Made by a program: the position numbers and the translations under genes | Source of the DNA: Escherichia phage vB_EcoP_HC-25922 | Strand: one strand, 5' to 3' | DNA length: 64,000 bases | Sequence record: OQ555404.1 | Notes under the pieces: generated by a model | The model's input: the letters and a program-made list of their open reading frames with translations, nothing else | Told to the model about the DNA's origin: nothing | Database searches by the model: none | In this document: in pieces, positions 1-64,000 of the stretch | Layout of the letters: each line of letters opens with the position of its first letter | Position numbering within the stretch: position 1 is the stretch's first letter

Positions 1-59
1 AGCCTTTCATCCCTTCTCAACATGAGTAGAAGAAATACGGGTGGGAAATCACTGGATAG

Positions 60-130
60 ATATACATGGGTAAATAATCAATGTGTAATATCAATGGGTA
101 GGTTAAAAATAGGTAGGTATGCCACTGATA
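60..130. repeat. short direct repeats containing ATGGGTA / AGGTAGGT units
   Basis: Repeated ATGGGTA at about 66 and 94 and AGGTAGG at 101-125 in a non-coding leader. Confidence 0.35.
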
Positions 131-340
131 GCAGGTAGGGCAAGGCTTAGAGCTTAAAGGCTGATTGATTTCCTAAAGGCAATTGCATCGGTAATAACCC
201 TTTTTTAAATGAGGACTCCCCCTTTTTAGGAAACGCGCTCGGAGAGGCTAGGTCCATCCGGTCAAATCAGAATTTTAAACTCTTATATATAACTATATAC
301 CCCAACGTTAGTTGTGGATTTAAGATTAAGGAACAACTTT

Positions 341-505
341 ATGTGGAAATTGAAGATGATTATCAGGCAGATTAAATGTAATCACGAGTACTACCCAATC
401 CGGATATCGAGAGGTGATGAACGGTTACATGCTTATTACAAGAGTACATGGAGGTGTGCAGATTGTGGTAAGGTTAAGAATAGTAAATGGGTGGATAGAC
501 TATAG
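341..505 (+). CDS. small Cys-rich (zinc-ribbon-like) protein
   Basis: ORF with AAGGA RBS about 9 nt upstream of ATG 341; cysteine pairs CNHEY...CADCGK; the longer GTG 314 start lacks an RBS. Confidence 0.35.
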   Translation: MWKLKMIIRQIKCNHEYYPIRISRGDERLHAYYKSTWRCADCGKVKNSKWVDRL

Positions 506-716
506 AGAGTATGGGGTGGCCTTAACATGACTGAAGAAGATTACGGTAGCTTCACCGAAGAGGATTATGAAGTAGAGTGGAGACATGCTCATGGGTATGA
601 GGTGGCCTTTATGGGTATGCCTTTACATCAGCGTACATAGGTTAGTACACGGGTGGGCCTTTAGATGAGTACGCCTTTATGGGTTGATCACTCTCGTTTA
701 TCAGAGGAGAACAAAT
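505..716. repeat. degenerate direct repeat array (GGTGGCCTTTA / ATGGGTATG units)
   Basis: At least five related units at 511-530, 591-627 and 648-690 in a non-coding stretch upstream of the packaging genes. Confidence 0.5.
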
Positions 717-965
717 ATGTTTCTAGACTTTTTATCAGAGGTACTTCCCTACTTCCGCACTGAGAAATGTGCATTTGTATTTGATGAAGGGGAGGAGGTG
801 TTGAGTTGTTTGGGTAGATTAGTAGACCTAGATGACGATGAAGATTTTGATGCTACGATGGATATTAGTTCATTGGGCTGGTTGTACATGAGATGCTTTG
901 TAAGTTACAAGGCTGAAACGTTTAAAGATTATCGCTATAGCGCTGAAGGAGAGAATGATGAATAA
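717..965 (+). CDS. hypothetical acidic protein
   Basis: ORF in frame with track ORF 684..965; AGGAG RBS immediately upstream of ATG 717. Confidence 0.4.
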   Translation: MFLDFLSEVLPYFRTEKCAFVFDEGEEVLSCLGRLVDLDDDEDFDATMDISSLGWLYMRCFVSYKAETFKDYRYSAEGENDE

Positions 966-1614
966 CAATATGACAGGAACTACTACACTGAATGCAATCT
1001 ATGAGAACATGGGATGTAAAGGCGAGGTTGTTTACAATGGCAATCTCCGTCCTTTATCAGAGGACATTTTCTATCTGAATCGTGTTCATGAAACTACTGG
1101 AGGTAAATCCCGAGTTGAGATGGTAAAACAACTGGCTCATGGTTCTGTGTACGGTTATGCTCCTTCAACCCGTGAAATATGGGAAGGTTTGATTCCTCGT
1201 ACAGAAGCTAAAGATGTGAAAGACTATTTCACTGTAGCAAAAGAAGTTAAACGTAAGTGTCCATCCAATTTAGAAGTTGTTCCGTATGTAGCTGACAAAC
1301 ATGCACACCTACCGGACTATGCCCGTGAGATGATTGAGATGATTGAAGAAGCCGAGTATGAAGCTCTGAATAATTATTTAAATTCAAAAGATCAATGGTC
1401 ACGTAATGTAGTAATTGATGAAGAAGGTAATGAAGTAGTTACGTGGGTACATGCTAGTGAACAAGCTCTGGACCCCGAGCTTGAAGAATACAAAAAATTT
1501 TTGGCGTCCTCTTCTTTTGAGGTAGAGAATGACAAATCTATTCCAGTTGGCTGGGAAGGTGAAACTGTAGCTCTCCAGACTTTGTTCAACCTACACGTAG
1601 GTGATGTAGATTAA
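955..1614 (+). CDS. hypothetical protein
   Basis: 219-aa ORF with GGAGAG RBS, followed by a hairpin terminator. Confidence 0.5.
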   Translation: MMNNNMTGTTTLNAIYENMGCKGEVVYNGNLRPLSEDIFYLNRVHETTGGKSRVEMVKQLAHGSVYGYAPSTREIWEGLIPRTEAKDVKDYFTVAKEVKRKCPSNLEVVPYVADKHAHLPDYAREMIEMIEEAEYEALNNYLNSKDQWSRNVVIDEEGNEVVTWVHASEQALDPELEEYKKFLASSSFEVENDKSIPVGWEGETVALQTLFNLHVGDVD

Positions 1615-1625
1615 TAAAAGGCGTT

Positions 1626-1652
1626 GCCTCCTCTCGTGGGAGGCTTTTTGTT
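1626..1652 (+). terminator. intrinsic terminator (GCCTCC hairpin plus T5)
   Basis: Stem gcctcc/ggaggc with short loop followed by ttttt directly after the stop at 1614. Confidence 0.55.
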
Positions 1653-1679
1653 ATAACGATAATGTAGAAGGAGTATAAG

Positions 1680-2147
1680 ATGTTTGGAGAAAAAGGAGAA
1701 CTCACGCCTGCACAGGTAGCTGAGATTACAGGAAGACTGCCCGGAGTAACGGAAGAACTTGAATCCAAGGGCATGGAACCAAGCACAGGGAAGTTCACTA
1801 AAGGTAATAAATTTGGACGTCCCAAAGGTAGTAGAGGTAAATTGACACAGCTCATGCTCGATCGTGTTGCTGCTAGTCATCTGTCTCCCGATGAAGTGTT
1901 GATTCAGATTTATGAAGATCCAAGTATTCCACCCGATCTTAGATTCAAGGCTGCAAGTAAAGTCGCTGATCTGGTATATCCTAAGGCAGCTTCTGTTGAG
2001 GTTAAGATTGAGGAAGAGAATGTAATCAATGAAGAATCACTGAACGCACAGATTCGAGACTTCTTGACTGGTGCACTGAAAGTGGATGTGCTACCTCCAG
2101 AGGACTCTGAGGACGCTGAAAAGGAGGAGGAAGCGGACGAGAGTTAA
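1680..2147 (+). CDS. hypothetical protein, possible terminase small subunit
   Basis: 155-aa ORF with GAAGGAG RBS; basic GRPKGSRGK segment and acidic C-terminus; sits immediately upstream of the large terminase. Position-based inference only. Confidence 0.3.
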   Translation: MFGEKGELTPAQVAEITGRLPGVTEELESKGMEPSTGKFTKGNKFGRPKGSRGKLTQLMLDRVAASHLSPDEVLIQIYEDPSIPPDLRFKAASKVADLVYPKAASVEVKIEEENVINEESLNAQIRDFLTGALKVDVLPPEDSEDAEKEEEADES

Positions 2148-2201
2148 TAGGAATAGAGGGGAGGGTTCTTTTCGCGAGGGATCTCTCCCTTTTTTATTTT
2201 A

Positions 2202-3756
2202 TTGGAGGAATATATGTCATTAGATAAAGAGATTTACGAAGCTCTAACTGGAGATAAATTGAGTGTAGAGGAAAAGAAAGCTTTGCTCAATATGTTAAAA
2301 GAAAGGGACCAGTGGAGAAAATATAATAAGATGTTAGCTTTTAAAGCTTACGACTTTCAGAAGAAATTCTATGCAGCAGGGTTGAAGCATCGCTTCCGAT
2401 TCCTGTGTGCAGCTAACCGCGTTGGTAAATCTTACAGCGAGGCATACGAGTTTGCTTGTCATGTCACAGGTCGCTATCCAACTTGGTGGACAGGTTACAG
2501 ATTTAATCGACCCATATTGGCTTGGGCGGTAGGGATTACAGGGGACTCTACAAGAAAGGTATTGCAAAAGGAATTGTTTGGAACACCTATCGGAAAGGAT
2601 ATGAATCTAATAGGAACAGGTGTTATTCCTCGTGATGCTATCGTATTGGACACGATAGAACGAGATGGGAACAAATTACAGATTGTACAAATTAAGCATC
2701 AAAACGCGAGAGGCGAGTTTGACGGTTTAAGTACATTAGAGTTCCGTTCTACCCAACAGGGTGAACATACATTGATGGGTGCTACAGTTGATTATATTTG
2801 GCTGGACGAAGAAGATCCATATGAATCTATGGCAATCTTCTCTCAGTGCGTAACACGTACACTTACAACTAAAGGTTTAGTTACTATTACAGCTACACCA
2901 GAGAACGGTTTAACAGAGCTGGTGGATAAGTTTATGAAAGGTGAAGGAGATGAGAACACAGGTTCTCTGTATTTCCAGAATGCTTCTTGGTGGGATGCTC
3001 ATGTAGATTTAGGTGGACATATCACTGACCAAGATATTAAAGACATGACTGAAGGTATTCCAACATGGCAGTTAGAGATGCGTTCAAAAGGTATGCCGTT
3101 GCTTGGTTCTGGTTTGATTTATGATGTATCAGATGACATGATTAAGTGTGATCCCTTTGAGATACCTGATACGTGGAAACGTGTTTGTGCTATTGATATT
3201 GGTATTGATCACCCGACAGCCGCTGTTTGGACAGCATATGATGCTAACACTGATACGATTTATGTTTATGACTGCTATAAAGAAGGTGGGTTTACTCCGG
3301 TGTACCATGCACCAGCTATTAATGGTCGTGGTCAGTGGATTCCAGTTATTCTTCCTCACGATGCCGATAATATTGAGAAGGGAAGTGGTTCGTCTGTTGC
3401 TCAATTCTATAAGAATGCAGGGGTTAATGTACAGAGTGATAACCTTCTACAACAAGATTGGAATGGATGGTAAGAAGAACTTCTTTGTAGAGCCGGGAAT
3501 TACTGATATTCGTGAACGTATGATGTCAGGTCGTTTTAAAATCTTTAACATTGCTTCGTGTGCTAAACTCTTTGAAGAGAAAGCTCGCTATCACCGTAAG
3601 GTTGGCAAGATTGTTAAGGAACATGATGACTTGATGGATGCTATGCGATATTCAGCTTGTTCTGTAACACATCGTGGACGTAGTAAGCATGATGCTAGTT
3701 ATGGTAGTTCATCGCTTTATCAAGACAATATTAACAGATGGAATCAGACCTACTAA
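2202..3756 (+). CDS. terminase large subunit; reading frame switches to +1 near 3470
   Basis: Walker A-like AANRVGKS, nuclease-domain motifs CAIDIGIDHPTAAVW and PHDA in frame 0 (2202..3473), then the C-terminal KEHDDLMDAMRY motif only in the +1 frame (to 3756). Confidence 0.75.
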
Positions 3757-3761
3757 AAATA

Positions 3762-3785
3762 GGGGAGGCTTTGTCCTCCCTTTAG
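3762..3785 (+). terminator. hairpin, possible terminator
   Basis: gggagg-ctttgt-cctccc stem-loop followed by ttt. Confidence 0.4.
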
Positions 3786-3821
3786 TAGTTCCTTCCAAGC
3801 TATCACCGAGGGAGAGATTAG

Positions 3822-6065
3822 ATGGCTAAGAAGAAATTTAGTGAAGATGTTTTGGATGAATTACGCGTTGACCTTCAACGTCGATTCAATTATGCTCAAG
3901 GTTATGTAGACTTAGCTGTAAAAGGCTATGCTCGTGAGGCTTGGGAATACTTCTATGGGAACCTTCCTGCTCCAGTTACTGCTGGTAGCTCTAGTTGGGT
4001 AGACCGTACGGTATGGGAATCAGTGAATGGTACGCTCCAAGATATCATTAATGTGTTCTGTTCTGGTGACGAAGCGGTAACTTTCGTAGCCGATAACCAA
4101 GAAGATAGTGATGCTGCTGACGTAGCCACTAAACTTGTCAACCAAATTTTGTTACGTGATAATCCGGGATACAATATTATCTCTTCAGCGGCACAAGAGT
4201 GTCTGGTTACACGTAACTCTTTTATTAAATATTATTGGGATGAACAAACTTCTACCCAAACAGAAGAAGCAGAGGGTGTTCCTCCGGAAGCTTTGGCTGC
4301 ATATGTCCAAGGTTTAGAAGCTGGTGGGCTTCAAGATTTAGAAATCTTTACCACTGACAACGAAGATGGTACAGTGGATGTTAAAGTAACTTACAAACAA
4401 ACAGTAAAACGCGTTAAAGTAGAATATGTTCCTTCAGAACAGATTTTTGTTGACGAACATGCTACCTCTTTTGCAGATGCTCAGTATTTCTGTCATCGCA
4501 CACGTAAATCTAAAGAAGATCTGGTTGCTATGGGCTTCCCTAAAGATGAAATTGAAGCTTTTAATGACTGGACTGATACAATGGACACCACTCAATCTAC
4601 TGTTGCATGGTCACGTACTGACTGGCGTCAGGATATAGATTCAGATATCGGTGTAGACACTGATGATATCGCTTCTATGGTTTGGGTTTACGAGCATTAC
4701 ATCCGTACTGGTGTACTGGATAAGAATAAAGAAGCAAAACTCTATCAAGTTATTCAAGCAGGTGAGCATATTCTCAGTTGTGAAGAAGTAACTAGCATTC
4801 CTTTTGTAACATTCTGCCCTTATCCTATTCCGGGTTCATTCTATGGACAATCTGTTTATGATATCACCAAAGATATTCAGGATTTGCGTACCGCTTTGGT
4901 TCGTGGTTATATCGATAACGTAAACAATGCTAACTATGGTCGTTATAAGGCTCTTGTAGGTGCTTATGACCGTCGTTCTCTACTGGATAACCGTCCGGGT
5001 GGTGTAGTAGAAATGGAGCGTCAGGATGCGATTGATCTCTTCCCTTACCACAATCTACCTCAGGGTATTGATGGCTTACTAGGAATGTCAGATGAGTTGA
5101 AAGAGACTCGTACTGGTGTTACTAAGCTTGGTATGGGCATTAACCCTGATGTGTTTAAGAATGATAACGCATATGCAACTGTTGGATTGATGATGAATGC
5201 TGCTCAGAACCGTCTCCGTATGGTCTGTCGTAACATTGCTCACAACGGTATGGTTGAATTGATGCGTGGTATTTATAATTTAGTCCGAGAAAATGGTGAG
5301 GTTCCTTTACAAGTACAAACCCCTCGTGGTATGGTTCAGGTTCATCCTAAACAACTGCCTGCTCGTCACAATCTACAAGTTGTTGTAGCTATCTCTCCTA
5401 GCGAGAAATCAGAACGTGCCCAGAAACTAATCAGCCTGAAGCAATTGATTGCTGCTGATGCTCAGTTAGCACCTCTGTTTACTCTGGAGCAAGATCGTTA
5501 CATGACTGCACAGATCTTCGAGTTGATGGGAATTAAAGATACTCACAAATACTTAATGCCTCTGGAACAATATCAACCGCCAGAACCTTCTCCGATGGAA
5601 ATCCTCCAGCTTGAGATGACTAAAGCACAGGTTGAGAACGTACAGGCTTCTTCTCAGAAGATGATTGCTGATGCATTCGACCAGCGTGAACGTACTACGT
5701 TTGAACAGCAGAAAGCTGCGGACGAGTTCAGCTTACGTCAAGAAGAACTGCAATTTAAGCAAGAGAATGCTGCTGATCAGATGACTTTGGAGAATCGTAA
5801 AGAAGACAACAGTGCTACACTTGAACAGGCTAAGCACAAGTTGGCTCTGCTCCAGCAACAGGTCCGTCAGTATGAATCTGTACTTAAAGAATTGCAGATG
5901 ACTCTTAATCATCAGGTCGATGTTGAGAAAGTTGCAAATCAGGCTAAAATTCAAGATAAGACTTTGGAACTCCAAAAGAAAGAAGCAAATGAAACTAAGA
6001 AAGAACAGCAAAGTTCAATCAAAGATTCACGGATTCCTAACCGTCGTCTTGGTAGTAGAAAATAA
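3822..6065 (+). CDS. portal protein (putative)
   Basis: 747-aa ORF directly after the terminase with GAGGGAG RBS; size, position and charged coiled-coil C-terminus fit a portal. Confidence 0.55.
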   Translation: MAKKKFSEDVLDELRVDLQRRFNYAQGYVDLAVKGYAREAWEYFYGNLPAPVTAGSSSWVDRTVWESVNGTLQDIINVFCSGDEAVTFVADNQEDSDAADVATKLVNQILLRDNPGYNIISSAAQECLVTRNSFIKYYWDEQTSTQTEEAEGVPPEALAAYVQGLEAGGLQDLEIFTTDNEDGTVDVKVTYKQTVKRVKVEYVPSEQIFVDEHATSFADAQYFCHRTRKSKEDLVAMGFPKDEIEAFNDWTDTMDTTQSTVAWSRTDWRQDIDSDIGVDTDDIASMVWVYEHYIRTGVLDKNKEAKLYQVIQAGEHILSCEEVTSIPFVTFCPYPIPGSFYGQSVYDITKDIQDLRTALVRGYIDNVNNANYGRYKALVGAYDRRSLLDNRPGGVVEMERQDAIDLFPYHNLPQGIDGLLGMSDELKETRTGVTKLGMGINPDVFKNDNAYATVGLMMNAAQNRLRMVCRNIAHNGMVELMRGIYNLVRENGEVPLQVQTPRGMVQVHPKQLPARHNLQVVVAISPSEKSERAQKLISLKQLIAADAQLAPLFTLEQDRYMTAQIFELMGIKDTHKYLMPLEQYQPPEPSPMEILQLEMTKAQVENVQASSQKMIADAFDQRERTTFEQQKAADEFSLRQEELQFKQENAADQMTLENRKEDNSATLEQAKHKLALLQQQVRQYESVLKELQMTLNHQVDVEKVANQAKIQDKTLELQKKEANETKKEQQSSIKDSRIPNRRLGSRK

Positions 6066-6074
6066 GGATACTGA

Positions 6075-6311
6075 ATGAATACAAGACAGCAATTCAATAA
6101 AGAGCACGCCGCCGCTTTGGCGGCTCTCAATCACAACGGCATTCTTGACGCAGCATTAGAGGCATTAAAAGAAACCCTCATGAGAGATATTGTATTAACC
6201 GAGGCTCATGAGAATAAGAAACGCGAAGAGTGTTATCAAAAGTATAAAATGGTTGGTAGCTTAAAAGAGGTCATAAAAGCTGCTATCAATAATGCAGGAG
6301 ATATTTCCTAA
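6075..6311 (+). CDS. hypothetical protein
   Basis: 78-aa ORF between portal and scaffold-like gene. Confidence 0.4.
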   Translation: MNTRQQFNKEHAAALAALNHNGILDAALEALKETLMRDIVLTEAHENKKREECYQKYKMVGSLKEVIKAAINNAGDIS

Positions 6312-7393
6312 TGGCAAATGATTATATTGACCCGAACGATTTTAAATCTTTCCTCCAACTAGACGACTTAAAAGGCTCCTTCAAAGAAGAGCTTAGTCAA
6401 TTAGAATCAGAACGTGAACCAGAAGTGAACATTGATGATGAATTCCCAGAACAGTCTGAGACTTTTGATCTTGATGCTTCCGACCTTCTCGGTGATGACG
6501 ATACGTTAGCGTTCGAAGATGAAGATGGTTGGGAAGATCGTGAAGAGGAAGGCGAAGAAGAAGAGGAAGAGTCTGAGTTCTCTGATGAAGACGATGAAGA
6601 AGATGATTCCGGTGAAGCAGATCACGATGAAGCTGCTAACAGTGATGAAGATGGCGAAGAAGGTGAAGTCTTTGACGTAGATTATGAAACTGTTATCACC
6701 CTTCCTGATGGTCGTGAGATGACTATTGAAGAGTTGTCTAATGGCTATTTGACTGGTGCAGAAATGTCCGAACGTGAGACTACTTTGCAGCGTCATGTTG
6801 AAGCTTTTGAAGAACGTGTTTCTGGCTTGGGTGATGTATTAGAACTAGCTGCCCTAGAAGCAGACCGAGTAATTGAAGATTACAACGGTTTTGATTGGGA
6901 CAAACTCGCACAAGAAGATCCTCAAGCTTATGTAGAAAATAAACGTTTCTTAGAAAAATATACAGCTCGTCGCCAACAGCTTGAACAAGCTCAGCTTAAA
7001 ATCAAGCAAGAAGCACTAGCAAAAGAACAACAGCTCTTCCAAGCTAAATGTACTGAGTGTGTAAGCGTACTTAAACGTGAGATTCCTAATTGGGATGACA
7101 ACTTGTATCAGAACCTGATGCAGTATGCAATCGACTTAGGTGCTACAGAAGAAGAAGTGCTGAAAGAGAACCGTCCGTCAATCTTCCTAGCTCTACACAA
7201 AGCATACCAGTTTGATAAAGGTAAGCAGCAGGTGATGGCTAAGATTAAACGTCCCGGCTCTCCACGCAAGGTTGTGAAGTCCGATGCTTCTAAGTCTCGT
7301 TCTTCCAATACGCCAGACAACGCTAAGGTTGCCAAGGCATTCTCAGAGGGTCGTATTCGTCACGAAGACGCATTTAAGTATCTCGTAGATTAA
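6311..7393 (+). CDS. acidic coiled-coil protein, scaffolding-like
   Basis: 360 aa with extremely D/E-rich N-terminal half and helical C-terminal half; lies between portal and capsid genes. Confidence 0.4.
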   Translation: MANDYIDPNDFKSFLQLDDLKGSFKEELSQLESEREPEVNIDDEFPEQSETFDLDASDLLGDDDTLAFEDEDGWEDREEEGEEEEEESEFSDEDDEEDDSGEADHDEAANSDEDGEEGEVFDVDYETVITLPDGREMTIEELSNGYLTGAEMSERETTLQRHVEAFEERVSGLGDVLELAALEADRVIEDYNGFDWDKLAQEDPQAYVENKRFLEKYTARRQQLEQAQLKIKQEALAKEQQLFQAKCTECVSVLKREIPNWDDNLYQNLMQYAIDLGATEEEVLKENRPSIFLALHKAYQFDKGKQQVMAKIKRPGSPRKVVKSDASKSRSSNTPDNAKVAKAFSEGRIRHEDAFKYLVD

Positions 7394-7433
7394 TCGACAA
7401 ATTTATTTTTAATAGTATAGGAGCTAATATAAC

Positions 7434-8492
7434 ATGGCAAATCCAACTTTATTTGTATCTTACGACCAGAATGGTAAAAAACTTTCTTTTGCTAACTGGA
7501 TTTCTGTCCTGTCTCCGCAAGACACTCCGTTTGTGTCTATGACTGGTAAAGAGTCTATCAATCAGACTATTTTCAGCTGGCAGACCGATGCTCTGGCGAG
7601 CGTAGATGCTAACAACGCCCACGTCGAAGGCTCTCGTGCTGAAGACGGCGAAATGAAACCGACTGTAATTAAGTCCAACGTTACTCAGATCCTGCGTAAA
7701 GTTGTTCGTGTTTCTGATACTGCTAACACCACCGCTAACTACGGTCGTGGTCGTGAACTGATGTATCAGCTGGAGAAGAAAGGTAAAGAGATTAAACGTG
7801 ACCTCGAGAAAATCTTGCTGTCCGGTCAGGCTCGTACCGATATTCTGGCAGACCAGTATCTGACCAACTCTGCAACTGATCCTGCTGTTGTAGGTCAGAA
7901 TGATACCTCAGCTGCTCGTAAGACTGGTGCTTTCCAGTTCCTGTGTGCACACAATGGTGTTGCTGGTGGTGTTGTTAAGAAAGAAGATGGTCCTGCTGAC
8001 CCGGATACTGGTGCAGTAACTGTTAAAGTTGCACAGAATGCTTCTAACCCGACTACTAACATCGGTTTTGATGAAGCTGATATCTTTGATATGACTCTGC
8101 AATTGTATACCGCTGGTTCTGAAGCAGACATCATCATGATTAACCCTGCTCACGCTAGTATTTTTGCTAAGCTTCAGGAAAACTCTGTTGGTTCTCGTCA
8201 GCGTATCTTTGAGAACACCAAACAGTTCATCTATGAAGTTAACAGCATCACTGACCCGCTGGGCCAGAGCTATAAAATCATCGTTAACCGTTGGATGCCT
8301 GCTGATGCAGTTTACTTCTTCCGCAGCTCTGACTGGACTCAGATGGTTCTTCGTGCTCCGAAACGTACTGAACTGGCGAAAGATGGTTCTTACGAGAAAT
8401 GGATGATCGAAATGGAAGTTGGTCTGCGTCACCGCAACCCGTATGCTTCTGGTGTACTGTTCACTGCTGCGGGAAAGGTGGGAGCGGCGTAA
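7434..8492 (+). CDS. major capsid protein
   Basis: 352-aa ORF with AGGAG RBS, strongly biased codon use, position after portal and scaffold, and a slippery site at its 3' end leading into an Ig-like extension. Confidence 0.7.
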   Translation: MANPTLFVSYDQNGKKLSFANWISVLSPQDTPFVSMTGKESINQTIFSWQTDALASVDANNAHVEGSRAEDGEMKPTVIKSNVTQILRKVVRVSDTANTTANYGRGRELMYQLEKKGKEIKRDLEKILLSGQARTDILADQYLTNSATDPAVVGQNDTSAARKTGAFQFLCAHNGVAGGVVKKEDGPADPDTGAVTVKVAQNASNPTTNIGFDEADIFDMTLQLYTAGSEADIIMINPAHASIFAKLQENSVGSRQRIFENTKQFIYEVNSITDPLGQSYKIIVNRWMPADAVYFFRSSDWTQMVLRAPKRTELAKDGSYEKWMIEMEVGLRHRNPYASGVLFTAAGKVGAA

Positions 8493-9271
8493 CAGTAGAT
8501 TCCGTAACTGTTAGTCCTTCGTCGGTTGCAAGCCTTCCGACGGGGGCTACTCAGCAGTTTACAGCTACAGCAGAAATGAGCGACGGCTCCACAAGCACAA
8601 CCGGATTTAATTGGTCCGTTGAGGGCGGTGGGGCTGTTTCTGTTTCTGGGCTATATACTGCACCGAGTACGTCGCAAGAAACCCCAGCAACTATTACGGC
8701 TACTAAAGGTGGTAAGTCAGGTACTGCTACAGTTCTATCTGTTTTTGAACCTGCTACTATTGAAGCCAAAGCTAACATCTCGGGTAAAGTAGGTGGAAGC
8801 ACCACAGCTTTTACTACAATGTTTACAGCAACTAACTCTTCAGCAGAAGATTATTCTTTTGTTGTATCTCCAACGTCAGCAGGAACCGTTAGTGCCGCAG
8901 GAGTTTTAACTTTAAGTAATGATGCAACTGGCACAGTTACTGTTAAAGCAACTCATAAAACTCAGTCAGGTGTTGAAGCCACTATAACCTTTACAGGTGT
9001 TGTTGCTAAAGCAGCTATTACTGGAAAAACCGTCACTGGTAAGGTTGGTAGTGATACTGTTACGTTTGCTGAGTTATTTACAGCAACTAACTCTTCAGCA
9101 GAAGATTACAACTTCGTATCAAGTCCTCCTGAAATGACTTCATCTATCGATGAGAGCACTGGTCTTGTTACCTTGGCTGCTGGCGCTACAGGTGATATCA
9201 CAATTACTGCTACTCACAAAACACAAACGTCTGTGACAGCAACTGCTACGATTACGGTGGTATCAGAGTAA
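8471..9271 (+). CDS. Ig-like (Big_2-type) C-terminal extension of the capsid protein, reached by -1 frameshift
   Basis: -1 frame open from inside the capsid gene; no independent RBS or start; slippery heptamer G_GGA_AAG at 8471-8477; three Ig-like repeats (VTVSPSSVASLPTGATQQFTAT..., two FTATNSSAEDY units). Confidence 0.6.
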   Translation, partial: GKGGSGVTVDSVTVSPSSVASLPTGATQQFTATAEMSDGSTSTTGFNWSVEGGGAVSVSGLYTAPSTSQETPATITATKGGKSGTATVLSVFEPATIEAKANISGKVGGSTTAFTTMFTATNSSAEDYSFVVSPTSAGTVSAAGVLTLSNDATGTVTVKATHKTQSGVEATITFTGVVAKAAITGKTVTGKVGSDTVTFAELFTATNSSAEDYNFVSSPPEMTSSIDESTGLVTLAAGATGDITITATHKTQTSVTATATITVVSE

Positions 9272-9378
9272 CTGTTATTCTACTAGCACTTATTGTCAGT
9301 GCAGGTGTGAAAATTACATTTAGAAAGAGTTCTGGTGTTTTCTGTAATCACTATGTTAAATCTAGTACATAAGAATAA

Positions 9379-9407
9379 AGCTGCCTTCGGGCGGCTTTTC
9401 TTGTTTT
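9379..9407 (+). terminator. intrinsic terminator (UUCG-loop hairpin plus T-run)
   Basis: agctgcc-ttcg-ggcggct hairpin followed by ttttcttgtttt. Confidence 0.6.
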
Positions 9408-9471
9408 AAGACCTATACACGACCGAATGTAATGTATATTCTTTGTCTACATACAACTAGGAGGACAATCT

Positions 9472-10224
9472 ATGGCTATGCCAGACGTTCAGAACCCAAT
9501 TAATACCTACGGATGGCTTAAGAAGGCTGTGTCCCTCTGGGCCGACCGTGATGACCCTGAATTTGTTAATCAGATTCCGAACTTTATTAACTTTGCAGAA
9601 AAGGAAATCTATCGTAATTTACGTATTCCTCCTTTGGAAAAAGAAGTATACTTAGATATTAAAGATGGTGTGGCTTTTATTCCACCAGACTATTTAGAAG
9701 CTCAGTGGATGATGAGAGCCAAAGATGGCACAATCTTCCAAGTAACCTCTCCTGAAGAGATTAGCTATCGTAGACAGCATGGAACAATTAACCCATCTCA
9801 CTGGAATAACCAACCTGTCAACTTTGCTCGTTTCGGTAGTCGTTTCATTTTCTACCCTAGCATCGAAGCAGATACCCCGTACTACCCTGATGATGGAAGC
9901 CCTTTGATTCCAGCAGAAAACTCAGTGATTCTTAGCTATTATGCAGACCCACCGGAATTCCATGAAGATACAGATACTAGTACTATTCTTACTATAGCAC
10001 CGGAACTTCTTCTGTACTTCACCCTACGTCATGCTTGTCTCTTTGTTCAAGATGATAATGGTGTTCAGAAATGGTCAGCATTAGGAAAAGCTATCCTTGA
10101 TGAAATGGTAGAACAGAATAAGAAACAAGAGTACTCAGGTTCACCTATCGCAATTCCGAATAACATGACTCGACTTCAGAGCAGCTTGCCTGATATTTAT
10201 GGTATTCGTACTTCTCGTGTATAA
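9472..10224 (+). CDS. hypothetical virion protein
   Basis: 250-aa ORF with AGGAGG RBS in the structural block. Confidence 0.45.
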   Translation: MAMPDVQNPINTYGWLKKAVSLWADRDDPEFVNQIPNFINFAEKEIYRNLRIPPLEKEVYLDIKDGVAFIPPDYLEAQWMMRAKDGTIFQVTSPEEISYRRQHGTINPSHWNNQPVNFARFGSRFIFYPSIEADTPYYPDDGSPLIPAENSVILSYYADPPEFHEDTDTSTILTIAPELLLYFTLRHACLFVQDDNGVQKWSALGKAILDEMVEQNKKQEYSGSPIAIPNNMTRLQSSLPDIYGIRTSRV

Positions 10225-10233
10225 GGAGATAAT

Positions 10234-12594
10234 ATGATCGTTTATAATAACCAAGCACCTGATGCAGTGAATAACGTTGGGCAGTTTGGTGCTACTGAAG
10301 GCTCTATTGGAGCTTATAAGCAAGCCGCAGAATATGCAGCTGACTCCAAATATTGGGCACTGTTAGCAGAGTCTAAGTTTGGTACAATTGATGACCTGAT
10401 CGCTGAAGTAGAACGTTTGTATCAGCAAGGTGTTCTGATGAAGCAGGATATCGAAGATCTTAAGCAGGACTTTAAAGATCAAGATGCTCGTCTGATGAGT
10501 TTGATTGCTCAAACTAACGCAGCGGTATCAGATGCGAATAATGCTGTAGCTCTAATTAATCAGAAACTTATTGAAGTCCAGAACCAGCTTGACGTTCTGT
10601 TAGGAATGTCCGTTGATGTAACCACACTTCCTCCGGGAACTCCGGCTACTGGTTCTTTTAATCCTAACACTGGTGTAATTTCTTTAGGTATCCCAGAAGG
10701 CGAACCCGGAAAGGATGGTTCTGTTAAGGATTTAGACACAGCTCCTACTGGTGTTCCAGAGCTAGGTGACTTGGGTTTCTATGTTGATAAAGATGACAAT
10801 ACCGTCCATAAAACTACTCTAGAGAATATTGCTAACTTAATCCCATCTGTTCGTTCTGTTTCTGTTAATGGGGGACCAGCTCTTGATGGAGAGGTTGCTC
10901 TAACAATCAACAAAGAGACAGTAGGTTTAGGAAATGTTCTGAATGTTGCTCAGTACAGTCGTCAAGAGATTAATGACAAATTTGACAAAACTACCAAGAC
11001 ATACCAATCAAAAGCAGAAGCTGATGCTGACGCTCAGTATCGTCAAGTTGGTGAGAAAGTCTTAGTCTGGGAAGCTACTAAGTATGAGTTCTACACTGTT
11101 GCTGCTAACAAAACATTAACTCCAGTTAAAACTGAAGGTAGAATTCTTACCGTTAACTCCCGTTCTCCAGATTCCAGTGGTAACATTGACATTACCATTC
11201 CAACAGGAAACCCTTCTCTGTATCTTGGTGAGATGGTGATGTTCCCTTACGACCCATCTAAGAATATCTCCTACCCAGGAGTTCTTCCTGCTGATGGTCG
11301 TCTGGTATCAAAAGAATCTGCTTCAGATTTAGGCCCATCCCTTGTCAGCGGACAGCTCCCTGTTGTTTCAGAAACTGAATGGCAATCGGGGGCTAAACAG
11401 TACTTCTCTTGGGGCAAGTTAGCAGACGGTATTACCGATGCGGATTCTACTAATTTTATCAACATTCGACTCCCTGATTGGACTGGAGGGGAGGCAATAA
11501 GAGCACCAGATTCTGATAAAGACTCTCAGTACAATGGGTCTGTACAGGCTCAGAAACCTTATGTTGTTACTGTAAATAACCAAGCTCCTGATGAGATTAC
11601 TGGTAATGTGAACATCTCCAGATCAATTTTAGGTGCTGCTTCTTCTGGAGCAAACTCTGACATTACATCTTTATCTGGACTCACAACACCGCTATCCATC
11701 TCTCAAGGTGGTACTGGAGCTAAAAATGCTGCTAGTGCCCGATCTAACTTGGGGTTGGGGAGTGTTTCCACTCTAGATAACGTCCCTATCGCTAGTGGTG
11801 GGACAGGGGCTGGAGATGCTGCTGGTGCAAGGTTTAATCTTGGGTTAGGTAACTCAGCCACAATGAATACCGGAACTAACAGTGATAATGTTCTTAAGGT
11901 TGGTGATTTTGGAATTGGAAGACCTGACGGCGCTCTTGTTTTTGATACTACTTCACAAGACCAACTTCTTGCTGGACTTGACACTTATGGGTTGTGTGTG
12001 TTTAGGAATAACCAACAAATAGCAGCACCTTGGGACATATGGAACTACTCCTCAAACCTTTTCTTTAGGGCGGGTGACACATACAGTATGATAAGTATTC
12101 CGTTTGAGTCTGCTGGTAAGATAAAAGTTTTTGGTGGTGCATCGGGCAGTGGGTGGAAAACCTCAAGGACGATATACGATACTATAAATACAACTGTTGA
12201 CGTCAATGGCTTTATTAAAGCAGCGTCACCAATAGTTAAGGTATTTCATGACGGAAGTTTTGAAACAAATGAACAATCTGATGGAGTTAGTGTTAAGAAA
12301 ATCTCCACCGGGGTTTATTTAATTTCAGGGTGTCTTGGTCTTAATTCTGATGCAGGATGGGGTGGGGTAGATGGAGGTTTTGAAATCCCAATAGACCGAA
12401 ACAAACAACCTAGAGTCTGGCTGGATTATGAGATTAAAGAAGATGGTTCTATTTTAGTTAAAACTTATCACAGAATCCATCCAACCTCTCCGGTTTTTGC
12501 TAGAAATGAGATAGAAGGTTTCTCTGACGGCGATCCTATTGATATCCCGAGTGATGCTTTTATCTCAGTTCGTGTTGAAATGCCATCCAAATAA
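10234..12594 (+). CDS. tail fibre protein
   Basis: 786 aa; phage tail-fibre repeat motifs (GGTGAKNAASARSNLGLG, GGTGAGDAAGARFNLGLG); GGAG RBS. Confidence 0.6.
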   Translation: MIVYNNQAPDAVNNVGQFGATEGSIGAYKQAAEYAADSKYWALLAESKFGTIDDLIAEVERLYQQGVLMKQDIEDLKQDFKDQDARLMSLIAQTNAAVSDANNAVALINQKLIEVQNQLDVLLGMSVDVTTLPPGTPATGSFNPNTGVISLGIPEGEPGKDGSVKDLDTAPTGVPELGDLGFYVDKDDNTVHKTTLENIANLIPSVRSVSVNGGPALDGEVALTINKETVGLGNVLNVAQYSRQEINDKFDKTTKTYQSKAEADADAQYRQVGEKVLVWEATKYEFYTVAANKTLTPVKTEGRILTVNSRSPDSSGNIDITIPTGNPSLYLGEMVMFPYDPSKNISYPGVLPADGRLVSKESASDLGPSLVSGQLPVVSETEWQSGAKQYFSWGKLADGITDADSTNFINIRLPDWTGGEAIRAPDSDKDSQYNGSVQAQKPYVVTVNNQAPDEITGNVNISRSILGAASSGANSDITSLSGLTTPLSISQGGTGAKNAASARSNLGLGSVSTLDNVPIASGGTGAGDAAGARFNLGLGNSATMNTGTNSDNVLKVGDFGIGRPDGALVFDTTSQDQLLAGLDTYGLCVFRNNQQIAAPWDIWNYSSNLFFRAGDTYSMISIPFESAGKIKVFGGASGSGWKTSRTIYDTINTTVDVNGFIKAASPIVKVFHDGSFETNEQSDGVSVKKISTGVYLISGCLGLNSDAGWGGVDGGFEIPIDRNKQPRVWLDYEIKEDGSILVKTYHRIHPTSPVFARNEIEGFSDGDPIDIPSDAFISVRVEMPSK

Positions 12595-12604
12595 ATTTAA
12601 GGAT

Positions 12605-12624
12605 GCCCTCTTCGGAGGGCTTTA
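12605..12624 (+). terminator. hairpin (gccctc-ttcg-gagggc), possible terminator
   Basis: UUCG tetraloop hairpin after the stop; only a short T-run. Confidence 0.4.
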
Positions 12625-12637
12625 TGGAGGATTATAA

Positions 12638-14833
12638 ATGTCTAGAGAATTAATGCCCAAATCTGGGATAATGATGCCTCACGTGGTAGTTACTAGAGAT
12701 GCCGCAGTTGTGGGTGTGTCTACAGTTGATGGCGTGGCAGGTGCTGTTAATTTAACAGATAAATATCTACAAAAGTCTGATGCTGAAGCAACATATCAAA
12801 CGAAAGCAGAAGGGGCTACTAAGCAATATGTAACCGATGCTATTAACCCTATTATGACAAATGCTCTGTTTAAAGATGACCCTTTTGTCAATAATGATAC
12901 ACCTATCCGCTCTGGTGGTGGTAACGGTGTTGAATCGGTAGACATGATTAAAGTCACTCCTGAGAATAATATCAAACTGGGGAGCTATGCTTCTTCTGTT
13001 CAGGGGGTTGAGATTCATTCTGCTGGTCGTCTTCAGGTTGTTGATCAGAACGATTCTGGAGTCGAAACTAAATACCCGATATACTCCAAAAGGTATCGCC
13101 CGGAAGTTGAGGATTTACCTTTCGCTTCAATCGGTTCCTACGTCAAAGATTCCAAAGGACGCACTATTGGTGTAACTCGTACTGGTATCAACTCTGATAT
13201 CAAACAACTTACCCAGAAGGTAACTTTCACTCAACCCGTTACTGTTCCTGATGCAGTTGGTGATTATGATGCGGTTACTTTGAGACAGCTTCGAAACAGC
13301 GGTGGTGGTTCTGGTGGTCCTACAATGAGTGGAATTTCTAACTTTGGGATTGGGGATTTTCATTTACGTGACAGCCGTGCTTTCATCCCAGCTTTTGAGG
13401 TAGTGTCTGATGGGCAGCTTTTGAATCGTGCTGACTACCCAGATCTGTGGGCTTATGCACAATTATTGTCGCCTATAGAGGATTCAGAGTGGCTTTCTGA
13501 CAAGTTTAAGCGTGGTCGGTACAGTACGGGGGATGGTACTACAACCTTCCGTGTACCTGACAGAAACGGCATTCAGGCTGGTTCTGTACGCGCTCTATAC
13601 GGTCGTGGTGATGGTGGGTCCAGTTCTGCTAACGGAGACATATTCGAATCCGCCGCACCAAACATCTGGGCGCGGACGGCAAGCTACTCCGGTTCCAGCT
13701 ATGCACAGGTTTTTGGTGATATAGCGCAGGGTGCCTTCGTAGCGGATAACACGCTGTTCCCTGCTGCTGCTGGTGATGCTATCCCAGATACAGGCGCAAT
13801 CGCTATCTCTGGGCGCTATAACACACTGACCTTTGACGCATCTCGTTCAAGCCCTATTTATGGCGGGTCCGTTGATGAGATTATGGGTCGTAACTTTGTA
13901 GGTGTTTGGACTATCCGTGCTCATGGTGGTTTTACTGCTGCTAACACCTCTTGGTCTGTTATTAACAGTGATGCAAACCGTCCTGCTGGTGGAACTAGGG
14001 TAACTAGCGGTTCAGTTGTTTCTGAATATAAAATAGGTTCAGAAGTAGAAGCCTCTACTACGCTCCAAACTGATGCTTATATCGACGGAGCTTATTATGG
14101 GATTATCAATGTTTATAATAAAACCAAAGGAGTTACCAAGCAATTAGCTTTTGACGATTCTGGAACCCTGAACTCTGATAGATATGTTGCTCGGTCTAGA
14201 ACATTGATGTCTTGGAATGAAACAGGAAGTCGCAGAGGGACGTTTTCTATAGACAACCAAGGGGTTGGTGCTAACTACTCTTTTAACTCTATACTGAGTG
14301 CTTCCCAAGCATCCCAAGGTGGATACAAAACTACTACCCATGTAGGGATGATTCACAATGATGCTGGATCTTTTGCTGATTCCTGTTGGCATGTTTCGGG
14401 AGATGAAGACAACAAATATGGTTGTCGTTTAACTCTCCGACCAAACAGGAACGAGATTTACTACTACACTTGGCAGCCAAGTTCAACCGGAACTTATACT
14501 CTTGCTATGAATCCTGTATCTGATGAAAAGTTGAAACATAACATCCAAGATATCTCTCCTGATGAAGCAATTCGTGCGATAAAAGGTTTGGATTTCAAAT
14601 CGTTTGTGTACAACAATGATAATCAAGGAAGAACTCGTCGTGGTATCATTGCACAGCAGGCAGAGAAAGTTGAACCTCTTTATGTTAAAACTCGTAAATT
14701 CCATGACAACGATGGGGTAGAGCAGGAACAGAAAGAGTTGGATGCAACTCCAATGCTTTTAGATACCATACAGGTTGTTCAAGATCTGCTGAAGCGTATT
14801 GAAGTTCTAGAAGCGAAGTTAGCAGAGAAGTGA
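12638..14833 (+). CDS. tail fibre or spike with C-terminal intramolecular chaperone (peptidase S74-like) domain
   Basis: 731 aa; C-terminal SDEKLKHNIQDI...GIIAQQAEKVEPLYV resembles the auto-cleaving chaperone domain of L-shaped tail fibres and endosialidases. Confidence 0.6.
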   Translation: MSRELMPKSGIMMPHVVVTRDAAVVGVSTVDGVAGAVNLTDKYLQKSDAEATYQTKAEGATKQYVTDAINPIMTNALFKDDPFVNNDTPIRSGGGNGVESVDMIKVTPENNIKLGSYASSVQGVEIHSAGRLQVVDQNDSGVETKYPIYSKRYRPEVEDLPFASIGSYVKDSKGRTIGVTRTGINSDIKQLTQKVTFTQPVTVPDAVGDYDAVTLRQLRNSGGGSGGPTMSGISNFGIGDFHLRDSRAFIPAFEVVSDGQLLNRADYPDLWAYAQLLSPIEDSEWLSDKFKRGRYSTGDGTTTFRVPDRNGIQAGSVRALYGRGDGGSSSANGDIFESAAPNIWARTASYSGSSYAQVFGDIAQGAFVADNTLFPAAAGDAIPDTGAIAISGRYNTLTFDASRSSPIYGGSVDEIMGRNFVGVWTIRAHGGFTAANTSWSVINSDANRPAGGTRVTSGSVVSEYKIGSEVEASTTLQTDAYIDGAYYGIINVYNKTKGVTKQLAFDDSGTLNSDRYVARSRTLMSWNETGSRRGTFSIDNQGVGANYSFNSILSASQASQGGYKTTTHVGMIHNDAGSFADSCWHVSGDEDNKYGCRLTLRPNRNEIYYYTWQPSSTGTYTLAMNPVSDEKLKHNIQDISPDEAIRAIKGLDFKSFVYNNDNQGRTRRGIIAQQAEKVEPLYVKTRKFHDNDGVEQEQKELDATPMLLDTIQVVQDLLKRIEVLEAKLAEK

Positions 14834-14837
14834 GATA

Positions 14838-14857
14838 AGCCCCTTCGGGGGCTTTTA
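14838..14857 (+). terminator. intrinsic terminator (agcccc-ttcg-ggggct plus T4)
   Basis: GC hairpin with UUCG loop followed by tttt. Confidence 0.55.
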
Positions 14858-14922
14858 GGAGTGAAACTGGTGAATAAGTAATGAAACTACTATATCCAAA
14901 AGGAAAATGAAAGGAGAAGAAA

Positions 14923-15141
14923 ATGAAAATGATGAAACAGGTAACTTATGGTCTAGCTTGCTTAGGGACAGGTTTTGTGATTTCCACAGCAGTACCTGTA
15001 AATGCAGTAGGCTCTCATTCTATTATAGAAGCTCCTGTAGAGAAGCTTAGTTCTCAATGTAAACAAAGGACCATTCAAAATAATTTGGTTGTTATTTGCC
15101 CAGACGCTCAATCTTCAGCTCTGAGAAAAATTCTTCCTTAA
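14923..15141 (+). CDS. small protein with N-terminal signal peptide or TM segment
   Basis: 72 aa; MKMMKQ then a hydrophobic stretch; AAAGGAGAAG RBS; immediately upstream of the lysozyme. Confidence 0.4.
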   Translation: MKMMKQVTYGLACLGTGFVISTAVPVNAVGSHSIIEAPVEKLSSQCKQRTIQNNLVVICPDAQSSALRKILP

Positions 15142-15174
15142 TTGACCTAAAATAACAACAAAAGGAGGTCAAAG

Positions 15175-15666
15175 ATGGACGCTATCGCATTGCCGCCTGT
15201 ACAGATGAGCCTAAGTCCGGCTGGTATGGAGTTTATTATGAAACATGAAGGCATGAGAACTAAAGCCTATAAAGACTCCGCTGGAATCTGGACTATATGT
15301 GTAGGGGCTACGCGCGATATGAATGGGTATCCAGTAAGACAAGGATTAACGTATTCTATAGAGGATTGTCTAGCTCTGCTAGATAGAGACACACAAGACT
15401 CTGTTCGTGCTACTCAGAAAAACATAAGAGTTCCTATGCTAGCTCATGAATTTGATGCTGTCACTTCTTTCAACTTTAATGTTGGTGGTGGTGCTTTGTC
15501 AGCTTCAAAACTTAGGAAAGTGATCAACGGAGATGTGAAGGGTGATGTTTACTCAGAGTTCTTACGTTGGGATAAGATAACTGTTAAAGGTGTAAAGCAG
15601 CGGAGTCCGGGACTTCACAATCGCAGGGTTGCAGAAGCAAATCTATACACTACAGGAAAATATTAA
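15175..15666 (+). CDS. lysozyme (T4 lysozyme-like, GH24)
   Basis: Catalytic triad spacing HEG...YKDSAGIWTICVG (E-8-D-5-T); AAGGAGG RBS. Confidence 0.8.
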   Translation: MDAIALPPVQMSLSPAGMEFIMKHEGMRTKAYKDSAGIWTICVGATRDMNGYPVRQGLTYSIEDCLALLDRDTQDSVRATQKNIRVPMLAHEFDAVTSFNFNVGGGALSASKLRKVINGDVKGDVYSEFLRWDKITVKGVKQRSPGLHNRRVAEANLYTTGKY

Positions 15667-15678
15667 TGGAGGTGCCTT

Positions 15679-16482
15679 TTGGCTATCGAAACAACTGCGG
15701 TAGTTACTACCGATTTAAACCCCCTATACCCACGGGACAGGGATTATCTTTATGAAGGGGCTGCCCAGATACGACTGGTCAAACAAGTATTAATTAACAC
15801 CTTTCCTAACATCACAGAGCCAGTTCAACTTGACTCAGATTCTTTCAACATCTTAGCAAACAAGGTTTCCTTTACTGGAGATTCTATGGATGTTGGAGGT
15901 TTGATGATCAAAAACTTAACTCCGGGAACTGGTGATAAAGATGCTGTAACCAAAGGTCAGATGGAAGCTTTCATGTTAAACTGGATGCAGAATAAACTCT
16001 ATCGTATTGGGGCTTACTATATCACTGAAGAAGATATCAACCCCGGAGATTCTAGCTCTCTTGGTTTTGGTTCTTGGGCTAAAGTAACTGGTGTTGTTAT
16101 GGGTACTGGTGTTGTTAACCCTGATGGCTCTGTTCCTAATGCTCAGCGTGTAGAGTTCCAAGCAGGTGGTACTGGTGGTCGTGTATTTAACACAATTCGT
16201 GCTGACAACATGCCTCTGACTACAATCAATGGTTCTAGTTTTCAAGTTAGTTCTTATTCTCACTCACATAATATCACAATGGGTCGTGGAGATGCTAGTG
16301 GTCACAACAGCAGTCCTAATTGGTATAGTCCGGGTGGTGGTTATACTCAGGTAACTGACACTAACACCCACTCTCACTCAATTACAGGTTCTGTTAGTTT
16401 TGGACGTGATGATGTATCAAGACAACCTATTAACACTTTGCCGCCTTTCAGAGCAGCGCATATCTGGAGACGTATTAGCTAA
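15679..16482 (+). CDS. tail fibre-like protein (TTG start)
   Basis: 267 aa; GGAGGTG RBS 5 nt before TTG; LTPGTGDKDAVTKGQ motif typical of tail-fibre proteins. Confidence 0.45.
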   Translation: MAIETTAVVTTDLNPLYPRDRDYLYEGAAQIRLVKQVLINTFPNITEPVQLDSDSFNILANKVSFTGDSMDVGGLMIKNLTPGTGDKDAVTKGQMEAFMLNWMQNKLYRIGAYYITEEDINPGDSSSLGFGSWAKVTGVVMGTGVVNPDGSVPNAQRVEFQAGGTGGRVFNTIRADNMPLTTINGSSFQVSSYSHSHNITMGRGDASGHNSSPNWYSPGGGYTQVTDTNTHSHSITGSVSFGRDDVSRQPINTLPPFRAAHIWRRIS

Positions 16483-16491
16483 GGAGGAATT

Positions 16492-19400
16492 ATGGCGCTT
16501 TATCCAATAAAATCTTTAGGGGCTGTAGGGGTTATTGCTGACCAAGCTCCGACTGATTTAGCACCTAATGCTTTCACTAATGCTATCAATGCCCGCTTTG
16601 TAGAGCAAAGAGTTTTTAAGACGGGGGGCAATGCCCCTCTTTCTTATGTAGAAGAAGATAAAGAGATTACACCACTTTCTTTTATATCAATGCCTTTTGA
16701 CTACTACAGTGCAGGTAATAGCTTTCTGATTGTTGGTACAGACAAAAAGCTATACAAGCTAACAGATGAAAGTTTGACAGATATTAGCCGAAAGGTTGCT
16801 ACTGTCACAAAAAGAGCTTCCGCTTCTATTAAGATATATCCAGTTGTTTCTCAGATTGTTCCTAAAGAAACTTCTATTTCAATGAATTTCAATCAAACTA
16901 AAACCTTGGAAGTTTCTATTCTTCCTGAAGATGCTAACAACACAGCTTTAGTTTGGGAGGTTAGTAATTCTTCTTATGGTAAAGTAGAAGCTGACACCGA
17001 GAACCCTAAAACTGCAACCTTGACGTCTTATGAAAAAGAAGGGAATTTAGTAGTTACTGTATCAACAGCTGATAAATCTATTAGTGCTCAGATTGCAGTA
17101 AACATCATAGACGGTGATTCTGGTATCTTCTTAAGTCAGGATACAATAACTGTCCGTAAAGGTGGTAACACAACGCTAACTGCTGTTACTGGAAAAACTC
17201 CTGTAACTTGGGTCTCTAGTAATGCTTCTGTTGTGTCTGTAACACCTAATGCTAATACACTGACAGCTACTTTGTCTGCTAATGGTGAGGGTACTGTAAC
17301 AATAACTGCTGATAACGGAACTAAGAGTGCTTCTTGTCAAATTACTGTTATATCTCAGATAGACAGTATCACTCTGAGTCAGACAAGCGTTCAAATGAGC
17401 AGGGGTACTCAGTATGTTTTAACTGCTACGGTTAATCCTTCAGATGCTCCCAATAAAAACATAACTTGGACTTCCTCTAATCCTGCCATTGCCACAGTTT
17501 CTGGAAATAGTACAGAAGCGGTAATAACAGGGTTACTAGCTGGGTTTACTGAAATCACAGCTGTTACTCAAGAGGGTGATAGATCAGCAACCTGTACAGT
17601 GAGAGTTGATTTAGCTGGGAGAATGATGCGAACTTCTGCAATGGCTTTATCAGAACCTGTTGTAGATTCTATACAAGAAGAAGAAACCAATAATACTCCT
17701 ATCGAATCAGAAGAGGTTTTGTATTTTGTTAATGAGCCATCTGGAGTTGATACCTCAGGGATGTATGAAGGTAACAACTTCTATGATTACTCAAACGTCA
17801 ATGATATGGAAGGTTTTGCACGAGCTGCACTTATGTCCAGCGATACTCCGTTGCAATCTTTATCACTAGATATCATCGATGCCTCTCTTGATGTTGGGGA
17901 AGATATTGTAATTACAGCCAATGCTTTGCCTGAGGGAGAGTATTTATATCAGTGGACAGTGGACAAAGCAGGATATGTTTCAACCACATCTACTACCGGG
18001 AAATCTCTAAAACTGACAGCTATTCGTAAAGGTGAGATCAAAGTTACTTGTACTGCTAGTCAAATGACTCAGAAAGATTATGATGCTTTTGACGACTATC
18101 CTTGGTATCACACCATAATCTCTAACTGTGCAGTGGCTACCACTCACTATGAAACACCACAGGTCAAAGAATTTGAATCTGAGTATTTCGTAGATCTTCC
18201 GGGATGGGGTGAGCAAACAGTCGTTGATAATGATGGCAACCCTTCTGTTAAGAAATTTAACTGGAAGTGTGAGCGTATTCGTGCATTCAACAACAGACTT
18301 TTTGCTCTGAATATGAGGGAATCTAATGCATCTGGTGTAACTACTCACTACCCTCTAAGACTTCGGTGGTCGAATTTCGCTAACGAAAACAAAGCTCCAT
18401 CTCTTTGGGATGATTATGCTTATGATCGTTTAACAACTTCAGACCTATCAGCAAACATTGTTGGTCAAACTGAGGCTTTGGAAAATGGGTACGCTGGGTA
18501 TATAGATTTAGCAGATTCTAACGGAAGCTTGATTGATGTACTTCCTCTGAAAGATTACCTTTTTGTTTACACGGAGTTCGAAACCTACATTGGTTCTCCA
18601 ACCAATAACACATATCAGCCTCTTATGTTTAAGAAGCTGTTTAATGACTCTGGCATACTTGCTCCTGAGTGTGCAGTTGAAGTCGAAGGTGGACACTTCG
18701 TAGTAACTCAAAATGATGTGATCTTACACAATGGTGCATCTAAAAAATCTATAGCATCTAACCGAGTCAAGAATCTTCTCATTAATGAGATCTGTCTAGT
18801 AAACCCTCTAGCTACTAGAGTTCACCTACACCAAGACAAGAAAGAGGTTTGGGTTTTATATGTAGGTCCGGGAGAGCCTAAAGAGAGTTTTGCTTGTAAT
18901 AAAGCCGCTGTTTGGAATTATGAGTTTGACACTTGGTCTTTCCGTACAATACCATATGCTCAGTGTATTGGGTTAGTCGATCCACCAGTTCTTGAGAGAG
19001 GTCCAATCTGGGCAGATTTTCAAGAGATCACTTGGGATAATCCCTCTATTAACCAATTAGTCTGGAGAAAGGATGCTAATAACTTCCGTCAAAGGATTAC
19101 AATAGTTGGCTCTTTCCTGAAGGGATTCTATCAAGTGGATGTTGGTGCTCTGGACTACATCTATGACAGAACCAATGATAGGATTATAGAAAAACCTTTA
19201 GAAATGAGGCTAGAAAGAACTGGTATTGATTTTGATAGTGTCACTAACGAGTGGAATCAAAAACATATTAATAGATTTAGACCTCAAGTCACTGGTACGG
19301 GTACTTATACTTTTGAAGTCGGTGGAAGTCAATTCTCAAACGAGTATGGACACAATCACTCAACTAAAGAGTTTAGGGTAGGCTCAGATCGTCATGTATC

Positions 19401-19512
19401 CGTGAGACTGAACCATCCATACCTATTCTATAATGTTATAGATAATGATGTTAACAGTAATGCTTCTATGAATGGTTTAACCATAGAGTTTAGTGTTGGC
19501 GGTCGAAGATAA
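16492..19512 (+). CDS. large virion protein with Ig-like (Big_2-type) domains
   Basis: 1006 aa; AGGAGG RBS; repeated beta-rich T/S/V segments resembling Ig-like domains; in the tail gene block. Confidence 0.5.
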   Translation: MALYPIKSLGAVGVIADQAPTDLAPNAFTNAINARFVEQRVFKTGGNAPLSYVEEDKEITPLSFISMPFDYYSAGNSFLIVGTDKKLYKLTDESLTDISRKVATVTKRASASIKIYPVVSQIVPKETSISMNFNQTKTLEVSILPEDANNTALVWEVSNSSYGKVEADTENPKTATLTSYEKEGNLVVTVSTADKSISAQIAVNIIDGDSGIFLSQDTITVRKGGNTTLTAVTGKTPVTWVSSNASVVSVTPNANTLTATLSANGEGTVTITADNGTKSASCQITVISQIDSITLSQTSVQMSRGTQYVLTATVNPSDAPNKNITWTSSNPAIATVSGNSTEAVITGLLAGFTEITAVTQEGDRSATCTVRVDLAGRMMRTSAMALSEPVVDSIQEEETNNTPIESEEVLYFVNEPSGVDTSGMYEGNNFYDYSNVNDMEGFARAALMSSDTPLQSLSLDIIDASLDVGEDIVITANALPEGEYLYQWTVDKAGYVSTTSTTGKSLKLTAIRKGEIKVTCTASQMTQKDYDAFDDYPWYHTIISNCAVATTHYETPQVKEFESEYFVDLPGWGEQTVVDNDGNPSVKKFNWKCERIRAFNNRLFALNMRESNASGVTTHYPLRLRWSNFANENKAPSLWDDYAYDRLTTSDLSANIVGQTEALENGYAGYIDLADSNGSLIDVLPLKDYLFVYTEFETYIGSPTNNTYQPLMFKKLFNDSGILAPECAVEVEGGHFVVTQNDVILHNGASKKSIASNRVKNLLINEICLVNPLATRVHLHQDKKEVWVLYVGPGEPKESFACNKAAVWNYEFDTWSFRTIPYAQCIGLVDPPVLERGPIWADFQEITWDNPSINQLVWRKDANNFRQRITIVGSFLKGFYQVDVGALDYIYDRTNDRIIEKPLEMRLERTGIDFDSVTNEWNQKHINRFRPQVTGTGTYTFEVGGSQFSNEYGHNHSTKEFRVGSDRHVSVRLNHPYLFYNVIDNDVNSNASMNGLTIEFSVGGRR

Positions 19513-19518
19513 CAAATA

Positions 19519-19545
19519 GGGGCTTCGGCCCCTTTTATTGTTTTT
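19519..19545 (+). terminator. intrinsic terminator (ggggc-ttcg-gcccc plus T-run)
   Basis: Perfect GC hairpin with UUCG loop followed by ttttattgttttt. Confidence 0.65.
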
Positions 19546-19559
19546 AATTGGAGGTACTT

Positions 19560-20528
19560 ATGGGTGCTGGAGGTTTTCGAAAGAATACTGGTAGAAACAA
19601 CACCACACTTCCGTACAATGTTGGTTTTCTAAACAATGTGCAGGATACAGAAACTTACAACGTTGCCGTCTATGATGAACTACAAAAAGTTAGTACAGCA
19701 ACTAATCAGATGTTTCAAGCTATTGATGAAATACATGAAGAAATTGATGTTAGGATTAAAGCTCTTAATGCAATGAATCTTCAATTTGATGAACTTGAAA
19801 ACAGAATTACTACAGAGATCGAAACAGCTATTGCTGATATTCAAACACAGATGGGCAATCTGTCCACTGAAGATATTTGGGATAATTCAGTACAACCGCC
19901 AGTTAAGCTAGAAAGTTCTATGGCAGGGTTTAAAACTTCTATAGAAGGTAATGAGGTTAAGATACAATCTGTTGAGGGAATCGTAAACCAGCAGGGAGAG
20001 GAAATTGGCTTAGTTCAAACAGAGATCTCCAACATTAACAGCAGTCTATCTTCTTATATGAAGCTATCTGACTACGAGGCTACGTGGGGGGTTAACTCAA
20101 ATGTCAACGGTAGGTATGCTGGTGTCAAGTTAACTAACAACGGAACAAACAGTCAATTCCAAGTAACAGCTAACAAATTTATTGTTGGTGATGGCAGCTC
20201 TGGTAACACACCTTTTGTGTTTGAGGGTGGTAGGGCTAGAATGGAGTTCGCTGACATAAAGAACGTCAACATCACAACTGCTCAGATTGCCAACGCTAGG
20301 ATCCAATGGGCACAGATTGATAACGTATCTATCTCCAATGCTCAGATTCAGAATTTATCAGCGGATAAAATCACTGCTGGTTCTATGTGGGGTTCTAACT
20401 GGAGACTTACTGTTGGTGGTGATTTTGTTATGGGTGGTACAGGTGGTTCTCAGTTGTGGATGAATGGTAATAGAATAGATTTTTATGATGGGAGTGGAAC
20501 TCTTCGCATAAGAATAGGGAGTTGGTAA
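19560..20528 (+). CDS. hypothetical tail-associated protein
   Basis: ATG 19560 with GGAGG RBS (the track start 19548 is TTG); coiled-coil N-terminus, beta-rich C-terminus. Confidence 0.45.
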   Translation: MGAGGFRKNTGRNNTTLPYNVGFLNNVQDTETYNVAVYDELQKVSTATNQMFQAIDEIHEEIDVRIKALNAMNLQFDELENRITTEIETAIADIQTQMGNLSTEDIWDNSVQPPVKLESSMAGFKTSIEGNEVKIQSVEGIVNQQGEEIGLVQTEISNINSSLSSYMKLSDYEATWGVNSNVNGRYAGVKLTNNGTNSQFQVTANKFIVGDGSSGNTPFVFEGGRARMEFADIKNVNITTAQIANARIQWAQIDNVSISNAQIQNLSADKITAGSMWGSNWRLTVGGDFVMGGTGGSQLWMNGNRIDFYDGSGTLRIRIGSW

Positions 20529-20529
20529 C

Positions 20530-21564
20530 ATGGCATATGGAATATGGACACGCCCGGTTGGTCCGGGTCCAGCGGCCCCTGCTGATATTTATATTGATAG
20601 TGGTAGCACATTCCCTCAACTCAGAAATAGGGTCAGTGGGAATTTCTCTTTTAGTGGAAATACCTGTGACTTGCCTATAAGTGGTTGGGATGGTAGTGGT
20701 CAGATAGTTATAGTTCCAACAGGGTCTGTTGTTTGGGAGAGATACATACCTCCCAATTTAACATCTGATGTATATTGGATAACTGACATATCTGTTATTA
20801 ATAACTCAACCTTCAGAGTTACTATGGACTATAATGTAAACGGTTGGATATTTGATATGGCTTTTAATGTGTATCAAATATGGCCTAGAGCTAATAGGAA
20901 CTATGGAATCACATTCTCCAACTCTGCTGACTATTTCTCAATCTCTGATTCTGGAGTTGTTGGTCAATGTATTTGGGCTTGGGAAGGTGACATAAATGGT
21001 TCTCTTCAAATACCAGATATTGGTGGTTTTGATATGAGCCGAGCAACTGTCTACGCAAATTGGAGTAACGGAGGAGCAGGGCTTCTATACAATCCATCCA
21101 ATAGGGTTGTTTATGTGTACCAGAACAGGTCTCATGATAATGGTAACACAAACCAAACAGGATCCATTGGCGGTGTTAGAATTGCCGTCTTCTGTGATGG
21201 TTCTGGAGTACCGACTCATAATGGAGGTTTAAATATCTTTTCTCCAAATGGGTCTCAGTGTGTATTTTCTACATATAGAACCCCTTTTAGTGTTGAGGGA
21301 TTTATGCCTATGAGTGGTGGTAACACATCTCTGGCCTATCCAATGATACCACTATCTTACGGAGCCGGAGCAATAAGAGGCAGGACTAGTGGTTGGTATT
21401 TTCAACACACAAGATCTCACATGATGAATGGCTCTTCTTTCAGCACAGGTTTCGGTAGGATGATTTACTCTTGGAGTGACCAATACGATTTAGGAGGAGG
21501 TGGTGCTCTCGGATTAAGCATTCCGATATTAGATGCTAGGAAAATATTCAGGAGTATACAATAA
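20530..21564 (+). CDS. hypothetical tail fibre or receptor-binding-like protein
   Basis: 344 aa, G/S/N-rich and beta-rich; tightly packed after the previous gene. Confidence 0.45.
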   Translation: MAYGIWTRPVGPGPAAPADIYIDSGSTFPQLRNRVSGNFSFSGNTCDLPISGWDGSGQIVIVPTGSVVWERYIPPNLTSDVYWITDISVINNSTFRVTMDYNVNGWIFDMAFNVYQIWPRANRNYGITFSNSADYFSISDSGVVGQCIWAWEGDINGSLQIPDIGGFDMSRATVYANWSNGGAGLLYNPSNRVVYVYQNRSHDNGNTNQTGSIGGVRIAVFCDGSGVPTHNGGLNIFSPNGSQCVFSTYRTPFSVEGFMPMSGGNTSLAYPMIPLSYGAGAIRGRTSGWYFQHTRSHMMNGSSFSTGFGRMIYSWSDQYDLGGGGALGLSIPILDARKIFRSIQ

Positions 21565-21573
21565 GGAGTTATT

Positions 21574-22371
21574 ATGTCAATTAGAATGGGTATTGAAGAA
21601 CTAGACCCAATGGTTCAACAGGCTTCAAAGAAGTATGGGATTCCTGCTGCTTTGATTCATGCTGTAATCCAAAGAGAGTCTAGTGGTCGTCCTACAGTGG
21701 CTTCTGGAACTGGTCCTGTAGGTTTAATGCAGATTAGTAAAGGGTTGGCTAAAGATTACGGTTACAAACTTGAAGATAGGTTAGACCCTGCAAAGAATAT
21801 TGACATGGGTGCTAGATATTTAAGAGATAACCTGAAAGCTTTTGACGGTGATGTGAGGAAGGCTTTGGTGGGGTATTCAGAAGGGACTGGTGGTGCTAAG
21901 CAAATGTTTGCTGGTAAGAAAGGGTTTACACCTCAAGCTTTAGATTCAATGAATAATAAGCTGTTCCTACCATTCTTTGATAAGAATACAGCAGCGGCAC
22001 AAGTGGCTAATCCTGTAGGTGCTTTGAAAGCAGTACAGCCTGTGGACCAGTTTGATTCTAATACGCTGACTAGAGAAGGTGCTGCAAACGCTCCTACTCA
22101 AGCAGAGATAGCTGCAAGCAAGGCTGGAGCTTTAGGTGGTCGTCCTGTAGAGTTTTACTCTGATGAACAATCTACTGGGGAAAATCAAAAACCTCAACAG
22201 AACTTTGGAAATGCTGTATTGGCAGCTGCTTCTATGCTTGCAGGAAAACAGCCTAACTCTCAAACCGTACAGAGAGCACATGCCCCTACTCAAGCAGGTT
22301 CTCGATATAGTCCACAAACACAAGCCGTGCTGAGACGTTTGTCTAGCATAGGTACTGATATTTACAGATAA
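21574..22371 (+). CDS. lytic transglycosylase (SLT domain), probably virion-associated
   Basis: QRESSG...GPVGLMQI matches the SLT catalytic Glu and GLMQ motifs; located in the structural block. Confidence 0.65.
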   Translation: MSIRMGIEELDPMVQQASKKYGIPAALIHAVIQRESSGRPTVASGTGPVGLMQISKGLAKDYGYKLEDRLDPAKNIDMGARYLRDNLKAFDGDVRKALVGYSEGTGGAKQMFAGKKGFTPQALDSMNNKLFLPFFDKNTAAAQVANPVGALKAVQPVDQFDSNTLTREGAANAPTQAEIAASKAGALGGRPVEFYSDEQSTGENQKPQQNFGNAVLAAASMLAGKQPNSQTVQRAHAPTQAGSRYSPQTQAVLRRLSSIGTDIYR

Positions 22372-22380
22372 GGAGGACGT

Positions 22381-23433
22381 ATGTCTCTTTTCGGTTCTGC
22401 TCCTAAATCTAAGACTACGGTAGCTCCGTCTTCTCAGGTTGATGCTCTTCTGAAACAGATTGTAGCAAATGCTCAGGCTATGAATCAAAACGATCAAGGT
22501 TTTATTAATCGTAACATAGCAGGTTTTAATGAAAATCAAACAGCAGCTCTTTCTAATTTAGCAAATTCTAACACACTCAACCAACTCAGTCAGATGTACA
22601 CCCCTAGAACTCAACAAGGGTTGGACCAGATGAATGAGTTGGCTCAGAAATATCAAAACCTAGTTAATAAGGGTGGTATCTCCGCTCAAGATGTTAATAA
22701 TTTTAGCTCTGGACTGAATAACTCTGCATTAGCTAAATCCACAGGTAAAGCTGCTGCTAATGTGTCTCTTGGTAATGGCTCTGATTCAGGTTCTCTGAGA
22801 CGTGCTGCTGCTCAAGGTGCTGCTCTTTCTTCAGCGAATACAAATCTTTCTCGTTCTATTCAAGGTAAGAATATGGGTGTTAACACTCTTCTGAATAACA
22901 ACTCCTATCAGCAAGGTTTGCTCAATGCTCAGTCTGGTTTAGCAAATCAGAACCTGAATCTAGGAGCTGCTGGGGTACAAGCTGGTCAACAGGCAATACA
23001 TAATCAGCTCACTGCTGGAAACCTTCAACAGCAGCAAGATCAACTCCAAGCTAACAACAATTGGGAGAATGCTATTGGCAGTCAGCAGTATGGTTGGAAT
23101 CAGCTTAACAATCAGCTTAATGTATTAAACTCAGTAAGTCCAATGGCTGGGTACACTATTACTAATAGAGGTGCTGCCCCTAATGCTTCACAACAAATCC
23201 TTGGTGCTGGGGTTACTGGTCTTGGTATTGCTGGTCGTCTAGGTGCTTTTACCCCTAATCAGCAAACTACTAATGCTTGGAACTCATACAATGCTTCTGG
23301 AGGTCAAGCTGGGATGGCTGGTCCTATGATTGGCGGCTCAAACCTGTCTCAACAGAATGGTCAGAGCAACTGGTTATCTACCGCAGGAAGTAATATCTTA
23401 GGTGGTGTTCTAGGAGCCTTTGGAGCAAATTAA
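22381..23433 (+). CDS. Q/N-rich low-complexity virion protein (paralog 1)
   Basis: 350 aa; N-terminus MSLFGSAPKSKTT; Q/N/G-rich; paralogous to the next gene. Confidence 0.45.
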   Translation: MSLFGSAPKSKTTVAPSSQVDALLKQIVANAQAMNQNDQGFINRNIAGFNENQTAALSNLANSNTLNQLSQMYTPRTQQGLDQMNELAQKYQNLVNKGGISAQDVNNFSSGLNNSALAKSTGKAAANVSLGNGSDSGSLRRAAAQGAALSSANTNLSRSIQGKNMGVNTLLNNNSYQQGLLNAQSGLANQNLNLGAAGVQAGQQAIHNQLTAGNLQQQQDQLQANNNWENAIGSQQYGWNQLNNQLNVLNSVSPMAGYTITNRGAAPNASQQILGAGVTGLGIAGRLGAFTPNQQTTNAWNSYNASGGQAGMAGPMIGGSNLSQQNGQSNWLSTAGSNILGGVLGAFGAN

Positions 23434-23442
23434 GGAGGAGCT

Positions 23443-24411
23443 ATGGCTTTATTCGGTGGTGGGAGTAGCAAGACTACTTCTAAAATGACAAGACCTGACT
23501 ACATTCAGTCCTATATTGATCAGTTGGTCAATCAGGTTAATAACACTAGTTCAGGCGATTATGTGTATCGAGAAAATGTTGGACTTAATCAAAACCAGCA
23601 AGAAGCTCTGAATAATCTATCACAATCTGGTGCATTAGGTGCACTTTCTTCTCAGTATATGGATGCTGCTCAATCTGGCTTAGGTTATCTAGATAATGCA
23701 TACTCTGGATATAACAACCTGTCTAACTCTGGTCAAATCACTGGGGAACAGATTGGTGCTCTTGCAGGCCAGCTCTATGACGATGAGGCTGTGCAAGCAG
23801 CTATTGCAGCGAATAATGAACAAACCCAACAGAGTTTGGCTAGGAATGCACTTCCTCAAATCTCTCAGCAGTTTGCTGGTCAGCAAGGTTCTGGTGCACG
23901 TATGGCTAAATCTTTTGCTCAGGGTGATGCTCTGAACCAGATGCAGAACACAGCAACCAATATTACTAATAGTGCTTATGACTCCGCTCTAACTCAAGCA
24001 CAGAACATTCTTTCTGGTAATAGACAAACACAAGCATCTGCTTTAGGTGGTTTATCTAACATTGGCTCCAATCTTGCTAATCTAGGAAACCAAGCTGGTC
24101 AGTTATCACAACAGCAAATGATGAATCAGTGGAATGCAGGACTGCAACAGCAGCAACAACAGCAGTCTGATTTGAACAATGCTTATGAGAATGCTCAGAA
24201 TGCCGCTAATTGGGGTTGGCAGGATATTAACAATCAACTAGGTGCTGCCGGGGTTCTTAATGGAGCTTTAGGGACAACCACAACTACTAAAACATCTGGT
24301 GGTAGTGGAGGCTTCCTAGGTGGTGCTGCTAGCGGTGCTGCTGCTGGTTCAGCTTTTGGCCCTTGGGGTGCTTTAGCTGGCGGTGTTATCGGTGGATTAG
24401 CTAGCTCTTAA
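23443..24411 (+). CDS. Q/N-rich low-complexity virion protein (paralog 2) with Gly-rich C-terminus
   Basis: 322 aa; N-terminus MALFGGGSSKTT; poly-Q; C-terminal GGFLGGAASGAAAGSAFGPWGALAGG. Confidence 0.45.
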   Translation: MALFGGGSSKTTSKMTRPDYIQSYIDQLVNQVNNTSSGDYVYRENVGLNQNQQEALNNLSQSGALGALSSQYMDAAQSGLGYLDNAYSGYNNLSNSGQITGEQIGALAGQLYDDEAVQAAIAANNEQTQQSLARNALPQISQQFAGQQGSGARMAKSFAQGDALNQMQNTATNITNSAYDSALTQAQNILSGNRQTQASALGGLSNIGSNLANLGNQAGQLSQQQMMNQWNAGLQQQQQQQSDLNNAYENAQNAANWGWQDINNQLGAAGVLNGALGTTTTTKTSGGSGGFLGGAASGAAAGSAFGPWGALAGGVIGGLASS

Positions 24412-24425
24412 TTAGGAGAATAATT

Positions 24426-26093
24426 ATGCAACAAACTTCTTATGCGTATCTTCGCAGTCAAGACCCAAGAAATCAGATTTATGGTGTTAAACAAGGGGCC
24501 GCTTCGGCCTCTCCATACATGGCAAGACCTGCTTATCCAGCTGCTGATGTTTCTATGTATAACCGGAGACCTCCTGCTTCTCCTGTAGGTTTGTCTTCTC
24601 TTGTTGCCAATGCTCAAGAAGACCAAGAAGCTATGTTAAATCCGGGATTTAGACAGCGCCTTATGGAAGCAGAGAATCAAGGAACTCCTACAAGCCTTCA
24701 GGGTATTGATATTGGTGAACCAGCTCCTGCTATGAATAACCCAGATCTATCCTCTGATGAGGGTCTACAAGCTGCTGGGTTGATGCCTAGTGACCCACTT
24801 CCTGTTACTCCTCCTCGTAAACCTCTGGAAGAAACAGATAAAGAGTTCTCTCCAGTTCAGGTGGAACAGGCTCAGAATGTTATTAACACTTTAGCTAATA
24901 GTAATCCAGCTCCTGAAGGTATGGCTGGTGCAACTCGTGCTAAAGACCAAGAACGTATTAATAATGATATTATGGAAGTAGCTAAAGCTAAAGACCCAGC
25001 ACAAGCTTGGAATGAGCTTCAGAAGCAACCGTTCTATCAGAAGTCTAGTTTCTACACTGGCTTAATGGGTGTTGGTCTTTCTATCATGTCAGGTAAATCC
25101 CCTATTGAAGCTTTCCAGATTGGTTCTGGCTTAGCTGCTCAGGATGAAACTAAACAACAACTAGAAGCCAATCGCGATGCTCTGTTAGAACAAGGCTATT
25201 CTCAAGATTCAGTTGCTGCTGCAATTGCTTCGGGAGATCCTTCCCTTCTCAAAATGCGTCAGATTAGTCCTCAGGAGAAGATGGCTCTTGCTGCTCAGGA
25301 TGAAGAACGTGCTAATCGTGAGTGGGATAGACGTCAACAGATTCAGGATCAATCAGTTCGTGAACGTGCTGCTGAGACTCGTCGTGCTGCTGAAGAACGT
25401 GCTGATGCACAATTTGCTAAACAGAAAGAGCTTATTGAATATCGTGATAAGGTTAAAGCAGACCGCGCTGAACAAGCTGCTCAGAGCTTCAACTTCAGTA
25501 CGAAAGAGCTTCGTAACGTTCAGAATACTGCTGAAGGTTCTGTTGCTAAGCAGTGGGCAGAAAAAGCTGCTCTGTTTAAACAGTCTCATAAGGACTTGGA
25601 TTTGGCAGATCAGGCTATTAAAGATAAAGACTACCAATCCGCTCGTACCGCTTACATGCAGGCTATTATGAACTCCGCAAGGGCAGAAATTGGTGCTAAC
25701 CGCTCTCTCCAAGCTGATGACTTGGCCCACTTTGCAGAAGATCCATCAATCTTTGTTAAGGTTGGTAATACTTGGTCACTTAAAGCAGGCTATCGTCCTT
25801 CTGATGCTGCTCTGTCATACGCTCGTAAGCAGGCAACTGTTGGTGCTTCTTCGGCTGACAAAGGTGTTCTGGAGTCTAAGAAATCAACTATTGATGCTTA
25901 TGTGGGTTCTGGCATGAACAAGAAACGTGCAACAGCTTTGGTTAACCGTGGTATACCTTCTGGCGGTTTCTATGACCCATACAAGACTTTTGATGCAGAA
26001 GCTGAAGAATCTGTTGGTGGAGATGCTACAAATCCTCGATTAGCAGGTGCTCTTTCTTCTTCAGCGGCAGATACGAGTTGGATGTTCCAGTAA
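24426..26093 (+). CDS. hypothetical virion protein
   Basis: 555 aa, helical and charged; precedes the 1481-aa protein. Confidence 0.45.
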   Translation: MQQTSYAYLRSQDPRNQIYGVKQGAASASPYMARPAYPAADVSMYNRRPPASPVGLSSLVANAQEDQEAMLNPGFRQRLMEAENQGTPTSLQGIDIGEPAPAMNNPDLSSDEGLQAAGLMPSDPLPVTPPRKPLEETDKEFSPVQVEQAQNVINTLANSNPAPEGMAGATRAKDQERINNDIMEVAKAKDPAQAWNELQKQPFYQKSSFYTGLMGVGLSIMSGKSPIEAFQIGSGLAAQDETKQQLEANRDALLEQGYSQDSVAAAIASGDPSLLKMRQISPQEKMALAAQDEERANREWDRRQQIQDQSVRERAAETRRAAEERADAQFAKQKELIEYRDKVKADRAEQAAQSFNFSTKELRNVQNTAEGSVAKQWAEKAALFKQSHKDLDLADQAIKDKDYQSARTAYMQAIMNSARAEIGANRSLQADDLAHFAEDPSIFVKVGNTWSLKAGYRPSDAALSYARKQATVGASSADKGVLESKKSTIDAYVGSGMNKKRATALVNRGIPSGGFYDPYKTFDAEAEESVGGDATNPRLAGALSSSAADTSWMFQ

Positions 26094-26163
26094 TCTAAGA
26101 CCTAAGTCCTATCTCTTATAATGTATATAGGAGGTAGGACATTTTTATTTATAAGGAGACGTT

Positions 26164-29100
26164 ATGGCTAATTTAAAATCGTGGGAAGAAGCTTCCAAAG
26201 CTCCTGCGTATCTGAACGCCTCTCCAGAGCAACAGGCTCAAATGAGAGAACAATACAAGGCAGCAGGGGGCACTATTCCTGAGACTCAACCACAAGAGCA
26301 ACCACAACAAGAAGAACGAGGTGCTATTGGGGAGTTTGCTCAAGGTGTGTCTAACGCTCTTCAATCAGGTGGTGCTAACATTGCAGCTAGTGCTGCTAAA
26401 GGTTTAGGTGGGCTGGTAGAGATTGGTGAAAACCTAACTGGTTCGGAAACAAGCTATGGTAAGCGCATTCAAGAGAACTCTAAGCAATTGCTGGAAGAAC
26501 GCTTATCCAAGATAGAAGATGGTTTTGGTAAAACAGCTGGTCAGTATGCTGGTGTTGCTGCTGATATCGGTTTGACAGTTGCAAACCCTGCTGTTGCTGC
26601 TGCTGTGATTGCAGCTCGTGAAACAGGTCGTGCTTATGCTGATCAAACTCCTAAAGAAGATGAAGATAAATCAGTTTTAGATGCCGCTCTTGTTGGTGGC
26701 GCTAACTACGCTGCTCAGAAGATCCTTCCGGGCATGACTGGTACAGCTTCTACTACTCTTGGTCGTGTAGGACAAAGCGTAGCCTCTAACGCAGTTGCTG
26801 GTGCTAAGGGTGGTGCTATTGTAGGTGCTGCTGAAGCTCAGAACAAATATGGGGATGATACTACTCTCGCTAACGTCTTAGAAGGGGCTATTGAAGAGGG
26901 TGCACTTGGTGCTGCTTATGGTGGGGCGATTGGTGGAGTTCATGGGTTAATAAGCCGTCCTAGCCCTCAAGTGTTTGATCGTACTCCTGAGCATGTTAAG
27001 ACTGACATTGCTGCTGAAGATGAGGCTATTCGTAAAGCTACTAACGCTGATGAACTTCGTGAAGCCTATGCTAAAGCTGAGAATGCTAATGCTGCCTCTG
27101 CTTTAAACCTTCTGGATGAAAATGGTTTCCGAATCACAGATGCAGTTGCTATGGACTCTCCTGCTGTTCAGCGTATTTTAAATACAGACCAAAGCCGCGC
27201 TGAGAAGGCTGCTACGGTTCAGAAAGATAGCTCTAATGTTCCCGGTCTCAATCCTCTCGCTTCTCCTAAGAAGACTCAAGGTAAAGCTTTTGCTGACAAT
27301 GAGTACAACCAGAAACAAGCTGTGGCAATGAAAGATGCAATGGCTGACTACACTAAAGATAACACCAAAGCCCTTACTGATGTTCTAGACAACCTAGACC
27401 GAGAGTTAGTAGCTCTGAGAGCAAGTGGTGATTTTACTGGTAGTGCTATTGACATTAAAAACCGTACTCAAGCTGATCGTGATTTTATTGATGCTTATAA
27501 AACTTTTTACAGTGAAGCTAATCGTTTCAAAGCTCGTGATGGTGAAGACCTAAACAACTTCATTGATAAAGCTACTCAGTTGCAGAAGCTCTCTGAAAAT
27601 GTTTCTCCAGAAATGAAGAAGGCCATTGGTGGATTAAAGAAACTAAAAGGTATGCCTGAAGGTTTTAACCCTATCCAAGATGCTTTCACTCTGAATAATA
27701 CAGCTAAGTTCATGAGTAACCAAGACCGTGGTTGGACCTCTCTGACTGATGACGGTTTTCGTGAAGCTCCGGCTCCTGTGTTAGTTAAGAATCCTCTCGG
27801 TGCAGCCAAGTATGTACTTAACCGCTTTACTTCCGATCGTGCTCGTGCTCAACGTGAGAAGCAACAGTCAGCTAATAGTGAAGCTATCCGCTCTTTGGCT
27901 AGGGCTGATTTAGAAGTACAACGAGCTAGGACTCAGGCTGAAGAAGCAAGAGCAAAAATGGAAGAAGAACCAACCACAGAAGACATCAAATTCCGTACTC
28001 AAAATGATGCACCTTCCGAACCGGTTCGTGAGGAGCCTTCTGCTACTACTGTGACGGAAGAAATTCCTTCCTCTCCAGCTCCAACTGAAACACCTCTTAC
28101 TGCGAGGGATTTGGTTGCTCAAAGACGTGCTCTCCAACAAGCAGAGCTTAGACGTCAAGAAGCTGAAGCTGCTCAGGCTCAAGAAAGTGCTACACCAGAA
28201 CCTGAACCACAGCAAGAAGCTCTTACAGCTAGAGAATTAGTAGCTCAGCGTAGGGCTGTAGCAGAGGCTAAGAAACGTCAAGAGGCAGAAGAAGCAGAAC
28301 GTGCTAAAGAAGCTCCTAAGGAAGCCGTAGAAGAACCTAAAGAGAAACCTGAGCCATTACCTGCTCGTGCTCCTAAAGCTCCTGAGAAGGCTCCTGAGCC
28401 TGTTAAACCGTCACTTGGTGTAGAGCGTCTAGCTTCTATGTCAACTGCTGCTCGTCAAGCAACGAAAGACCGTGCTGATCGATTTGCTCGTTCTTTGTAT
28501 TCGGCTGCTGCTAAAGCTAAAGCCACTGCGGAAAATTTCCTTTCTTACAAGGGAGATCCTAAAGAGCTTATGCGTCGTATCCGTCAGGAAGACCAAGCAA
28601 ACAACACACAGCGTCATGAAGAGATGGCTAGAAACCAACTAGCTTCACAGCAAGGCATTGCTTCTGCTAAATCTCAACATGTTCGTGCTTCTTTTGCTGA
28701 TTGGGTGAAAGAACGTGGGTTGCCTTCTGATATTGCTACTAAGGCTTTACGGGCTGAAGAGAAAGGTTTAGGTGGGAACGTCACAAGTCTAGATTCACTG
28801 AAGCGAAGAGCTGAGCGTTTATATCAGAAACAAAGAGATGATGAGTTTGACCGTCTCTATCGAGAGGCTCTGGAAGAGAATAAAGCTTTTGATAAGAGAG
28901 ATGCTCCTAAACTGGTAGACCAGAAGAAAGAGCTTCAGGATGAAATTGGTGCGTTGCTTGATGCTGAACCATTACGTCCTGCTCAGAAAGATGCTATGCG
29001 TAGGATTATGGAAGACTTCGTGGAGAGTAAGTTTAAATCTTCAGAGAGAGCTGGAAGGGTTGAGGCTTTGGAAGTTGGTCAGATGAAGGATGTGTGGGAT

Positions 29101-30609
29101 GGGTTTATTAATACCTATAACCGAGAAGTTAACATGTTCAACAAGGCTAACAAGAATTCTCAATACGAAGCAGCAGCTAAACACTTGCAAGCACGTCAAG
29201 AACGTCTTGAGACGCTCCGTAACAGAGCTAAGGCTCGCAGTGATGCTAAGGCAGCCATGGAGGCTGAGAAGCAGTCCTTGGAGGCTATAGCGGCTCAGAA
29301 ATCAGAGATAGAGAAGATGTTCAAAGAATTGCCTGAAAGTGTCAGAGAGGCTCAGGAAGGGCGTACTTTGAAACAGCTTGCTGCTCACCATGATAAGAAC
29401 TCTCCAGTACCACCAGAGCGTTTCCGTAGTATCATTGAACGTATTCACAACGCTGAGAGTGATTACCTCGATCGCAAACGTCGTTTGACCGAAGCAGAGG
29501 AAGATGCTCGTGAAGCTAAGTGGAATAGGATGTATGAACAGGCTGAGGAAATGAACCGTAAGTTTGATATCGATGCTAGAGTGAAGAGAGATAAGGCTCT
29601 GAAGGAAGCTCAAGAACGAGAGAATGACTTAATGGCAGTTCAACGTCAGCGTGACGACATTCATAAGCGTTTGGTCAATACTCTGGAAGAGAAGGGAGTT
29701 TCTAGAGAAGATGCTGAAGCATATGCTGGGTCTTACATGGATAATCGGTATGCTTTGTTAGAGAAACCAATGACTCCAGTGGAACATCAGAATGCTCGTG
29801 CTCGTATCGAATCTGACGTAGAGAAGTTTGTTAAGAAATACGAAACAGCTACTCCAATCGAAAGAGAGATTGCTAAAGCAACTGGTGATGCAGATGGGAA
29901 ACCTTCTGACTTAGATGCAGAAACATTAAAAGCTATCGAAGATGCTCGTAAAGTTGATTCCGATTTTAAGAAACTCTTAGATGAAGAGAAGGAAATGGAG
30001 AAGATTCGTTCAGCTCTACCTGAAGATGAAAGATCTCAGGCGAACTCTGATATTCTGGAAAGTATTAAGAAACAGGAAGATGATTTTGCTAGCAAAGCAG
30101 AGAAAGCTTTTATTGAAGGGAAGGACTTGCAGGAGTTAGCGAGTGTTGCAGAAGTTCTAGATAGGGTTCATGGTGCAGACAAGGCTGGTAACAACCGTCG
30201 ATTTGTACGTGCTCTACAGACTGCTGCCGAGAACAAGAAACGTTATGGGGATAATCCAGTGGCTTGGTTTAGTGCTGATGATTATTCTGCTATTGCGAAA
30301 CTTGGTGCTGCTTCGGCAGGTGGTAACAAATCTCGAGCACTTGAGAAGATCTTTGGTTCTACAGCAGAACAAGCTAAAGGGAAACTTTTAGGGCGGGATG
30401 ATGTAGCTAAGATTAGACGTGTGATTGAAGCGAATCCCAATGTTAAGATTCCTTCTTACAAGACAACTACTCGACAAGAGTACATGCAGTTCTTGGAGAA
30501 GTATAATGACGAGGGAGAGTTGAAAGTCAAACGTGGTTCTCTGTCTGACAAGTTGGAGAGAGGTAAGCGTCAAGCTAAACTCCGTGTTAGAGTTCGAGCT
30601 AAGGAGTAA
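26164..30609 (+). CDS. large alpha-helical virion protein (tape-measure-like or internal core protein)
   Basis: 1481 aa, Ala-rich N-terminus, long coiled-coil regions, internal repeat LTAR(D/E)LVAQRRA; AAGGAGA RBS. Confidence 0.5.
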   Translation: MANLKSWEEASKAPAYLNASPEQQAQMREQYKAAGGTIPETQPQEQPQQEERGAIGEFAQGVSNALQSGGANIAASAAKGLGGLVEIGENLTGSETSYGKRIQENSKQLLEERLSKIEDGFGKTAGQYAGVAADIGLTVANPAVAAAVIAARETGRAYADQTPKEDEDKSVLDAALVGGANYAAQKILPGMTGTASTTLGRVGQSVASNAVAGAKGGAIVGAAEAQNKYGDDTTLANVLEGAIEEGALGAAYGGAIGGVHGLISRPSPQVFDRTPEHVKTDIAAEDEAIRKATNADELREAYAKAENANAASALNLLDENGFRITDAVAMDSPAVQRILNTDQSRAEKAATVQKDSSNVPGLNPLASPKKTQGKAFADNEYNQKQAVAMKDAMADYTKDNTKALTDVLDNLDRELVALRASGDFTGSAIDIKNRTQADRDFIDAYKTFYSEANRFKARDGEDLNNFIDKATQLQKLSENVSPEMKKAIGGLKKLKGMPEGFNPIQDAFTLNNTAKFMSNQDRGWTSLTDDGFREAPAPVLVKNPLGAAKYVLNRFTSDRARAQREKQQSANSEAIRSLARADLEVQRARTQAEEARAKMEEEPTTEDIKFRTQNDAPSEPVREEPSATTVTEEIPSSPAPTETPLTARDLVAQRRALQQAELRRQEAEAAQAQESATPEPEPQQEALTARELVAQRRAVAEAKKRQEAEEAERAKEAPKEAVEEPKEKPEPLPARAPKAPEKAPEPVKPSLGVERLASMSTAARQATKDRADRFARSLYSAAAKAKATAENFLSYKGDPKELMRRIRQEDQANNTQRHEEMARNQLASQQGIASAKSQHVRASFADWVKERGLPSDIATKALRAEEKGLGGNVTSLDSLKRRAERLYQKQRDDEFDRLYREALEENKAFDKRDAPKLVDQKKELQDEIGALLDAEPLRPAQKDAMRRIMEDFVESKFKSSERAGRVEALEVGQMKDVWDGFINTYNREVNMFNKANKNSQYEAAAKHLQARQERLETLRNRAKARSDAKAAMEAEKQSLEAIAAQKSEIEKMFKELPESVREAQEGRTLKQLAAHHDKNSPVPPERFRSIIERIHNAESDYLDRKRRLTEAEEDAREAKWNRMYEQAEEMNRKFDIDARVKRDKALKEAQERENDLMAVQRQRDDIHKRLVNTLEEKGVSREDAEAYAGSYMDNRYALLEKPMTPVEHQNARARIESDVEKFVKKYETATPIEREIAKATGDADGKPSDLDAETLKAIEDARKVDSDFKKLLDEEKEMEKIRSALPEDERSQANSDILESIKKQEDDFASKAEKAFIEGKDLQELASVAEVLDRVHGADKAGNNRRFVRALQTAAENKKRYGDNPVAWFSADDYSAIAKLGAASAGGNKSRALEKIFGSTAEQAKGKLLGRDDVAKIRRVIEANPNVKIPSYKTTTRQEYMQFLEKYNDEGELKVKRGSLSDKLERGKRQAKLRVRVRAKE

Positions 30610-30616
30610 ACAAGAA

Positions 30617-30656
30617 AAGCCCCCAACCTGTAAAAAGGAAGGGGGCTTCTTTATTT
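30617..30656. terminator. bidirectional hairpin terminator at the convergent module junction
   Basis: 8-bp stem aagccccc/gggggctt with T-rich tracts on both sides, between the last + gene and the first - gene. Confidence 0.5.
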
Positions 30657-30726
30657 CTAGATGTTAGAATCCATCAAATTCATCATACATCCCAATTTTC
30701 TTCTTCAAAGTCAATCATAAAACCTC

Positions 30727-31026
30727 CTAGATTAAATCGTAATACTTAATAATATCAGAGAGCTTAAACTCTCTAATGTCATTCTTGTCATTATCCCAAG
30801 CAGTCATTATCCAACAAGGTTTGCCCCCATTATGATAAGGGGAAGAAGCAACTGAGGTTCGTATAGGAATAACGGAGCGGTCTGCAATCTCGCCTCTCCA
30901 ATTACGATAGCTAAAGCGAAGAATTTGTTTCGTAGATACTTGATCATTTGTGCTTTCCTTGTTCATTGATTCAAAGACTTCTTTTTCTTCAGGAGTCTCT
31001 AGATTTTTTAAATTCACGTCTTGCAT
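30727..31026 (-). CDS. hypothetical protein
   Basis: Internal ATG 31026 with AAGAGGAAAA RBS; the longer track ORF overlaps the upstream gene. Confidence 0.4.
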   Translation of the reverse strand: MQDVNLKNLETPEEKEVFESMNKESTNDQVSTKQILRFSYRNWRGEIADRSVIPIRTSVASSPYHNGGKPCWIMTAWDNDKNDIREFKLSDIIKYYDLI

Positions 31027-31393
31027 CGTTTTCCTCTTTAGTTTTAATCTTATGGCACGGTTCTTTACATAAGACCTGAAAGCCATCTTTCTCAACCAAA
31101 GCTCTCTCAATAATCTCATCCCAAGTAGCTTCACGGTCCACTGGAACAATAGGCTCGATGTGGTCGACAGCCACCTCTTTCAGAGGAGAGTCATTACCGC
31201 ACATGGCACACTTGTAGTGCATTGCCAGCTTGCCAGTCTTAGGATTGATTTTACGTTCTGTCTGAGCTTCTTTGAGAGCATCAAACATAGGCTTCCACTT
31301 TCTAGTCAGAGAACGAATCCCTGACTTAATGAAGGAGTTGTAACGTGCTTCAGTCCACTGATTTGAACATCTTGTCTTCTCAGCCTTCGCCAT
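30989..31393 (-). CDS. HNH-fold nuclease-like protein
   Basis: CAMCGN...VDHIEP...LCKEPCHKIK fits CxxC...DH...CxxCH spacing of HNH endonucleases. Confidence 0.4.
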   Translation of the reverse strand: MAKAEKTRCSNQWTEARYNSFIKSGIRSLTRKWKPMFDALKEAQTERKINPKTGKLAMHYKCAMCGNDSPLKEVAVDHIEPIVPVDREATWDEIIERALVEKDGFQVLCKEPCHKIKTKEENDARREFKKSRDS

Positions 31394-31571
31394 AACCTAC
31401 ATCCATATCAGCGTCTTCCCAAATGCGTTTATTGACTCGGTGTGATTCTTTATCAGCACGAGGGATACGACCTGTGCGACGATCAAATGCTTGGTGCTTA
31501 ATCTTTTGATCTTTACGAGATTCACGAGTAGAGAAGTTTTCATCATACGAACGATAGTCAAATTTACCCAT
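31380..31571 (-). CDS. hypothetical small basic protein
   Basis: 63-aa ORF with AAGGA RBS. Confidence 0.35.
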   Translation of the reverse strand: MGKFDYRSYDENFSTRESRKDQKIKHQAFDRRTGRIPRADKESHRVNKRIWEDADMDVGYGEG

Positions 31572-31581
31572 TATAATATCC

Positions 31582-32403
31582 TTATTCCCAAGTTTTATCT
31601 AACCATGACCAATCAAAGAGGTCACCTTCAGCTTGTCCAACGAAGAGCAATCGAGCGTTTTCTAACATCTTATCTTCTGCTTCTTCCTCGAACCTCTTAT
31701 AGTATTCCATTCGTATAATATGATAAAGAGTCCACTTATCGAATACCTTCTCAATAAGTTTGATTGCAGCCTTGCTACCAATGCCTTTACGGCGCATAAC
31801 CAAGTTGCCACCCCACATCATTTCAACCTTCTCACCACAACCGGGAATATTATCTGTATTATCCCCAATCAACATTTGGTAGAAGAAATTCTGCCATGCT
31901 ACTTCTTCTGATACATAATGAGGAGGTACTTCTTTCTGTCTTTCTCCACAAGCCCAACGATAATGCCATCCGGGAGTGATTAACAAATCTTTATCACGAG
32001 TACAGATAATCGTATTCTTATCTCGTCTCTGTCTTTCAGCTAGGGCATCATCTGCCTCTCTCCCAAAGACTTCTACATACTCGTAATTTTCTTTAATATA
32101 ATCACTAACGTTCTGCCAGTGGTGGGGTCTTTCTCCCGGTGGGCGATTAGCTTTGTAGCCTTGCTGTTTAGCAATGTTAAATCGAAAATTACCACCTTCG
32201 CTGAAGTAAAAGATTGTTTTCTCGCAACCAGACCTTGCAATGATTACATCTATTTTATGCTGAAGTCGTTCAATCAAGAATCCATAATCAACTGGAACAC
32301 GACCTGTGTCTAGAAAAGGATGCTCTTGTGTAAGAGCACCGACTTCATATCGCAGAACATCTGCATCCACAATTGCTACTTCAGGATAGATTACATCAGA
32401 CAT
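31582..32403 (-). CDS. 5'-3' exonuclease / flap endonuclease (FEN, PIN-like)
   Basis: Motifs IVDADVL, GYKANR, EADDALA, TRDKDLL, IGDNTDNIPG, GIGSKAA; start set at ATG 32403 with GGAGAG RBS. Confidence 0.8.
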   Translation of the reverse strand: MSDVIYPEVAIVDADVLRYEVGALTQEHPFLDTGRVPVDYGFLIERLQHKIDVIIARSGCEKTIFYFSEGGNFRFNIAKQQGYKANRPPGERPHHWQNVSDYIKENYEYVEVFGREADDALAERQRRDKNTIICTRDKDLLITPGWHYRWACGERQKEVPPHYVSEEVAWQNFFYQMLIGDNTDNIPGCGEKVEMMWGGNLVMRRKGIGSKAAIKLIEKVFDKWTLYHIIRMEYYKRFEEEAEDKMLENARLLFVGQAEGDLFDWSWLDKTWE

Positions 32404-32992
32404 AGAGTTCTCTCCGTGTCCGTACAACAATCCAGTTTAAATAATCTACTGCATCTTCTACAGTAGAATTATTCGCTAGGTAGTATGTATTTCTCTGACT
32501 GCCTTCAATGTAGGAACGAGAATCTCCTTTAAAATCACAACCTTCACGAATCACCTGAATTACCTGAACATGGAAATGTTTCTCTAGTTCTTCAACTTCG
32601 GCTTTGAACCCACCATCAGAGAAGACGATAACATCATTCTGTGATGGGATACGTTGTTGAATACTGCTAACAGCAAGTTTACCCATGCAGGTCTCACCAA
32701 ACATAGGTTTCAGGTAATCCTCACTAGTTGCAATCATCAAGTCTCGAACTGACTTACCGTCCCATTCAGGACGGCTATGTTCTTTCCACTCACGGTCGTT
32801 GTACAGCTCCATGAACTCATAAAGAGGTAGACCTAATGCAGCAGCAGCCACTCGATATATAGGCTCCTTAAAAGCCTTTACATGCGGCCTAAACTCGGTG
32901 TTACCAAGTGTTTTCTCTAACCAAGAATTAGCGATTGTATCTTTACCACAACCCGGTGGTCCATTCAGAATTACTACTAATGGTTTACTCAT
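32396..32992 (-). CDS. P-loop nucleotide kinase (dNMP kinase-like)
   Basis: Walker A GPPGCGKDT at the N-terminus; 198 aa. Confidence 0.5.
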   Translation of the reverse strand: MSKPLVVILNGPPGCGKDTIANSWLEKTLGNTEFRPHVKAFKEPIYRVAAAALGLPLYEFMELYNDREWKEHSRPEWDGKSVRDLMIATSEDYLKPMFGETCMGKLAVSSIQQRIPSQNDVIVFSDGGFKAEVEELEKHFHVQVIQVIREGCDFKGDSRSYIEGSQRNTYYLANNSTVEDAVDYLNWIVVRTRRELYV

Positions 32993-33642
32993 TATTGAAT
33001 CATCCCTTGAAGATCTTCTTTATCAAAGTGCTTCTCTACTACCGCTTCATACAGATCACGATTCTCTGAATAACGACGATAGAAGGTTCCGTGTGAAATT
33101 CCCAACTCTTGCTGGATGTGATCATGTGGGATGCCGAGAAAGAGCATTGAGAACATGCTTGCCATCTTACGGTTTTCCATAATGTCACTCAGGTCTTGGA
33201 AGAAGAAAAAGATTCTAGATTCCAAGAACGGGTCTCCAGTAGAATCATGCTTATCCATCGCAATCTCTAAAGGACTTTCCCATGAATTCATCTCAGGAGG
33301 TCTAAACATATCAGCCTCTGGAATAGAGTAGATACGTCGGTCTCCAACTGTCTGGCGATTAGAACGAATCGACCAGATGATATTCTTGACACGATAAGTC
33401 ATGTGCTCAATATCTTTTTCATCAGTGAGCAGAAGTTCTTCTTGCTTTGCAAACACAAAACGCCAAGCGTTCAGTAATACTTCCTGAGCAACATCCTCTG
33501 CCTCGTGATAGTCTTTAATGTCATACATAAAATACTTATGCACAACTTTCCAGTTCTCTCGATAAAATTCATCGAAGGTTGGATAATATTTAATAGGAAT
33601 GCCATGAATACGATAGCGTGTGGGTGTTGTCTTCTTCTTCAT
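32992..33642 (-). CDS. sigma-70 family (ECF-like) sigma factor-like protein
   Basis: Region 2-like [14 protein letters not shown] and region 4-like [11 protein letters not shown] helix-turn-helix. Confidence 0.5.
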
Positions 33643-33666
33643 AAGTCGTCCTTAACTTACTTTATG

Positions 33667-33891
33667 TTAGGCTACACAGAATAGATACATTGCTGTGTCA
33701 GGACAAGGAATGGCTGTCTGAATACCACTTACCTTAATCCACATATCTTCTTCAGAGTCATAATAGGCCCAATAGGATTGGTCTCCATCTACAAAGAACT
33801 TAAAAGTTCGTCCCCAAACTTGATTGTTGTATTCCCATACTGCATGAAGTTGAGTAACGCCTTCTGGTATTGTAAGTTCTGCTCTTATCAT
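33667..33891 (-). CDS. hypothetical protein
   Basis: 74-aa ORF. Confidence 0.35.
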   Translation of the reverse strand: MIRAELTIPEGVTQLHAVWEYNNQVWGRTFKFFVDGDQSYWAYYDSEEDMWIKVSGIQTAIPCPDTAMYLFCVA

Positions 33892-34148
33892 TGTATCCCT
33901 CTCTCTTTGAGAGCTTTAAGTAAACCATTGTGATTAGCAGCACAGGTTGTATAATTATCCTGATACCACTCAAGTGTTGTTGCAAGTGCTACTCCCTGTC
34001 CACTCTGAAGTAAAGGGAGGTCTATATCACACTCAGTTTTTAGGTTTGTTGGTAAGGGCACTAACTGCCTGCTGTTGTCTCTCGTTGAACAAGCTGACAT
34101 ACTCATCGCTAGCACACACATTGTAAAAAACTGGCTTAGTCTTTTCAT
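33888..34148 (-). CDS. o-spanin (outer-membrane lipoprotein), embedded in the i-spanin 3' end
   Basis: Signal sequence ending MSAC (lipobox-like Cys), Pro-rich mature part; out-of-frame overlap with the upstream ORF is typical of embedded spanins. Confidence 0.5.
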   Translation of the reverse strand: MKRLSQFFTMCVLAMSMSACSTRDNSRQLVPLPTNLKTECDIDLPLLQSGQGVALATTLEWYQDNYTTCAANHNGLLKALKERGIQ

Positions 34149-34380
34149 AATGCATCTCTTTGTAAATAGTTTCTGTGTTCTTCTTCCAGTTTGATAAACT
34201 AGTTAGAACTTTCTGAGCCACTTCATCAGCAGCCTTAGCTCTCTCAATCTCGATCTCTTGTTGTTTCTTCTCTTGGTCAAGAGTGTTACTATCATTTCTA
34301 TATTGCTCAAACTTCATGCCACCAAAGAAAATAATAGCTGTGAAAATAAGAAAGCCTATATTGTTTTGAAGCTTTTCCAT
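34033..34380 (-). CDS. i-spanin (Rz-like)
   Basis: ATG 34380 with GGAG RBS; N-terminal TM segment then coiled coil; the track 34404 start would read through the terminator T-run. Confidence 0.5.
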   Translation of the reverse strand: MEKLQNNIGFLIFTAIIFFGGMKFEQYRNDSNTLDQEKKQQEIEIERAKAADEVAQKVLTSLSNWKKNTETIYKEMHYEKTKPVFYNVCASDEYVSLFNERQQQAVSALTNKPKN

Positions 34381-34390
34381 TTTAACTCCA

Positions 34391-34415
34391 ACGAAAAAAG
34401 CCACCCGAAGGTGGC
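34391..34415 (-). terminator. hairpin terminator (agccacc-uucg-gguggcu plus U6)
   Basis: On the - strand: U-run after a GC hairpin with UUCG loop; one of three near-identical copies. Confidence 0.5.
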
Positions 34416-34439
34416 TAAGCTATTACAAGGAGAGATTCA

Positions 34440-35180
34440 TTAGAAAGGGCTGTCATCTTCTTCAAAGGTAGACTGCGGCTCTTCGTTAATAGTAGGGATA
34501 CTTGGAGTAGCATCTTTCTGTTCAGTATCAGAAGCTTTAGTAACTTCACGACCAGCCAGAGGGATGTTCTTAGCATCATTAGCTTGGGTCAGAAGATTAC
34601 GTTGGAATGGGAAGATTGCTTGATAAGCAGCCAAGTTAGCATCAGTCTCAGCATACGGTTCGAAGAAGATCAACTCACTACGAGGGGCACCTACAGCATC
34701 ACGATATTTGGTAGGGATTGGAGTGATACTCTTAATGGAGTTTTTCTTCTCACCAGCTTTGTTTACATAGGAATTAACCAGAATGTTAACAGGCTGACCT
34801 AGCAGCATATCTTTAAACCAACCCAAATCACCTTTCAGTGCTTGAACACTTGGGTCGATCATTTTGATCAGATTCAGAATACCAGAGTTCTTAGCTCGTG
34901 GGTTTACGTCGAAAGTTTTAAACTGGCAAGCAGGACGAGGGTCCAGAGGTTTGCCTTCATTATCAGTCCCTGTTGCATCCACGCCAATCAGTTCAAAAGC
35001 CAAGTCCATACGGAAAGCTGGGTTCTTAGGAGTAACTGCTTTAGTCTTAGGGTCAATCCAAGGGTCACGATTGTGAACACCTAAACCTACAACACGAACA
35101 ATACGTGCTTCGTACTCACCATCAGGGATTACATCGTAGTTGGATTTACGGGATACAGACAGTTCAGGGATCATAGACAT
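34440..35180 (-). CDS. single-stranded DNA-binding protein (putative)
   Basis: 246 aa with acidic C-terminal tail FEEDDSPF resembling the SSB tip DDDIPF; AAGGAAA RBS. Confidence 0.5.
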   Translation of the reverse strand: MSMIPELSVSRKSNYDVIPDGEYEARIVRVVGLGVHNRDPWIDPKTKAVTPKNPAFRMDLAFELIGVDATGTDNEGKPLDPRPACQFKTFDVNPRAKNSGILNLIKMIDPSVQALKGDLGWFKDMLLGQPVNILVNSYVNKAGEKKNSIKSITPIPTKYRDAVGAPRSELIFFEPYAETDANLAAYQAIFPFQRNLLTQANDAKNIPLAGREVTKASDTEQKDATPSIPTINEEPQSTFEEDDSPF

Positions 35181-35598
35181 ATTAATATTTCCTTATATAA
35201 ATTTAAGATTGTTGCTCTCTTTGAGCGGTTTGTATACTATATACATTACACTTATACAGATAAGGTTCTATTATACTATAACCTTTTTGGTAGTAGATAA
35301 TAACAAATAGTAATGTATATATATGGTATAGCTAGTAAAGCTATTGCAGGCTTGTATATTGGGCAATTCATAGAATCCCTTGCAAGTACCGAAGGGCAGG
35401 AGCCACCTGCGAGATAAAAATAGAGAATTAAGGAAATCCTTGATTTAGGTTGTAGGGACTCCTAGGGACTTTGATTCTCTATTTAAAAGAATATTAATTA
35501 CTTACTACCTAAATAATTAACTAACTTACTTAAACCAAACTCAAGAATAATAGATAAAAAGATTATTCCTAAGAAAGCTAAAAAGTAAAGGATATAAG
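35181..35598 (-). promoter_or_regulatory. 418-bp AT-rich non-coding region with repeats and palindromes (candidate promoter cluster or origin)
   Basis: No ORF on either strand; TATACTATA twice (35233, 35273), TAGGGACT twice (35451-35470), palindrome CTTGCAAG, hairpin GCAGG-agcca-CCTGC. Confidence 0.35.
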
Positions 35599-35763
35599 TT
35601 ACCATTCAAGTAAACCTTTAAAGTTAGTTTGTTCTACTATCCTCTGATAATGAAGATTAGAATCAGCTTGTTTCTTTAACATCTCATTATATTTATCTCT
35701 GATAGAGTCTTTATAAACTACAGGTTCTTTAAATAATGAGATCTTGTTCTTTTCTTCTTTCAT
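35599..35763 (-). CDS. hypothetical small protein
   Basis: ATG 35763 with AGGAAGG RBS; 54 aa. Confidence 0.3.
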   Translation of the reverse strand: MKEEKNKISLFKEPVVYKDSIRDKYNEMLKKQADSNLHYQRIVEQTNFKGLLEW

Positions 35764-36232
35764 CGAAAACCTTCCTAATCTCTTGCAGAGAAACAGCTTT
35801 ATAATTAATTTGCTCCATTGATGTACAGAAATATCTCCAATCATCAATTACATGATTATGGGTATGAGCATAAATATTAAACTTCCCTCTCATTTCATCA
35901 GTGTGAATAGGAATATGAGTTACCCAAAACTCTTTATATTTATAATCACCAGAGATTCTACGGAAGACTTTCATCATATCAGGGAGAAGTTCTAACCTGT
36001 CATGGTTTCCTAAGACTAGATGCTTCTCTCCTTTTACTTCAGCGATGATATCAAGGGCATACTTTTCAAACACCCAATCACCGGTAAAGAAAGTTTTATC
36101 ACGTTTAGTAACATGGTCAAACGCTGCTAAGATAGCGTTGTCGTGTTCTTCAATACTACTAAACCTCTTCCTAAAGCTACAGATGTTACGATGGCCTAGG
36201 TGACCATCACCTGCAAAATAAACTTCAGCCAT
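35729..36232 (-). CDS. metallophosphoesterase (calcineurin-like)
   Basis: GDGHLGH and GNHD metal-binding motifs; start set at ATG 36232. Confidence 0.6.
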   Translation of the reverse strand: MAEVYFAGDGHLGHRNICSFRKRFSSIEEHDNAILAAFDHVTKRDKTFFTGDWVFEKYALDIIAEVKGEKHLVLGNHDRLELLPDMMKVFRRISGDYKYKEFWVTHIPIHTDEMRGKFNIYAHTHNHVIDDWRYFCTSMEQINYKAVSLQEIRKVFDERRKEQDLII

Positions 36233-36375
36233 TCTCGTATGTGTCCTCATAATATGAGTAGTTGAAGGATTCAGCTTTCGTTTCAGCCTCCTCCATATCG
36301 TCTGTTTCCAGAATCACTCTCCAGCCAGAACCGTTAGGATATTCAGCTCCCTCATCTAGCCAGACTTTGTATCGT

Positions 36376-36579
36376 TTAGATTGTGCAACCATCGCAGATG
36401 TAATCTCCGCTTAGAGACTCTTGCAAGAGCCGGGATTGTTCATCTGATACCAACTTGTCAACCTCTTCTTTCAGAGCCATAAGATCAACAAAGGTTAGTA
36501 GCTCGTGTCGGTCAGCAATCACTTGGTATTTGTAGTCATTAATATGTGGTGCGCTTTGTACGACGTAAATATTAGACAT
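36376..36579 (-). CDS. hypothetical small protein
   Basis: 67 aa; AGGGAG RBS. Confidence 0.45.
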   Translation of the reverse strand: MSNIYVVQSAPHINDYKYQVIADRHELLTFVDLMALKEEVDKLVSDEQSRLLQESLSGDYICDGCTI

Positions 36580-36803
36580 TATAAGATCTCCCTTTGTTTA
36601 GCGTTAATGACTGACATTGCTGTGATTGGGTTGTTTGTTCCAAGATATTCCAGAACAGGGACACCCTTAGTCGGTTTATCAGCCTCTGTGTAATTCTTAA
36701 CCTTGCCACCAAGAACCTCTAGAGAAGCCTGAGCTTCCGCTTCATCATAGTGAATTCGGTCAACTGTTTTCTTTCCAATCCTATAAGTGTGAACGTAAAT
36801 CAT
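36579..36803 (-). CDS. hypothetical small protein
   Basis: 74 aa; GAGGAAG RBS; start overlaps the previous stop. Confidence 0.45.
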   Translation of the reverse strand: MIYVHTYRIGKKTVDRIHYDEAEAQASLEVLGGKVKNYTEADKPTKGVPVLEYLGTNNPITAMSVINAKQREIL

Positions 36804-36985
36804 TTAACTTCCTCAATATCAACTAATTCAAAACTTCCTATTTCTTCAAGCTTAATAATCTCTTTAACCTTCTCAACAGCTTTAATAGGGTTTTCTTCTT
36901 CTACAACTTTACACCCTGATACTTCAAGACTGCCTGTTCCACGAAGGTATAAATTCAACTTATAAACTACTTTGTAGTATTTCAT
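36800..36985 (-). CDS. hypothetical small protein
   Basis: Start ATG 36985 with GGGAG RBS. Confidence 0.4.
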   Translation of the reverse strand: MKYYKVVYKLNLYLRGTGSLEVSGCKVVEEENPIKAVEKVKEIIKLEEIGSFELVDIEEVK

Positions 36986-37139
36986 CGTGCTCCCAATTTC
37001 TTTCATAATATCCAGAGTTGTAGTTTAGGGCGCATTTCTCGGCCTCTTCTATGTCGTCTGTGTTTAGGATATTAACCCAACCACCAACTTCATCAAAACC
37101 CTCTTCTACCTCATTGAACCACACGCTGTATTTCTTCAT
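36960..37139 (-). CDS. hypothetical small protein
   Basis: Start MKKYS at 37139, overlapping the upstream stop in an ATGA arrangement. Confidence 0.4.
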   Translation of the reverse strand: MKKYSVWFNEVEEGFDEVGGWVNILNTDDIEEAEKCALNYNSGYYERNWEHDEILQSSL

Positions 37140-37315
37140 CTTGATAAGACCCTTCCCCAATCCTTGGTGTAACATCGACCATCAACCCACTTGGTCTCTG
37201 ATTTAAACTCTTGAGAGATTCTTGTTTCACAGTCTTCTTTACTGTAATCACCAAGAGCATCCATCACCCAAAGAAACAGAGCAATTACAATAGACCAGAT
37301 TAGAAACTTCTTCAT
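37136..37315 (-). CDS. small secreted or membrane protein (below the track cutoff)
   Basis: 59-aa ORF MKKFLIWSIVIALFLWVMDA...; ATGA overlap with both neighbours. Confidence 0.35.
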   Translation of the reverse strand: MKKFLIWSIVIALFLWVMDALGDYSKEDCETRISQEFKSETKWVDGRCYTKDWGRVLSR

Positions 37316-37704
37316 CGTATCACCAGAGGCTCTTCAGAGTACACAGGAGAGGTTATTTCTACCGGAGGTGCTGCTCTAAGGTCATTAAGTCTTACGCCCT
37401 TCAGCATACCATCTAGGTGGTCCATTTTAGGGATACCTACAGGGAAGTCATCAATCCAAACATCCACAAAGAAACCCAAGCTCTGAGTGACGGAATCCTT
37501 CTGAACACCATTGCAAAAGATAACAGGAATATCTAGACTTGCTGCATCTGCTAGAAGCTCCTCATTTGAATACCCATTAGGTTGAGCAAAACGATAGGTG
37601 ACAATACGTACATCATGTCCACGAGATTTCATAAGACCTACAATGTGGGTCCACATCTCTTTGTCCACTGTAAAAGTATCATCATAATCTAAACCAATAT
37701 TCAT
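37312..37704 (-). CDS. hypothetical protein
   Basis: 130 aa; AAGAGG RBS. Confidence 0.4.
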   Translation of the reverse strand: MNIGLDYDDTFTVDKEMWTHIVGLMKSRGHDVRIVTYRFAQPNGYSNEELLADAASLDIPVIFCNGVQKDSVTQSLGFFVDVWIDDFPVGIPKMDHLDGMLKGVRLNDLRAAPPVEITSPVYSEEPLVIR

Positions 37705-37717
37705 ATTAGCCTCTTAG

Positions 37718-37744
37718 ACAAGAAAAGCCACCCGAAGGTAGCTT
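37718..37744 (-). terminator. hairpin terminator (gcuacc-uucg-gguggc plus U-run)
   Basis: Second copy of the AAAAGCCACCCGAAGGT motif. Confidence 0.45.
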
Positions 37745-37988
37745 ATTTATTCTGTGTTTCCAGTTCGCTGATACGAACTTTCAAACCGTTAATCTCAGCC
37801 TGAGCAGCTTCTAGTTTAATTAGGGCTTCTTCAGCGTCAGCTTCTGTTTGAAGAACCGCAGTGGTTAGTTCGTATAAAGCTTGGCGGAGAGAGTCTTTGC
37901 CCATAGCATGAATCTGTGCAACAAAGAATTGCTTACCTTCCGTGGTTTCCAAAGTCTCTTTTAATTCTTTAGATGTTAAAGTCATCAT
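37743..37988 (-). CDS. coiled-coil protein
   Basis: 81 aa, helical heptad-like sequence. Confidence 0.4.
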   Translation of the reverse strand: MMTLTSKELKETLETTEGKQFFVAQIHAMGKDSLRQALYELTTAVLQTEADAEEALIKLEAAQAEINGLKVRISELETQNK

Positions 37989-38155
37989 TACTCCCTTTCA
38001 TAAATTTTAAGAACTGTACCGCCATCTGCTTCAATCTGAGCAACTACTTCATCGCGCTCTTTATCAGAATAAACCAGTTGGTTGTGAAATTTGCCTGTAC
38101 TGTCTTGGAAATATACATTCCATTTTGGAGCAGGTTTACGAATCAAATCCATCAT
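37988..38155 (-). CDS. hypothetical small protein (below the track cutoff)
   Basis: 55-aa ORF MMDLIRKPAPKWNVYFQ...; stop overlaps the next start. Confidence 0.3.
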   Translation of the reverse strand: MMDLIRKPAPKWNVYFQDSTGKFHNQLVYSDKERDEVVAQIEADGGTVLKIYERE

Positions 38156-38286
38156 TGATCTTTCTCCTCTCGTTCAACCCATGTACGGAAAAGCTCCCCA
38201 TACACTTTGGCATCATCAAAACGTCCTTCTTCCTGTGCGAGTTTTTGTTGCTTCAAGCACCATTCAGAACTTTTTACTTCTTCCAC
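38153..38286 (-). CDS. hypothetical small protein (GTG start, below the track cutoff)
   Basis: 44-aa ORF with AAGGAGACAAGGAA RBS before GTG; stop overlaps the next start. Confidence 0.25.
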
Positions 38287-38367
38287 TTCCTTGTCTCCTT
38301 AAAAAGAACTAATCAATAAGACTAGTTCATTTCGTAATACGATTCAGCTCTTCCACTGAACTAATCA

Positions 38368-38679
38368 CTACTTCTCCACCACAAAGAGGTTAACTTCAAT
38401 GAAAGTTTCGTATTGTGTTGACTCCTGCTTACGGGTGTAGTAGAAATGACGACCTTCTAATGCACCTCCGTACTGAGTGGCACATCTTTTAACCATCTCT
38501 TTTATCACATCTACAACTGATTCGCCTTTCCACGGACGTAACCCCTGAGTTGGGACTTTTGCTGTACAGGTTACTTGTGTGTAACCTACATCTTGTAGAG
38601 ATATCTCAAGAATCAGCTTTGCCCAAGCATCAAAATTAAGCTTGGGGTTATATTTAACTTCAGTTTTGATATCAATCAT
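38368..38679 (-). CDS. hypothetical protein
   Basis: 103-aa ORF immediately downstream of the polymerase gene. Confidence 0.45.
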   Translation of the reverse strand: MIDIKTEVKYNPKLNFDAWAKLILEISLQDVGYTQVTCTAKVPTQGLRPWKGESVVDVIKEMVKRCATQYGGALEGRHFYYTRKQESTQYETFIEVNLFVVEK

Positions 38680-40526
38680 TAGTGAGTATGATTCCAGTTT
38701 AATCCAATCTTACAATCTGATGCAAGAGGACATTCCATCTTGAGGTATTCCCCTGCTTTACGAACACATTCTTCAGTGAGGGTACGAAGTTTGTTAACAT
38801 CATCACGATGTACAGTGAACTGTCCTTCATCATGCATGTCAATAACCTTCGCACAACGAACACCATCCCGCTCAATCCATTTATTGAGGAATAGCATTGC
38901 ATACTTCATAACAATCGCCCCAGCGCTCTGTAAGAGTGTATTTAAGGCTTTATGGACCATAACCTTTCCAGTTGCATCTCTTCTCATTGTAATACGACGT
39001 CCATCCACACCGTAGATATATCCACTTTGCGCTTTCTCTGTCATACGTTCAATAAGGATTGCAATACAAGGGTTCTCTGCTAAGAATCTTGCTCTCATGA
39101 TAGCCCCTTCGTCAGAGCCACCACCTACAATACTTCCTAACTTAGCGTCACCTGCCCCATAGTTAAAGGCATAGATAAACGTTTTAGCATTATCACGAGT
39201 AGGAAGGCCAGCAAGTTTTTGGTTATGTGAGTGAATATCTCCTTCTAAAAGAATATCTCTATACATAACAGCAGAAGCTAGACCACGTTCAGCTTCTCGT
39301 TTCTTAGCCGGGTTGTTTTCTCGCTCTGCTTCAGCGAGCATCTCACGACATTCTTTAATAAGGTAGTGAGCTAGCATCCTCAGCTCAAGACCAGAGCCAT
39401 CGTAACCTAAGAAGATTTCACGACCAGCAGGAACATAGAACTTATAGGCACCTACGGGTTTGTCTTTCTTGCCCGGTTTTCCCACTTCGTAGATAATGTT
39501 AGTACCCTTTCGTACGTAACACCCATCAGGGATATGGTTGGTAATGATGAAAGGATGGTTATGACTATCGTCTGAGGAATAGTCAGATTGAAAAAGACTG
39601 CGGCACTCGTGACCAAACAAACCGCGAGAAGGAATATTAACAACAATGCGATGTTTAAAACGAAATGTCGGAGTAGCGCAGCTATTAGCTTCGGCGGACA
39701 ACTTACCATCTTTACGTTCCTTGTCGATAAGCCCGCTAATCAAACCTAGCCTGTGAGCCGCTACAACGCGTCTCTTAAGCAAACTTCCTACACCCCCTAG
39801 CTCACCCCCAAGCCCCTCTTCAAGAGTCTCCTCAAGGTTTGTAGGGGCTGTGGGCCACTTGTTTGATGTAGCCAAAGCTTTTTTGATTTCATCAAAGGTT
39901 ACAGGTTTCTTCCTATTCGGATTAAGACCTAAACCACTGACGTAGGCTTTCATGTAGTTGACAGTGTGATAACGGAAATGTTTATCCAAAAATCTTCGGA
40001 TATCAGCATCTATCATCTCCGCTGTCTGTTTCTCTTTAGCATTACCTCGAATCCAAGCAGAATACCATGCAGAGTATGTACCATACTTCTTCATAGCTCT
40101 ACGGATTTCAAATGTATTCCAAGGTTTCTTAGAATAATTCCACTCTGGAGGTATGAAGCCCTCATCCATCAAGGCTTCTTTAATACGTGCATCTTTCGAT
40201 GGGTCGAAGTCTACATACTCAACGCAAGTAAACGCCCCACCGATATCTTCTCTTTTAAGACCAACCCTATCGCAATAGAGCTGAGGCCACTTCTGTAAAG
40301 CACCTGATTTCTTAAAAGGCTTAGCATAAGTTGAACCATCCACCCGCATTTTAGGGAGGAGAGGAATCAGTTCTTTATCAATATTGACAATAATCTCTTT
40401 GAGAAGGTGAACAAACCACCGAGCGTTTCTTCTGTTGAAGTTGACTCCATGCTTCGCTTGTTTTGAGATTATATCAGCGACTGTCATCTCCGTTATGAAA
40501 GGTAACTTATCAGGGTTATCCATCAC
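38679..40526 (-). CDS. DNA polymerase, family A (Pol I-like) polymerase domain only
   Basis: Motif A DGSGLELRMLAHY, motif B RDNAKTFIYAFNYGAG, motif C HDEGQF; no exonuclease motifs in the N-terminal region. Confidence 0.85.
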   Translation of the reverse strand: MMDNPDKLPFITEMTVADIISKQAKHGVNFNRRNARWFVHLLKEIIVNIDKELIPLLPKMRVDGSTYAKPFKKSGALQKWPQLYCDRVGLKREDIGGAFTCVEYVDFDPSKDARIKEALMDEGFIPPEWNYSKKPWNTFEIRRAMKKYGTYSAWYSAWIRGNAKEKQTAEMIDADIRRFLDKHFRYHTVNYMKAYVSGLGLNPNRKKPVTFDEIKKALATSNKWPTAPTNLEETLEEGLGGELGGVGSLLKRRVVAAHRLGLISGLIDKERKDGKLSAEANSCATPTFRFKHRIVVNIPSRGLFGHECRSLFQSDYSSDDSHNHPFIITNHIPDGCYVRKGTNIIYEVGKPGKKDKPVGAYKFYVPAGREIFLGYDGSGLELRMLAHYLIKECREMLAEAERENNPAKKREAERGLASAVMYRDILLEGDIHSHNQKLAGLPTRDNAKTFIYAFNYGAGDAKLGSIVGGGSDEGAIMRARFLAENPCIAILIERMTEKAQSGYIYGVDGRRITMRRDATGKVMVHKALNTLLQSAGAIVMKYAMLFLNKWIERDGVRCAKVIDMHDEGQFTVHRDDVNKLRTLTEECVRKAGEYLKMECPLASDCKIGLNWNHTH

Positions 40527-40539
40527 CCACTCCTTATAG

Positions 40540-40893
40540 TTATTGGTATATTAAGTCTGTGAATGCTTGGTTGTCTTCAACAATATCTAAAGCTTCATAT
40601 GAATCAGCCAATTCATCCACATAAAAGACTGCTGGAATATCTTCTGCTCGCTGTCTACGAGATTCCCTTTGTTCATTGATATTTCTTTGAACCTGTGCAA
40701 GTTTCATACCCCACACCTGCTCATACAACTCTGGATATTTGTCACTAACCACTACATAATTTCGAGCTGGTTGGTTTCTATTAATCTTCGCTGTCAACTC
40801 AATAAACTGGCGAAACTCTTGAATAGAGAGGTTGTCATGAATATTATCCCATTTGAGAACGCAGTGACGTTCTAGGCGTTGAGGTACTGGCAT
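40540..40893 (-). CDS. hypothetical protein
   Basis: 117-aa ORF. Confidence 0.45.
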   Translation of the reverse strand: MPVPQRLERHCVLKWDNIHDNLSIQEFRQFIELTAKINRNQPARNYVVVSDKYPELYEQVWGMKLAQVQRNINEQRESRRQRAEDIPAVFYVDELADSYEALDIVEDNQAFTDLIYQ

Positions 40894-40896
40894 AAC

Positions 40897-41154
40897 TTAC
40901 TCCACTGTCGGGAATGGTTTTAGGTTGTTCATGGCTGTACGAACATCAGCACAGATTTCAGGATCACGATAAGAGAGGAATTTACCATCCTTACCACGAA
41001 TCATTACATTAGTCCGTGCTGTTTTATTAGGCAATAAAGAAATCCCTCCAATAAGATGGTTGGTAGGGTGTTGTCCTTGATTAACCTTGTAGTCATGAGT
41101 CTGAGCGTCACCGTTAAAGAGATGATCACGAATTTGGATTAAGCTAATCTTCAT
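40897..41154 (-). CDS. small protein, tandem paralog 2 (NKTARTNV...DGKF...NLKPFP family)
   Basis: Start at MKISL; shares core NKTARTNVMIRGKDGKFLSYRD...NLKPFP with the upstream gene. Confidence 0.45.
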   Translation of the reverse strand: MKISLIQIRDHLFNGDAQTHDYKVNQGQHPTNHLIGGISLLPNKTARTNVMIRGKDGKFLSYRDPEICADVRTAMNNLKPFPTVE

Positions 41155-41155
41155 A

Positions 41156-41407
41156 TTATGCACCAAAGTTAGGGAAAGGTTTCAGATTTTCAATAGACTT
41201 AGCAATACGCTTAGGAACAGCCTTATCACGGAAGGAGATGAACTTTCCATCAGGACCACGAAGGGCTACATTAGTACGAGCTGTTGTTTTGTTAAACTGA
41301 ATCATCTCAACAGAGCTTGTAACATTTTCTACAGGAAAAGTATAGCTCTCAGTTGTGTTCAGAGAAGGGAGGAAATCAGTTACAGTGATGTAAGTTACTT
41401 TAGACAT
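41156..41407 (-). CDS. small protein, tandem paralog 1 (NKTTARTNV...DGKF...NLKPFP family)
   Basis: Start ATG 41407 with AAGGTAA RBS. Confidence 0.45.
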   Translation of the reverse strand: MSKVTYITVTDFLPSLNTTESYTFPVENVTSSVEMIQFNKTTARTNVALRGPDGKFISFRDKAVPKRIAKSIENLKPFPNFGA

Positions 41408-41427
41408 ATTTATTACCTTAGGTTCTA

Positions 41428-41458
41428 TAAAAGAAAAGGCCACCCGAAATGGGTAGCC
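41428..41458 (-). terminator. hairpin terminator (ggcuaccc-auuuc-ggguggcc plus U-run)
   Basis: Third copy of the GCCACCCGAA hairpin family. Confidence 0.45.
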
Positions 41459-41463
41459 TTATA

Positions 41464-41781
41464 TCAACTTGAGCTTAAAGCTCCTTTGCGACCGCCTGCT
41501 GATTTTCCAGCACGATCTCCACTTTTGCCGCCGTTCGAGCGATTTCGAGAGACTGATTCAACACGTAAGTTACTTGACGCATTAGAACCTCCCGACTTGA
41601 TTGATCGTTTGTGTCCAACATCTTTACCTCGGACAGCAGCTTTTCCATCGCGCTTTTCAACGATGCGACGTGCACGGTGGCGCTGAGCATCTCCGCTCTT
41701 GCTACCAACGCCGGTCTCACCCCTTGCGATTGCAGTTCTTCGTTCTTGTGCATAATCACGTTTCGCCTTATCGTTCATCAT
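41464..41781 (-). CDS. small highly basic G/S/K/R-rich protein (possible nucleic-acid-binding)
   Basis: ATGATG start with AAGGAG RBS 5 nt upstream; 105 aa; a second almost fully overlapping ORF exists in another frame. Confidence 0.4.
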   Translation of the reverse strand: MMNDKAKRDYAQERRTAIARGETGVGSKSGDAQRHRARRIVEKRDGKAAVRGKDVGHKRSIKSGGSNASSNLRVESVSRNRSNGGKSGDRAGKSAGGRKGALSSS

Positions 41782-41825
41782 AACTCCTTAATATATCAGT
41801 GTACACTAAGGAGTATACATTATGT

Positions 41826-42563
41826 TTATGATTTTTCAGATTCCATTGCTTTAACAATAGCTTTACAGAAACCTGAACGAACAATATCATCTGATTCGCC
41901 ATCTACTAGAGCGGCAAATTCAAATAACTGGTGACGGTAGATGAAATCAGTAGCCCAATCAAGACCGCTCTCACCACGCATGTCGTGCTGGTTAGTGTCC
42001 CCCATGCAGAACATCTGAGAGGTTTCACCAAGACGTGTCATGATTGAATATGCTTCATCAGGAGTAGTGTTCTGGAACTCATCAACAATCACGATAGCAT
42101 CGTTGAACGAGCGACCGCGTAGATATTCCAGAGGTACGAACTCAATATTACCATTACCTACTTGACATTCGTAGAAACCTTTACCGTAGCGCTGAGTAAT
42201 AACATCAACGATTGGCATTAGGTATGGTTCAAACTTCTCACGAAGCCCACCGGGAAGTAATCCAAGACTATTACCCATACCAACAGCAGGTCGGCTTAGG
42301 ATAATCTTCTCAATCTTCCCACTCTTCAGAGCATCAATCACTGTAGAAGTGATTACGAAGGTCTTACCACAACCAGCAGGAGCATCTGTGAATACAACCT
42401 GTTTGGTTTTAATTGCATCAAGCAGCTCACTCTGGAATTGGTTCTGAGGTACTACCGGCTTAGCAAGAACTACTTCTTCAAATTCCCGCTTTCCTTTCTT
42501 GGTGACGAGAGCTTCACGACGTAATTCTCTCCGTGATGCTTTCCGAGATTCTCTACGACTCAT
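41826..42563 (-). CDS. phoH: PhoH-like ATPase
   Basis: Walker A GCGKTF in a PhoH-like context; GGAGGTAGGAA RBS. Confidence 0.8.
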   Translation of the reverse strand: MSRRESRKASRRELRREALVTKKGKREFEEVVLAKPVVPQNQFQSELLDAIKTKQVVFTDAPAGCGKTFVITSTVIDALKSGKIEKIILSRPAVGMGNSLGLLPGGLREKFEPYLMPIVDVITQRYGKGFYECQVGNGNIEFVPLEYLRGRSFNDAIVIVDEFQNTTPDEAYSIMTRLGETSQMFCMGDTNQHDMRGESGLDWATDFIYRHQLFEFAALVDGESDDIVRSGFCKAIVKAMESEKS

Positions 42564-42741
42564 TTCCTACCTCCGTGTTCTTCATATAAGAAGCTACAGG
42601 ATTTACACTCTGAGCAATGGATACCTATAACCTTAATTTCGACAAACTTCTTATTCTTCCCTTTAGTCGGGGAGCCTTTGGCAAGCTCCCGTATTACTTT
42701 CGAGTCCAAATGGAGAAGAGTTGATTCACATTTAAAACATT

Positions 42742-43062
42742 TCAGATTGATTTGTCCTTATGTAAACGGTATACTTCAGTAGCCATACAAGCTATACGCT
42801 CGTCATGTGGGAGATGCATACCAGTAGAGCCGTTCCATCCTTCGAACTCTGAATCAAAGAATCCAATAGGCTCGGGATACATCTCTTGCAAGGTGGTTAA
42901 GTCATCAGCCACTTGTTGCCACTTATCGTCAGACCAGATTGGGTCATCCAACCAATAATACAAATAGGAGTGGATAAGCATCTGTGTTCTATGTCGTTTA
43001 ATCACTTCAGCAGGACTGATTTCATTTCCGTTACCAGTCCTAAATGTATTATTGTTGATCAT
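42742..43062 (-). CDS. hypothetical protein
   Basis: 106-aa ORF. Confidence 0.4.
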   Translation of the reverse strand: MINNNTFRTGNGNEISPAEVIKRHRTQMLIHSYLYYWLDDPIWSDDKWQQVADDLTTLQEMYPEPIGFFDSEFEGWNGSTGMHLPHDERIACMATEVYRLHKDKSI

Positions 43063-43538
43063 TCCAAAACCCTTTCTTCTAAATCATAAAAGATTTGATT
43101 TGTCCCATTATTCTCAACAAGCACTGTTCCATTATCTAGCAGGGTAGCAACTTGGGAATAAGGAATGTTCTTTAACATCAGAGCATTAATGGTCGGCTTG
43201 TTTTTGAAGTAAGCGACAGGCTCAACATAGAAGGAAATCCCACGACTTCCTTTAATTGGGGTGCTTGAAGATAGAACCCAAATTGTTTCTGGCTTGTCTA
43301 TTTCCTTTTCAACACCAACCTCAACAAGAGAGTCAGCAGCGAAACCTACAGGACGCCTAGAAGAACCAAGCAACCGAACATATCCCGGTAATTTTGACAT
43401 ATTAGACCAACTACCAGTGTTTTCATTAAACACAGGTCTTACATCACCATATGCCCAAACCAGATTATCATAGTCACGGGCTATGTATTTAACCCAATCA
43501 GGAACATCATACTCCCTTCCTTCAAAAATAGCTTTCAT
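43059..43538 (-). CDS. hypothetical protein
   Basis: 159-aa ORF. Confidence 0.45.
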   Translation of the reverse strand: MKAIFEGREYDVPDWVKYIARDYDNLVWAYGDVRPVFNENTGSWSNMSKLPGYVRLLGSSRRPVGFAADSLVEVGVEKEIDKPETIWVLSSSTPIKGSRGISFYVEPVAYFKNKPTINALMLKNIPYSQVATLLDNGTVLVENNGTNQIFYDLEERVLE

Positions 43539-43766
43539 TTAGATAACCTTGTGCTTATAGATGTTAGGGTTGTAGTAATGCAACCAGTTTATGTATTGCT
43601 TCTGTTCGAGGTAGTGCCTGCAATCATGACAAAAAGCATGACCCAAACCTGTTTCCTCGTTCAGCTTGAAATTGATAAGAAGCTTCTGCTTTCGACAGAA
43701 GCTACATGCTTTAGTGGGCTTCACGTAATGCATCCCAAGAGATTGGATATATTTTACGAAGCTCTT
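43539..43766 (-). CDS. Cys-rich small protein (zinc-finger-like)
   Basis: CSFCRK...CHDCRH cysteine pairs; start moved to an internal Met to limit overlap with thyX. Confidence 0.35.
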   Translation of the reverse strand, partial: KSFVKYIQSLGMHYVKPTKACSFCRKQKLLINFKLNEETGLGHAFCHDCRHYLEQKQYINWLHYYNPNIYKHKVI

Positions 43767-44361
43767 CATCAATGGTTGATGCGAACACTCGTACTTCGTA
43801 CTGAGCATGGTCTGACAGTCGCTGACGACACAACTCTGACCAACCATATAGAGAACCGGTCCATACCCACTCAGTGATCATACCCTGAGGTAATACGAAT
43901 CGAGCTTGTTCTGGAGCAATGAACTTAATCAATTCATCATACGACTCAAGAGCTGTTTCATATGCTCGGTTAATCAGAACTAGTGCAGAGTTTTGTGCTC
44001 CTGTGGTGAGGAGATTCCCTGCACCTGCATGGAGGTCCGAAGGTCTTTCAAAAATCTCTTTAGGGATGAAGAGTTCAACTGCTCCATCTTTATACCGCCG
44101 GGACATTTCGTTCCACGAGAATCCAACTTGATGCTTGCCCAGCTGTCTCGCAATTGCGATTGGCGCTTTGCATCGGAAGCTAATTGTCGGATGGCGGAAT
44201 GGTGTGACATGCTTTTCTCTGGCAAGGAACTTGATAAGGCGTTCATCTCGTTCATTTAACTCTCCTTCACGAGTAACCCCAAAGGAAACTCGAGCTGCAT
44301 TAACAACAGATTTATCAGAACCCATTGCTTCAATTAGTGTTGCTTGTAATTGTTCGTTCAT
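43711..44361 (-). CDS. thyX: FAD-dependent thymidylate synthase ThyX
   Basis: ThyX signature RHPT...SWNEMSRRY (RHR...S motif). Confidence 0.8.
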   Translation of the reverse strand: MNEQLQATLIEAMGSDKSVVNAARVSFGVTREGELNERDERLIKFLAREKHVTPFRHPTISFRCKAPIAIARQLGKHQVGFSWNEMSRRYKDGAVELFIPKEIFERPSDLHAGAGNLLTTGAQNSALVLINRAYETALESYDELIKFIAPEQARFVLPQGMITEWVWTGSLYGWSELCRQRLSDHAQYEVRVFASTIDEELRKIYPISWDALREAH

Positions 44362-44375
44362 CCTTGAATTCTTCC

Positions 44376-44591
44376 TTAGTAATGAATCTTTTTATAAATC
44401 AGGTTGCTTCCACTTTCTGTTTCAATCCCTTTCTGGATTGTAATCTTAGAAGCACCGGTATTAGCAATTTTTAAAGCTCGTTTAAAGCGGCGAGCCTCTC
44501 TCCGTGTTGTGTATGAGGAGAAGCTAGGGATTGTACTATCAAAATTAAACCACTTAACTACCCAAAAAGTAATCCAAGGTTTCTTTTCCAT
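44376..44591 (-). CDS. small protein, family A member 1 (W..W...TRxEAR...KxxY family)
   Basis: 71 aa; shares W-rich N-terminus, TRREAR and C-terminal KKIHY with two other ORFs. Confidence 0.45.
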   Translation of the reverse strand: MEKKPWITFWVVKWFNFDSTIPSFSSYTTRREARRFKRALKIANTGASKITIQKGIETESGSNLIYKKIHY

Positions 44592-44592
44592 A

Positions 44593-44868
44593 TTAAATAC
44601 CTTTCAGAGCTGTATCTAAAAACGCACGGAGGTTTGATTCAGTTTGCATACCGGACAAGCTGTAGTGAGCACCACTGTTCATGTTAGGAACCACAAAGGC
44701 TGGGATACTGCGAACACCATATTCAATGGCTCGCTCTCGACCATCACCTTCAGAGATATTTACTTCTTCAACTTCTACGTTGTAATCAGCTACAACTTTC
44801 TTAAACACAGGAGCCATAGCTGCACATGGAGCACAGGAATTACTATAAAACTTAATTACTTTACTCAT
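44593..44868 (-). CDS. thioredoxin/glutaredoxin-like protein
   Basis: CxxC active site (SNSCAPCAAM); start set at MSKVIKFY with AAGGA RBS. Confidence 0.65.
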   Translation of the reverse strand: MSKVIKFYSNSCAPCAAMAPVFKKVVADYNVEVEEVNISEGDGRERAIEYGVRSIPAFVVPNMNSGAHYSLSGMQTESNLRAFLDTALKGI

Positions 44869-45058
44869 TTTATTCCTTGTTAATAAACAGATTGATATGA
44901 CGCTGGGTAGCAGGAACAACAATAAAAGACTTATACTGCCCTTTTGCTAAATCATGAGCAATCTTCTTTGTCTGACCAAGACCCATCACACAGCCACTAA
45001 CGATAATGGCATGTGCTTGTAATTCTTCAGGTAGGTTTAGTTTCACTCTTTGGGTTCC

Positions 45059-45244
45059 TTATAGCATACAAAGAATAATAACAAGAGGTAGTGTTATAGC
45101 AAAATGTACCAGAACAACACTACCCAGCTTGATAGCTTTAACATCCTCTTCTGCTGGGTTTTCTTTAATTGCTAAATTTCGAGCTTTATATATAACAGTA
45201 CCAACTATTAACGACCACACGGCCCACACAATCAGTGAAATCAT
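45059..45244 (-). CDS. small membrane protein (family B, intact copy)
   Basis: 61 aa, two hydrophobic segments flanking KENPAEED. Confidence 0.45.
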   Translation of the reverse strand: MISLIVWAVWSLIVGTVIYKARNLAIKENPAEEDVKAIKLGSVVLVHFAITLPLVIILCML

Positions 45245-45253
45245 ATCAAACCC

Positions 45254-45440
45254 TCATGCAGTCAACAGGTGGAGAAGGAAAGGAATGACAACAGAGAAGA
45301 CTACCAGAGCAATGCTGCCATGTTTAATGGGTTTAGCGTCATTCGGGTTCTCTTTAAGCATCTGTTTCTGAGCTACATAAACGATACCGCCAACAAAAAA
45401 TTGCCCATACAGACCATACGATTGCTGAAAACATACTCAT
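45254..45440 (-). pseudogene. family B paralog disrupted by a frameshift in a T6/A6 homopolymer
   Basis: ATG 45440 with AAGGA RBS; reads MSMFSAIVWSVWAIF then stops; one frame over continues VGGIVYVAQKQMLKENPNDAKPIKHGSIALVVF, paralogous to 45059..45244. Confidence 0.4.
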
Positions 45441-45497
45441 ATCCTTATAAAGAAGTTCGCCCCACCTCTTGAACAAAGAGACAGGGCGGAGGTTTGA

Positions 45498-46073
45498 TTA
45501 GTAAGACACATCACCACTGGAGTGGGACATGTTGCTCTTGACGAAGTAACAGAACTTGCCAAGACCTTCATTAATTTCTTGAAGCATACTCTGGTCCACT
45601 GGATAGGTGCACAAGTCTGAATCAAACTCATCCATCTTCTCAATGATACACATAAGAGTCATGCACATGTCGGAAAGCATACCGTCCATGTCAAGATCAG
45701 CGTTACCTTCTCGGAACCAAGCATGACCTAAATAATTACTAGCAGTAGCATCCACTTTAACACAATGAAAGCGCATACGCTCTGCTATTCGGTCGCCTGC
45801 CTCACGAGCATAATCTTCTAGTTCATCGAACATACCATGAACACCTTGGAAACCAGCTCCAGAGACGTTCCAGTGGTAGTTCTTTGCTTTGATGTGTAGA
45901 AGTTCAAGGTTAGCTTGCACACCACACAAGATGTGTTCTAAACTGTTACCGCTAATCAGTTTATTCATTCCCTCAAGACGAGAGATAGAAGAGTCAGTAG
46001 TAGAGAATGGGTTGCTAGAACCCACTCGTGTTAGTTCTGGTAAGTCGAAGACATTATTATGCATTAGGTGCAT
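45498..46073 (-). CDS. Dps-like ferritin-superfamily protein
   Basis: Dps signature KNYHWNVSGAGFQGVHGMFDELEDYAREAGDRIAERM (HWNV.G..F...H..FEE...D.IAER). Confidence 0.7.
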   Translation of the reverse strand: MHLMHNNVFDLPELTRVGSSNPFSTTDSSISRLEGMNKLISGNSLEHILCGVQANLELLHIKAKNYHWNVSGAGFQGVHGMFDELEDYAREAGDRIAERMRFHCVKVDATASNYLGHAWFREGNADLDMDGMLSDMCMTLMCIIEKMDEFDSDLCTYPVDQSMLQEINEGLGKFCYFVKSNMSHSSGDVSY

Positions 46074-46404
46074 CCCCTTCTAAGTTAGTTGAATTAGCTA
46101 CATTACGAGCAATGTTATCCATGACCTGCTGTGTAATAACAATACAATTCTGAGGGTCTACTGATTTAGAACGCCCCATCTCAGGGTCATAGACTTTGAC
46201 TCGCTTGGCTGTTGAGCCAGTAACTTGCAACACTTTGAGAAGATAGCCTTGGTTTCCAATAGACCATGCAACAACATCACGATTCTTGATATAACGACCA
46301 AGCATGTCACGATGATAGAACTGCTGCATAACTTTAGCTTTGCTAATCTCTTCAGATGGCGGGGCCACTTTACTCAAATCTAACATAACTCTCTCCTGTT
46401 TCAT
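46057..46404 (-). CDS. hypothetical protein
   Basis: 115-aa ORF. Confidence 0.45.
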   Translation of the reverse strand: MKQERVMLDLSKVAPPSEEISKAKVMQQFYHRDMLGRYIKNRDVVAWSIGNQGYLLKVLQVTGSTAKRVKVYDPEMGRSKSVDPQNCIVITQQVMDNIARNVANSTNLEGDAPNA

Positions 46405-46456
46405 ACAATATTCTTATACTGTATATACATTTGAGAGTTATCATATCTACTACCAA

Positions 46457-46672
46457 CTAGTAATAAACCTTGCTGGATATGAATCCAGCACTGTTATGGA
46501 TATTTTCAATCCAACGATGAATCTCCACCTTTTCAGCGATTCCTAAAGCTTTTGTAGCTTTTATAGTTTTCTTAGCAAGACGAGCCTCTTGTCTTGTGTT
46601 GAATAATTGAATACAATCACCACCAAGAGCTTTGTTAGCCCATTTAGTACGAACTGCCCATAATTTATCCAT
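46457..46672 (-). CDS. small protein, family A member 2
   Basis: 71 aa; TRQEAR and C-terminal SKVYY conserved with members 1 and 3. Confidence 0.45.
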   Translation of the reverse strand: MDKLWAVRTKWANKALGGDCIQLFNTRQEARLAKKTIKATKALGIAEKVEIHRWIENIHNSAGFISSKVYY

Positions 46673-46884
46673 TAGTAATGTACCTTTCCGCTGATATAGA
46701 AACGACCTGATTTAAAGTCTTGAGCTTTGTGGATAGTGATCTTATTAATTGTGCTTTCACAACTTAATAAGAACTTCTTATGAGCGCGAGCTTCTTGACG
46801 GGTATTCCTAATACCCATTGACTCTGTACCACTGCTCCAGTGAATACGAACTACCCAACGTCTTTTCATTGTTCCAAACTCCAT
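46672..46884 (-). CDS. small protein, family A member 3
   Basis: 70 aa; TRQEAR and C-terminal GKVHY; tandem with member 2. Confidence 0.45.
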   Translation of the reverse strand: MEFGTMKRRWVVRIHWSSGTESMGIRNTRQEARAHKKFLLSCESTINKITIHKAQDFKSGRFYISGKVHY

Positions 46885-47075
46885 TATCTGTCAACCGATT
46901 TAGGGACAAACTGCATTACACAGACCTGACTACGAGGGAGATTTATTTCACAAGCGGCTCTTCTCGTCTCAATCTTAACGCTAGAATCTGGACCAACGTT
47001 AGATATAAATACTCCCATAGCAAATGCCCCAACTACAAAACCTATAGCTAAGTAAGTAGCTTTTTCTTCTTTCAT
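46884..47075 (-). CDS. small membrane protein
   Basis: 63 aa with hydrophobic segment YLAIGFVVGAFAMGVFI. Confidence 0.35.
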   Translation of the reverse strand: MKEEKATYLAIGFVVGAFAMGVFISNVGPDSSVKIETRRAACEINLPRSQVCVMQFVPKSVDR

Positions 47076-47080
47076 CTTGG

Positions 47081-47614
47081 TTATACACCCTTAGATGCAA
47101 CTACACCATTACTGCCGTTGTATCGACCCTTCACTGCATAAGAGTCATCACCAGCGTGAGAGTGTTCGAACATAACCATTTGACCAACACGCATCCCAGC
47201 ACGAACTCGTAAGCTATGATTATGGGTAACGTTATGAAATTCAAAGGTTAGTTTACTGCTGTTAAACCCTGCATCAGCCCAACCAGCATGGAGGTGGTTT
47301 AAACCACAACGAGCCATTGAGGAGCGAAGTACAAACAGGCTTGAGATGTTATCTGGAAGGTTAAACTCTTCCATTGAGTGCGCTAAGAAGAATTGCCCCG
47401 GAGTGATAACAATACCATCTTCAGGGATTTTTACTTCTTTCCACTTGAGGTTTTCTTTAGCATCAATGTCAACAATTCCGTCAGCCTGTTCTTCAACAAG
47501 GATAGTATCACCAATACGGATATCCACGCTAGCAGCGTTAACATATTTATGCTCCGCATCTAAAAAGCCATTATCAATAACGCTGTGTAATTCTTGAGAA
47601 CCTAAAAGACTCAT
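47081..47614 (-). CDS. dCTP deaminase (dUTPase superfamily)
   Basis: VDIRIGDT and GWADAGF...LTFEFHN...GQMVMFE match dCTP deaminase/dUTPase signatures. Confidence 0.75.
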   Translation of the reverse strand: MSLLGSQELHSVIDNGFLDAEHKYVNAASVDIRIGDTILVEEQADGIVDIDAKENLKWKEVKIPEDGIVITPGQFFLAHSMEEFNLPDNISSLFVLRSSMARCGLNHLHAGWADAGFNSSKLTFEFHNVTHNHSLRVRAGMRVGQMVMFEHSHAGDDSYAVKGRYNGSNGVVASKGV

Positions 47615-49074
47615 GAGTTTCTGTTTCCTTGTACAGATGATGCCAAATTATTAATCATGTTACGAGCTGTTTCACGAGATAGTGTAACACCTGCTAAGTT
47701 GTTATGAAGCTCACCAGATAGCTCACGAGCAGCAGCTCGAAGTTCTGTACCAAGTGTAGTATCGGAGTGAGCCAAACCATTACGACGACTATAAGGTCGA
47801 GGAGCTTCGTTAGCGTCATTAGCCAATGATGCAAAACCAATATGAGCAGCTTCACGAGCCGCTATAGTTGACACTCGATCTTCCGTAGGGGTTGGCAAAT
47901 CACCAACTTCTACACGTTCTATATCACCAGCACGTAGACCCTGAACGACTGAGCTTACTGTTTCCCATGAACGACGAGAACGCTGTAAATCACCCATTGA
48001 CGGAGAAGAAGCAGGTCGAACAGTTACTCCACCTGTATCATGAGTGACATGCCATGTACGAGTATCCATTCCAGAAGAGCGTGCACTACCAAAACTGCCA
48101 GTGAAAGTGTCACGAGGTGCCATTGTAGGAGGAACTGCGAATCTTTCCTGTTGCCAAGAATCGCGTCTGTTAGTTCCCGGAGTCCAAGGCTGCGTGATTG
48201 CTTCAGCACCTATAGTGGTTAATCCGCTAGACCATTCTGTCTGTAGGTTAACTTCCTCGTCCAGATAACTACGACCCCTTTCCTGAGGAATGTTTAATAT
48301 AGTTTCCATCATCTTCAGGGTATAATGACGACGCTGATTCTGATATAAATTTACACCAGCCATAGGTCCAACTAAATCACTAATCAGGTGAACTTCTGGC
48401 TCACCGAAAGCTCCCATTGCAAGGTGCATATATTCGATAGAACTGCTATAAACTGCAACAGTTGCTTCAGGCCACTTTTTGTGAACATACTTCATTTCAC
48501 GACTAGATACCACAGGAATGTCACGAGTGTATGACATTGCAAACAAACCTTCGTTTGACACATACATGTCATCAAGAGACATGAACCCCTGACAGATCAT
48601 AGGAAAGCGACGGCTTAAAGTATCCATATCCAAAGGTAGATTAATCATCATCTGGATTTTAACTTGATCAATCTCAATTTCCAGAATCTCTTGGAAAGTG
48701 AAAAGTGATTCAGTATAGGTTGTTCCACTGATAGGCTGAACTAGTCGAGATGTAACTTGAAGCCCCTTACTCTCTGTCCAAGACAAGAAGTTGTCAAGGA
48801 ATAGTGCAGCATTACTTACGTTAGCAGGGCTGTTTTCCTGACGAGTGTTCCAACGGAACCCTCCTTGAACTAGGAAGATATCAACATCATTCGGAGTTCG
48901 ATTTTGGAAGAACGTATCACGGATAGCACCACCTGCAATGACAGGATAGATACCATCAGGGACTACGTTATCTCTGATCAGATTGCGAATCAGATCAAGC
49001 CCTACGCTGAGGGCTTCTCCTTCTTGAAGGTTTAATTCAGACAATGGAATCTTAATCATTTCTACATTTTCCAA
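47611..49074 (-). CDS. Pol-beta-superfamily nucleotidyltransferase (CCA-adding enzyme or poly(A) polymerase-like head) with low-complexity C-terminal region
   Basis: AGGAIRD plus 9 aa plus DVD matches the GGxVRD...DxD head motif of tRNA nucleotidyltransferases; C-terminal 200 aa S/T/R/A-rich. Confidence 0.5.
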
Positions 49075-49610
49075 TTTAGAGATGGGGGATTCTTATAATC
49101 AAATCCAGCCATTTGACAAAGACACATGTAAACTTTAACTGTCAAGTTAACGTCTTGCTCACAATAGGTGAACATGTCTTCAGTGAATGCGTCCCATGCC
49201 TCCTCCTGTTCTCCATAATCTCCTTTCAGCTCCCCAAGAAACTCGCCCCATTGTTTGAGGCCGTGACCACGAGGGCCATGTCTAGGGTCGCCTTTGGGGT
49301 ATTCTGGACTATCACCAATACGGTCAGGCTTGAGATATCTACTCAGGCACAAAGTATCGAAGACGTTAAAGCGAAAAGGTATCACATGAGAATAAAACTT
49401 AAACAAAGCAGGAAGGTCAAAATCAATAATATTGTGACCTATTACTACATCAGCTTCTTTCAGTTTGTGTAGTGCTTCTTCAATTTGGTGAGGGCGATAC
49501 CCCCACCGCTCTCCAGATAATACATCAAATATCCAGATACACCAGACATTCTGAATACCATCATAGAGATTATCCCCCTCGATATCAAACGCATACAGTT
49601 TCTTTACCAC
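49062..49610 (-). CDS. 3'-5' exonuclease (DnaQ-like proofreading domain), separate gene
   Basis: Exo I FDIEGD, Exo [10 protein letters not shown], Exo III YCEQDV. Confidence 0.65.
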
Positions 49611-51394
49611 GGACGTGCCTCCCCTTCTTGTGCAAGTAAGGAAGCTGCATCCTCTCCATTGGTAACGGTAAAAGGATGCTCTTCATCAACTTCATGATCT
49701 TCTCGTTCTACAAGACGACCTGTTTCATTGATGTATTTGGTATAGCAAACCCCTGTCTGTCCATAGTTACGCTCTTTGAGCAGTCGTATGATTGACAAGT
49801 TTTTACCTAACCCATCCGCTTGTTTATTACGTTCAAAACCAATAATACACTGACACCAGCGCATCAATGAACGTGAACCAGTAAACTGTACTTCTTTAAC
49901 CTGACCACCTTCTTCGTGGGGTGCACCACCTGCCGGAGCGTTCAAGTGAGATAATACAAAAGCAGTGAAGTCTAATTCCTTACACATACCAGCAAGCTCT
50001 GAAGCAATCTTGCTGATTTCTGTGTTTACCTCAGATGGGGTTAAGTGAGATACCAATGCAGTGATGTTATCAAGAATGATAAATTTACACTGATTCTCAA
50101 CTACCCAAAAGCGAATACACTGCTTAATGTCTTCCCACTCGTTCTGCCCAAAGTTGTCATACAAGAAAAACTTATCAGCGTATCGAAGTGCTTCATCTCG
50201 TAGCTGGCTTTCTTCGTACTCAACATCTGGTCGGTGGAATGGAATAGATGCAGATTTACCTGCAATGTTCTTAACAGACATGCCTACCTTCTCTTCCAAG
50301 AAGAAGCCACCACCATTAAAACCATGCTCAAGGCAAAGCCATGCTACTAGTTCGTGTGCGATTAAGGTTTTACCTGAACCAACACCACCGCCGATTGCAA
50401 CCATCTCTCCCCAACGAATACCAAAGGTCATGTCGTTAAGAGTTTTCCACGGATAAGGAATACCCCATTCCGCTTTCTTCAGAGCATCTTCGAGGCAATC
50501 AAAAACTGTAACAGCTCCAGCAGGGGATTCCCGCTTAGCTGAATATTTCAGATTGTTGAAAAGCTCTTGACCTCTCCCTGCAAGTAACATGTCGTTTGCA
50601 TCTTTGATTTCCTTTTCTTGTCCGTTATAAGTGAACGTACCTTTTGGAATCCTTGCAAACTTAACATGCGGGTACAGAGAACGACCCTTAGTTAAAGCAA
50701 TCTCACCTGCATCATCATTGTCCATGCAGAGTACAATCTCCTCGAAACCATTAATAAAATCACGGTTTCTTGATAATACAGAAGAGATTGAACCTGCACC
50801 GAACGGAAGAGAGACGCAAGCAGGTTTGATGTTAGTTGCGTTTGTAAACGCGGTAAGTACGTGGAACCCAGACATACAAGAGAGAGGATCTTCAAAGATG
50901 AAGAGTTTCTTGTTGTATACGTCACCACGTTGTGCTTGAGCCATACCAAACAAGTCGGCTTCTTTCACATTACCTACATAATAGAACTTCTTGCTGTCTA
51001 GAAGTTTTACTTCATATCCAACAATGTTCCCATCACGTTCACGAGGGAAGAAGTAGCTGTCAGGAGTTTGACCATCTGTTTGGCTTAAACCGATACGGCA
51101 TCCATAACGTTCAGATACAGCTTTAGGGATTAAGCGACGAGTCAACTCTCCCTGAGGAAGCTCTAAGCAATCGTCTAAGACTTCTCGGAGTTCTTCAGGG
51201 GACAGCTCTTTCTTTTCATTAGGAGTGGGCGTCGTTCCTTTCTCGAAGATTTCATACGCACCACATCTGTTACATGAACCCCACTCCTCACCGGACTCTT
51301 CATTTCGGAAGAGAATCATGTGATTGCGGGTCTTATCACGACCATGAGAGATACACTCTTTACAGCCCGTGTCTCCCAAAATGATCTTTGACAT
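49604..51394 (-). CDS. primase-helicase (zinc-binding and TOPRIM-like N-terminus, DnaB-like helicase C-terminus)
   Basis: N-terminal Cys cluster CKEC...CNRCG; [16 protein letters not shown]-like acidic motif; Walker [10 protein letters not shown]. Confidence 0.75.
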
Positions 51395-51429
51395 GCTCTA
51401 TCCTCCTTGGAATTCCTTGAGCAATCTTC

Positions 51430-51636
51430 TTAGTAAAACGATCGTATTTCTTCCCACACATCATCTTGCAAGTTTCTAAAACCCTGCAAGGTTTGCTTTG
51501 TTCTGTGAATAAATTCTTCAGAGTGCTTATCAGGTGTGAGCATACTGACAAACTTTTCATAGCGATTAATCTTCCACCGCATCTTCAAGTAGTCAGATTC
51601 CAGCTTTCTTAACTTCTGCCTGTCAGTTACTGTCAT
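51430..51636 (-). CDS. hypothetical small protein
   Basis: Internal start ATG 51636. Confidence 0.35.
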   Translation of the reverse strand: MTVTDRQKLRKLESDYLKMRWKINRYEKFVSMLTPDKHSEEFIHRTKQTLQGFRNLQDDVWEEIRSFY

Positions 51637-52054
51637 CCTTCTCACCTGCCAGATATGCTGTCCAGTCACCAGATTCAACCAGAACATCTTGTTCTTCGTC
51701 GATGTGATAAATCCACGCTTCCACAGTTTCACCGCTGTCCAATAATACTGGAATCAGTGTACGCTTGTAAAAGGTGTATGGGTTATCATTACCACGATGA
51801 CCTTCCAGACCGTCATACGGACCTTCCAGACCAGCTTGGGTTGTTTCAAAGACTTCTACACGAACAGGCTTACCGTTGCTGTCATGCTCCAAAGATACAC
51901 TTGGGAAGTATGCTGTGCAATACTGATACAGGTTACAGTTGTTTACTGTCCACCCTTCACCAATAGACACACCACCTGCACGAGCATTGATAGCGTGGTT
52001 GTGTTGACCTTTACGAAGAGAACCATACGTTGCAACTAATACTTTATCAGACAT
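51623..52054 (-). CDS. gamma-glutamyl cyclotransferase-like (AIG2/GGCT family) protein
   Basis: N-terminal VLVATYGSLRKGQHNH matches the YGSL(R/K).G motif of GGCT/AIG2/YtfP enzymes; AAAGGTAA RBS. Confidence 0.65.
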   Translation of the reverse strand: MSDKVLVATYGSLRKGQHNHAINARAGGVSIGEGWTVNNCNLYQYCTAYFPSVSLEHDSNGKPVRVEVFETTQAGLEGPYDGLEGHRGNDNPYTFYKRTLIPVLLDSGETVEAWIYHIDEEQDVLVESGDWTAYLAGEKDDSN

Positions 52055-52058
52055 TACA

Positions 52059-52256
52059 TTACCTTTTGTTTAAAATTTCTTTTGTACAAGAAGTCCCGTT
52101 ACACACGAGAACTGTTTGAGTTATAGAATCGACAACTGTTACATGGCTGCCGCATTGAGTTATGATTTGACCTCTCCCTGAATCTTTAGAGATGCATTCA
52201 TCAGCGGCGATCGCTGACACACTGAATAAGGAGAGGAAAAATAGAATCTTTTTCAT
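52059..52256 (-). CDS. small secreted Cys-rich protein
   Basis: Signal peptide MKKILFFLSLFSVSAIA followed by a Cys-containing 45-aa mature part. Confidence 0.4.
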   Translation of the reverse strand: MKKILFFLSLFSVSAIAADECISKDSGRGQIITQCGSHVTVVDSITQTVLVCNGTSCTKEILNKR

Positions 52257-52262
52257 GGCTGC

Positions 52263-52679
52263 TTACCAATCATGTTGGAAACCAGAATATCCAGAGAAGA
52301 TGATTGATCGGATTGGCTTTTCAGGGAATTCTTCAAAACATCCCTTAATGGCTTTCTTGGTTTCATCAGAAATTGACTCTTTTTCACCAAACCAATATTC
52401 TTCAAAAATATCAGAGAAGATATAAGTTCGGTATCTTTCCAAGTCATAAAAACCTTCCACTGCACTTGTAACAGCTCTACTAATTACACTTGAAGCTACA
52501 GGAAATAAGTCACCGTGTTCCAGAAACAAGCACCAACGATCAAAGAGAGGAATCTCTTCATCTTTCAGAAGACTTTCTAACTCTTCCTTTGCCTCTTTCT
52601 TGTGCTTCTCAAAGAGGTTTTTGGAATACTCTACATCTAAGATACGACTTTTAAACATATCCAGTTTATTATTAACCAT
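52263..52679 (-). CDS. hypothetical protein
   Basis: 138-aa ORF. Confidence 0.45.
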   Translation of the reverse strand: MVNNKLDMFKSRILDVEYSKNLFEKHKKEAKEELESLLKDEEIPLFDRWCLFLEHGDLFPVASSVISRAVTSAVEGFYDLERYRTYIFSDIFEEYWFGEKESISDETKKAIKGCFEEFPEKPIRSIIFSGYSGFQHDW

Positions 52680-52736
52680 TTTACAACCTCTAGTTAAATT
52701 CGAACTAGCCTCCTCTTTCGAAGAGGCTAAAGCAAA

Positions 52737-52922
52737 TTATTCTACTTCGAAGTGTTTGATCACACCAGTCAGTACATCAGATTGGAATGTACCCACTAGC
52801 TCTGTACCTCGGAAGAAGTTAACACTTGTTCCAAGTGCTTCAAAGCGATCTGCTTGAATGTCCAGAGATTGAATATTTCCTTCTGCTGACATTGTACGAA
52901 ACATGATTGTGTATTTATTCAC
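52737..52922 (-). CDS. hypothetical protein
   Basis: 61-aa ORF. Confidence 0.35.
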   Translation of the reverse strand: MNKYTIMFRTMSAEGNIQSLDIQADRFEALGTSVNFFRGTELVGTFQSDVLTGVIKHFEVE

Positions 52923-53161
52923 AGACTTGTTACTCCCTTATCTGCTTGTGCAATTGCGATGATACGCTCAGCACATTCCATTGAATATTTATCACCTCGT
53001 TTGAGGAAGGTGATGATTGCAGAGAACTGATTACCAATCATTCTCTTATTTGTGATACCGAACTCTTCACAGAGTTGGTTGATAGCTTTACGAGAGCCTA
53101 CAATCAGAGGCTCTTTTTCTTCGGTCATTCCACGGCTGATCAAATCTTCGATAGACAACAT
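52919..53161 (-). CDS. hypothetical protein
   Basis: 80-aa ORF. Confidence 0.4.
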   Translation of the reverse strand: MLSIEDLISRGMTEEKEPLIVGSRKAINQLCEEFGITNKRMIGNQFSAIITFLKRGDKYSMECAERIIAIAQADKGVTSL

Positions 53162-53187
53162 TACAAATTCCTTTTTGTTTAATTTAA

Positions 53188-54423
53188 TTACAGAGTTACT
53201 GCTACTTCGCTACCTTCAACATTTACAGACTCTAACTTGCGAGGGTTATGAATCTGGACTGGATTGACCGGAACGTTCCAACCACTGCGGTAGAAGTTAC
53301 GACCATCACAGAACAGGATGACATTGGCAGACATTGCATTCGGTTGCAGGTTGTTGTGGACATGACGGATATTTGCAATCCAGTAGCCACGAGACAAAGT
53401 GTAGCCAGTAGGTGCATTACGAATAGTTTGAGTATTCATCTGACCTTCCAGTTGCATTTCTTCAGGAACCACATCAACTGAATCAATCGGCTGTGCTACT
53501 TGTCCTTCCAGTGCAAAGTTTTCATCATCAGCACTTTCAATATCATCCACTAACTCACCGTCTCCATCTTCAATCGGAGTCTGGTAAACCACTTTATACT
53601 GAGGAGTATAGAGAGGGTTCTGAGCTTTAACAAACTCAAGAATGTTATGACGGTAGGTATCCAGAGTTGTACCAGTCAGGCCCGGTGCTGTATTAACTTC
53701 CAGTACCCACGCTTCTTGACCTTTGGTGATAATATCAACTGCACCGAAATCCAGACCCATTGATTCAACAGCTTTCACTGCATTGATCAGAGAGGCGTCA
53801 TTCGGAGCATCTGTGAAGGAGCTTGAGTAAACCCAGCCAGTGTGGTGATTACGAATATCTTCACGATAGTTAGGGTCTTCGCGATAACCATTGCGACGAA
53901 TCTTCTTCTGAACATAGGTGATTACACCTTTGAACACATGGACACGCCACTCACGACGTGGGCCTTGAATGCCTTTAGTGTACAGTTCAGCTCGACCAAG
54001 ACCATCACCCGGTTCTACAACAACAATGCCCGAACCAGAGTGACCAGTCAGCTCATGGCGCTCATACACAATATTACCAGTGTTTGACCACTCTTGAGCA
54101 GTCTCTTGAACATCTGTGTATTCCACAGTTTTAACACCTGCTTGGTCCATCACGCTGAAAGCACGACGTTTGTTCGCTGCCATATGTAAGGCTGCGGTAC
54201 GGTTAAGGACGGTTGCAGAACCAAAGAATGATTCAGGATAGCGACGGTTCCCGTAGTTAACAACCACATCACCTTCACGAGAACGCCAGCGGCTATTCTC
54301 TGAAAGAAGACCCATCACGTTAGCATTGATGCGTTCATCACGGATAGTATCACTGATAGCAGATACTAGAGCGTTAACAGAATCAGACGGGCCATACGGA
54401 AGAACACGGATACGAGTAGTCAT
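53188..54423 (-). CDS. ATP-grasp family ligase
   Basis: AWVLEVNTAPGL matches the ATP-grasp Mg-binding E-x-N motif (as in RimK, D-Ala-D-Ala ligase); Gly-rich HSGSGIVVV segment; 411 aa with an extra C-terminal region. Confidence 0.6.
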   Translation of the reverse strand: MTTRIRVLPYGPSDSVNALVSAISDTIRDERINANVMGLLSENSRWRSREGDVVVNYGNRRYPESFFGSATVLNRTAALHMAANKRRAFSVMDQAGVKTVEYTDVQETAQEWSNTGNIVYERHELTGHSGSGIVVVEPGDGLGRAELYTKGIQGPRREWRVHVFKGVITYVQKKIRRNGYREDPNYREDIRNHHTGWVYSSSFTDAPNDASLINAVKAVESMGLDFGAVDIITKGQEAWVLEVNTAPGLTGTTLDTYRHNILEFVKAQNPLYTPQYKVVYQTPIEDGDGELVDDIESADDENFALEGQVAQPIDSVDVVPEEMQLEGQMNTQTIRNAPTGYTLSRGYWIANIRHVHNNLQPNAMSANVILFCDGRNFYRSGWNVPVNPVQIHNPRKLESVNVEGSEVAVTL

Positions 54424-54425
54424 TT

Positions 54426-54647
54426 TTAGATACCTTTTAGTTTAAGAATTTCGTTACGACAGGATTGAATTTTAGCTTCGATTGCCCAATACTCAGCGAA
54501 CATTTCGTCTTCTTGGGCATCACTTGGAGAGTCGATTAAGTTAAAAGCAAACGGATACAGCTTTCGCTGCTCCGTTACCAGTTGTTGAAGTCGGAGTTGT
54601 TGATACTCCAGCATTGTCAGGTGAGGCTTAGCTCCCTTGCTTGACAT
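54426..54647 (-). CDS. hypothetical small protein
   Basis: ORF between the ATP-grasp and amidotransferase genes; start uncertain (TTG 54656, ATG 54647 or 54614). Confidence 0.3.
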   Translation of the reverse strand: MSSKGAKPHLTMLEYQQLRLQQLVTEQRKLYPFAFNLIDSPSDAQEDEMFAEYWAIEAKIQSCRNEILKLKGI

Positions 54648-54861
54648 GAGGCTCAACTTTAATCCCCTTCATTTTAACATAGTCAGCCAACACGTTATTG
54701 ATAACGGTTGGAAAAGGGATTTCTACTGGAGAGTCAACCAGCTTCCCAATACCTTCTTGCATCCACTTCTGGATTGCTCGGAGGTTATCACATCCTGTGC
54801 TTGTCATCGGAATACGGCGGGTAGTTACCACGTTATCCAACATCAGTTTACGAACTTCCAT
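54628..54861 (-). CDS. hypothetical small protein
   Basis: 77 aa; AAGAGG RBS. Confidence 0.4.
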   Translation of the reverse strand: MEVRKLMLDNVVTTRRIPMTSTGCDNLRAIQKWMQEGIGKLVDSPVEIPFPTVINNVLADYVKMKGIKVEPHVKQGS

Positions 54862-54872
54862 AACTATACCTC

Positions 54873-56906
54873 TTAGTGTTTACCTTTACAGTAATCTGAA
54901 TTACAGATCACCCTGTTTTCTTTGTTCAGTGAGCAAGTTTCTGCATCACGCCACGGAATTTGTTTATAACAGACTGCACAAAACCCAATTGAAGTCCAGA
55001 GGGCTTTTGTAAACTCAGCTGTTCGTTGTCCATCGTAACTGACAACTGTTTTTCGGAGAGAGGTTGACTTTTCTGGAAATGTCTCCGCTTTCTCAGCGGG
55101 TACCTCCTTTGGGGCATTCTTTGGACCATAAACAGAGATGGCATAAGTATCACCACCACGTTTTTCCAAATACGAATTAGGAACATCTGCAAGTGTGATG
55201 TCCCCTGAACGTTTTGCTGAGCTGACCATTACAATCATACGGCTAAGCATACGTTCATCAACACGAACAGCTACTTCAGGACGACGTGGGTTGGTTGTGT
55301 CTACTGCTTTAGTCCAAATATAACCTTCAGATAGAGTAACATTCTTTACTTTATCTTTGATTTCTTTGGAGCAGATATAACAAACGTCTTCACCACGAAG
55401 TTTACTCATTTCGTTGTCAAACTCGAAATCAGTCTTGACTTCACCACAGATAGCACATACACCCAAAGGCACATCTTCTTCCTCTTCAGAGGTTTTAGAT
55501 AACGCTTCGAAGCATTCTGGATGCCAGTATGCCTGATAAGCAAACACAGCCTTACGAGCATCTTTCCAGTCAATGTGCTTATCACAACCACCACAGTCAC
55601 CATGAGAGTGAGATTCCCAGAACTTACGAGTGACTTCTACACCATTCTTAGTGATGAAGGAGTCCTCTGCATCAAAAGGGATATCATCATCAAAATCAGC
55701 AGTAGTGCTTTGAGGCTCCTTATCTGTAGCATCAACAAACAGCCCTGAAGTTAGTACGAGGCGAATCATACTGTCCACTTCGGAGATACAAGCAATCGTC
55801 CCGCGATATACTACCTTTGGGTTTTCAAGAGCCTTAAGATATTCATCTTTGGCTACGTTGTGAACATCCCCTTCGACATACTCTTGAGCTTTATCATCGT
55901 AGATGTAACCAACCATCTTACCACGATCTGTGTTGTTATAAGCATGGAACTCGTGAGGAATAATATCCACACGACCATCACGACGATAAGGAAGACCACG
56001 ATCGGCAGCCAGTTTGTTCTGGTCTTCAATCGCTTTACGACGACGAATGTCTCCGCTTGTCACGCCGGGCTTGTCGTCTTTGTTTCCGTAAATGTCGCTT
56101 GTGCTGCTGCTTGATTTGTTTGTCTGTTGGTTCTGATAAAGAGAGGAGTTCGAGTAATAGCCGCCCCAGCGACTCGTTACCGTAAAAACCGGAAGCGTGT
56201 GCTCCACCTCTTGAACCAGAGTCATACGACTGTTAGACACATCAAAGATATACTCAGTTCCCACTTTACATTCGAAGTGGTCATTGATACGGTTCTTATG
56301 GGACTTAGAACGCTCTAAAATCCACATAAGCATAGCTTCTTCAGAAGCTCCAAACCAATCCAAACCACAGCGGGCTAGGTGGAAAGGACGCTCATCATTA
56401 CGGATAATGTGAAGTGTGTTGTCTTTAGCATCATGCCAAATCAAAGTGAATGCACCATCCAGTTTTTGGATAGTCTCTGCTGCTCCAATGGTGTTAATTG
56501 AGTGGCAGATGTTTTCACTATCAACTTCGAAACGCTTACTGTCAGGAAGGAGATCTTGATCTAACAGGGTTCCATTATGAACCAGAGTAATATCCCCGTG
56601 AGTAAATGGGTGAGCATTTCGAGCATTGACAGCCCCACGAGTGGCATGTCGGCTGTGACCAACAATCCACGAAGGAGGAACTACGTAGTTCGTAAGCCCT
56701 TTGGTAATATTTGTATATTCTGTCTGGAGCATAAAAGCATAAGAAGGAAGAGCTTCTTTATAAGAGAAGACTTGCTTTTCACCTTTACGCTGACCAAACA
56801 CACCAGTTGAGTGCTGTCCACGGAAAACACCAGCATACAGAAGTTGGTTGAAAATGTCCAAATCTGCTGAGGTCATGTTGCCGCCAGCTAATACGATACC
56901 ACAAAT
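54873..56906 (-). CDS. PurF-type class II (Ntn) glutamine amidotransferase domain fused to a Cys-rich C-terminal domain; probable ATT start
   Basis: In-frame upstream of the track ATG lies K-I-CGIVLAGGNM, matching the PurF N-terminus MCGIVGIAGVM; also FRGQHSTGVF, VGHSRHATRG...HPF, LVHNGTL; AGGTGG RBS 8 nt before ATT 56904-56906; C-terminal CxxC clusters. Confidence 0.7.
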   Translation of the reverse strand: MCGIVLAGGNMTSADLDIFNQLLYAGVFRGQHSTGVFGQRKGEKQVFSYKEALPSYAFMLQTEYTNITKGLTNYVVPPSWIVGHSRHATRGAVNARNAHPFTHGDITLVHNGTLLDQDLLPDSKRFEVDSENICHSINTIGAAETIQKLDGAFTLIWHDAKDNTLHIIRNDERPFHLARCGLDWFGASEEAMLMWILERSKSHKNRINDHFECKVGTEYIFDVSNSRMTLVQEVEHTLPVFTVTSRWGGYYSNSSLYQNQQTNKSSSSTSDIYGNKDDKPGVTSGDIRRRKAIEDQNKLAADRGLPYRRDGRVDIIPHEFHAYNNTDRGKMVGYIYDDKAQEYVEGDVHNVAKDEYLKALENPKVVYRGTIACISEVDSMIRLVLTSGLFVDATDKEPQSTTADFDDDIPFDAEDSFITKNGVEVTRKFWESHSHGDCGGCDKHIDWKDARKAVFAYQAYWHPECFEALSKTSEEEEDVPLGVCAICGEVKTDFEFDNEMSKLRGEDVCYICSKEIKDKVKNVTLSEGYIWTKAVDTTNPRRPEVAVRVDERMLSRMIVMVSSAKRSGDITLADVPNSYLEKRGGDTYAISVYGPKNAPKEVPAEKAETFPEKSTSLRKTVVSYDGQRTAEFTKALWTSIGFCAVCYKQIPWRDAETCSLNKENRVICNSDYCKGKH

Positions 56907-56983
56907 TTTCTAATCCACCTGAAGGGTAAACCCTTTCATCTAATTAACCTTTAAATGCGCCCTGTATAAGAGCGCCCGTTGTG

Positions 56984-58084
56984 TTACAGCAGTCGTTCTA
57001 ATTGCATTTCCAGATGGTCTGGAATATAACCAGTGACGTTATCATCACTGCTACCTGATTCACGCATCAATGCAAACATGTGACGAATTTCACGAACCGT
57101 TGCGATTCGAGTGCTTTCAATCTGAGGGGTGTAGTAGGTCATGATCTCTTCGTAGACACTGTTGGCATTACCGCGCACATATCCCAAGAAACCATAGAAG
57201 TCATTCATATCACGTAAGTTGATAAGGACTTCACCATCAGGGCCAGTCTGTTGCACACGAACACGACCAACCAAAGTTACAGATTGCTCACGACAGAAGA
57301 GAATATCACGAGCAAGACGATACCCTTCAGTGAGATCACTGTCTCTTGGAGTATAGTCTAGGGGTAGATGTTGAATCATAGGAGCGAAGCGCAGCTCATT
57401 CAACTTCTCAACATAAGCTTCATTGTCTAAATCTGCATATTCAACAGCCAGTTTCTTGAGAACCAAGAAGCGGTTGACCAGATTCAGAAGTTGGCTCTTT
57501 TTCCACTTCGGCTCTGAGATACGGAACTCAACAGAACCAAATTGAGATAGAGGCAAAAGATTAAGGGAGGTATATTTATCCCAGCTATTAACAAGAGAGT
57601 GGAAGAAAGCTTCCCCGTCTCGGTTGAACGCTGACGAAGCATTCATAACTTGTGCTTGAACGACAGCAAAAGCTGGACAGAAGTTGCTACGATAGCGATG
57701 GTATCCAGAACATTTGAACATCATCTTTTCATAGAACGTCCATCCAAGAATAACTTTCTTAAGGATATTACTATCAGCGTCACGCATATCCATATGAACG
57801 TGAGTGGAGCAGCGCCAAGTTCCCTCGGCTCCAGAATCCTGTACTGCTTCACTCAGATTGTTAATAGCACGAAGTAATTCTTCACCGTTGTAAGGTCGTG
57901 CACATACTAATTCACAACCATCACGAAGAGAGCCATCTTCAGTACAAACCCACATATCAGCGTCAATGTCAGTTGTACCTTCGACTTCTAACTCAATACC
58001 AACACCACACTGAAAAGCAATACTTGGATGCGGTTCAGATAAGCGAGGGTTACGGTATCCAAAAACTTGTGCTACGGTTGTCAT
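56984..58084 (-). CDS. glutamine-synthetase-like carboxylate-amine ligase (amidoligase, YbdK/GCS2-like)
   Basis: GIELEVEG (E.E motif), DGSLRDGCELV and STHVHMDM (H.H motif) in the order seen in GS-like COOH-NH2 ligases. Confidence 0.55.
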   Translation of the reverse strand: MTTVAQVFGYRNPRLSEPHPSIAFQCGVGIELEVEGTTDIDADMWVCTEDGSLRDGCELVCARPYNGEELLRAINNLSEAVQDSGAEGTWRCSTHVHMDMRDADSNILKKVILGWTFYEKMMFKCSGYHRYRSNFCPAFAVVQAQVMNASSAFNRDGEAFFHSLVNSWDKYTSLNLLPLSQFGSVEFRISEPKWKKSQLLNLVNRFLVLKKLAVEYADLDNEAYVEKLNELRFAPMIQHLPLDYTPRDSDLTEGYRLARDILFCREQSVTLVGRVRVQQTGPDGEVLINLRDMNDFYGFLGYVRGNANSVYEEIMTYYTPQIESTRIATVREIRHMFALMRESGSSDDNVTGYIPDHLEMQLERLL

Positions 58085-58707
58085 AATGATTCCACCAACT
58101 CTACATTATATGATGACAGGTCTGAAGAAATATGCTTGAACTTCTCCAGAAGGTTTAAAGATTGACGACCATTGTCGCCATAACCAGCTTCAAGAAGCAC
58201 GTTTCCAACGTAAGCCCCTTTGTAATAAACTTTTCCATCGACAGGATTGATATAGATGAAACGAGTAACCAACCCTTCAAACTCTGGATTAAACAGGTTG
58301 TACACCAAATCACCCGGAATCGAACGTCCGAGAGAAGGTGGAGTACCACGAAGTTTATTCCCCATCAAGCCTTTAGCTCGCTGACGAACAGGGTTGATAT
58401 GGGTCCAGCTCACCATGTTATTGCCATGCTGAAGGTATCCTACATCTGGAGACTCCAGAATGAGGCTGTGATCAAACACTGGGATATTACTAACAATCTG
58501 ACGTTCAAACTGACCTTCGGAGTTTTTAGTCCAGCGCTCCGCCTCAAACACTAAAGACATTTCAGCGTCGTGTGAGTAGTCGTCGATATCAAAGTTACCT
58601 TGCTGACGAACATCAAGCACATATAGAGGGAGGTTTTTACCATCAGGTGATCGCTGAGCAATCCATGTTCCACAATAATAGTGTTGAAAATCTCTTAACA
58701 AGCTCAC
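58081..58707 (-). CDS. hypothetical protein
   Basis: 208-aa ORF within the ligase locus. Confidence 0.45.
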   Translation of the reverse strand: MSLLRDFQHYYCGTWIAQRSPDGKNLPLYVLDVRQQGNFDIDDYSHDAEMSLVFEAERWTKNSEGQFERQIVSNIPVFDHSLILESPDVGYLQHGNNMVSWTHINPVRQRAKGLMGNKLRGTPPSLGRSIPGDLVYNLFNPEFEGLVTRFIYINPVDGKVYYKGAYVGNVLLEAGYGDNGRQSLNLLEKFKHISSDLSSYNVELVESL

Positions 58708-58716
58708 AATATCACC

Positions 58717-59523
58717 TTATACAATCTGGAGTTTAGAGGAGAATTTATCCGCTTCTTTAACATCGTTACTGTTGATGATGTTGTGAAGCTTTTCAATTGG
58801 AAGGCGAGAGTGAAGTGACATCAATACTTCCATATCACAGCCTTGAACAACCTTATCAACTTGCTCATAAACAAACTTGCGGGTTGACTTCTCGCCAATC
58901 CAGAAGTTAGAAAGAGAACGATATTCAATACCGTAATCTTTGTAGCGAATGGCAGAAGCCTTTCCGTATAACTCTTTACGACGAGTATCTTTATCCATGA
59001 TCACAGCTGGCAAGGACAGGAAGTAATCACACAACACACCCAACATCATTTGAGTCTGACGACTAATTTCCAGCGTACCAGTGACGCCAAGGTGAACATG
59101 ACCACCAGCAGTACGCAGACCTTTGTCTGTCGCTACTGGAGATGGGTTTTTCTGACCAGTGAAGGCGTTGAAATCAGGAGTACAACCAAATACAAAGGCT
59201 GACGGATGGAAAGATTCCATCTCTTCTGAAGTGAACACATGAGAGCTAATCCCAAGTGCTGCCTCCATGCCACGTTCATTGAGAACTTTGTTAGTCAGAT
59301 CAATACCACGCTGAATGTTATCATTAAACGCTTCAAACCCTTTCTGTGGGTTAATATCGAACTCGGCCAGAACGTTGTCTTCTTGAAGACGAACATCAGG
59401 GGCCAGATCAATTTTGTTGTCTTTAGAGCAGCCCAGCTTACCAGCCACAGAGGTGATAATACCAGAAGCAGTACGAACAAACATTTCAGGGTCAGAACCA
59501 ATAAGGAAAGCACGCTTAGTCAT
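58717..59523 (-). CDS. second, divergent GS-like ligase-like protein
   Basis: Start ATG 59523 with GGAG RBS; AFLIGSDPEMFV and GGHVHLGV resemble the G.E.E and H.H ligase motifs, but divergent. Confidence 0.4.
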   Translation of the reverse strand: MTKRAFLIGSDPEMFVRTASGIITSVAGKLGCSKDNKIDLAPDVRLQEDNVLAEFDINPQKGFEAFNDNIQRGIDLTNKVLNERGMEAALGISSHVFTSEEMESFHPSAFVFGCTPDFNAFTGQKNPSPVATDKGLRTAGGHVHLGVTGTLEISRQTQMMLGVLCDYFLSLPAVIMDKDTRRKELYGKASAIRYKDYGIEYRSLSNFWIGEKSTRKFVYEQVDKVVQGCDMEVLMSLHSRLPIEKLHNIINSNDVKEADKFSSKLQIV

Positions 59524-60466
59524 TGTAATACTCCACGAGTTCATCAAAAAGGGAAACAACACGAGCACCAGCTTCTTCTGGTGTCATTGAGGAAGGTACT
59601 GCTTGCATCAGACGTTCGATAAAACTTCGAACAGTAATTCTGTCCATACGCTGATCTAATACTTCTCGCTTGTGACCTGCACAAGTTGACCAGAGACGTA
59701 ACCACTCACTCATACTCTCATAATGGTCAGGGTCTTGGTCACGACGACGTGCCATACGACGGAGAACTCCATCATTATGGTTTCGTACATAACCATCTCG
59801 GTTGTCATCAACACCGAATACATTCTGAACCCATACGTTTTCAGAAAATTCATCAGTGGTGCAAATTAATGGCAGAAATGCAATTGCACTCATGTCGCCA
59901 TCAAAATAAGTCGCTGCTGACTCATCGGTTGAGCCTACGTCATTACTATAACACCAGCGACCAAAGAAGTTACGACTTAAACCAGCTAAGCGTAGAGCTA
60001 AACCGATTCGTTGTCGCTTAAGCAACTCTTCCTTGTCTTGTACGCCTTCCTGAAGGAACTCCATTCCATTAAAATCACCATCCAAATAGCTACGGATGGT
60101 CATTAGTCCAGTAAACACCTTGTCTGCTGGATGGTTTCGAAGGTTCACGGCAATGGAGTTCACCGAAGTGACAGAGAACATATCTTTATAGCAAGACATT
60201 GAGTTAAAAATATCTGTTGCTTCAACTAAAGCTCTTTCGATATCTTTAGCTGGCACGCCATAAAAATTGTGAGGCCAGAAGTTAATAACTTCAATTTCTG
60301 AAGTTCTATCACGAAGGCTTGTTCGGTTACGACTTTCACCGTTAATGTCTGTAACAGAATACATGTGCATACAGTTAAAAGTACCAAAGCAAGCTCTTCC
60401 TTTGAACACTGACTCACCGAAATCCTCTGCCGATGTTACCGGAGCAATCGATGCGGAGATTGACAT
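59516..60466 (-). CDS. hypothetical protein
   Basis: 316-aa ORF. Confidence 0.45.
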   Translation of the reverse strand: MSISASIAPVTSAEDFGESVFKGRACFGTFNCMHMYSVTDINGESRNRTSLRDRTSEIEVINFWPHNFYGVPAKDIERALVEATDIFNSMSCYKDMFSVTSVNSIAVNLRNHPADKVFTGLMTIRSYLDGDFNGMEFLQEGVQDKEELLKRQRIGLALRLAGLSRNFFGRWCYSNDVGSTDESAATYFDGDMSAIAFLPLICTTDEFSENVWVQNVFGVDDNRDGYVRNHNDGVLRRMARRRDQDPDHYESMSEWLRLWSTCAGHKREVLDQRMDRITVRSFIERLMQAVPSSMTPEEAGARVVSLFDELVEYYND

Positions 60467-60474
60467 ATTCGCCT

Positions 60475-61692
60475 CTATTTATTAAAGAATAGTTTTTCCA
60501 TAATGGTTTCCCACTCTTCTGAGGGGAGGGTTGAGAACCCGTTTCCGTGAAGCCTGTTTGTCATGCAACTAATAATATTGTACATGTTGTAGCTTCGGGT
60601 GGATTCTGTTCCATTGTTCCAGTTATAACCGAAAACAATTTTATCGAAGGAGGTTTTATCCGTAGTTACTTCTCGGATAAACTCAACCAAGAGCGATTTC
60701 TCTGTGATGACCGCACGTTCACCATCTGGCAGATTGCAATACTGAGGAAGAAGGATTGGTAAGAACATCGAATTGTTCACTCGACAATCACGAACACCTT
60801 CACTGCGATAGATTAGGCTTGAGAAGTCTTCATCACGCAGGTGTCCTTCACCTTCAGTGTATTCACACTGTCGCCACTTGGTCTGGCGAGGCTCAATCAT
60901 TGTACTACCAACGCCTACTGTATACAGAGACGCTTGGAAAATACATGAATCGTAATCATTCCCTGTTAAAGCAACTTGCTCGTTGCCGAACACATCCACT
61001 GAAGAGTTAATCAGTCGGCTGAATGCAAGAGAGGCTAAAGGGGACCAGCCTTTCTTATACATCTTGTTCAGCATTTCATACACAGCAGATTTTTCATCAT
61101 CTGTATAGAATGTACGATTCAGCATCAGATAGAACAGAGCGCGATCAGCAGGACAACCATCAGTACAAACACCCATGAATCCTACTTCATGCCATACCAG
61201 ACATGAGTCAGAATCTTTATCCATGAATGCTTCAAAGGCTTCCATTACAGCCCTGTCAGTAACATCAGGACGGTTGTTTTCTTCTGCCCATGTTTCTACA
61301 TGAGAAGGAGGACGAGGGTCTCCATTCTCCACCCCTTCGCGGAAATATTGAGTGGTAATAGGCTTTTTATCACCATAACGTTTTACACCATAAGCGGGAA
61401 GGTGTGTACCAGAGTTCCAGATGTACTTAATTTCGGACATAGGCATCATGTTTTCGAGAACGTTCTCTTCAGCAGTGCCTTGACGAACCATCATATTTTC
61501 ACTCCACACCTTAATGCGGATATTCCAGCCGTAGTTGCTGTCATACGTGTTATAATAATCAGGATCACCATCTTCATCTTCATCATAATCACCACCCTGA
61601 TAGTAACCTGCTTTCAGGAAACCATAACAAGGAGGCCAAACAGTTACAACGTCTTCTGATTCTTTCCAGCTTTGAAGTGTTACAGGGAACAT
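60475..61692 (-). CDS. hypothetical protein
   Basis: Start ATG 61692 with AAGAGGT RBS (the track 61791 start overlaps the upstream gene); 406 aa with acidic DYDEDEDGDPDYY segment. Confidence 0.45.
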   Translation of the reverse strand: MFPVTLQSWKESEDVVTVWPPCYGFLKAGYYQGGDYDEDEDGDPDYYNTYDSNYGWNIRIKVWSENMMVRQGTAEENVLENMMPMSEIKYIWNSGTHLPAYGVKRYGDKKPITTQYFREGVENGDPRPPSHVETWAEENNRPDVTDRAVMEAFEAFMDKDSDSCLVWHEVGFMGVCTDGCPADRALFYLMLNRTFYTDDEKSAVYEMLNKMYKKGWSPLASLAFSRLINSSVDVFGNEQVALTGNDYDSCIFQASLYTVGVGSTMIEPRQTKWRQCEYTEGEGHLRDEDFSSLIYRSEGVRDCRVNNSMFLPILLPQYCNLPDGERAVITEKSLLVEFIREVTTDKTSFDKIVFGYNWNNGTESTRSYNMYNIISCMTNRLHGNGFSTLPSEEWETIMEKLFFNK

Positions 61693-61702
61693 TTTTACCT
61701 CT

Positions 61703-62065
61703 TTACTCTGATACCAGAAGGCCCAGAGATTTGCGAATGTAGTCAATACTACGGAAGTTTCGATAGTTCTCTTGGAAGCGCATCTTTTCAAATTCAGCTT
61801 CCTGAAGTTCTAACTCTGCCGCTTTATATCCCGATAAAGCTAAACTCACCACATCCTGAGGCAAGACATTACGACGGCGAATAAGATATTTATTCGCTTT
61901 TAGTTTACCTTGTGCACGAGCCATTTTGGCCTTTGCCGCCTTGATACCATGAGAAATCCAAAGCAGTTGCTGTTTCAGATCTTCCTCATCCATACCACCT
62001 AAGTCATTTGCTACTTTATGAAGCGTAGACAGGTTCACATGGCCTTTAATGGGGCGTAGGTTCAT
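61703..62065 (-). CDS. hypothetical protein
   Basis: 120 aa; AGGAGAAG RBS. Confidence 0.4.
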   Translation of the reverse strand: MNLRPIKGHVNLSTLHKVANDLGGMDEEDLKQQLLWISHGIKAAKAKMARAQGKLKANKYLIRRRNVLPQDVVSLALSGYKAAELELQEAEFEKMRFQENYRNFRSIDYIRKSLGLLVSE

Positions 62066-62229
62066 AACTTCTCCTGTTTGTCACATTGATTGGTTAGCCA
62101 GTTGTAAGACCCTCTGTTATTCTTGCTTAACTCGCAAGATGCAAAAGAGTACATCCTGACAAACCCCACAGTGGCTAAGCAAATAAAGATTGCTGCCAAT
62201 AAGAACTTAACTTTCAACTTATTATCCAT
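62062..62229 (-). CDS. small membrane protein (below the track cutoff)
   Basis: 55-aa ORF MDNKLKVKFLLAAIFICLATVGFV... with AAGAAGAGG RBS; stop overlaps the next start. Confidence 0.3.
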   Translation of the reverse strand: MDNKLKVKFLLAAIFICLATVGFVRMYSFASCELSKNNRGSYNWLTNQCDKQEKL

Positions 62230-62470
62230 ACAACCTCTTCTTTGAACTTAAAAAAGGACTCTCCTAAGAGAGCCAAGCTTTAAGGCCAATTAAATAGATA
62301 TCACCCAATATCTGTGGATAACCTGCTCTTAAAATATTCTATCCGACGGATGTTCGAGGATTATTCCTCTCCCTAGCATCGGCCCCATACGGGAAAGATT
62401 AAATTAAGTTTAGGTTAGTTGAGCCAGAATAGCTCACATAGCCCTCTGATACTCACAAGGGCTATAGATG

Positions 62471-62719
62471 TTACTCTGCGGCTCCGTCGAATCGGAGGAT
62501 TGCTGCTGGAACAGGGTATACTTCCAGATCTTCATCCAGTCGGTACAGGTGCCCTGTGCTTAAATTTACAGCTGTTACTGGCTTAGAATGACCTCCAGCC
62601 TGTATGGAAGGGACTCTGATAAAGAACTCTTCCGGATATTCAACAGAGTGGAACACACTCCCTGAATAGAGATTCTTTATTTTGGAAGTTTGTTTAGGAG
62701 TTTTATCGGCAATTTGCAT
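62471..62719 (-). CDS. hypothetical protein
   Basis: 82-aa ORF. Confidence 0.4.
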   Translation of the reverse strand: MQIADKTPKQTSKIKNLYSGSVFHSVEYPEEFFIRVPSIQAGGHSKPVTAVNLSTGHLYRLDEDLEVYPVPAAILRFDGAAE

Positions 62720-62952
62720 TACAGACCTTTCTTAGCACGATCTTTGGCAGTTTTGCCAGTGCGGATACGATGGGAAACATTAACCAGCTCGCCACCTTCG
62801 ACGATGGTCACGCTTTTGTTTTTCGCAATATCAAACACAGTTTTCTCTGTACCGCCCAGACGAATCTGTTTAGGCTCGCTGTGGGTCTGAGTTGATTTAG
62901 ACTGGAACTGGAACGGCTGACGGATGGCATCAATTGCACTAGCTTTAGACAT
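62719..62952 (-). CDS. hypothetical protein
   Basis: 77-aa ORF; stop overlaps the next start. Confidence 0.4.
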   Translation of the reverse strand: MSKASAIDAIRQPFQFQSKSTQTHSEPKQIRLGGTEKTVFDIAKNKSVTIVEGGELVNVSHRIRTGKTAKDRAKKGL

Positions 62953-62979
62953 ATTTTATTACCTTAAATTAAAGAGATA

Positions 62980-63393
62980 TTAAACAACGAATTGGAACGC
63001 TTCGTATCCAAACTTGTATAAGAAATCGTGTTTGAACTTTACTACACGACCACGATCGCGGAAAGCTTTCAGGCGACTGCTGAACCCAACCATTGGCTCA
63101 GGGTCAATAGGGCTACGAATCTTCATAGCTATAGAGTGCAGCTTGAAGCGTTTACCAGTGCTACAGGCCATCATCACATACTCCATACGAGTAGTCCAGA
63201 TGTTGAGCACCATGCTTGTTTTCTCCGCTGACCAACCAGTCTTGCGGGCGATTTCTTTATGGACATTAAGCTCCAAAGGAAGAGGGAATTGCTTGTTGAA
63301 TGAAGCCGGATATAGCTTGACCAGAAGGTCAATGTTTTCTTTATACGTTAAGTAAGCCAATTTCTTGCTTACGTTAGGGAATTTCCCAGACAT
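62980..63393 (-). CDS. ProQ/FinO-domain-like RNA-binding protein (putative)
   Basis: LVKLYPASFNKQFPLPLELNVHKEIARKTGWSAEKTSMVLNIWTTRMEY resembles the ProQ N-terminal FinO domain pattern. Confidence 0.45.
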   Translation of the reverse strand: MSGKFPNVSKKLAYLTYKENIDLLVKLYPASFNKQFPLPLELNVHKEIARKTGWSAEKTSMVLNIWTTRMEYVMMACSTGKRFKLHSIAMKIRSPIDPEPMVGFSSRLKAFRDRGRVVKFKHDFLYKFGYEAFQFVV

Positions 63394-63591
63394 TTTTGAA
63401 GCTCCAAAACAGCGCCGAAAAGAGAGGCGTCATAGTAGCTAAAAGGAGGAGAGAAGAGGGCTTATTTACTTGCTTTTTTCTGTCCGTTAATGTACCAGAT
63501 AACTGAACCGTCAGGCTGTCGTTGACCGAAGCCTTTCAAGTTAACCATTTCTTCTTCAGAGTAGGCACGTTTTCTCACTGATTTTCTCCTG

Positions 63592-63849
63592 TCAGTAGAA
63601 GGTGTGTGTAGAGTCGTCGTTCATAGATAACCAAACGAAGAAGACAATCACACAGAAAGCAATAATACCGAGAGTTGCAAGGATTATAGTGTTAGCTAAT
63701 GTGATATCTAACACGCTTTGCAGATACATAAAGAACTGTACGACACCACATACCATCAGCACAACCCCAACGACAATGAGGAGCCAATATGTGCAGAGAA
63801 GGACTGCATCTAATAGTGATACATACTTTGGATGATCTTTATGTCTCAC
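63592..63849 (-). CDS. small integral membrane protein (GTG start)
   Basis: 85 aa with two long hydrophobic segments. Confidence 0.4.
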   Translation of the reverse strand: MRHKDHPKYVSLLDAVLLCTYWLLIVVGVVLMVCGVVQFFMYLQSVLDITLANTIILATLGIIAFCVIVFFVWLSMNDDSTHTFY

Positions 63850-63991
63850 TGATCTTTTCCACTAAATCCAGAGTTGCTGATTCAAATACAACACCAACTA
63901 CCATATTAGGTGCCATATTACGAACGTATCCGCTCTGCATAGACACGGCCCGAGAGTATTCAGAACCGTTAGAACTTTTGTTTACCTTCAT
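63839..63991 (-). CDS. hypothetical small protein near the window edge
   Basis: ORF from ATG 63991 (MKVNKSSNGSEYS...); about 50 aa; below the track cutoff. Confidence 0.25.
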   Translation of the reverse strand: MKVNKSSNGSEYSRAVSMQSGYVRNMAPNMVVGVVFESATLDLVEKISET

Positions 63992-64000
63992 GTAAAGGGT

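Follow-up and report, generated by a model that had tools for sequence, protein, structure and literature searches.

The 64,000-nucleotide window of Escherichia phage vB_EcoP_HC-25922 analyzed here derives from a Suseptimavirus (Gordonclarkvirinae) that is 99% identical to phage IME267. Its minus strand encodes, amid genes for replication and nucleotide metabolism, a protein with a catalytic head resembling those of tRNA nucleotidyltransferases and poly(A) polymerases, followed by a long and compositionally biased C-terminal tail, which raises the question of the reaction that such a protein might catalyze. The name "nucleotidyltransferase" is already in databases, including the IME267 annotation of the same gene (PHROG 12715), and the gene is core in phiEco32-like E. 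coli phages. The encoded enzyme, apparently active as judged from its sequence, combines a CCA/PAP-like head with a subdomain of its own and a long lysine-free tail.

The nucleotidyltransferase gene and its family

A minus-strand ORF is present at 47611-49074, as given in the preliminary description, but the start assigned to it there, a TTG at 49074, does not stand. Translation almost certainly begins instead at the ATG at 49059, because all annotators use this codon and the N-termini of the homologues agree with it; the sequence M-[ILFY]-x-[IVLF] begins at residue 1 in all of the 32 family clusters except four fragmentary ones. Residue numbers hence refer to the 482-aa protein with the ATG start rather than to the 487-aa ORF with the TTG start. 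The match to the PHROG 12715 profile is full-length (E 1.2e-165), spanning profile positions 1-456 of 457 and residues 6-480 of the 487-aa ORF, which correspond to 1-475 in the numbering used here. The features of the locus are:

49604..51394, minus strand: T7 gp4-like primase/helicase, first of the four-gene block (PHROG 239, E 6e-175; DnaB_C)
49062..49610, minus strand: DNA polymerase 3'-5' exonuclease subunit (PF01612, E 3e-5; PHROG 38876 and 403)
47611..49059, minus strand: nucleotidyltransferase CDS, 482 aa plus stop (ORF from ATG, homologue N-termini, annotation of relatives)
48631..49059, minus strand: catalytic head domain, residues 1-143, Pol-beta / PF01743-type fold
48880..48933, minus strand: motif A, G43-D60, with the metal carboxylates D58 and D60 (unique six-frame occurrence, invariant residues)
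48688..48690, minus strand: E124, candidate third catalytic carboxylate, in the strand [DE]-I-x-x-F (alignment of 28 sequences)
48211..48630, minus strand: family-specific alpha/beta subdomain, residues 144-283 (AF2 model, conservation, hhalign)
48469-48501, minus strand: motif R187-[DE]188-x-x-Y191-x-x-K194-K195-[WY]-P197, within the subdomain
47614..48210, minus strand: R/S/A/T-rich tail, residues 284-482, predicted disordered (pLDDT, composition, dN/dS)
47081..47614, minus strand: dCTP deaminase (PF22769, E 1.6e-34; TIGR02274 equivalog, 107 bits against a cut-off of 92.8)

The family is rare, with 32 clusters recovered from 1.84 billion representatives by an exhaustive HMM search, and a word-indexed homology search retrieved close relatives only; the conservation and motif counts given below refer to 28 members. 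PF26128 is precomputed for many Kuravirus orthologues; it was not reported by our Pfam scan of these orthologues and was not found in the literature. More distant relationships connect the family to short phage nucleotidyltransferases annotated as "poly(A) polymerase head domain" proteins. The window protein matches PHROG 1614, which comprises such short head-type forms (E 4e-6), and hhalign comparisons of the family recovered P0096 (probability 96%, E 1.8e-9) and gp11 of Ralstonia phage DU_RP_I (probability 82%, E 1.1e-5), while gp42 of Pseudomonas phage LUZ24 was reached by tblastn with P0096 and is linked to the family through it. The homology detected by hhalign extends past the head into the K-K-[WY]-P motif, and Foldseek retrieved further short forms from BFVD, including the LKD16, LIMEzero and phiAS7 proteins, at E 1e-8 to 1e-4. 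These proteins are 170-320 aa in length and lack the N-terminal extension, the head insertion and, mostly, the long tail; like the window gene, their genes belong to replication modules, but unlike it they do not adjoin dCTP deaminase. The DU_RP_I gene lies between the primase and DNA polymerase genes and that of LUZ24 adjoins an exonuclease gene, which places the remote short homologues in replication modules from two further groups of podoviruses, of which one has no tRNA genes. A stand-alone CCA-enzyme head-domain protein is also found in bacteria (NP_344798.1, PDB: 2la3), with 191 aa and no tail.

The catalytic head and the specificity motifs of related enzymes

Motif A comprises G43-G44-A-I-R47-D48, nine residues (TFFQNRTPN) and D58-V-D60. 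This GGAIRD-9aa-DVD arrangement, read from the N-terminus in the preliminary description, was found at 48880-48933 as the single occurrence in a six-frame translation of the window and in none of 200 shuffles, and G43, G44, R47, D48, D58 and D60 are invariant in 28/28 family sequences. In class II enzymes the third carboxylate is borne by a strand with the sequence E-V-T-T-F, by analogy with which E124 is a candidate for this role; position 124 is occupied by D in 18 and by E in 10 of the 28 aligned sequences and is followed by the invariant I125, and positions 58, 60 and 124 are all acidic throughout the 28. The head displays the hG[GS] turn, the DxD pair and a candidate third carboxylate on the adjacent strand of a mixed beta-sheet that characterize the Pol-beta superfamily.

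The top match in a profile search of PDB was a CCA-adding enzyme (E 0.0017), a single-sequence search with the window protein giving noise only. Structure comparison indicates that the head is equivalent to the PF01743 PolyA_pol head. The gathering threshold of that model (23 bits) is not reached: Kuravirus orthologues score 21.9-22.2 bits (E ~2e-4), just under the cut-off, six of the 28 family members match at E up to 0.01, and the window N-domain shows no match even at E up to 10. The window protein likewise had no match in Pfam, NCBIfam or PADLOC scans. These observations support homology of the head to those of class II tRNA nucleotidyltransferases and bacterial poly(A) polymerases, in accord with the likeness first noticed from the sequence. 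Missing catalytic carboxylates or a different fold had been named as evidence that would speak against that likeness; the carboxylates are invariant in 28/28 sequences and no different fold was assigned. The N-domain is under purifying selection, with a dN/dS of 0.09.

Class II tRNA nucleotidyltransferases (PDB: 1miv, 1ou5, 4wby, 3h37, 6ibp) share with the window protein the Pol-beta-type head, the GGxVRD...DxD motif and the third acidic residue on the next strand. The window protein is distinguished from them by 36 additional N-terminal residues, a 55-aa insertion in the head, its own alpha/beta subdomain and the disordered tail; it also lacks both motif B and motif D, as well as any helical neck, body or tail. 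Motif B (DxxRRD) functions in ribose recognition and motif D (EDxxR) as the amino-acid template for CTP/ATP, whereas the PAP signature, [LIV][LIV]G[RK][RK]Fx[LIV]h[HQL][LIV], follows motif A and precedes the flexible loop (PMC2910056). All three are missing in 28/28 family members. Motif B occurs in both E. coli controls, Cca and PcnB, the sole RRD of the window protein being at residue 298 in the non-conserved tail; both controls also carry motif D, in the form EDPxRxLRxxRF, and PcnB has LVGRRFRLAHV as its PAP signature. E. coli poly(A) polymerase I (PcnB; PDB: 3aql) possesses the PAP signature and motifs B and D, none of which the window protein has, and the tail of the latter, compared with PcnB, is not net basic. 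An hhalign comparison with Cca aligned motif A alone, and low-rmsd superposition on CCA enzymes covers only about 145-170 residues, confined to the head, because of which acceptor and donor specificity are not transferable from the characterized enzymes. A classification as CCA-adding enzyme or poly(A) polymerase, for which a check had been proposed, is therefore not supported by these sequence comparisons.

The alpha/beta subdomain and the C-terminal tail

A first AF2 run on the full-length protein with a shallow alignment was poor overall (mean pLDDT 40.5), and the tail in this model has pLDDT <35. A second model, built on a 27-sequence alignment from the exhaustive HMM search, is confident and gives residues 144-283 as a mixed alpha/beta subdomain. 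No helical neck, body or tail is seen in the model, the remainder of the protein being predicted disordered, and no counterpart of the C-terminus was found in the neck and body of CCA enzymes, as the first inspection had suggested. The subdomain has no Pfam or NCBIfam match; within the family P153, Y191 and K195 are invariant and residue 188 is acidic in 28/28 sequences.

The C-terminal ~200 aa had been described as S/T/R/A-rich, and R and S (11% each) together with A and T (10% each) are indeed abundant in the C-terminal ~190 aa. The accompanying term "low-complexity" is apt for the biased composition but not in the sense of simple sequence, given a window entropy of 3.4-3.6 bits (against 3.7-3.9 in the N-domain), the lack of detectable tandem repeats in the tail and the presence of conserved islands, which in an alignment of seven Suseptimaviruses include RSRRSWETV and the last 21 aa. 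The same alignment has an indel hotspot at about residues 300-320. The last lysine is K249, leaving a lysine-free run of 233 aa to the C-terminus. With a dN/dS of 0.34, against 0.09 in the N-domain, the tail is under relaxed purifying selection. Its net charge, about zero in the window protein and -11 in Kuravirus, argues against a simple polycationic nucleic-acid binder.

Two other readings of the tail were considered and set aside. An origin as a frameshift or non-coding artefact was rejected in view of the dN/dS value, the retention of the frame in seven relatives and the lack of a competing long ORF; an Rfam search gave no match. The lysine-free tail also recalls lysine-poor ejection proteins of the kind packaged in virions, and an orthologous peptide was detected in lysate proteomics of phage SU10 (PMC4281155). 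This reading was rejected because that preparation was not CsCl-purified and a cryo-EM/MS study names gp20-24 alone as ejection proteins; the peptide indicates that the protein is made.

Genomic context and probable function

The gene order primase/helicase, exonuclease, nucleotidyltransferase and dCTP deaminase is constant in the family and is retained down to ~22% identity, the identical four-gene order being found in the members L010, L011 and L023-L025. Four-nucleotide overlaps had been noted on both sides of the nucleotidyltransferase gene: that with dCTP deaminase, whose start overlaps the nucleotidyltransferase stop by 4 nt (ATGA), is correct, but the exonuclease gene is separated from the ATG by a 2-nt gap, and a TTG start would yield a 13-nt overlap. 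The genes of the block are tightly packed with no convincing intergenic terminator, and these features together with the synteny are consistent with the proposed co-expression with DNA metabolism. In phiEco32, the DNA polymerase and nucleotide-metabolism cluster falls in the middle class (PMC8948821). The phage also encodes ThyX.

In our best explanation, to which we would give about an even chance, the protein is an active nucleotidyltransferase that belongs to the replication and nucleotide-metabolism module and extends polynucleotide 3' ends without a template. D58, D60 and E124 would bind two metal ions, and these would activate the 3'-OH of the polynucleotide for attack on the alpha-phosphate of the incoming NTP or dNTP. 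Homology suggests an RNA 3' end as the most likely acceptor, yet the constant position amid genes of DNA replication might just as well indicate that the substrate is DNA or a nucleotide, and after the loss of motif B either ribo- or deoxyribonucleotides may be preferred. Because motif B, which senses the ribose, and motif D, which templates the base, are both missing, synthesis of a defined CCA would not be expected, and the enzyme might instead add a single nucleotide, a few nucleotides or a tail. Specificity would be set by the alpha/beta subdomain, with Q136, P153, R187-D/E188, Y191 and K194-K195 as the probable determinants, and the short conserved motifs of the lysine-free, arginine-rich disordered tail may tether the enzyme flexibly to its substrate or a partner protein. 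The gene is a core middle-class gene of phiEco32-like podoviruses, probably co-transcribed with its neighbors for primase/helicase, the polymerase exonuclease and dCTP deaminase.

It is unlikely that the protein is instead a true CCA-adding or CCA-repairing enzyme for tRNAs, one that mends damaged 3' termini of the phage tRNA-Arg(UCU) or of host tRNAs in infected cells, even though the nearest folds and profile matches are CCA-adding enzymes and orthologues are labelled class II CCA-adding enzyme-like by databases and in the SU10 paper (PMC4281155). One tRNA-Arg gene is present in Gordonclarkvirinae, as seen in IME267 and LAMP (PMC9965538). The absence of tRNA genes noted at the outset holds for the window, but as an argument it is weakened, because in the 99% identical IME267 a tRNA-Arg(UCU) gene with an encoded CCA lies ~1.6 kb past the window end. 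What tells against tRNA repair is the loss, in 28/28 members, of motifs B and D, which E. coli Cca possesses, the lack of helical body and tail domains for binding the tRNA elbow and of an NCBIfam CCA equivalog match, and the fact that E. coli has its own Cca. Moreover, ACCA is encoded in both of the phage tRNA-Arg genes that were examined, which makes de novo CCA addition unnecessary, and one remote homologue comes from a phage without a tRNA gene; phage tRNA maturation as the main role is rejected on these grounds.

The remaining alternatives take their cue from the genomic neighborhood or the wider superfamily. It is rather improbable that the protein acts with dCTP deaminase in a DNA-modification or nucleotide-pool pathway, for example by nucleotidylating a base, nucleotide or intermediate, which would explain the strong resistance of these phages to restriction-modification (RM). 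To our knowledge, there is no DNA-hypermodification pathway with a PF01743-type nucleotidyltransferase. The genomes of such phages are, moreover, routinely sequenced, the DU_RP_I and LUZ24 homologues are not beside dCTP deaminase, and ThyX argues against simple replacement of dT by dU. In favor of this pathway stand the invariant adjacency and translational coupling of the two genes, the possible use of dNTPs after the loss of motif B, and the BASEL-2 paper, which finds Gordonclarkvirinae strikingly RM-resistant without known modification genes and singles out the dCTP deaminase and nucleotidyltransferase pair (PMC11990801). Comparably improbable, if not slightly more so, is a role at the replication fork, where a terminal-transferase-like or primer-processing enzyme would act on the ends of DNA or primers alongside the split family A DNA polymerase. 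Placement in the replication modules of three podovirus lineages, beside primase, exonuclease or polymerase genes, would suit such a role, and replisome proteins are typically tethered through disordered tails that bear short conserved motifs; yet fold scores favor RNA-specific class II enzymes over family X polymerases, there are no fingers, thumb or 8-kDa domains, and gene clustering in small podoviruses mirrors expression timing as much as function. A signaling or protein-modifying role in host takeover or counter-defense, through a nucleotide second messenger or AMPylation of a host protein, is very improbable. The GGxVRD motif is specific to the PF01743 lineage rather than to CD-NTases or MNTs, the window protein matched neither PADLOC nor any cGAS/DncV-like or other defense-system nucleotidyltransferase profile, and the gene is a core syntenic member of a replication module, not a variable accessory gene. 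We would attach the least probability to the conjecture that this protein and the short head-type forms encoded between primase and polymerase genes of podoviruses are replisome accessories that build or repair RNA 3' ends, for example of ACCA type, from which T7-like replication machinery would prime, with the tail docking to the exonuclease, polymerase or primase-helicase. The T7 primase product pppACCA reportedly matches the tRNA 3' end, and tRNA is said to be able to prime DNA synthesis, observations attributed to Zhu et al. in PNAS in 2012.

Gordonclarkvirinae are common, broad-host-range E. coli phages with an unusual RM resistance that has no known explanation (PMC11990801), and the nucleotidyltransferase is among the small number of their core enzymes to which no reaction has been assigned. 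Its substrate would separate RNA repair or tailing from DNA or nucleotide-pool modification and from an unrecognized replisome accessory, and would also give a function to the head-only nucleotidyltransferases in the replication modules of other podoviruses. For enzymology, the family would offer a naturally occurring case of a PF01743-type head that functions in the absence of motifs B-E.

Gene model and phyletic distribution

The nucleotidyltransferase (NTase) reading frame is present where the preliminary description had placed it, and sequence comparisons indicate that its start codon should better be placed at ATG 49059. This start, which is used by every annotated relative, yields a 482-aa protein, and from residue 1 onward every full-length homologue (four fragmentary clusters left out) displays the pattern M-[ILFY]-x-[IVLF].

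47611-49074, minus strand: NTase reading frame, longest form (ORF scan of the window)
48880-48933, minus strand: motif A, GGAIRD + 9 aa + DVD (pattern scan)
49062-49610, minus strand: 3'-5' exonuclease subunit, 182 aa
38679-40526, minus strand: polymerase subunit, 615 aa (PF00476)

With the start so moved, a 2-nt gap separates the NTase and exonuclease genes; of the two 4-nt overlaps previously claimed, only the one with the dCTP deaminase gene (ATGA) is confirmed. The primase/helicase, exonuclease, NTase and dCTP deaminase genes are tightly packed head-to-tail on the minus strand, with no convincing intergenic terminator in this four-gene block and promoter-like matches at a frequency not above chance. 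In phiEco32 the replication and nucleotide-metabolism cluster belongs to the middle class of genes (PMC8948821). Two separate genes encode the family A DNA polymerase: its exonuclease and polymerase subunits lie ~8.5 kb apart, with some 20 genes in between.

The 20 kb surrounding the NTase gene match Escherichia phages IME267 and vB_EcoP-101114UKE3 at 99.1-99.2% identity; both phages are Suseptimaviruses of the subfamily Gordonclarkvirinae (phiEco32-like C3 podoviruses). Tblastn searches with the NTase matched 97 phage records, 22 with at least 80% coverage and 87-98% identity, and about 75 with less than 60% identity; among the low-identity matches listed, identity is 31-33% and confined to the first 60-70% of the protein. 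The gene is labelled "nucleotidyltransferase" in RefSeq and the BASEL collection. The protein from the window has no match in Pfam, NCBIfam or PADLOC; it gives a full-length match to PHROG 12715 (E 1e-165) and a weak one to PHROG 1614. Precomputed annotations give PF26128.2 for most Kuravirus orthologues (P0025-P0068); a Pfam scan of the same proteins did not return PF26128, and no mention of it was found in the literature. The family is rare, given that an exhaustive search with an N-domain HMM profile recovered only 32 clusters among 1.84 billion representative proteins. Homology among its members spans residues 1 to about 230; beyond this, tails of 60-250 aa are scarcely alignable. Gene order is strictly conserved, running primase/helicase, 3'-5' exonuclease, NTase, dCTP deaminase in Nieuwekanaalvirus EP335, Kuravirus LAMP, two IMG/VR contigs (82-88 kb, NTase identity 27-31%) and metagenomic contigs with a member at about 22% identity.

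The catalytic head and its relationships

The predicted catalytic head is present, its motif being the sole match to GG.[VI]RD.{6,12}D.D in the six-frame translation, with none in 200 shuffles. Across 28 diverse members G43, G44, R47, D48, D58, D60, F62, Y115, I125, Q136, P153, Y191 and K195 are invariant, and positions 124 and 188 are D or E in all 28. An AF2 model of residues 1-283, built from 27 diverse sequences (pLDDT 87.9, pTM 0.86), scores highest against E. coli poly(A) polymerase I in a fold comparison (Table), the aligned part of about 145-170 residues corresponding to the head domain.

Table. Fold comparison of the modelled NTase
E. coli poly(A) polymerase I (3aql): 11.3
Class II CCA-, CC- and A-adding enzymes (1miv, 4wby, 3h37, 1ou5, 9kma, 3wfo): 8.2-9.7
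TENT5, CdnE, TUTases, Pol X and others: 7.9 or lower

Foldseek searches of the PDB recovered the same families (E-values from 4e-5 to 1e-3, TM-scores low at 0.3-0.4), a profile search of PDB sequences found a CCA-adding enzyme as top match through motif A (E 0.0017), and the Kuravirus orthologues reach 22 bits against the PF01743 cut-off of 23. These matches bear out the description of the head as CCA-enzyme-like. The catalytic carboxylates are in place and no different fold emerged; in identifying the fold, the earlier reading was right.

Using motif definitions from PMC2910056, pattern tests detected motif A in 27 of the 28 members, and motif B (DxxRRD), conserved motif D (EDxxR) and the PAP signature in none; the motifs lacking in the family were detected in the positive controls, E. 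coli Cca and PcnB. Hhalign comparisons of the family profile with Cca or PcnB aligned motif A only, which together with the missing motifs speaks against its being a CCA-adding enzyme or PAP I. Whereas class II CCA enzymes possess a helical neck and body, residues 144-283 are modelled as a mixed alpha/beta subdomain, bearing a conserved motif peculiar to the family, R187-[DE]-x-x-Y-x-x-K-K-[WY]-P. The evidence supports a putatively active Pol-beta/PF01743-type nucleotidyltransferase forming a family of its own.

The lysine-free tail

In residues 291-482 R and S each make up 11%, A and T each 10% and G 8%; 22 of these residues are Arg and none is Lys. The stretch lacking Lys is 233 residues long, whereas Lys averages 5.3% across the window. 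The barely alignable tails of relatives are likewise R-rich, with 0-2 Lys. Net charge is about zero in the window phage and -11 in Kuravirus; the tail is a polyampholyte, not a polycation. It is S/T/R/A-rich as first described, but the label of low complexity does not extend to simple sequence: it has no tandem repeats and only a mild entropy reduction. Among seven Suseptimaviruses dN/dS is 0.34 in the tail and 0.09 in the N-domain, and the last 21 aa are identical; a conserved block of 20 aa aligns with Kuravirus RRTSFEEAL, and [WYF]-[ST]-x-G-[LR] at 276-280 recurs family-wide. In a full-length AF2 model (23 mostly close sequences, overall pLDDT 40.5) tail pLDDT is below 35 throughout. Given its composition, dN/dS, conserved blocks and recurring motif, the tail is a real extension under selection; it is predicted to be disordered, carries short linear motifs and probably tethers substrate or partners.

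Suseptimavirus tails have an indel hotspot at residues ~300-320 (window about 48100-48160), carrying alternative 12-24 aa segments, such as one 15-residue version versus LQAFNEETSRTVRGGVVGYNVQPHERP; phage 4E8 has a deletion there. Elsewhere on the plus strand, a 344-aa protein (PHROG 1265, 20530-21564) has one Lys and a K-free run of 337 residues, and the adjoining "DNA ejection proteins" (PHROG 4287, 22381-23433 and 23443-24411) have K-free runs of 140-190 aa. Lys avoidance is, by these runs, a feature that the NTase tail shares with putative ejected or virion proteins. A peptide of the SU10 orthologue was detected by proteomics of lysate not purified on CsCl, so the protein is produced (PMC4281155). 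The NTase itself is ruled out as a virion protein, since a cryo-EM study of SU10 gives only gp20-24 as ejection proteins.

Candidate functions in the replication module

The most likely chemistry would be template-independent nucleotide addition to a polynucleotide 3'-OH, with RNA, by homology, a more likely acceptor than DNA. Since motifs B (ribose recognition) and D (nucleotide template; PMC2910056) are missing, the enzyme should not yield CCA as a defined product, and which sugar and base it prefers is not predictable.

Three other roles stay under consideration owing to the strict linkage to genes for primase/helicase, the proofreading subunit and dCTP deaminase. Plain tRNA repair is unlikely, and on motif evidence it is the weakest of these. 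As initially reported, the window has no tRNA gene; the suggested search beyond it, made through IME267, located one about 1.6 kb past the window end. IME267 and LAMP each have one tRNA-Arg(UCU), with the 3' ACCA encoded in both genera examined:

L004 (IME267 stretch) 6396-6471 (IME267 66398-66470): tRNA-Arg(UCU), ACCA gene-encoded
L020 (Kuravirus LAMP stretch) 20374-20446: tRNA-Arg(UCU), ACCA gene-encoded

Modification of DNA or nucleotides, for which the pairing of dCTP deaminase and NTase has been speculated to be a signal, perhaps of dU, in a paper that found Gordonclarkvirinae remarkably resistant to restriction-modification although known modification genes are lacking (PMC11990801), appears rather unlikely; ThyX, also encoded in the window, fits poorly with a dU-type modification or dU-for-dT replacement. 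Action at the replication fork, to which the same linkage would point, seems improbable, and the building of primer ends or ACCA ends for a T7-like replisome, proposed from gene context and T7 literature, is very improbable indeed.

Several neighbouring minus-strand genes were also observed. The dCTP deaminase, ThyX and thioredoxin (47081-47614, 43711-44361, 44593-44922) constitute a dTTP-supply set; the first passes the TIGR02274 equivalog cut-off and weakly matches a dUTPase model, and a dUTPase gene was not found in this stretch. Three apparently paralogous ORFs of ~70 aa (44376-44591, 46457-46672, 46672-46884) have in common T-R-x-E-A-R-x-x-K-K and, at the C-terminus, K-[VI]-[HY]-Y; two of them are tandem neighbours a short way downstream of the gene for dCTP deaminase. 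A 191-aa protein (45498-46073), "DNA binding protein" in other annotations, weakly matches the ferritin-like (Dps-type) PF00210 (E 7e-8). A gamma-glutamyl cyclotransferase (GGACT) gene (51623-52054) is followed, upstream to about 60000, by genes for ATP-grasp, amidoligase, COOH-NH2 ligase and glutamine amidotransferase proteins, predicted to form a system that modifies peptides or metabolites; GGACT again lies upstream of the primase/helicase gene in the distant relative L023.

Foldseek searches of viral models recovered many short phage proteins (170-220 aa) labelled "poly A polymerase head domain" or "nucleotidyltransferase". Hhalign homology runs through the K-K-[WY]-P motif in P0096 (96% probability), which by tblastn retrieves LUZ24-like proteins from the phage collection, and in Ralstonia phage DU_RP_I gp11 (82%). 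No characterised member was found in the searchable literature. The DU_RP_I gene lies between those for primase and DNA polymerase I, in a genome with no tRNA gene, and in the LUZ24 replication module gp42 follows the exonuclease gene; by these contexts, head-type NTases are recurrent residents of podovirus replication modules. The present gene, already annotated and noted in the literature, is a divergent version of a known kind of enzyme with an unusual Lys-free tail.

Follow-up and report, generated by a model that had tools for sequence, protein, structure and literature searches.

A phiEco32-type enzyme module on the minus strand

The window analyzed here (64,000 nucleotides of Escherichia phage vB_EcoP_HC-25922, OQ555404.1) belongs to a Suseptimavirus phage of the Gordonclarkvirinae, with IME267, 4E8 and Bas87 at 99% identity. 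On its minus strand lies a cluster orthologous, gene for gene and in identical order, to phi32_77 to phi32_88 of phage phiEco32; Lig2 and the ATP-grasp ligase show 80% and 63% identity to their counterparts and nothing essential differs. Near-identical copies are carried by IME267, 4E8, SU7 and Bas87. All the ORFs of the original prediction were found at their coordinates and on this strand, but the cluster is not novel: it is the conserved phiEco32-type module of amide-bond-forming enzymes, already described from that phage. Pfam family PF14395 takes its name from phiEco32, and the literature attributes a 2009 comparative genomics prediction of the module to Iyer, Abhiman, Burroughs and Aravind; the label "putative peptidoglycan modification module" is used for it by later papers on phage genomes. 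The literature searched contained no experimental function for the module or any homologue, as had been stated for the phage version. New here are the definition of a five-gene core, the paralogy of U1 and U2, the ATT start that exposes Cys1 of the amidotransferase and the embedding of a gp79 homologue in the cluster.

The genes are 2-26 nt apart or overlapping and lie downstream of a terminator-like hairpin with a T-run (62257..62274, minus strand; GGCTCTCTTAGGAGAGTC then CTTTTTT), in agreement with the single transcriptional direction originally proposed. This hairpin probably delimits the transcription unit on its upstream side; the annotation of phage SU7 has a terminator at the corresponding position. 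Several smaller minus-strand genes accompany the enzymes. The 77-aa product of 54628..54861 (phi32_82) is a small conserved protein with a variable C-terminus that appears in 19 of the 80 viral loci described below, and in one locus (L011) the gene at its position carries DUF7195. The adjacent ORF at 54426..54656 (phi32_81) encodes a protein of about 73-76 aa with no assigned function. A DUF7020 protein (52263..52679) is a variable accessory gene which, together with an adjoining 65-aa signal-peptide-like ORF (52059-52256), is extra in the window and missing from SU7 and Bas87; SU7 in turn has an HNH endonuclease between Lig2 and U2 that the window lacks. The ORF at 52919..53161 is 76% identical to phi32_79 and encodes a homologue of gp79, the phiEco32 RNA polymerase regulator (PMC12276001, PMC8948821). 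Although it lies inside the cluster, this gene probably stands outside the pathway, so that the cluster is probably more than the one dedicated pathway originally proposed.

Enzymes and accessory proteins of the cluster

Profile searches agreed with the earlier family assignments for all five enzyme genes, and the active-site residues named in the original prediction are intact, also in distant homologues. Lig1 (56984..58084, minus strand; phi32_84) matched Amidoligase_2 (PF12224) with 34.2 bits against a cut-off of 22, and Lig2 (58717..59523, minus strand; phi32_86) matched COOH-NH2 ligase type 2 (PF14395) with 34.2 bits against a cut-off of 25. Based on these Pfam families and on their motifs, both were assigned to the glutamine-synthetase fold, their mutual relationship being distant only. 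The invariant residues are E31, E33, E35, D50, R54, E58, R91, H95, H97, E119, R130, E186 and R188 in Lig1 and D11, E13, Q47, D49, E54, H142, H144, E200 and R202 in Lig2; distant homologues keep the catalytic motifs E31/E33/E35, H95/H97 and E186/R188 of the former and H142/H144 and E200/R202 of the latter. Sequence searches detected no solved relative of either ligase, which counts against the glutamyl amide pathway that we favor below.

The class-II (Ntn) glutamine amidotransferase (54873..56906, minus strand; orthologue of phi32_83; GATase_6 PF13522, E 2.6e-14) opens with an Ntn domain (about residues 1-225), followed by a middle region and a Cys-rich C-terminus with three CxxC...CxxC zinc-ribbon modules, which are universal among the amidotransferases compared. 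Its start was correctly placed at 56906, an ATT codon with an AGGTGG Shine-Dalgarno sequence 7 nt upstream and an in-frame TAG two codons upstream. The resulting N-terminus, (M)CGIVLAGG, exposes Cys1, which is kept in 9/9 amidotransferases compared, and the window's enzyme has equivalents of GlmS R73, N98, G99 and D123. A search for an acceptor or synthase domain detected none, in line with the reported lack of a synthetase-type partner domain. The designation "PurF-type" suits the N-terminal Ntn domain only: the best profile matches are GlmS-like and far under the family cut-offs, and there is a weak match to the NCBIfam EgtC profile.

The ATP-grasp ligase (53188..54423, minus strand; orthologue of phi32_80; PHROG 2599, E 3.6e-170) is RimK-like in its core (residues 1-265), which is followed by an acidic linker bearing a DDENFAL motif and then by a small domain at the C-terminus; its homologues keep D230, E242 and N244. 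It matches Pfam RimK weakly (E 7e-4) and scores far under the NCBIfam RimK/MptN cut-offs, so that its amino-acid specificity is not given by those families; this too counts against the pathway favored below. The product of 51623..52054 (minus strand, phi32_77) is a GGACT/AIG2-like, YtfP-like gamma-glutamyl(amine) cyclotransferase (PF06094, E 8.9e-16, 59 bits, cut-off 22.8) that keeps the YG[ST]L motif, E67 and the D-x-LEG motif, E67 being replaced by Asp in phage 7-11.

The three large proteins that had been left without function still have none assigned. U1 (405 aa, 60475..61692, minus strand; phi32_88, phrog_13063) and U2 (316 aa, 59516..60466, minus strand; phi32_87, phrog_13102) are tandem paralogues. 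They have the motifs PAD[RK]..LM..R, W.Q and G[HY].R[DN] in common, are bridged by the sequence P0102 and merge into one family in iterative searches started from gp106/gp107 of phage 7-11 or from Aeromonas gp137, with two matches per locus in 12 loci. Likewise, the predicted U1 fold resembles two different proteins in each of GAP52 and LAh_8; no PDB counterpart was found for the U1/U2 fold, which is confidently predicted. U3 (208 aa, 58081..58707, minus strand; phi32_85, phrog_4877) looks non-enzymatic, is encoded between the two ligases and has SH3/Tudor-like small barrels with a conserved arginine loop. Such barrels, like the zinc ribbons of the amidotransferase, are more typical of macromolecule binders, a point counted against the favored pathway. 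A small basic protein with no assigned function, U0, is encoded at 61703..62065 (minus strand; phi32_89 homologue, phrog_11370). No transmembrane or signal segments were found in the enzymes or in U1-U3.

These proteins could together form a phage analogue of pupylation or polyglutamylation, in which the ligases would decorate a protein of the host or phage with glutamate (gamma-linked to lysine or alpha-linked to the C-terminus, in RimK fashion) or with a short peptide, trimming or erasing would fall to the amidotransferase and cyclotransferase, and U3 would be the adaptor presenting the target. RimK-family enzymes act on a protein C-terminus, GGACT canonically acts on epsilon-(gamma-glutamyl)lysine, and two proteins of the glutamine-synthetase fold side by side bring PafA and Dop to mind. 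The small barrels of U3 are of the peptide-binding type, with their arginine loop, the amidotransferase invariably bears zinc ribbons, and papers of the Aravind group suggest protein targets for related phage ligases. The likeness to PafA/Dop and to RimK polyglutamylation of S6 stops, however, at the two ligases of this fold and the RimK-like ATP-grasp: no Pup-like tag gene was found, the sole conserved small protein being variable at the C-terminus, Lig1 and Lig2 are distant from each other and the RimK score is far under the cut-off. Moreover, the U3 loop has no invariant lysine, no target was identified and high-resolution work on the virion of one Bruynoghevirus mentions no modification, which is a weak negative. 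We regard protein tagging as a possible but doubtful role for the module.

Co-conservation and genomic context

In 80 diverse IMG/VR viral loci retrieved through Lig2, the amidotransferase was present in 79, Lig1 in 78 and the ATP-grasp ligase in 74; they shared one strand, and their order was mostly retained. U3 lay between the ligases in 75/75 loci. This co-conservation, far beyond chance, defines a five-gene core, Lig2-U3-Lig1-GAT-ATP-grasp, in 74-79 of the 80 loci. The core order is the same in phiEco32, 7-11, Aeromonas 4_4572, PhiCHU and IME180 and rearranged in HP1. Other genes are less constant: U0 and U1 were each found in 8/80 loci, and the cyclotransferase was within 10 kb in 30-31 (about 40%), so trimming by this enzyme is not universal, which also counts against the favored pathway. 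The LUZ24-like (Bruynoghevirus/Vicosavirus) phages and Zobellviridae have the core in common with the window, but their amidotransferase (417-517 aa) and ATP-grasp (about 250-296 aa) are shorter and the genes at the U1/U2 positions show no detectable sequence relation to U1/U2; in the LUZ24-like phages the cyclotransferase adjoins the primase/helicase. Expression of the module is shown solely by the published proteomics of the related phage SU10, in which the ATP-grasp, the amidotransferase and the YtfP-like protein were detected.

In phiEco32-like and many other phages the module adjoins DNA replication genes, and in several lineages it lies directly upstream of the primase/helicase. Among Escherichia/Shigella phage records, 95 match Lig1 and 96 carry a primase/helicase of at least 80% identity, these being separate counts of sets that were not intersected. 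The position would suit another possible role, the placing of an amino-acid-derived group on phage DNA or a nucleotide precursor, which would account for how well Gordonclarkvirinae withstand restriction-modification systems. This resistance is reported as remarkable and comes without a known modification pathway; the window retains 29 EcoRV, 9 EcoRI, 6 EcoKI and 103 EcoP1 sites, so site loss does not account for it, and the zinc ribbons and basic loop could bind nucleic acid. However, the adjacency to replication genes reflects shared ancestry (45% identity between the primase/helicases of the window and PhiCHU), the phage has no hydroxymethylase, base kinase, DpdA/TGT-like or glycosylase-like gene, and its ThyX and dCTP deaminase are ordinary. 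The module is also present in the LUZ24-like phage U17, whose DNA is cut by 11 of 16 restriction enzymes. Native nanopore data of Rembedalsseter, which may carry the module as its close relative UFV-P2 does, revealed nicks only, and the window shows no enrichment of the LUZ24-type nick motif. We consider DNA modification very unlikely in this subfamily.

Possible product of the module

The characterized families that the module enzymes resemble all handle glutamyl amides: the RimK/MptN/CofF glutamate ligases, GlmS, EgtC (NCBIfam) and GGACT (PF06094). These families all make or break glutamyl amide bonds, which fits the proposal that a gamma-glutamyl or amide linkage is built and trimmed. Such combinations occur in biosynthesis, where EgtA ligase and EgtC Ntn hydrolase (ergothioneine) or BtrJ ATP-grasp and BtrG cyclotransferase (butirosin) use a gamma-glutamyl group as a temporary handle. 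The resemblance is one of analogy, a combination of families that would add and later remove the group; sequence-level membership and the other pathway genes are missing.

A glutamine-synthetase-fold ligase, an ATP-grasp and a cyclotransferase also mirror the turnover of glutathione by GshA/GshB/ChaC and gamma-glutamyl-polyamine metabolism. The product could accordingly be a diffusible small molecule used in conflict or physiology rather than an envelope component, such as a gamma-glutamyl peptide, a glutathione-like thiol, a gamma-glutamyl-polyamine or a modified nucleotide, which would alter host redox or polyamine pools or counter host defence. All module proteins appear cytoplasmic, and a thioredoxin and a Dps-like protein are also encoded by the phage. 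Yet there was no GshA, GshB, PuuA or Gss profile match, nor any match among known defence-system models; glutathione is already made by the host, and three ligases plus U3 would be left unexplained. We consider a diffusible product of this kind unlikely, if less so than DNA modification.

The reading that we favor, with a probability of about 40%, is that soluble cytoplasmic enzymes act jointly, at the expense of ATP, in building up a short glutamate-centred, amide-linked product and afterwards trimming it. To our knowledge, no advantage of remodelling peptidoglycan during a brief lytic cycle has been demonstrated, which counts against this reading. How each step proceeds chemically, which proteins act as partners and what serves as acceptor are inferred as follows. 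Lig1, Lig2 and the RimK-like ATP-grasp would each convert a carboxylate into an acyl-phosphate and couple it with an amine, so that up to three amide bonds could form. The amidotransferase would bind glutamine or a gamma-glutamyl amide and either supply ammonia to one of the ligases, turning a carboxylate into a carboxamide as in MurT/GatD or asparagine synthetase, or hydrolyse a gamma-glutamyl group as EgtC does. The module has in common with MurT/GatD and asparagine synthetase a predicted glutamine-hydrolysing domain, with glutamine-binding residues kept, and an ATP-dependent carboxylate-activating enzyme; GatD is, however, a class-I amidotransferase and MurT has a Mur-ligase fold, whereas the module combines a class-II amidotransferase bearing zinc ribbons with glutamine-synthetase-fold ligases. 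Where present, the GGACT enzyme would release the gamma-glutamyl group from the amine as 5-oxoproline. U3 may be a non-catalytic partner that tethers the ligases, the amidotransferase or the acceptor, and U1 and U2 may be lineage-specific accessory enzymes. The acceptor would most likely be a small metabolite of the cytoplasm or a precursor of the cell envelope, for example a UDP-MurNAc-peptide, and an acceptor of the latter type would match the cell-wall peptide prediction that the literature credits to Iyer et al. 2009.

Gene order and transcription unit

A sequence search with bases 51000-62000 of the window gave full-length matches of 99.2% identity in Escherichia phages IME267 and 4E8, and matches of 96-98% in Bas87, SU7 and EK010. 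All of these, like the window phage, are phiEco32-like podophages; SU7 is classified in the Gordonclarkvirinae, genus Suseptimavirus. The original prediction of a ligase cluster at 51623-61692 named several ORFs, every one of which was found on the - strand in the ORF list of the window. The cluster is gene-for-gene orthologous and syntenic with phi32_77 to phi32_88 of phiEco32, with the class-II amidotransferase, ATP-grasp and AIG2/GGACT genes in the phiEco32 order. The module itself was predicted computationally in 2009, the family PF14395 is named for phiEco32 and several genome papers list the gene set; no experimental work on it was found in the literature searched.

The 5' end of the unit carries a terminator-like hairpin (62274-62257, - strand), the equivalent of which is annotated as a terminator in SU7. 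Transcription then proceeds through U0, U1 and U2, which encode proteins of no assigned function, the ligase gene Lig2, U3, the second ligase gene Lig1, the amidotransferase gene (GAT), two small ORFs and the ATP-grasp gene. These are followed by a gp79 homologue, a small ORF, DUF7020, a small ORF, the cyclotransferase gene and one more small ORF, and at the 3' end by the genes for primase/helicase, DNA polymerase exonuclease, a putative nucleotidyltransferase and dCTP deaminase. Genes of the unit overlap or are separated by 2-26 nt, the exceptions being the amidotransferase, preceded by a gap of 77 nt, and DUF7020, preceded by one of 57 nt. The gp79 homologue (52919-53161, - strand; 80 aa, 76% identity to phiEco32 gp79) lies between the ATP-grasp and cyclotransferase genes. 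The phiEco32 protein is encoded by a middle gene and has been characterised: it displaces sigma70 and activates the sigma factor of the phage (PMC8948821, PMC12276001). Since its homologue is embedded in the cluster, the region is a block of middle genes rather than an operon for one pathway alone. A published proteome of the related phage SU10 includes the ATP-grasp protein, the amidotransferase and the YtfP-like protein.

Some neighbouring ORFs deserve mention. An insertion of ~0.6 kb (52059-52679, - strand) comprises DUF7020 and a 65-aa ORF whose N-terminus resembles a signal peptide (MKKILFFLSLFSVSAIA). IME267, 4E8 and ECBP2 have this insertion, SU7 and Bas87 do not; in distant 90-kb phages (L011, L012), DUF7020 is found at the equivalent position. 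Just upstream of the unit, a 137-aa ORF (62980-63393, - strand) gave a ProQ/FinO match (E 1.3e-5) of 25.5 bits, below the cut-off of 27, and may encode an RNA-binding protein. The 487-aa ORF at 47611-49074 (- strand), annotated as a nucleotidyltransferase in relatives, has a GG..RD...DxD-like N-terminus and matched nothing in Pfam or NCBIfam.

Enzyme families and conserved residues

Glutamine-synthetase-fold carboxylate-amine ligases include glutamine synthetase, GshA/EgtA, PuuA and PafA. Lig2 (58717-59523), which is 80% identical to its phiEco32 orthologue phi32_86, matched COOH-NH2_lig PF14395 (E 2e-8, 34.2 bits against a cut-off of 25), described in Pfam as "Phage phiEco32-like COOH.NH2 ligase-type 2". 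Lig1 (56984-58084), located on the same strand with U3 alone in between, matched Amidoligase_2 PF12224 (34.2 bits against a cut-off of 22). Among homologues down to 20-35% identity, residues E31, E33, E35, H95, H97, E186 and R188 are conserved in Lig1 and H142, H144, E200 and R202 in Lig2. RimK-family enzymes, in turn, are alpha-L-glutamate ligases. The ATP-grasp protein (53188-54423) matched RimK weakly in Pfam (E 7e-4) and its PHROGs family clearly (E 3.6e-170), and S129, G130 and G132 of the glycine-rich loop, as well as D230, E242 and N244, are invariant over the same range of homologues. The profiles closest to it are those of MptN, RimK and CofF, and its scores lie far below the curated cut-offs of this family (MptN, 36.7 against 350; rimK_fam, 27.8 against 143). 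Past the catalytic core, the C-terminal third (53188-53650) contains an acidic low-complexity linker with the motif DDENFAL, conserved in the window, phiEco32 and phage 7-11. The linker is followed by a small conserved domain (phrog_20552), and both are absent in the shorter Pseudomonas versions. Several Lig1 homologues carry acidic C-terminal tails with a terminal aromatic residue. These tails and the ATP-grasp linker and domain may be docking motifs.

The cyclotransferase (51623-52054) matched GGACT/AIG2 PF06094 (E 8.9e-16, 59 bits against 22.8). Conserved residues are Y10, G11 and L13 of the YG[ST]L motif, D81, L83, E84 and G85 of the LD-x-LEG motif and, as the catalytic acid that precedes V-[FWY], E67, which is replaced by Asp in phage 7-11. 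GGACT converts a gamma-glutamylamine into the amine and 5-oxoproline.

The amidotransferase matched class-II amidotransferase families (54873-56876/56906; GATase_6, E 2.6e-14), the EgtC profile matching its amidotransferase domain weakly. The automatic ORF list placed its start at the ATG at 56876. The 5' sequence, however, reads TAG AAA ATT TGT GGT ATC, with an ATT codon at 56904-56906 (- strand), a Shine-Dalgarno sequence (AGGTGG) 7 nt upstream and an in-frame TAG two codons upstream. Because the TAG and the AGGTGG precede the ATT, the start at 56906, as originally predicted, is correct; it places the nucleophile Cys directly behind the initiator, as in 9/9 homologues ((M)CG[IL]V). The ATT start is common to SU7, Bas87 and phiEco32, IME180 uses ATC, and four distant homologues begin with ATG-Cys (MCG[IL]V). 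ATT is a rare initiation codon against which IF3 discriminates, and expression of the amidotransferase may thus be low or regulated.

Segments HSRHATRG, VHNG and EVDSE of the amidotransferase align to 1xff at the positions of GlmS R73, N98, G99 and D123, residues that bind the alpha-carboxylate and alpha-amino groups of glutamine. A class-II amidotransferase domain of this kind recognises glutamine or a gamma-glutamyl amide. The earlier statement that the enzyme has neither a PRTase nor a synthetase C-domain was supported: in Pfam, residues 226-677 matched LIM/zinc-finger families only, and weakly, with none of the fused acceptor domains of PurF, GlmS or AsnB (PRTase, SIS isomerase, synthetase). 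Likewise, the whole protein scored 19-40 bits against PurF-, GlmS- and AsnB-type profiles whose cut-offs are 267-418. It ends in every lineage in a CxxC...CxxC zinc ribbon, and in Gordonclarkvirinae it has three such modules.

A conserved core and its accessory genes

The same gene order was found in Salmonella phage 7-11, Aeromonas phage 4_4572, Pseudomonas phages PhiCHU and UFV-P2 and the Zobellviridae phage IME180. It is also kept in 90-100 kb metagenomic phages, and rearranged in HP1. Lig1 matched 95 Escherichia/Shigella phage records and the primase/helicase was found at >=80% identity in 96, a comparison of counts and not an intersection of the two sets. The module seems to occur in almost every sequenced member of the Gordonclarkvirinae as well as in the therapeutic LUZ24-like Pseudomonas phages.

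An IMG/VR scan with the Lig2 alignment yielded 530 related loci, of which 80 were fetched for profile searches. The amidotransferase was detected in 79/80, Lig1 in 78/80 and the ATP-grasp in 74/80, most misses being at contig ends. Families and active sites of the original prediction hold, the genes are co-conserved, and none of the findings that were named beforehand as refuting it was made. Iterative searches recovered U3 (58081-58707) in 75/80 loci, and in 75/75 it lies between Lig2 and Lig1. On these counts, Lig2-U3-Lig1-GAT-ATP-grasp is a universal core; the cyclotransferase, found by profile search in 30/80 loci, is a frequent accessory gene. As far as can be told from sequence, U0 (61703-62065), U1 (60475-61692) and U2 (59516-60466) are confined to enterobacterial and Aeromonas lineages.

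U1 and U2 share the motifs PAD[RK]..LM..R, W.Q and G[HY].R[DN]. Since their direct profile comparison gave an hhalign E of just 0.08, the case for their relationship was built on intermediate sequences and structure. Iterative searches united both proteins through intermediates, with two matches per locus in 12 loci; a distant protein found by the U1 profile aligned to the U2 profile (E 4e-5); and in structure comparison the U1 fold matched two distinct proteins of phage GAP52 and two of phage LAh_8. By this route, U1 and U2 are tandem paralogues. No PDB match was obtained by sequence for U1, U2, U3, Lig1 or Lig2, and the U1/U2 pair is without a solved structural counterpart. To the published prediction we add a core of five genes in which U3 invariably separates the ligases, the U1/U2 paralogues, the universal fusion of the amidotransferase to a zinc ribbon, the ATT start of its gene in the window and the embedded gp79 gene.

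In SU7 an HNH homing endonuclease gene lies between Lig2 and U2 (L001 10908-11378), where the window has none, and in UFV-P2 a homing endonuclease gene separates the amidoligase from the amidotransferase; such elements seem to invade the module repeatedly. In three of the 90-100 kb relatives (L011, L012 and L013, 7600-9250), genes for TerD, a vWA-TerF-like protein, TerC, PRPP synthetase and NAPRTase precede the module, and PRPP synthetase and nicotinamide phosphoribosyltransferase genes are close to it in Aeromonas phage 4_4572 and phage 7-11. The 'complete' Kuravirus record of EC.W2-6 (PP445229.1) begins in the last 73 codons, at the 3' end, of the amidotransferase gene (L009 1-219), and U0 to Lig1 are missing. 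It could not serve as an example of natural loss of the six genes upstream: the record is exactly 67,000 bp long and opens inside GAT, and its start is probably that of an incomplete or arbitrarily cut sequence or a linearisation artefact, rather than a real deletion of ~8 kb.

Proposed pathway and its product

Each of the five enzyme families either forms or cleaves glutamyl amide bonds, and for this reason we propose a cytoplasmic, ATP-driven pathway. Going by what is known of the families, it would form up to three amide bonds and include a glutamine-dependent amidation or else a gamma-glutamyl hydrolysis. In many phages the cyclotransferase would contribute an extra trimming step, and U3 could be a structural or acceptor-presenting subunit. 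A sequence scan revealed no membrane-spanning or signal-like segments in the module enzymes or in U1-U3. PADLOC models of defence systems did not match the module.

We rank first, with a probability of about 0.4, a small molecule or envelope precursor as the acceptor. In the published prediction, as cited in later papers, the product is a modified peptidoglycan stem peptide, made to exclude superinfecting phages or to ready the wall for lysis, and such a product is chemically coherent. The product could instead be a diffusible metabolite, a serious rival although an improbable one. A protein target is likewise a serious rival, possible but on the unlikely side, suggested by U3 and the zinc ribbons of the amidotransferase, which look suited to binding macromolecules. 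Two candidates of this kind were discarded. A Lys of the U3 loop is an implausible modification site, as only R108, Q109 and G113 are conserved across 69 homologues. A small protein serving as a Pup-like or LysW-like tag or carrier was also rejected: the C-terminus of the conserved 77-aa protein varies in length and sequence, and no pupylation-type tag with a conserved C-terminal Gln/Glu was found.

In a broader scheme, which we regard as doubtful, the module would covalently mark a macromolecule, either phage DNA or a protein of the host or the phage. U3 and the zinc ribbons would guide the ligases in writing a tag derived from glutamate, to be trimmed by the amidotransferase and cyclotransferase. 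U1 and U2 would be enzymes with a novel fold, and the mark could underlie the restriction resistance of Gordonclarkvirinae. These phages reportedly resist restriction to a remarkable degree, no modification pathway is known for them, and EcoRV, EcoRI, EcoKI and EcoP1 sites are kept in number in the window, so that resistance through site loss was rejected for these enzymes. The BASEL authors link the nucleotidyltransferase and the adjoining dCTP deaminase to a possible DNA modification. Nevertheless, that the module itself modifies phage DNA is very unlikely. Genes typical of thymidine or deazaguanine hypermodification clusters (those for a base hydroxymethylase, for a 5-hmdU kinase or of DpdA/QueC type) were seen neither in the Bas87 annotation nor among the scanned neighbours, where ThyX and dCTP deaminase were all that was found. 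For U17, a LUZ24-like phage that carries the module, DNA was reported to be cut by 11/16 restriction enzymes, and native nanopore sequencing of Rembedalsseter, a close relative of the module-bearing UFV-P2, was reported to reveal nicks only. A link to the LUZ24-type nick motif TACTRTGMC was rejected too, as the window holds 2 sites where 2.2 are expected and thus shows no enrichment.

As to sequence composition, the window strongly avoids CCWGG (Dcm; 1 site against 85 expected), GATC (127 against 257) and PstI sites (0 against 18). Thirteen of the palindromic hexamers do not occur at all, and palindromic hexamers as a whole number 626 against 925 expected, whereas CAGCAG is over-represented (104 against 36).

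The module is among the most widespread function-unassigned enzyme clusters in virulent phages of Gram-negative bacteria. Isolates that infect K-12 exist (BASEL phages Bas86-94), which makes genetics possible, and the five-gene core including U3, together with the U1/U2 pair, shows experimenters the genes for deletion or co-expression. The product of the module, whether an envelope precursor, a metabolite or a tag placed on a macromolecule, would mean a new mechanism of phage-host interaction.

Follow-up and report, generated by a model that had tools for sequence, protein, structure and literature searches.

Gene and reading frame at the start site

The window, that is, the whole stretch of 64,000 nucleotides that was analysed, is from a phiEco32-like E. 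coli podophage. Its minus strand carries a gene that, judging from the domain score and the catalytic set of its product, is predicted to encode a class II (Ntn) glutamine amidotransferase. The features at this locus are as follows.

54873 to 56906, minus strand: coding sequence of the predicted class II (Ntn) glutamine amidotransferase, read from ATT, 677 codons plus stop
56874 to 56876, minus strand: first in-frame ATG (Met11), the start in most annotations, not conserved
56901 to 56903, minus strand: TGT, codon of the catalytic Cys (Cys1 once Met is removed), the invariant C2, aligned to residue 1 of GlmS and PurF
56904 to 56906, minus strand: ATT, proposed initiation codon, putatively decoded as fMet, at the ATG position of distant homologs
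56907 to 56914, minus strand: A-rich 8-nt spacer ATTAGAAA, holding the in-frame TAG (56912-56910)
56910 to 56939, minus strand: in-frame mini-uORF ATG AAA GGG TTT ACC CTT CAG GTG GAT TAG (MKGFTLQVD and stop), in phiEco32-like phages only
56915 to 56920, minus strand: Shine-Dalgarno sequence (SD) AGGTGG, exactly 8 nt before ATT
56922 to 56935, minus strand: hairpin AAGGG-TTTA-CCCTT, separated by 1 nt from the SD that follows
56899 to 56953, minus strand: 55-nt block, invariant in the genera Suseptimavirus, Kuravirus, and Nieuwekanaalvirus, with the ATT inside it
56957 to 56975, minus strand: terminator-like hairpin downstream of the amidoligase gene; genera differ in it by compensatory changes
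56984 to 58084, minus strand: Amidoligase_2 gene (Pfam match), upstream neighbour in the same operon-like cluster

Across the proposed start, the minus strand reads TAG AAA ATT TGT GGT ATC GTA, with TAG at 56912-56910, AAA at 56909-56907, ATT at 56906-56904, and TGT (Cys) at 56903-56901; after TGT come GGT ATC GTA TTA GCT GGC GGC AAC and then the ATG at 56876-56874. The translation of this region is stop-K-I-C-G-I-V-L-A-G-G-N-M, exactly the frame that had been described in the sequence-only reading. Its further observations were recovered as well, namely that AAA and ATT are the only in-frame codons between the stop and the Cys, that AGGTGG lies 8 nt ahead of ATT (56920-56915), and that the first in-frame ATG, 10 codons downstream of ATT, omits Cys1. 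Neither the minus-strand read nor its translation contains an ATG, GTG, or TTG between TAG and the Cys codon, and inspection of the sequence upstream of ATG 56876 found no good SD. Out-of-frame UUG and GUG codons within AUUUGUGG were dismissed by inspection because the ATT frame alone is conserved.

The neighbouring genes carry the Pfam domains PF12224 (Amidoligase_2), PF14395 (COOH-NH2_lig), and PF08443 (RimK-like ATP-grasp), the last with a match below the cut-off (19.6 vs 21). The amidotransferase gene is thus located together with the partner genes of the phiEco32-type amidoligase/COOH-NH2 ligase/ATP-grasp/GATase cluster, and the same neighbours are present at a distant locus, L024.

Catalytic residues and the position of the cysteine

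Residues 1 to approximately 240 of the protein constitute the GATase domain, while the remainder is a Cys-rich C-terminal region of about 430 aa. Pfam GATase_6 matched with 53.7 bits (cut-off 27, E=2.7e-14) and GATase_7 with 25.1 bits (cut-off 25). Across the 36 homologous N-domains of alignment A1, M1, C2, and G3 were invariant, as were R86, N111-G112, and D129. The profile of A1 placed position 2, the Cys, on residue 1 of mature GlmS (1xff, E about 1e-23) and PurF (1ecb, E=6.6e-15), which bears out the likeness to the PurF N-terminus that had been claimed, and the HNG and DSE motifs of the phage family aligned with GlmS. A PDB search with the single sequence gave no matches, and a profile was required.

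In class II (Ntn) glutamine amidotransferases, Cys1 is the nucleophile. If translated from ATT, the phage protein would carry a Cys directly after the initiator Met, as this class demands. Because the Cys must be residue 2, the start site is fixed without ambiguity in this amidotransferase family; at the locus, an SD stands at functional spacing from ATT, and no canonical start yields the required N-terminus. The predicted semi-tryptic N-terminal peptide of the ATT-start protein is CGIVLAGGNMTSADLDIFNQLLYAGVFR. The amidotransferase is produced during infection, as nine peptides were found in SU10 proteomics, in a search for which the protein was represented by a sequence truncated at Met115 (PMC4281155).

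Conservation of the ATT in related phages

The 55-nt block with the ATT was at least 99% identical in all 96 records of phiEco32-like phages, and the same ATT was found in five IMG/VR contigs. Within the block, 93-97% of the columns were invariant, compared with 20-83% in 30-nt windows of the flanks. As the block is unique in the window, with no second copy found there, a repeated element was rejected. A scan for sigma-70 promoters and terminators returned nothing overlapping the block, and the consensus of the phiEco32 gp36 promoter, tAATGTAtA (PMC8948821), is absent from it.

The sequence-only reading had left two options, initiation at AUU or a faulty base call hiding an ATG, and only the former stood, with strong support from the relatives. 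A sequencing or assembly error has nothing in its favour beyond the rarity of ATT starts, and it would have to recur in 96 independently sequenced phage genomes, in the five contigs, and, as ATT or ATC, in about 20 distant lineages. A base-call error can be excluded because all 96 related records carry the identical ATT, and the wider notion of an error concealing the true ATG has a negligible probability.

A second alternative places the start at ATG 56876 or later, yielding a Cys-less protein without glutaminase activity in which CGIV is a relic. This is the start used in most GenBank and RefSeq records, and downstream-Met starts appear in those of SU7, ECBP2, UKE3, KBNP1711, EP335, SGF2, FBPa8, O4, and KpnP_VR7901, while the T4S1 record starts at an internal codon downstream of ATT. 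However, in Kuravirus and Nieuwekanaalvirus, position 11 is Leu (CTG or CTC) and not Met, and a start at their next ATG would remove not only the catalytic Cys but also a far larger part of the domain. Among the phiEco32-like genera compared, every change in codons 3 to 9 is a synonymous third-position change, and codon 10 shows a conservative N/S change, so that codons 2 to 9 behave as sequence under coding constraint. Moreover, a good SD is missing upstream of this ATG, and the full catalytic set (C2, R86, N111-G112, and D129) is conserved. No homologs without CGIV and with a start at the downstream Met were found, and the comparison of start codons that had been proposed showed that distant ATG homologs place their ATG exactly at the position of the ATT. 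A genuine start at the downstream Met is therefore highly improbable.

The ATT start is already annotated in a few records (phi32_83, Bas87, and Bas90), which do not mention cross-family conservation or the hairpin; in the literature searched, we found no paper discussing the ATT start of this gene. Most public records of the gene in phiEco32-like phages and in several Zobellviridae lose the catalytic Cys, and the truncation passes into proteomic databases, SU10 gp85 being listed at 63.8 kDa. The existing ATT annotations, the in-frame 9-codon uORF, and the conserved hairpin 5' of the SD are features beyond those given in the sequence-only reading.

Distant lineages with ATT or ATC starts

About 20 distant phage lineages, at roughly 35-66% protein identity, show this arrangement too; their neighbour-joining tree is poorly resolved and gives no count of independent origins or losses. 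They include Pseudomonas, Klebsiella, and marine Zobellviridae phages and share a layout of a 5-7 bp hairpin, GGAGGAT, an 8-nt spacer, ATT or ATC, and TGY GG. Cultured phages with the feature are FBPa8 (ATT), O4 (ATC), KpnP_VR7901 (ATT), and Melvirus T4S1 (ATT), and in Paundecimvirus, ATT and ATC interchange. In the best 80 IMG/VR loci, the codon before the Cys was ATG in 69 cases, ATT in eight, ATC in two, and TTG in one. Gene callers had extended three of the 46 database homologs upstream, and all three have ATT before the Cys.

The pattern GGWGGAT-N6-ATT-TGYGG retrieved 18 true family members from IMG/VR, compared with two for its ATG version. In bacterial and archaeal genomes (596 Gb), it matched 76 times with a single family member among the matches, on a 4-kb MAG contig, for which reason a cellular origin was rejected; the hairpin-SD-ATT/ATC arrangement is almost absent from cellular genomes. 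Within the window, GGWGG-N8-ATT occurs only twice, no more than expected by chance.

GGAGG with the same 8-nt spacing was found in 17 other ATT/ATC lineages, and the spacer ATTAGAAA is identical in L107 and L123, the former with a protein identity of about 37%. The median SD duplex energy was -9.5 kcal/mol for ATT/ATC starts vs -6.05 for ATG starts (p=3e-6), a difference that is inflated by 13 ATT lineages having come from a pattern requiring GGWGGAT, which does not affect the hairpin comparison below.

These lineages also bear on a third alternative, in which translation begins at the upstream AUG and reads through the UAG to give a precursor (MKGFTLQVD-X-K-I-Cys), whose propeptide is then removed autocatalytically. 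Propeptide processing does occur in Ntn amidotransferases, the propeptide of B. subtilis PurF comprising 11 residues; the uORF is in frame with the coding sequence, and in the relative L024 an in-frame ATG lies 10 codons upstream, with the frame open in between. Against this, that ATG has no SD, whereas an SD lies 8 nt from ATT in all lineages, and in 14 of the 20 ATT/ATC lineages an in-frame stop and the lack of any ATG, GTG, or TTG precede the ATT or ATC. In the window, no frame stays open from a canonical start to the Cys, as a TAG lies two codons upstream of the latter. No tRNA was found in the 64-kb window, hence no suppressor, and a phage-borne suppressor tRNA for TAG was rejected. Finally, the Ile codon that precedes the Cys is ATT or ATC without exception, with neither ATA nor another residue in its place, as would be expected of a start codon rather than a propeptide residue. 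We thus regard a processed precursor as very unlikely.

A covarying hairpin next to the Shine-Dalgarno sequence

The hairpin was found in 18 of the 20 ATT/ATC lineages compared with 2 of 47 ATG lineages (shuffle mean 1.5). A covariance model matched the window at 56895-56943 on the minus strand (E=3.5e-4), and all 23 of its matches at E<0.01 in 356 kb lie at ATT/ATC starts of the amidotransferase gene. Across lineages, 99% of the cells in the stem alignment were paired, while slid controls reached at most 54%. In this alignment, which had been fitted to the covariance model, 45 stem cells were changed on both sides vs 11.7 in shuffles, and none of 500 shuffles reached the observed score. The leader as a whole did not fold more stably than its shuffles (z = -0.75), and it is the local hairpin alone that is supported. 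A search for Rfam cis-regulatory families gave no match, the best score over the region being 21.9 bits (gathering threshold 37) without overlap with the motif.

In reporters, hairpins inserted immediately upstream of the SD inhibited mildly and did not stimulate (PMC3592434), and a helper role of the phage hairpin is speculative for this reason.

The uORF and possible reinitiation

The 9-codon uORF of phiEco32-like phages has a weak SD, AAGG, at 56950-56947 on the minus strand, and its stop lies 3 nt before ATT. A fourth alternative keeps the start at AUU and has it reached mainly by termination-reinitiation from the uORF, or elsewhere from an upstream gene, which would tie expression to translation of the uORF instead of de novo 30S binding. 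This alternative would agree with the optimal spacing between AAGG and the uORF AUG, the stop at -6 from ATT, the invariance of the uORF in 96 genomes, and a geometry equal to that of E. coli thrS-infC (UAA GGU AUU). A stop codon falls inside the SD-start spacer in 18 of the 20 ATT/ATC lineages, and in nine the spacer holds the end of an ORF that has a canonical start, four of these being real upstream genes of 88-413 aa. In an infC-like reporter, the shares of reinitiation and de novo initiation were about the same (PMC3592434). However, the remaining 11 lineages have no ORF ending in the spacer, among them L107, whose initiation region is nearly identical to that of the window, and a universal uORF or coupling was rejected on these counts. 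The uORF AUG is also partly buried in an extended hairpin stem, and every lineage retains what de novo initiation requires, a strong SD at the correct spacing. Reinitiation as the main route is consequently possible but unlikely.

Proposed initiation at AUU

Weighing these data, we consider it probable (roughly 85%) that translation of the amidotransferase starts at the AUU at 56906-56904 on the minus strand, within a conserved structured initiation region. In this mechanism, the AGGUGG SD 8 nt upstream would drive initiation at AUU, and initiator tRNA would insert fMet, giving M-C-G-I-V. Deformylase and methionine aminopeptidase would then strip the Met and expose the Cys1 nucleophile. Removal of Met ahead of Cys as second residue is established, and it is expected here because Cys is a permissive second residue. 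The AUU would belong to a structured region composed of a short hairpin, (A)GGAGGAU, an 8-nt A-rich spacer, AUU/AUC, and UGY GG. AUU initiation and its discrimination by IF3 are known for infC and pcnB (PMC3592434, PMC5499595), and AUG typically outperforms AUU by several-fold to more than 10-fold (PMC3592434). By analogy with these two genes, the weak codon may hold initiation low and IF3-sensitive, while the strong SD, single-stranded beside a fast-folding hairpin, could secure 30S binding. In phiEco32-like phages, the 9-codon uORF may add termination-reinitiation coupling.

More tentatively, and with odds somewhat short of even, the arrangement may be an undescribed phage-specific structured initiation element that was kept for very long or exchanged as a cassette and that ties expression to host initiation fidelity (IF3 level, ppGpp, temperature). 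Since its sequence is free to vary, the hairpin would then serve not as a protein-binding site but as a structure that insulates the SD, stacks on it, or protects the 5' end.

About 10% of the family members naturally use AUU/AUC, a frequency much higher than in E. coli, with its two known AUU genes. The tight linkage of a non-AUG codon to a strong SD and a covarying hairpin offers a natural system for studying non-canonical starts and hints that such starts may be under-called elsewhere. It also suggests selection on the dosage of the amidotransferase, which belongs to an uncharacterised amidoligase and ATP-grasp pathway.

Comparison with known systems

The closest precedents are phiEco32 phi32_83 (NC_010324) and the BASEL phages Bas87 and Bas90, in which the same gene is annotated from the same ATT; these records are annotation only. 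At the protein level, PurF, GlmS, and AsnB share the M-C-G-I-V N-terminus, the Cys1 nucleophile, the GATase_6/7 domain, and the conserved Arg, Asn-Gly, and Asp, whereas PRTase, isomerase, and synthetase domains are all missing from the phage protein. Propeptide processing of B. subtilis PurF is another way of exposing Cys1, but it needs an open frame from a canonical start.

With regard to the start codon, E. coli pcnB (poly(A) polymerase) is alike in that an inefficient AUU limits an enzyme possibly harmful in excess (ref. 6 as cited in PMC3592434). It differs in being a chromosomal single gene and not a module conserved across many phage families. As in the phage gene, the AUU start of E. 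coli infC (AUC/AUA in other species) is conserved across homologs and SD-dependent; we know of no description of a covarying hairpin abutting the infC SD. Both have a stop of the upstream frame 3 nt before AUU, with UAA GGU AUU in infC and UAG AAA AUU in the phage (PMC3592434). However, the AUU of infC is an autoregulation sensor for the gene's own product, whereas the phage product is an amidotransferase, and any IF3 dependence would therefore report the state of the host rather than serve as feedback.

Start site of the amidotransferase gene

The class II (Ntn) glutamine amidotransferase gene (54873-56906, minus strand) was read from an ATT codon. On this strand, the surrounding sequence is 5'-TTC AGGTGG ATTAGAAA ATT TGT GGT ATC GTA TTA GCT GGC GGC AAC ATG ACC, which translates in frame as Q-V-D-*-K-I-C-G-I-V-L-A-G-G-N-M-T and contains the following features:

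56920-56915, minus strand: AGGTGG, the Shine-Dalgarno (SD) sequence, 8 nt 5' of ATT
56912-56910, minus strand: TAG, in-frame stop codon
56906-56904, minus strand: ATT, proposed start codon
56903-56901, minus strand: TGT, codon of the catalytic Cys
56876-56874, minus strand: first in-frame ATG (Met11)

Inspection of the interval between the TAG and the Cys codon revealed no ATG, GTG or TTG. The sequence-only reading, whose details of stop, ATT, Cys, first ATG and SD with its spacing were all correct on the minus strand, had left two options, namely initiation at AUU or a base-call error hiding an ATG. The latter is refuted, as a 55-nt block including the ATT (56953-56899) is at least 99% identical in 96/96 phage records, with 96 phiEco32-like records matching the region. 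The coding flanks of the block reach merely 20-83% invariant columns per 30-nt window. The amidotransferase region is 100% identical in Escherichia phages vB_EcoP-101114UKE3, IME267 and MLP3 (Gordonclarkvirinae, Suseptimavirus), and the ATT together with the 45 nt 5' of it does not vary among eight representatives drawn from Suseptimavirus, Kuravirus (phiEco32 among them) and Nieuwekanaalvirus.

Among these eight representatives from three genera, codons 3-9 show only synonymous third-position differences (GGT/GGC, GCT/GCA, GGC/GGG/GGT, GGC/GGA/GGT), and codon 10 a conservative N/S change. The window's Met11 is replaced by Leu (CTG or CTC) in Kuravirus and Nieuwekanaalvirus, and the next Met in Kuravirus is residue 115. 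The Pfam model GATase_6 places the class II amidotransferase domain at residues 75-174 (53.7 bits, cut-off 27), and an alignment of 36 homologous N-domains (A1) is invariant at M1, C2, G3, R29, G30, H84, R86, N111, G112, D129 and S130. The A1 profile matched GlmS (E about 1e-23) and PurF (E 6.6e-15), with its position 2 (Cys) aligned with residue 1 of both mature chains. Because of this Cys match, the synonymous changes in codons 3-9 and the loss of Met11 to Leu in two genera, the downstream ATG was ruled out as the conserved start. The comparisons argue that the CGIV segment upstream of it is part of the protein and, together with the conserved ATT, they support the AUU option. With high confidence, we infer that the AUU would be decoded by initiating fMet-tRNA and that methionine aminopeptidase would then remove the Met, exposing Cys1 at the N-terminus.

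ATT and ATC starts in distant lineages

Comparison of homologs at the start codon, a check proposed from the sequence alone, showed that ATT is kept in phiEco32-like phages and recurs in distant lineages. The majority of 46 database homologs start with MCG[IL]V. In three homologs extended upstream by gene callers (P0004, P0012 and P0017; 37-66% identity), Ile precedes the Cys and is encoded by ATT in all three, with AGGAGG or AGGTGA upstream. The codon before Cys in the best 80 IMG/VR relatives was ATG in 69, ATT in 8, ATC in 2 and TTG in 1. Cultured phages with ATT are Pseudomonas phage FBPa8, Klebsiella phage KpnP_VR7901 and a Melvirus phage; Pseudomonas phage O4 carries ATC at the site where FBPa8 has ATT, and LUZ24-like phiIBB-PAA2 and Salinivibrio CW02 have ATG instead. 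The homolog at locus L041 (IMGVR_UViG_3300025276_000050) opens with ATG TGC TGT GG (M-C-C-G), an extra Cys ahead of the conserved Cys-Gly.

Lineages with ATT or ATC directly before the Cys codon were represented by 20 members with a mutual identity below 80%. Since 14 of them have an in-frame stop upstream and no canonical start between this stop and the ATT/ATC, a propeptide translated from an upstream start was ruled out as a general explanation.

Hairpin and SD at the initiation region

The ATT/ATC loci share a layout of hairpin, (A)GGAGGAT, ATT or ATC, and TGY GG, the hairpin itself being present in 18/20 lineages (shuffles: mean 1.5, maximum 7 of 300) versus 2/47 ATG lineages. It consists of a perfect 5-7 bp stem with a 3-5 nt loop ending 0-2 nt 5' of (A)GGAGGAT, and the spacing from GGAGG to ATT/ATC is exactly 8 nt. 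In the window, AAGGG-TTTA-CCCTT (56935-56922, minus strand) is followed by C, AGGTGG, ATTAGAAA and ATT; in the Melvirus locus, whose protein is about 37% identical, AGGGGT-TGTG-ACCCCT is followed by AGGAGG, ATTAGAAA and ATT. The median SD-antiSD energy was -9.5 kcal/mol in ATT/ATC lineages and -6.05 kcal/mol in ATG lineages (p=3e-6), and true family members in IMG/VR matching GGWGGAT-N6-[start]-TGYGGNNTNGT comprised 18 with ATT/ATC and 2 with ATG. Hairpin and SD are alike in the Paundecimvirus phages O4 (ATC, locus L129) and FBPa8 (ATT, locus L109), whose annotations both use a downstream Met as the start.

Five seeds were used to build a covariance model, which was run over 356 kb and gave 23 hits at E<0.01, every one at the ATT/ATC start of an amidotransferase gene, with a single hit in the window (56895-56943, minus strand). 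In the resulting alignment, which is fitted to the model, stem pairing held in 99% of cells (slid controls at most 54%), five of five pairs changed on both sides, and 45 stem cells were changed on both sides compared with 11.7 in shuffles (0/500). Rfam contains no family matching the initiation region. Only one of 76 pattern matches in 596 Gb of cellular genomes was a family member, which argues that the hairpin-SD-AUU/AUC arrangement is a phage feature. The motif GGAGGAUA[AG] sets a stop codon at -7 from the start codon (frame +2) in 14/20 ATT/ATC lineages, and this stop ends nothing in most; in four, an upstream gene (88-413 aa) really ends at it, which puts the hairpin there inside coding sequence.

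In a weakly resolved neighbor-joining tree with long branches, ATT/ATC lineages were scattered amid ATG lineages. The relatives closest to the phiEco32 clade, at 56-64% identity, have ATG and a weak SD without the hairpin; of these, only Proteus phage 3H10_20 has a taxonomy record, which assigns it to Grimontviridae. Either an old arrangement gave way repeatedly to ATG and a weak SD, or the arrangement moves by recombination.

Possible roles of the initiation elements

The phiEco32-like phages carry further elements around the start:

56937-56953, minus strand: 5' third of the 55-nt block (TAAAGGTTAATTAGATG), conserved in 96 genomes
56939-56910, minus strand: small upstream ORF (uORF), in frame, 9 codons, own AAGG at good spacing, phiEco32-like-specific
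56957-56975, minus strand: hairpin immediately 3' of the amidoligase stop codon, with compensatory changes between genera and without a U-tract

For TAAAGGTTAATTAGATG, no counterpart in other families, gp36 promoter consensus match or sigma-70 hit was found. The uORF ends 3 nt before the AUU. Fold prediction gave a candidate lower stem, UUAAUU/GAUUAG, specific to phiEco32-like phages, in which the SD would sit in an internal loop. The hairpin at 56957-56975, with arms GCGCUCU/AGGGCGC or GUGCCUC/GGGGCAC in different genera, could act as a weak terminator or as a processing/stability element.

We tentatively propose that the weak AUU codon would limit initiation and give IF3 sensitivity, that the strong SD would make up for the weak codon, and that the adjoining hairpin would hold the SD unpaired. 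A sequence-specific protein operator at the hairpin seems unlikely, because stem and loop sequences are both unconserved. In reporter work, hairpins just 5' of the SD were mildly inhibitory (PMC3592434), and alternative roles for the hairpin could be to lower expression or to shield a processed 5' end. As an ORF ending inside the SD-start spacer occurs in merely 9/20 ATT/ATC lineages, translational coupling appears optional, not defining, for these starts.

Gene cluster and annotation

The amidotransferase gene is located in the known phiEco32-type, operon-like cluster (53188-59568, minus strand):

58717-59568, minus strand: COOH-NH2 ligase
between COOH-NH2 ligase and Amidoligase_2, minus strand: hypothetical gene
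56984-58084, minus strand: Amidoligase_2, followed by the amidotransferase
54628-54861 and 54426-54656, minus strand: two small overlapping ORFs after the amidotransferase
53188-54423, minus strand: RimK-like ATP-grasp gene

The distant metagenomic locus L024 holds an identical gene set plus a GGACT-family gene. The C-terminal two thirds of the amidotransferase (54873-56150, minus strand) comprise about 430 residues past the domain with several CxxC pairs (CGGC...H..C, CAIC...CYIC, CAVC...C..C), as well as a weak Pfam match to LIM that stays below threshold; this Cys-rich region resembles zinc-ribbon modules. More distant homologs are just about 400 aa long, yet the A1 consensus also ends in a CxxC...CxxC pattern.

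Existing annotations begin the CDS at the ATT in phiEco32 (NC_010324, phi32_83), Bas87 and Bas90, and at Met11 or further downstream in SU7, ECBP2, UKE3, KBNP1711, EP335 and SGF2. Systematic 5' truncation of the gene runs through the GenBank and RefSeq entries for phiEco32-like and Zobellviridae phages: Met11, Met115 or another internal codon serves as the start, varying between records, and the truncation is carried on into protein databases; a protein database search returned no full-length phiEco32-like entries. SU10 proteomics detected the amidotransferase by 9 peptides with a listed mass of 63.8 kDa (PMC4281155), which fits a start at Met115.

The ATT start itself is not new for phiEco32-like phages, since some public annotations already have it; a search of the accessible literature library found no paper on the ATT start codon of this gene. 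The added value lies in the hairpin, SD and AUU/AUC arrangement across families and in the widespread annotation error. Judged by sequence comparison, the amidotransferase would be a well-supported addition to the known class of AUU/AUC-initiated genes, and the uORF stop and AUU of the phiEco32-like phages have a geometry identical to that in thrS-infC.
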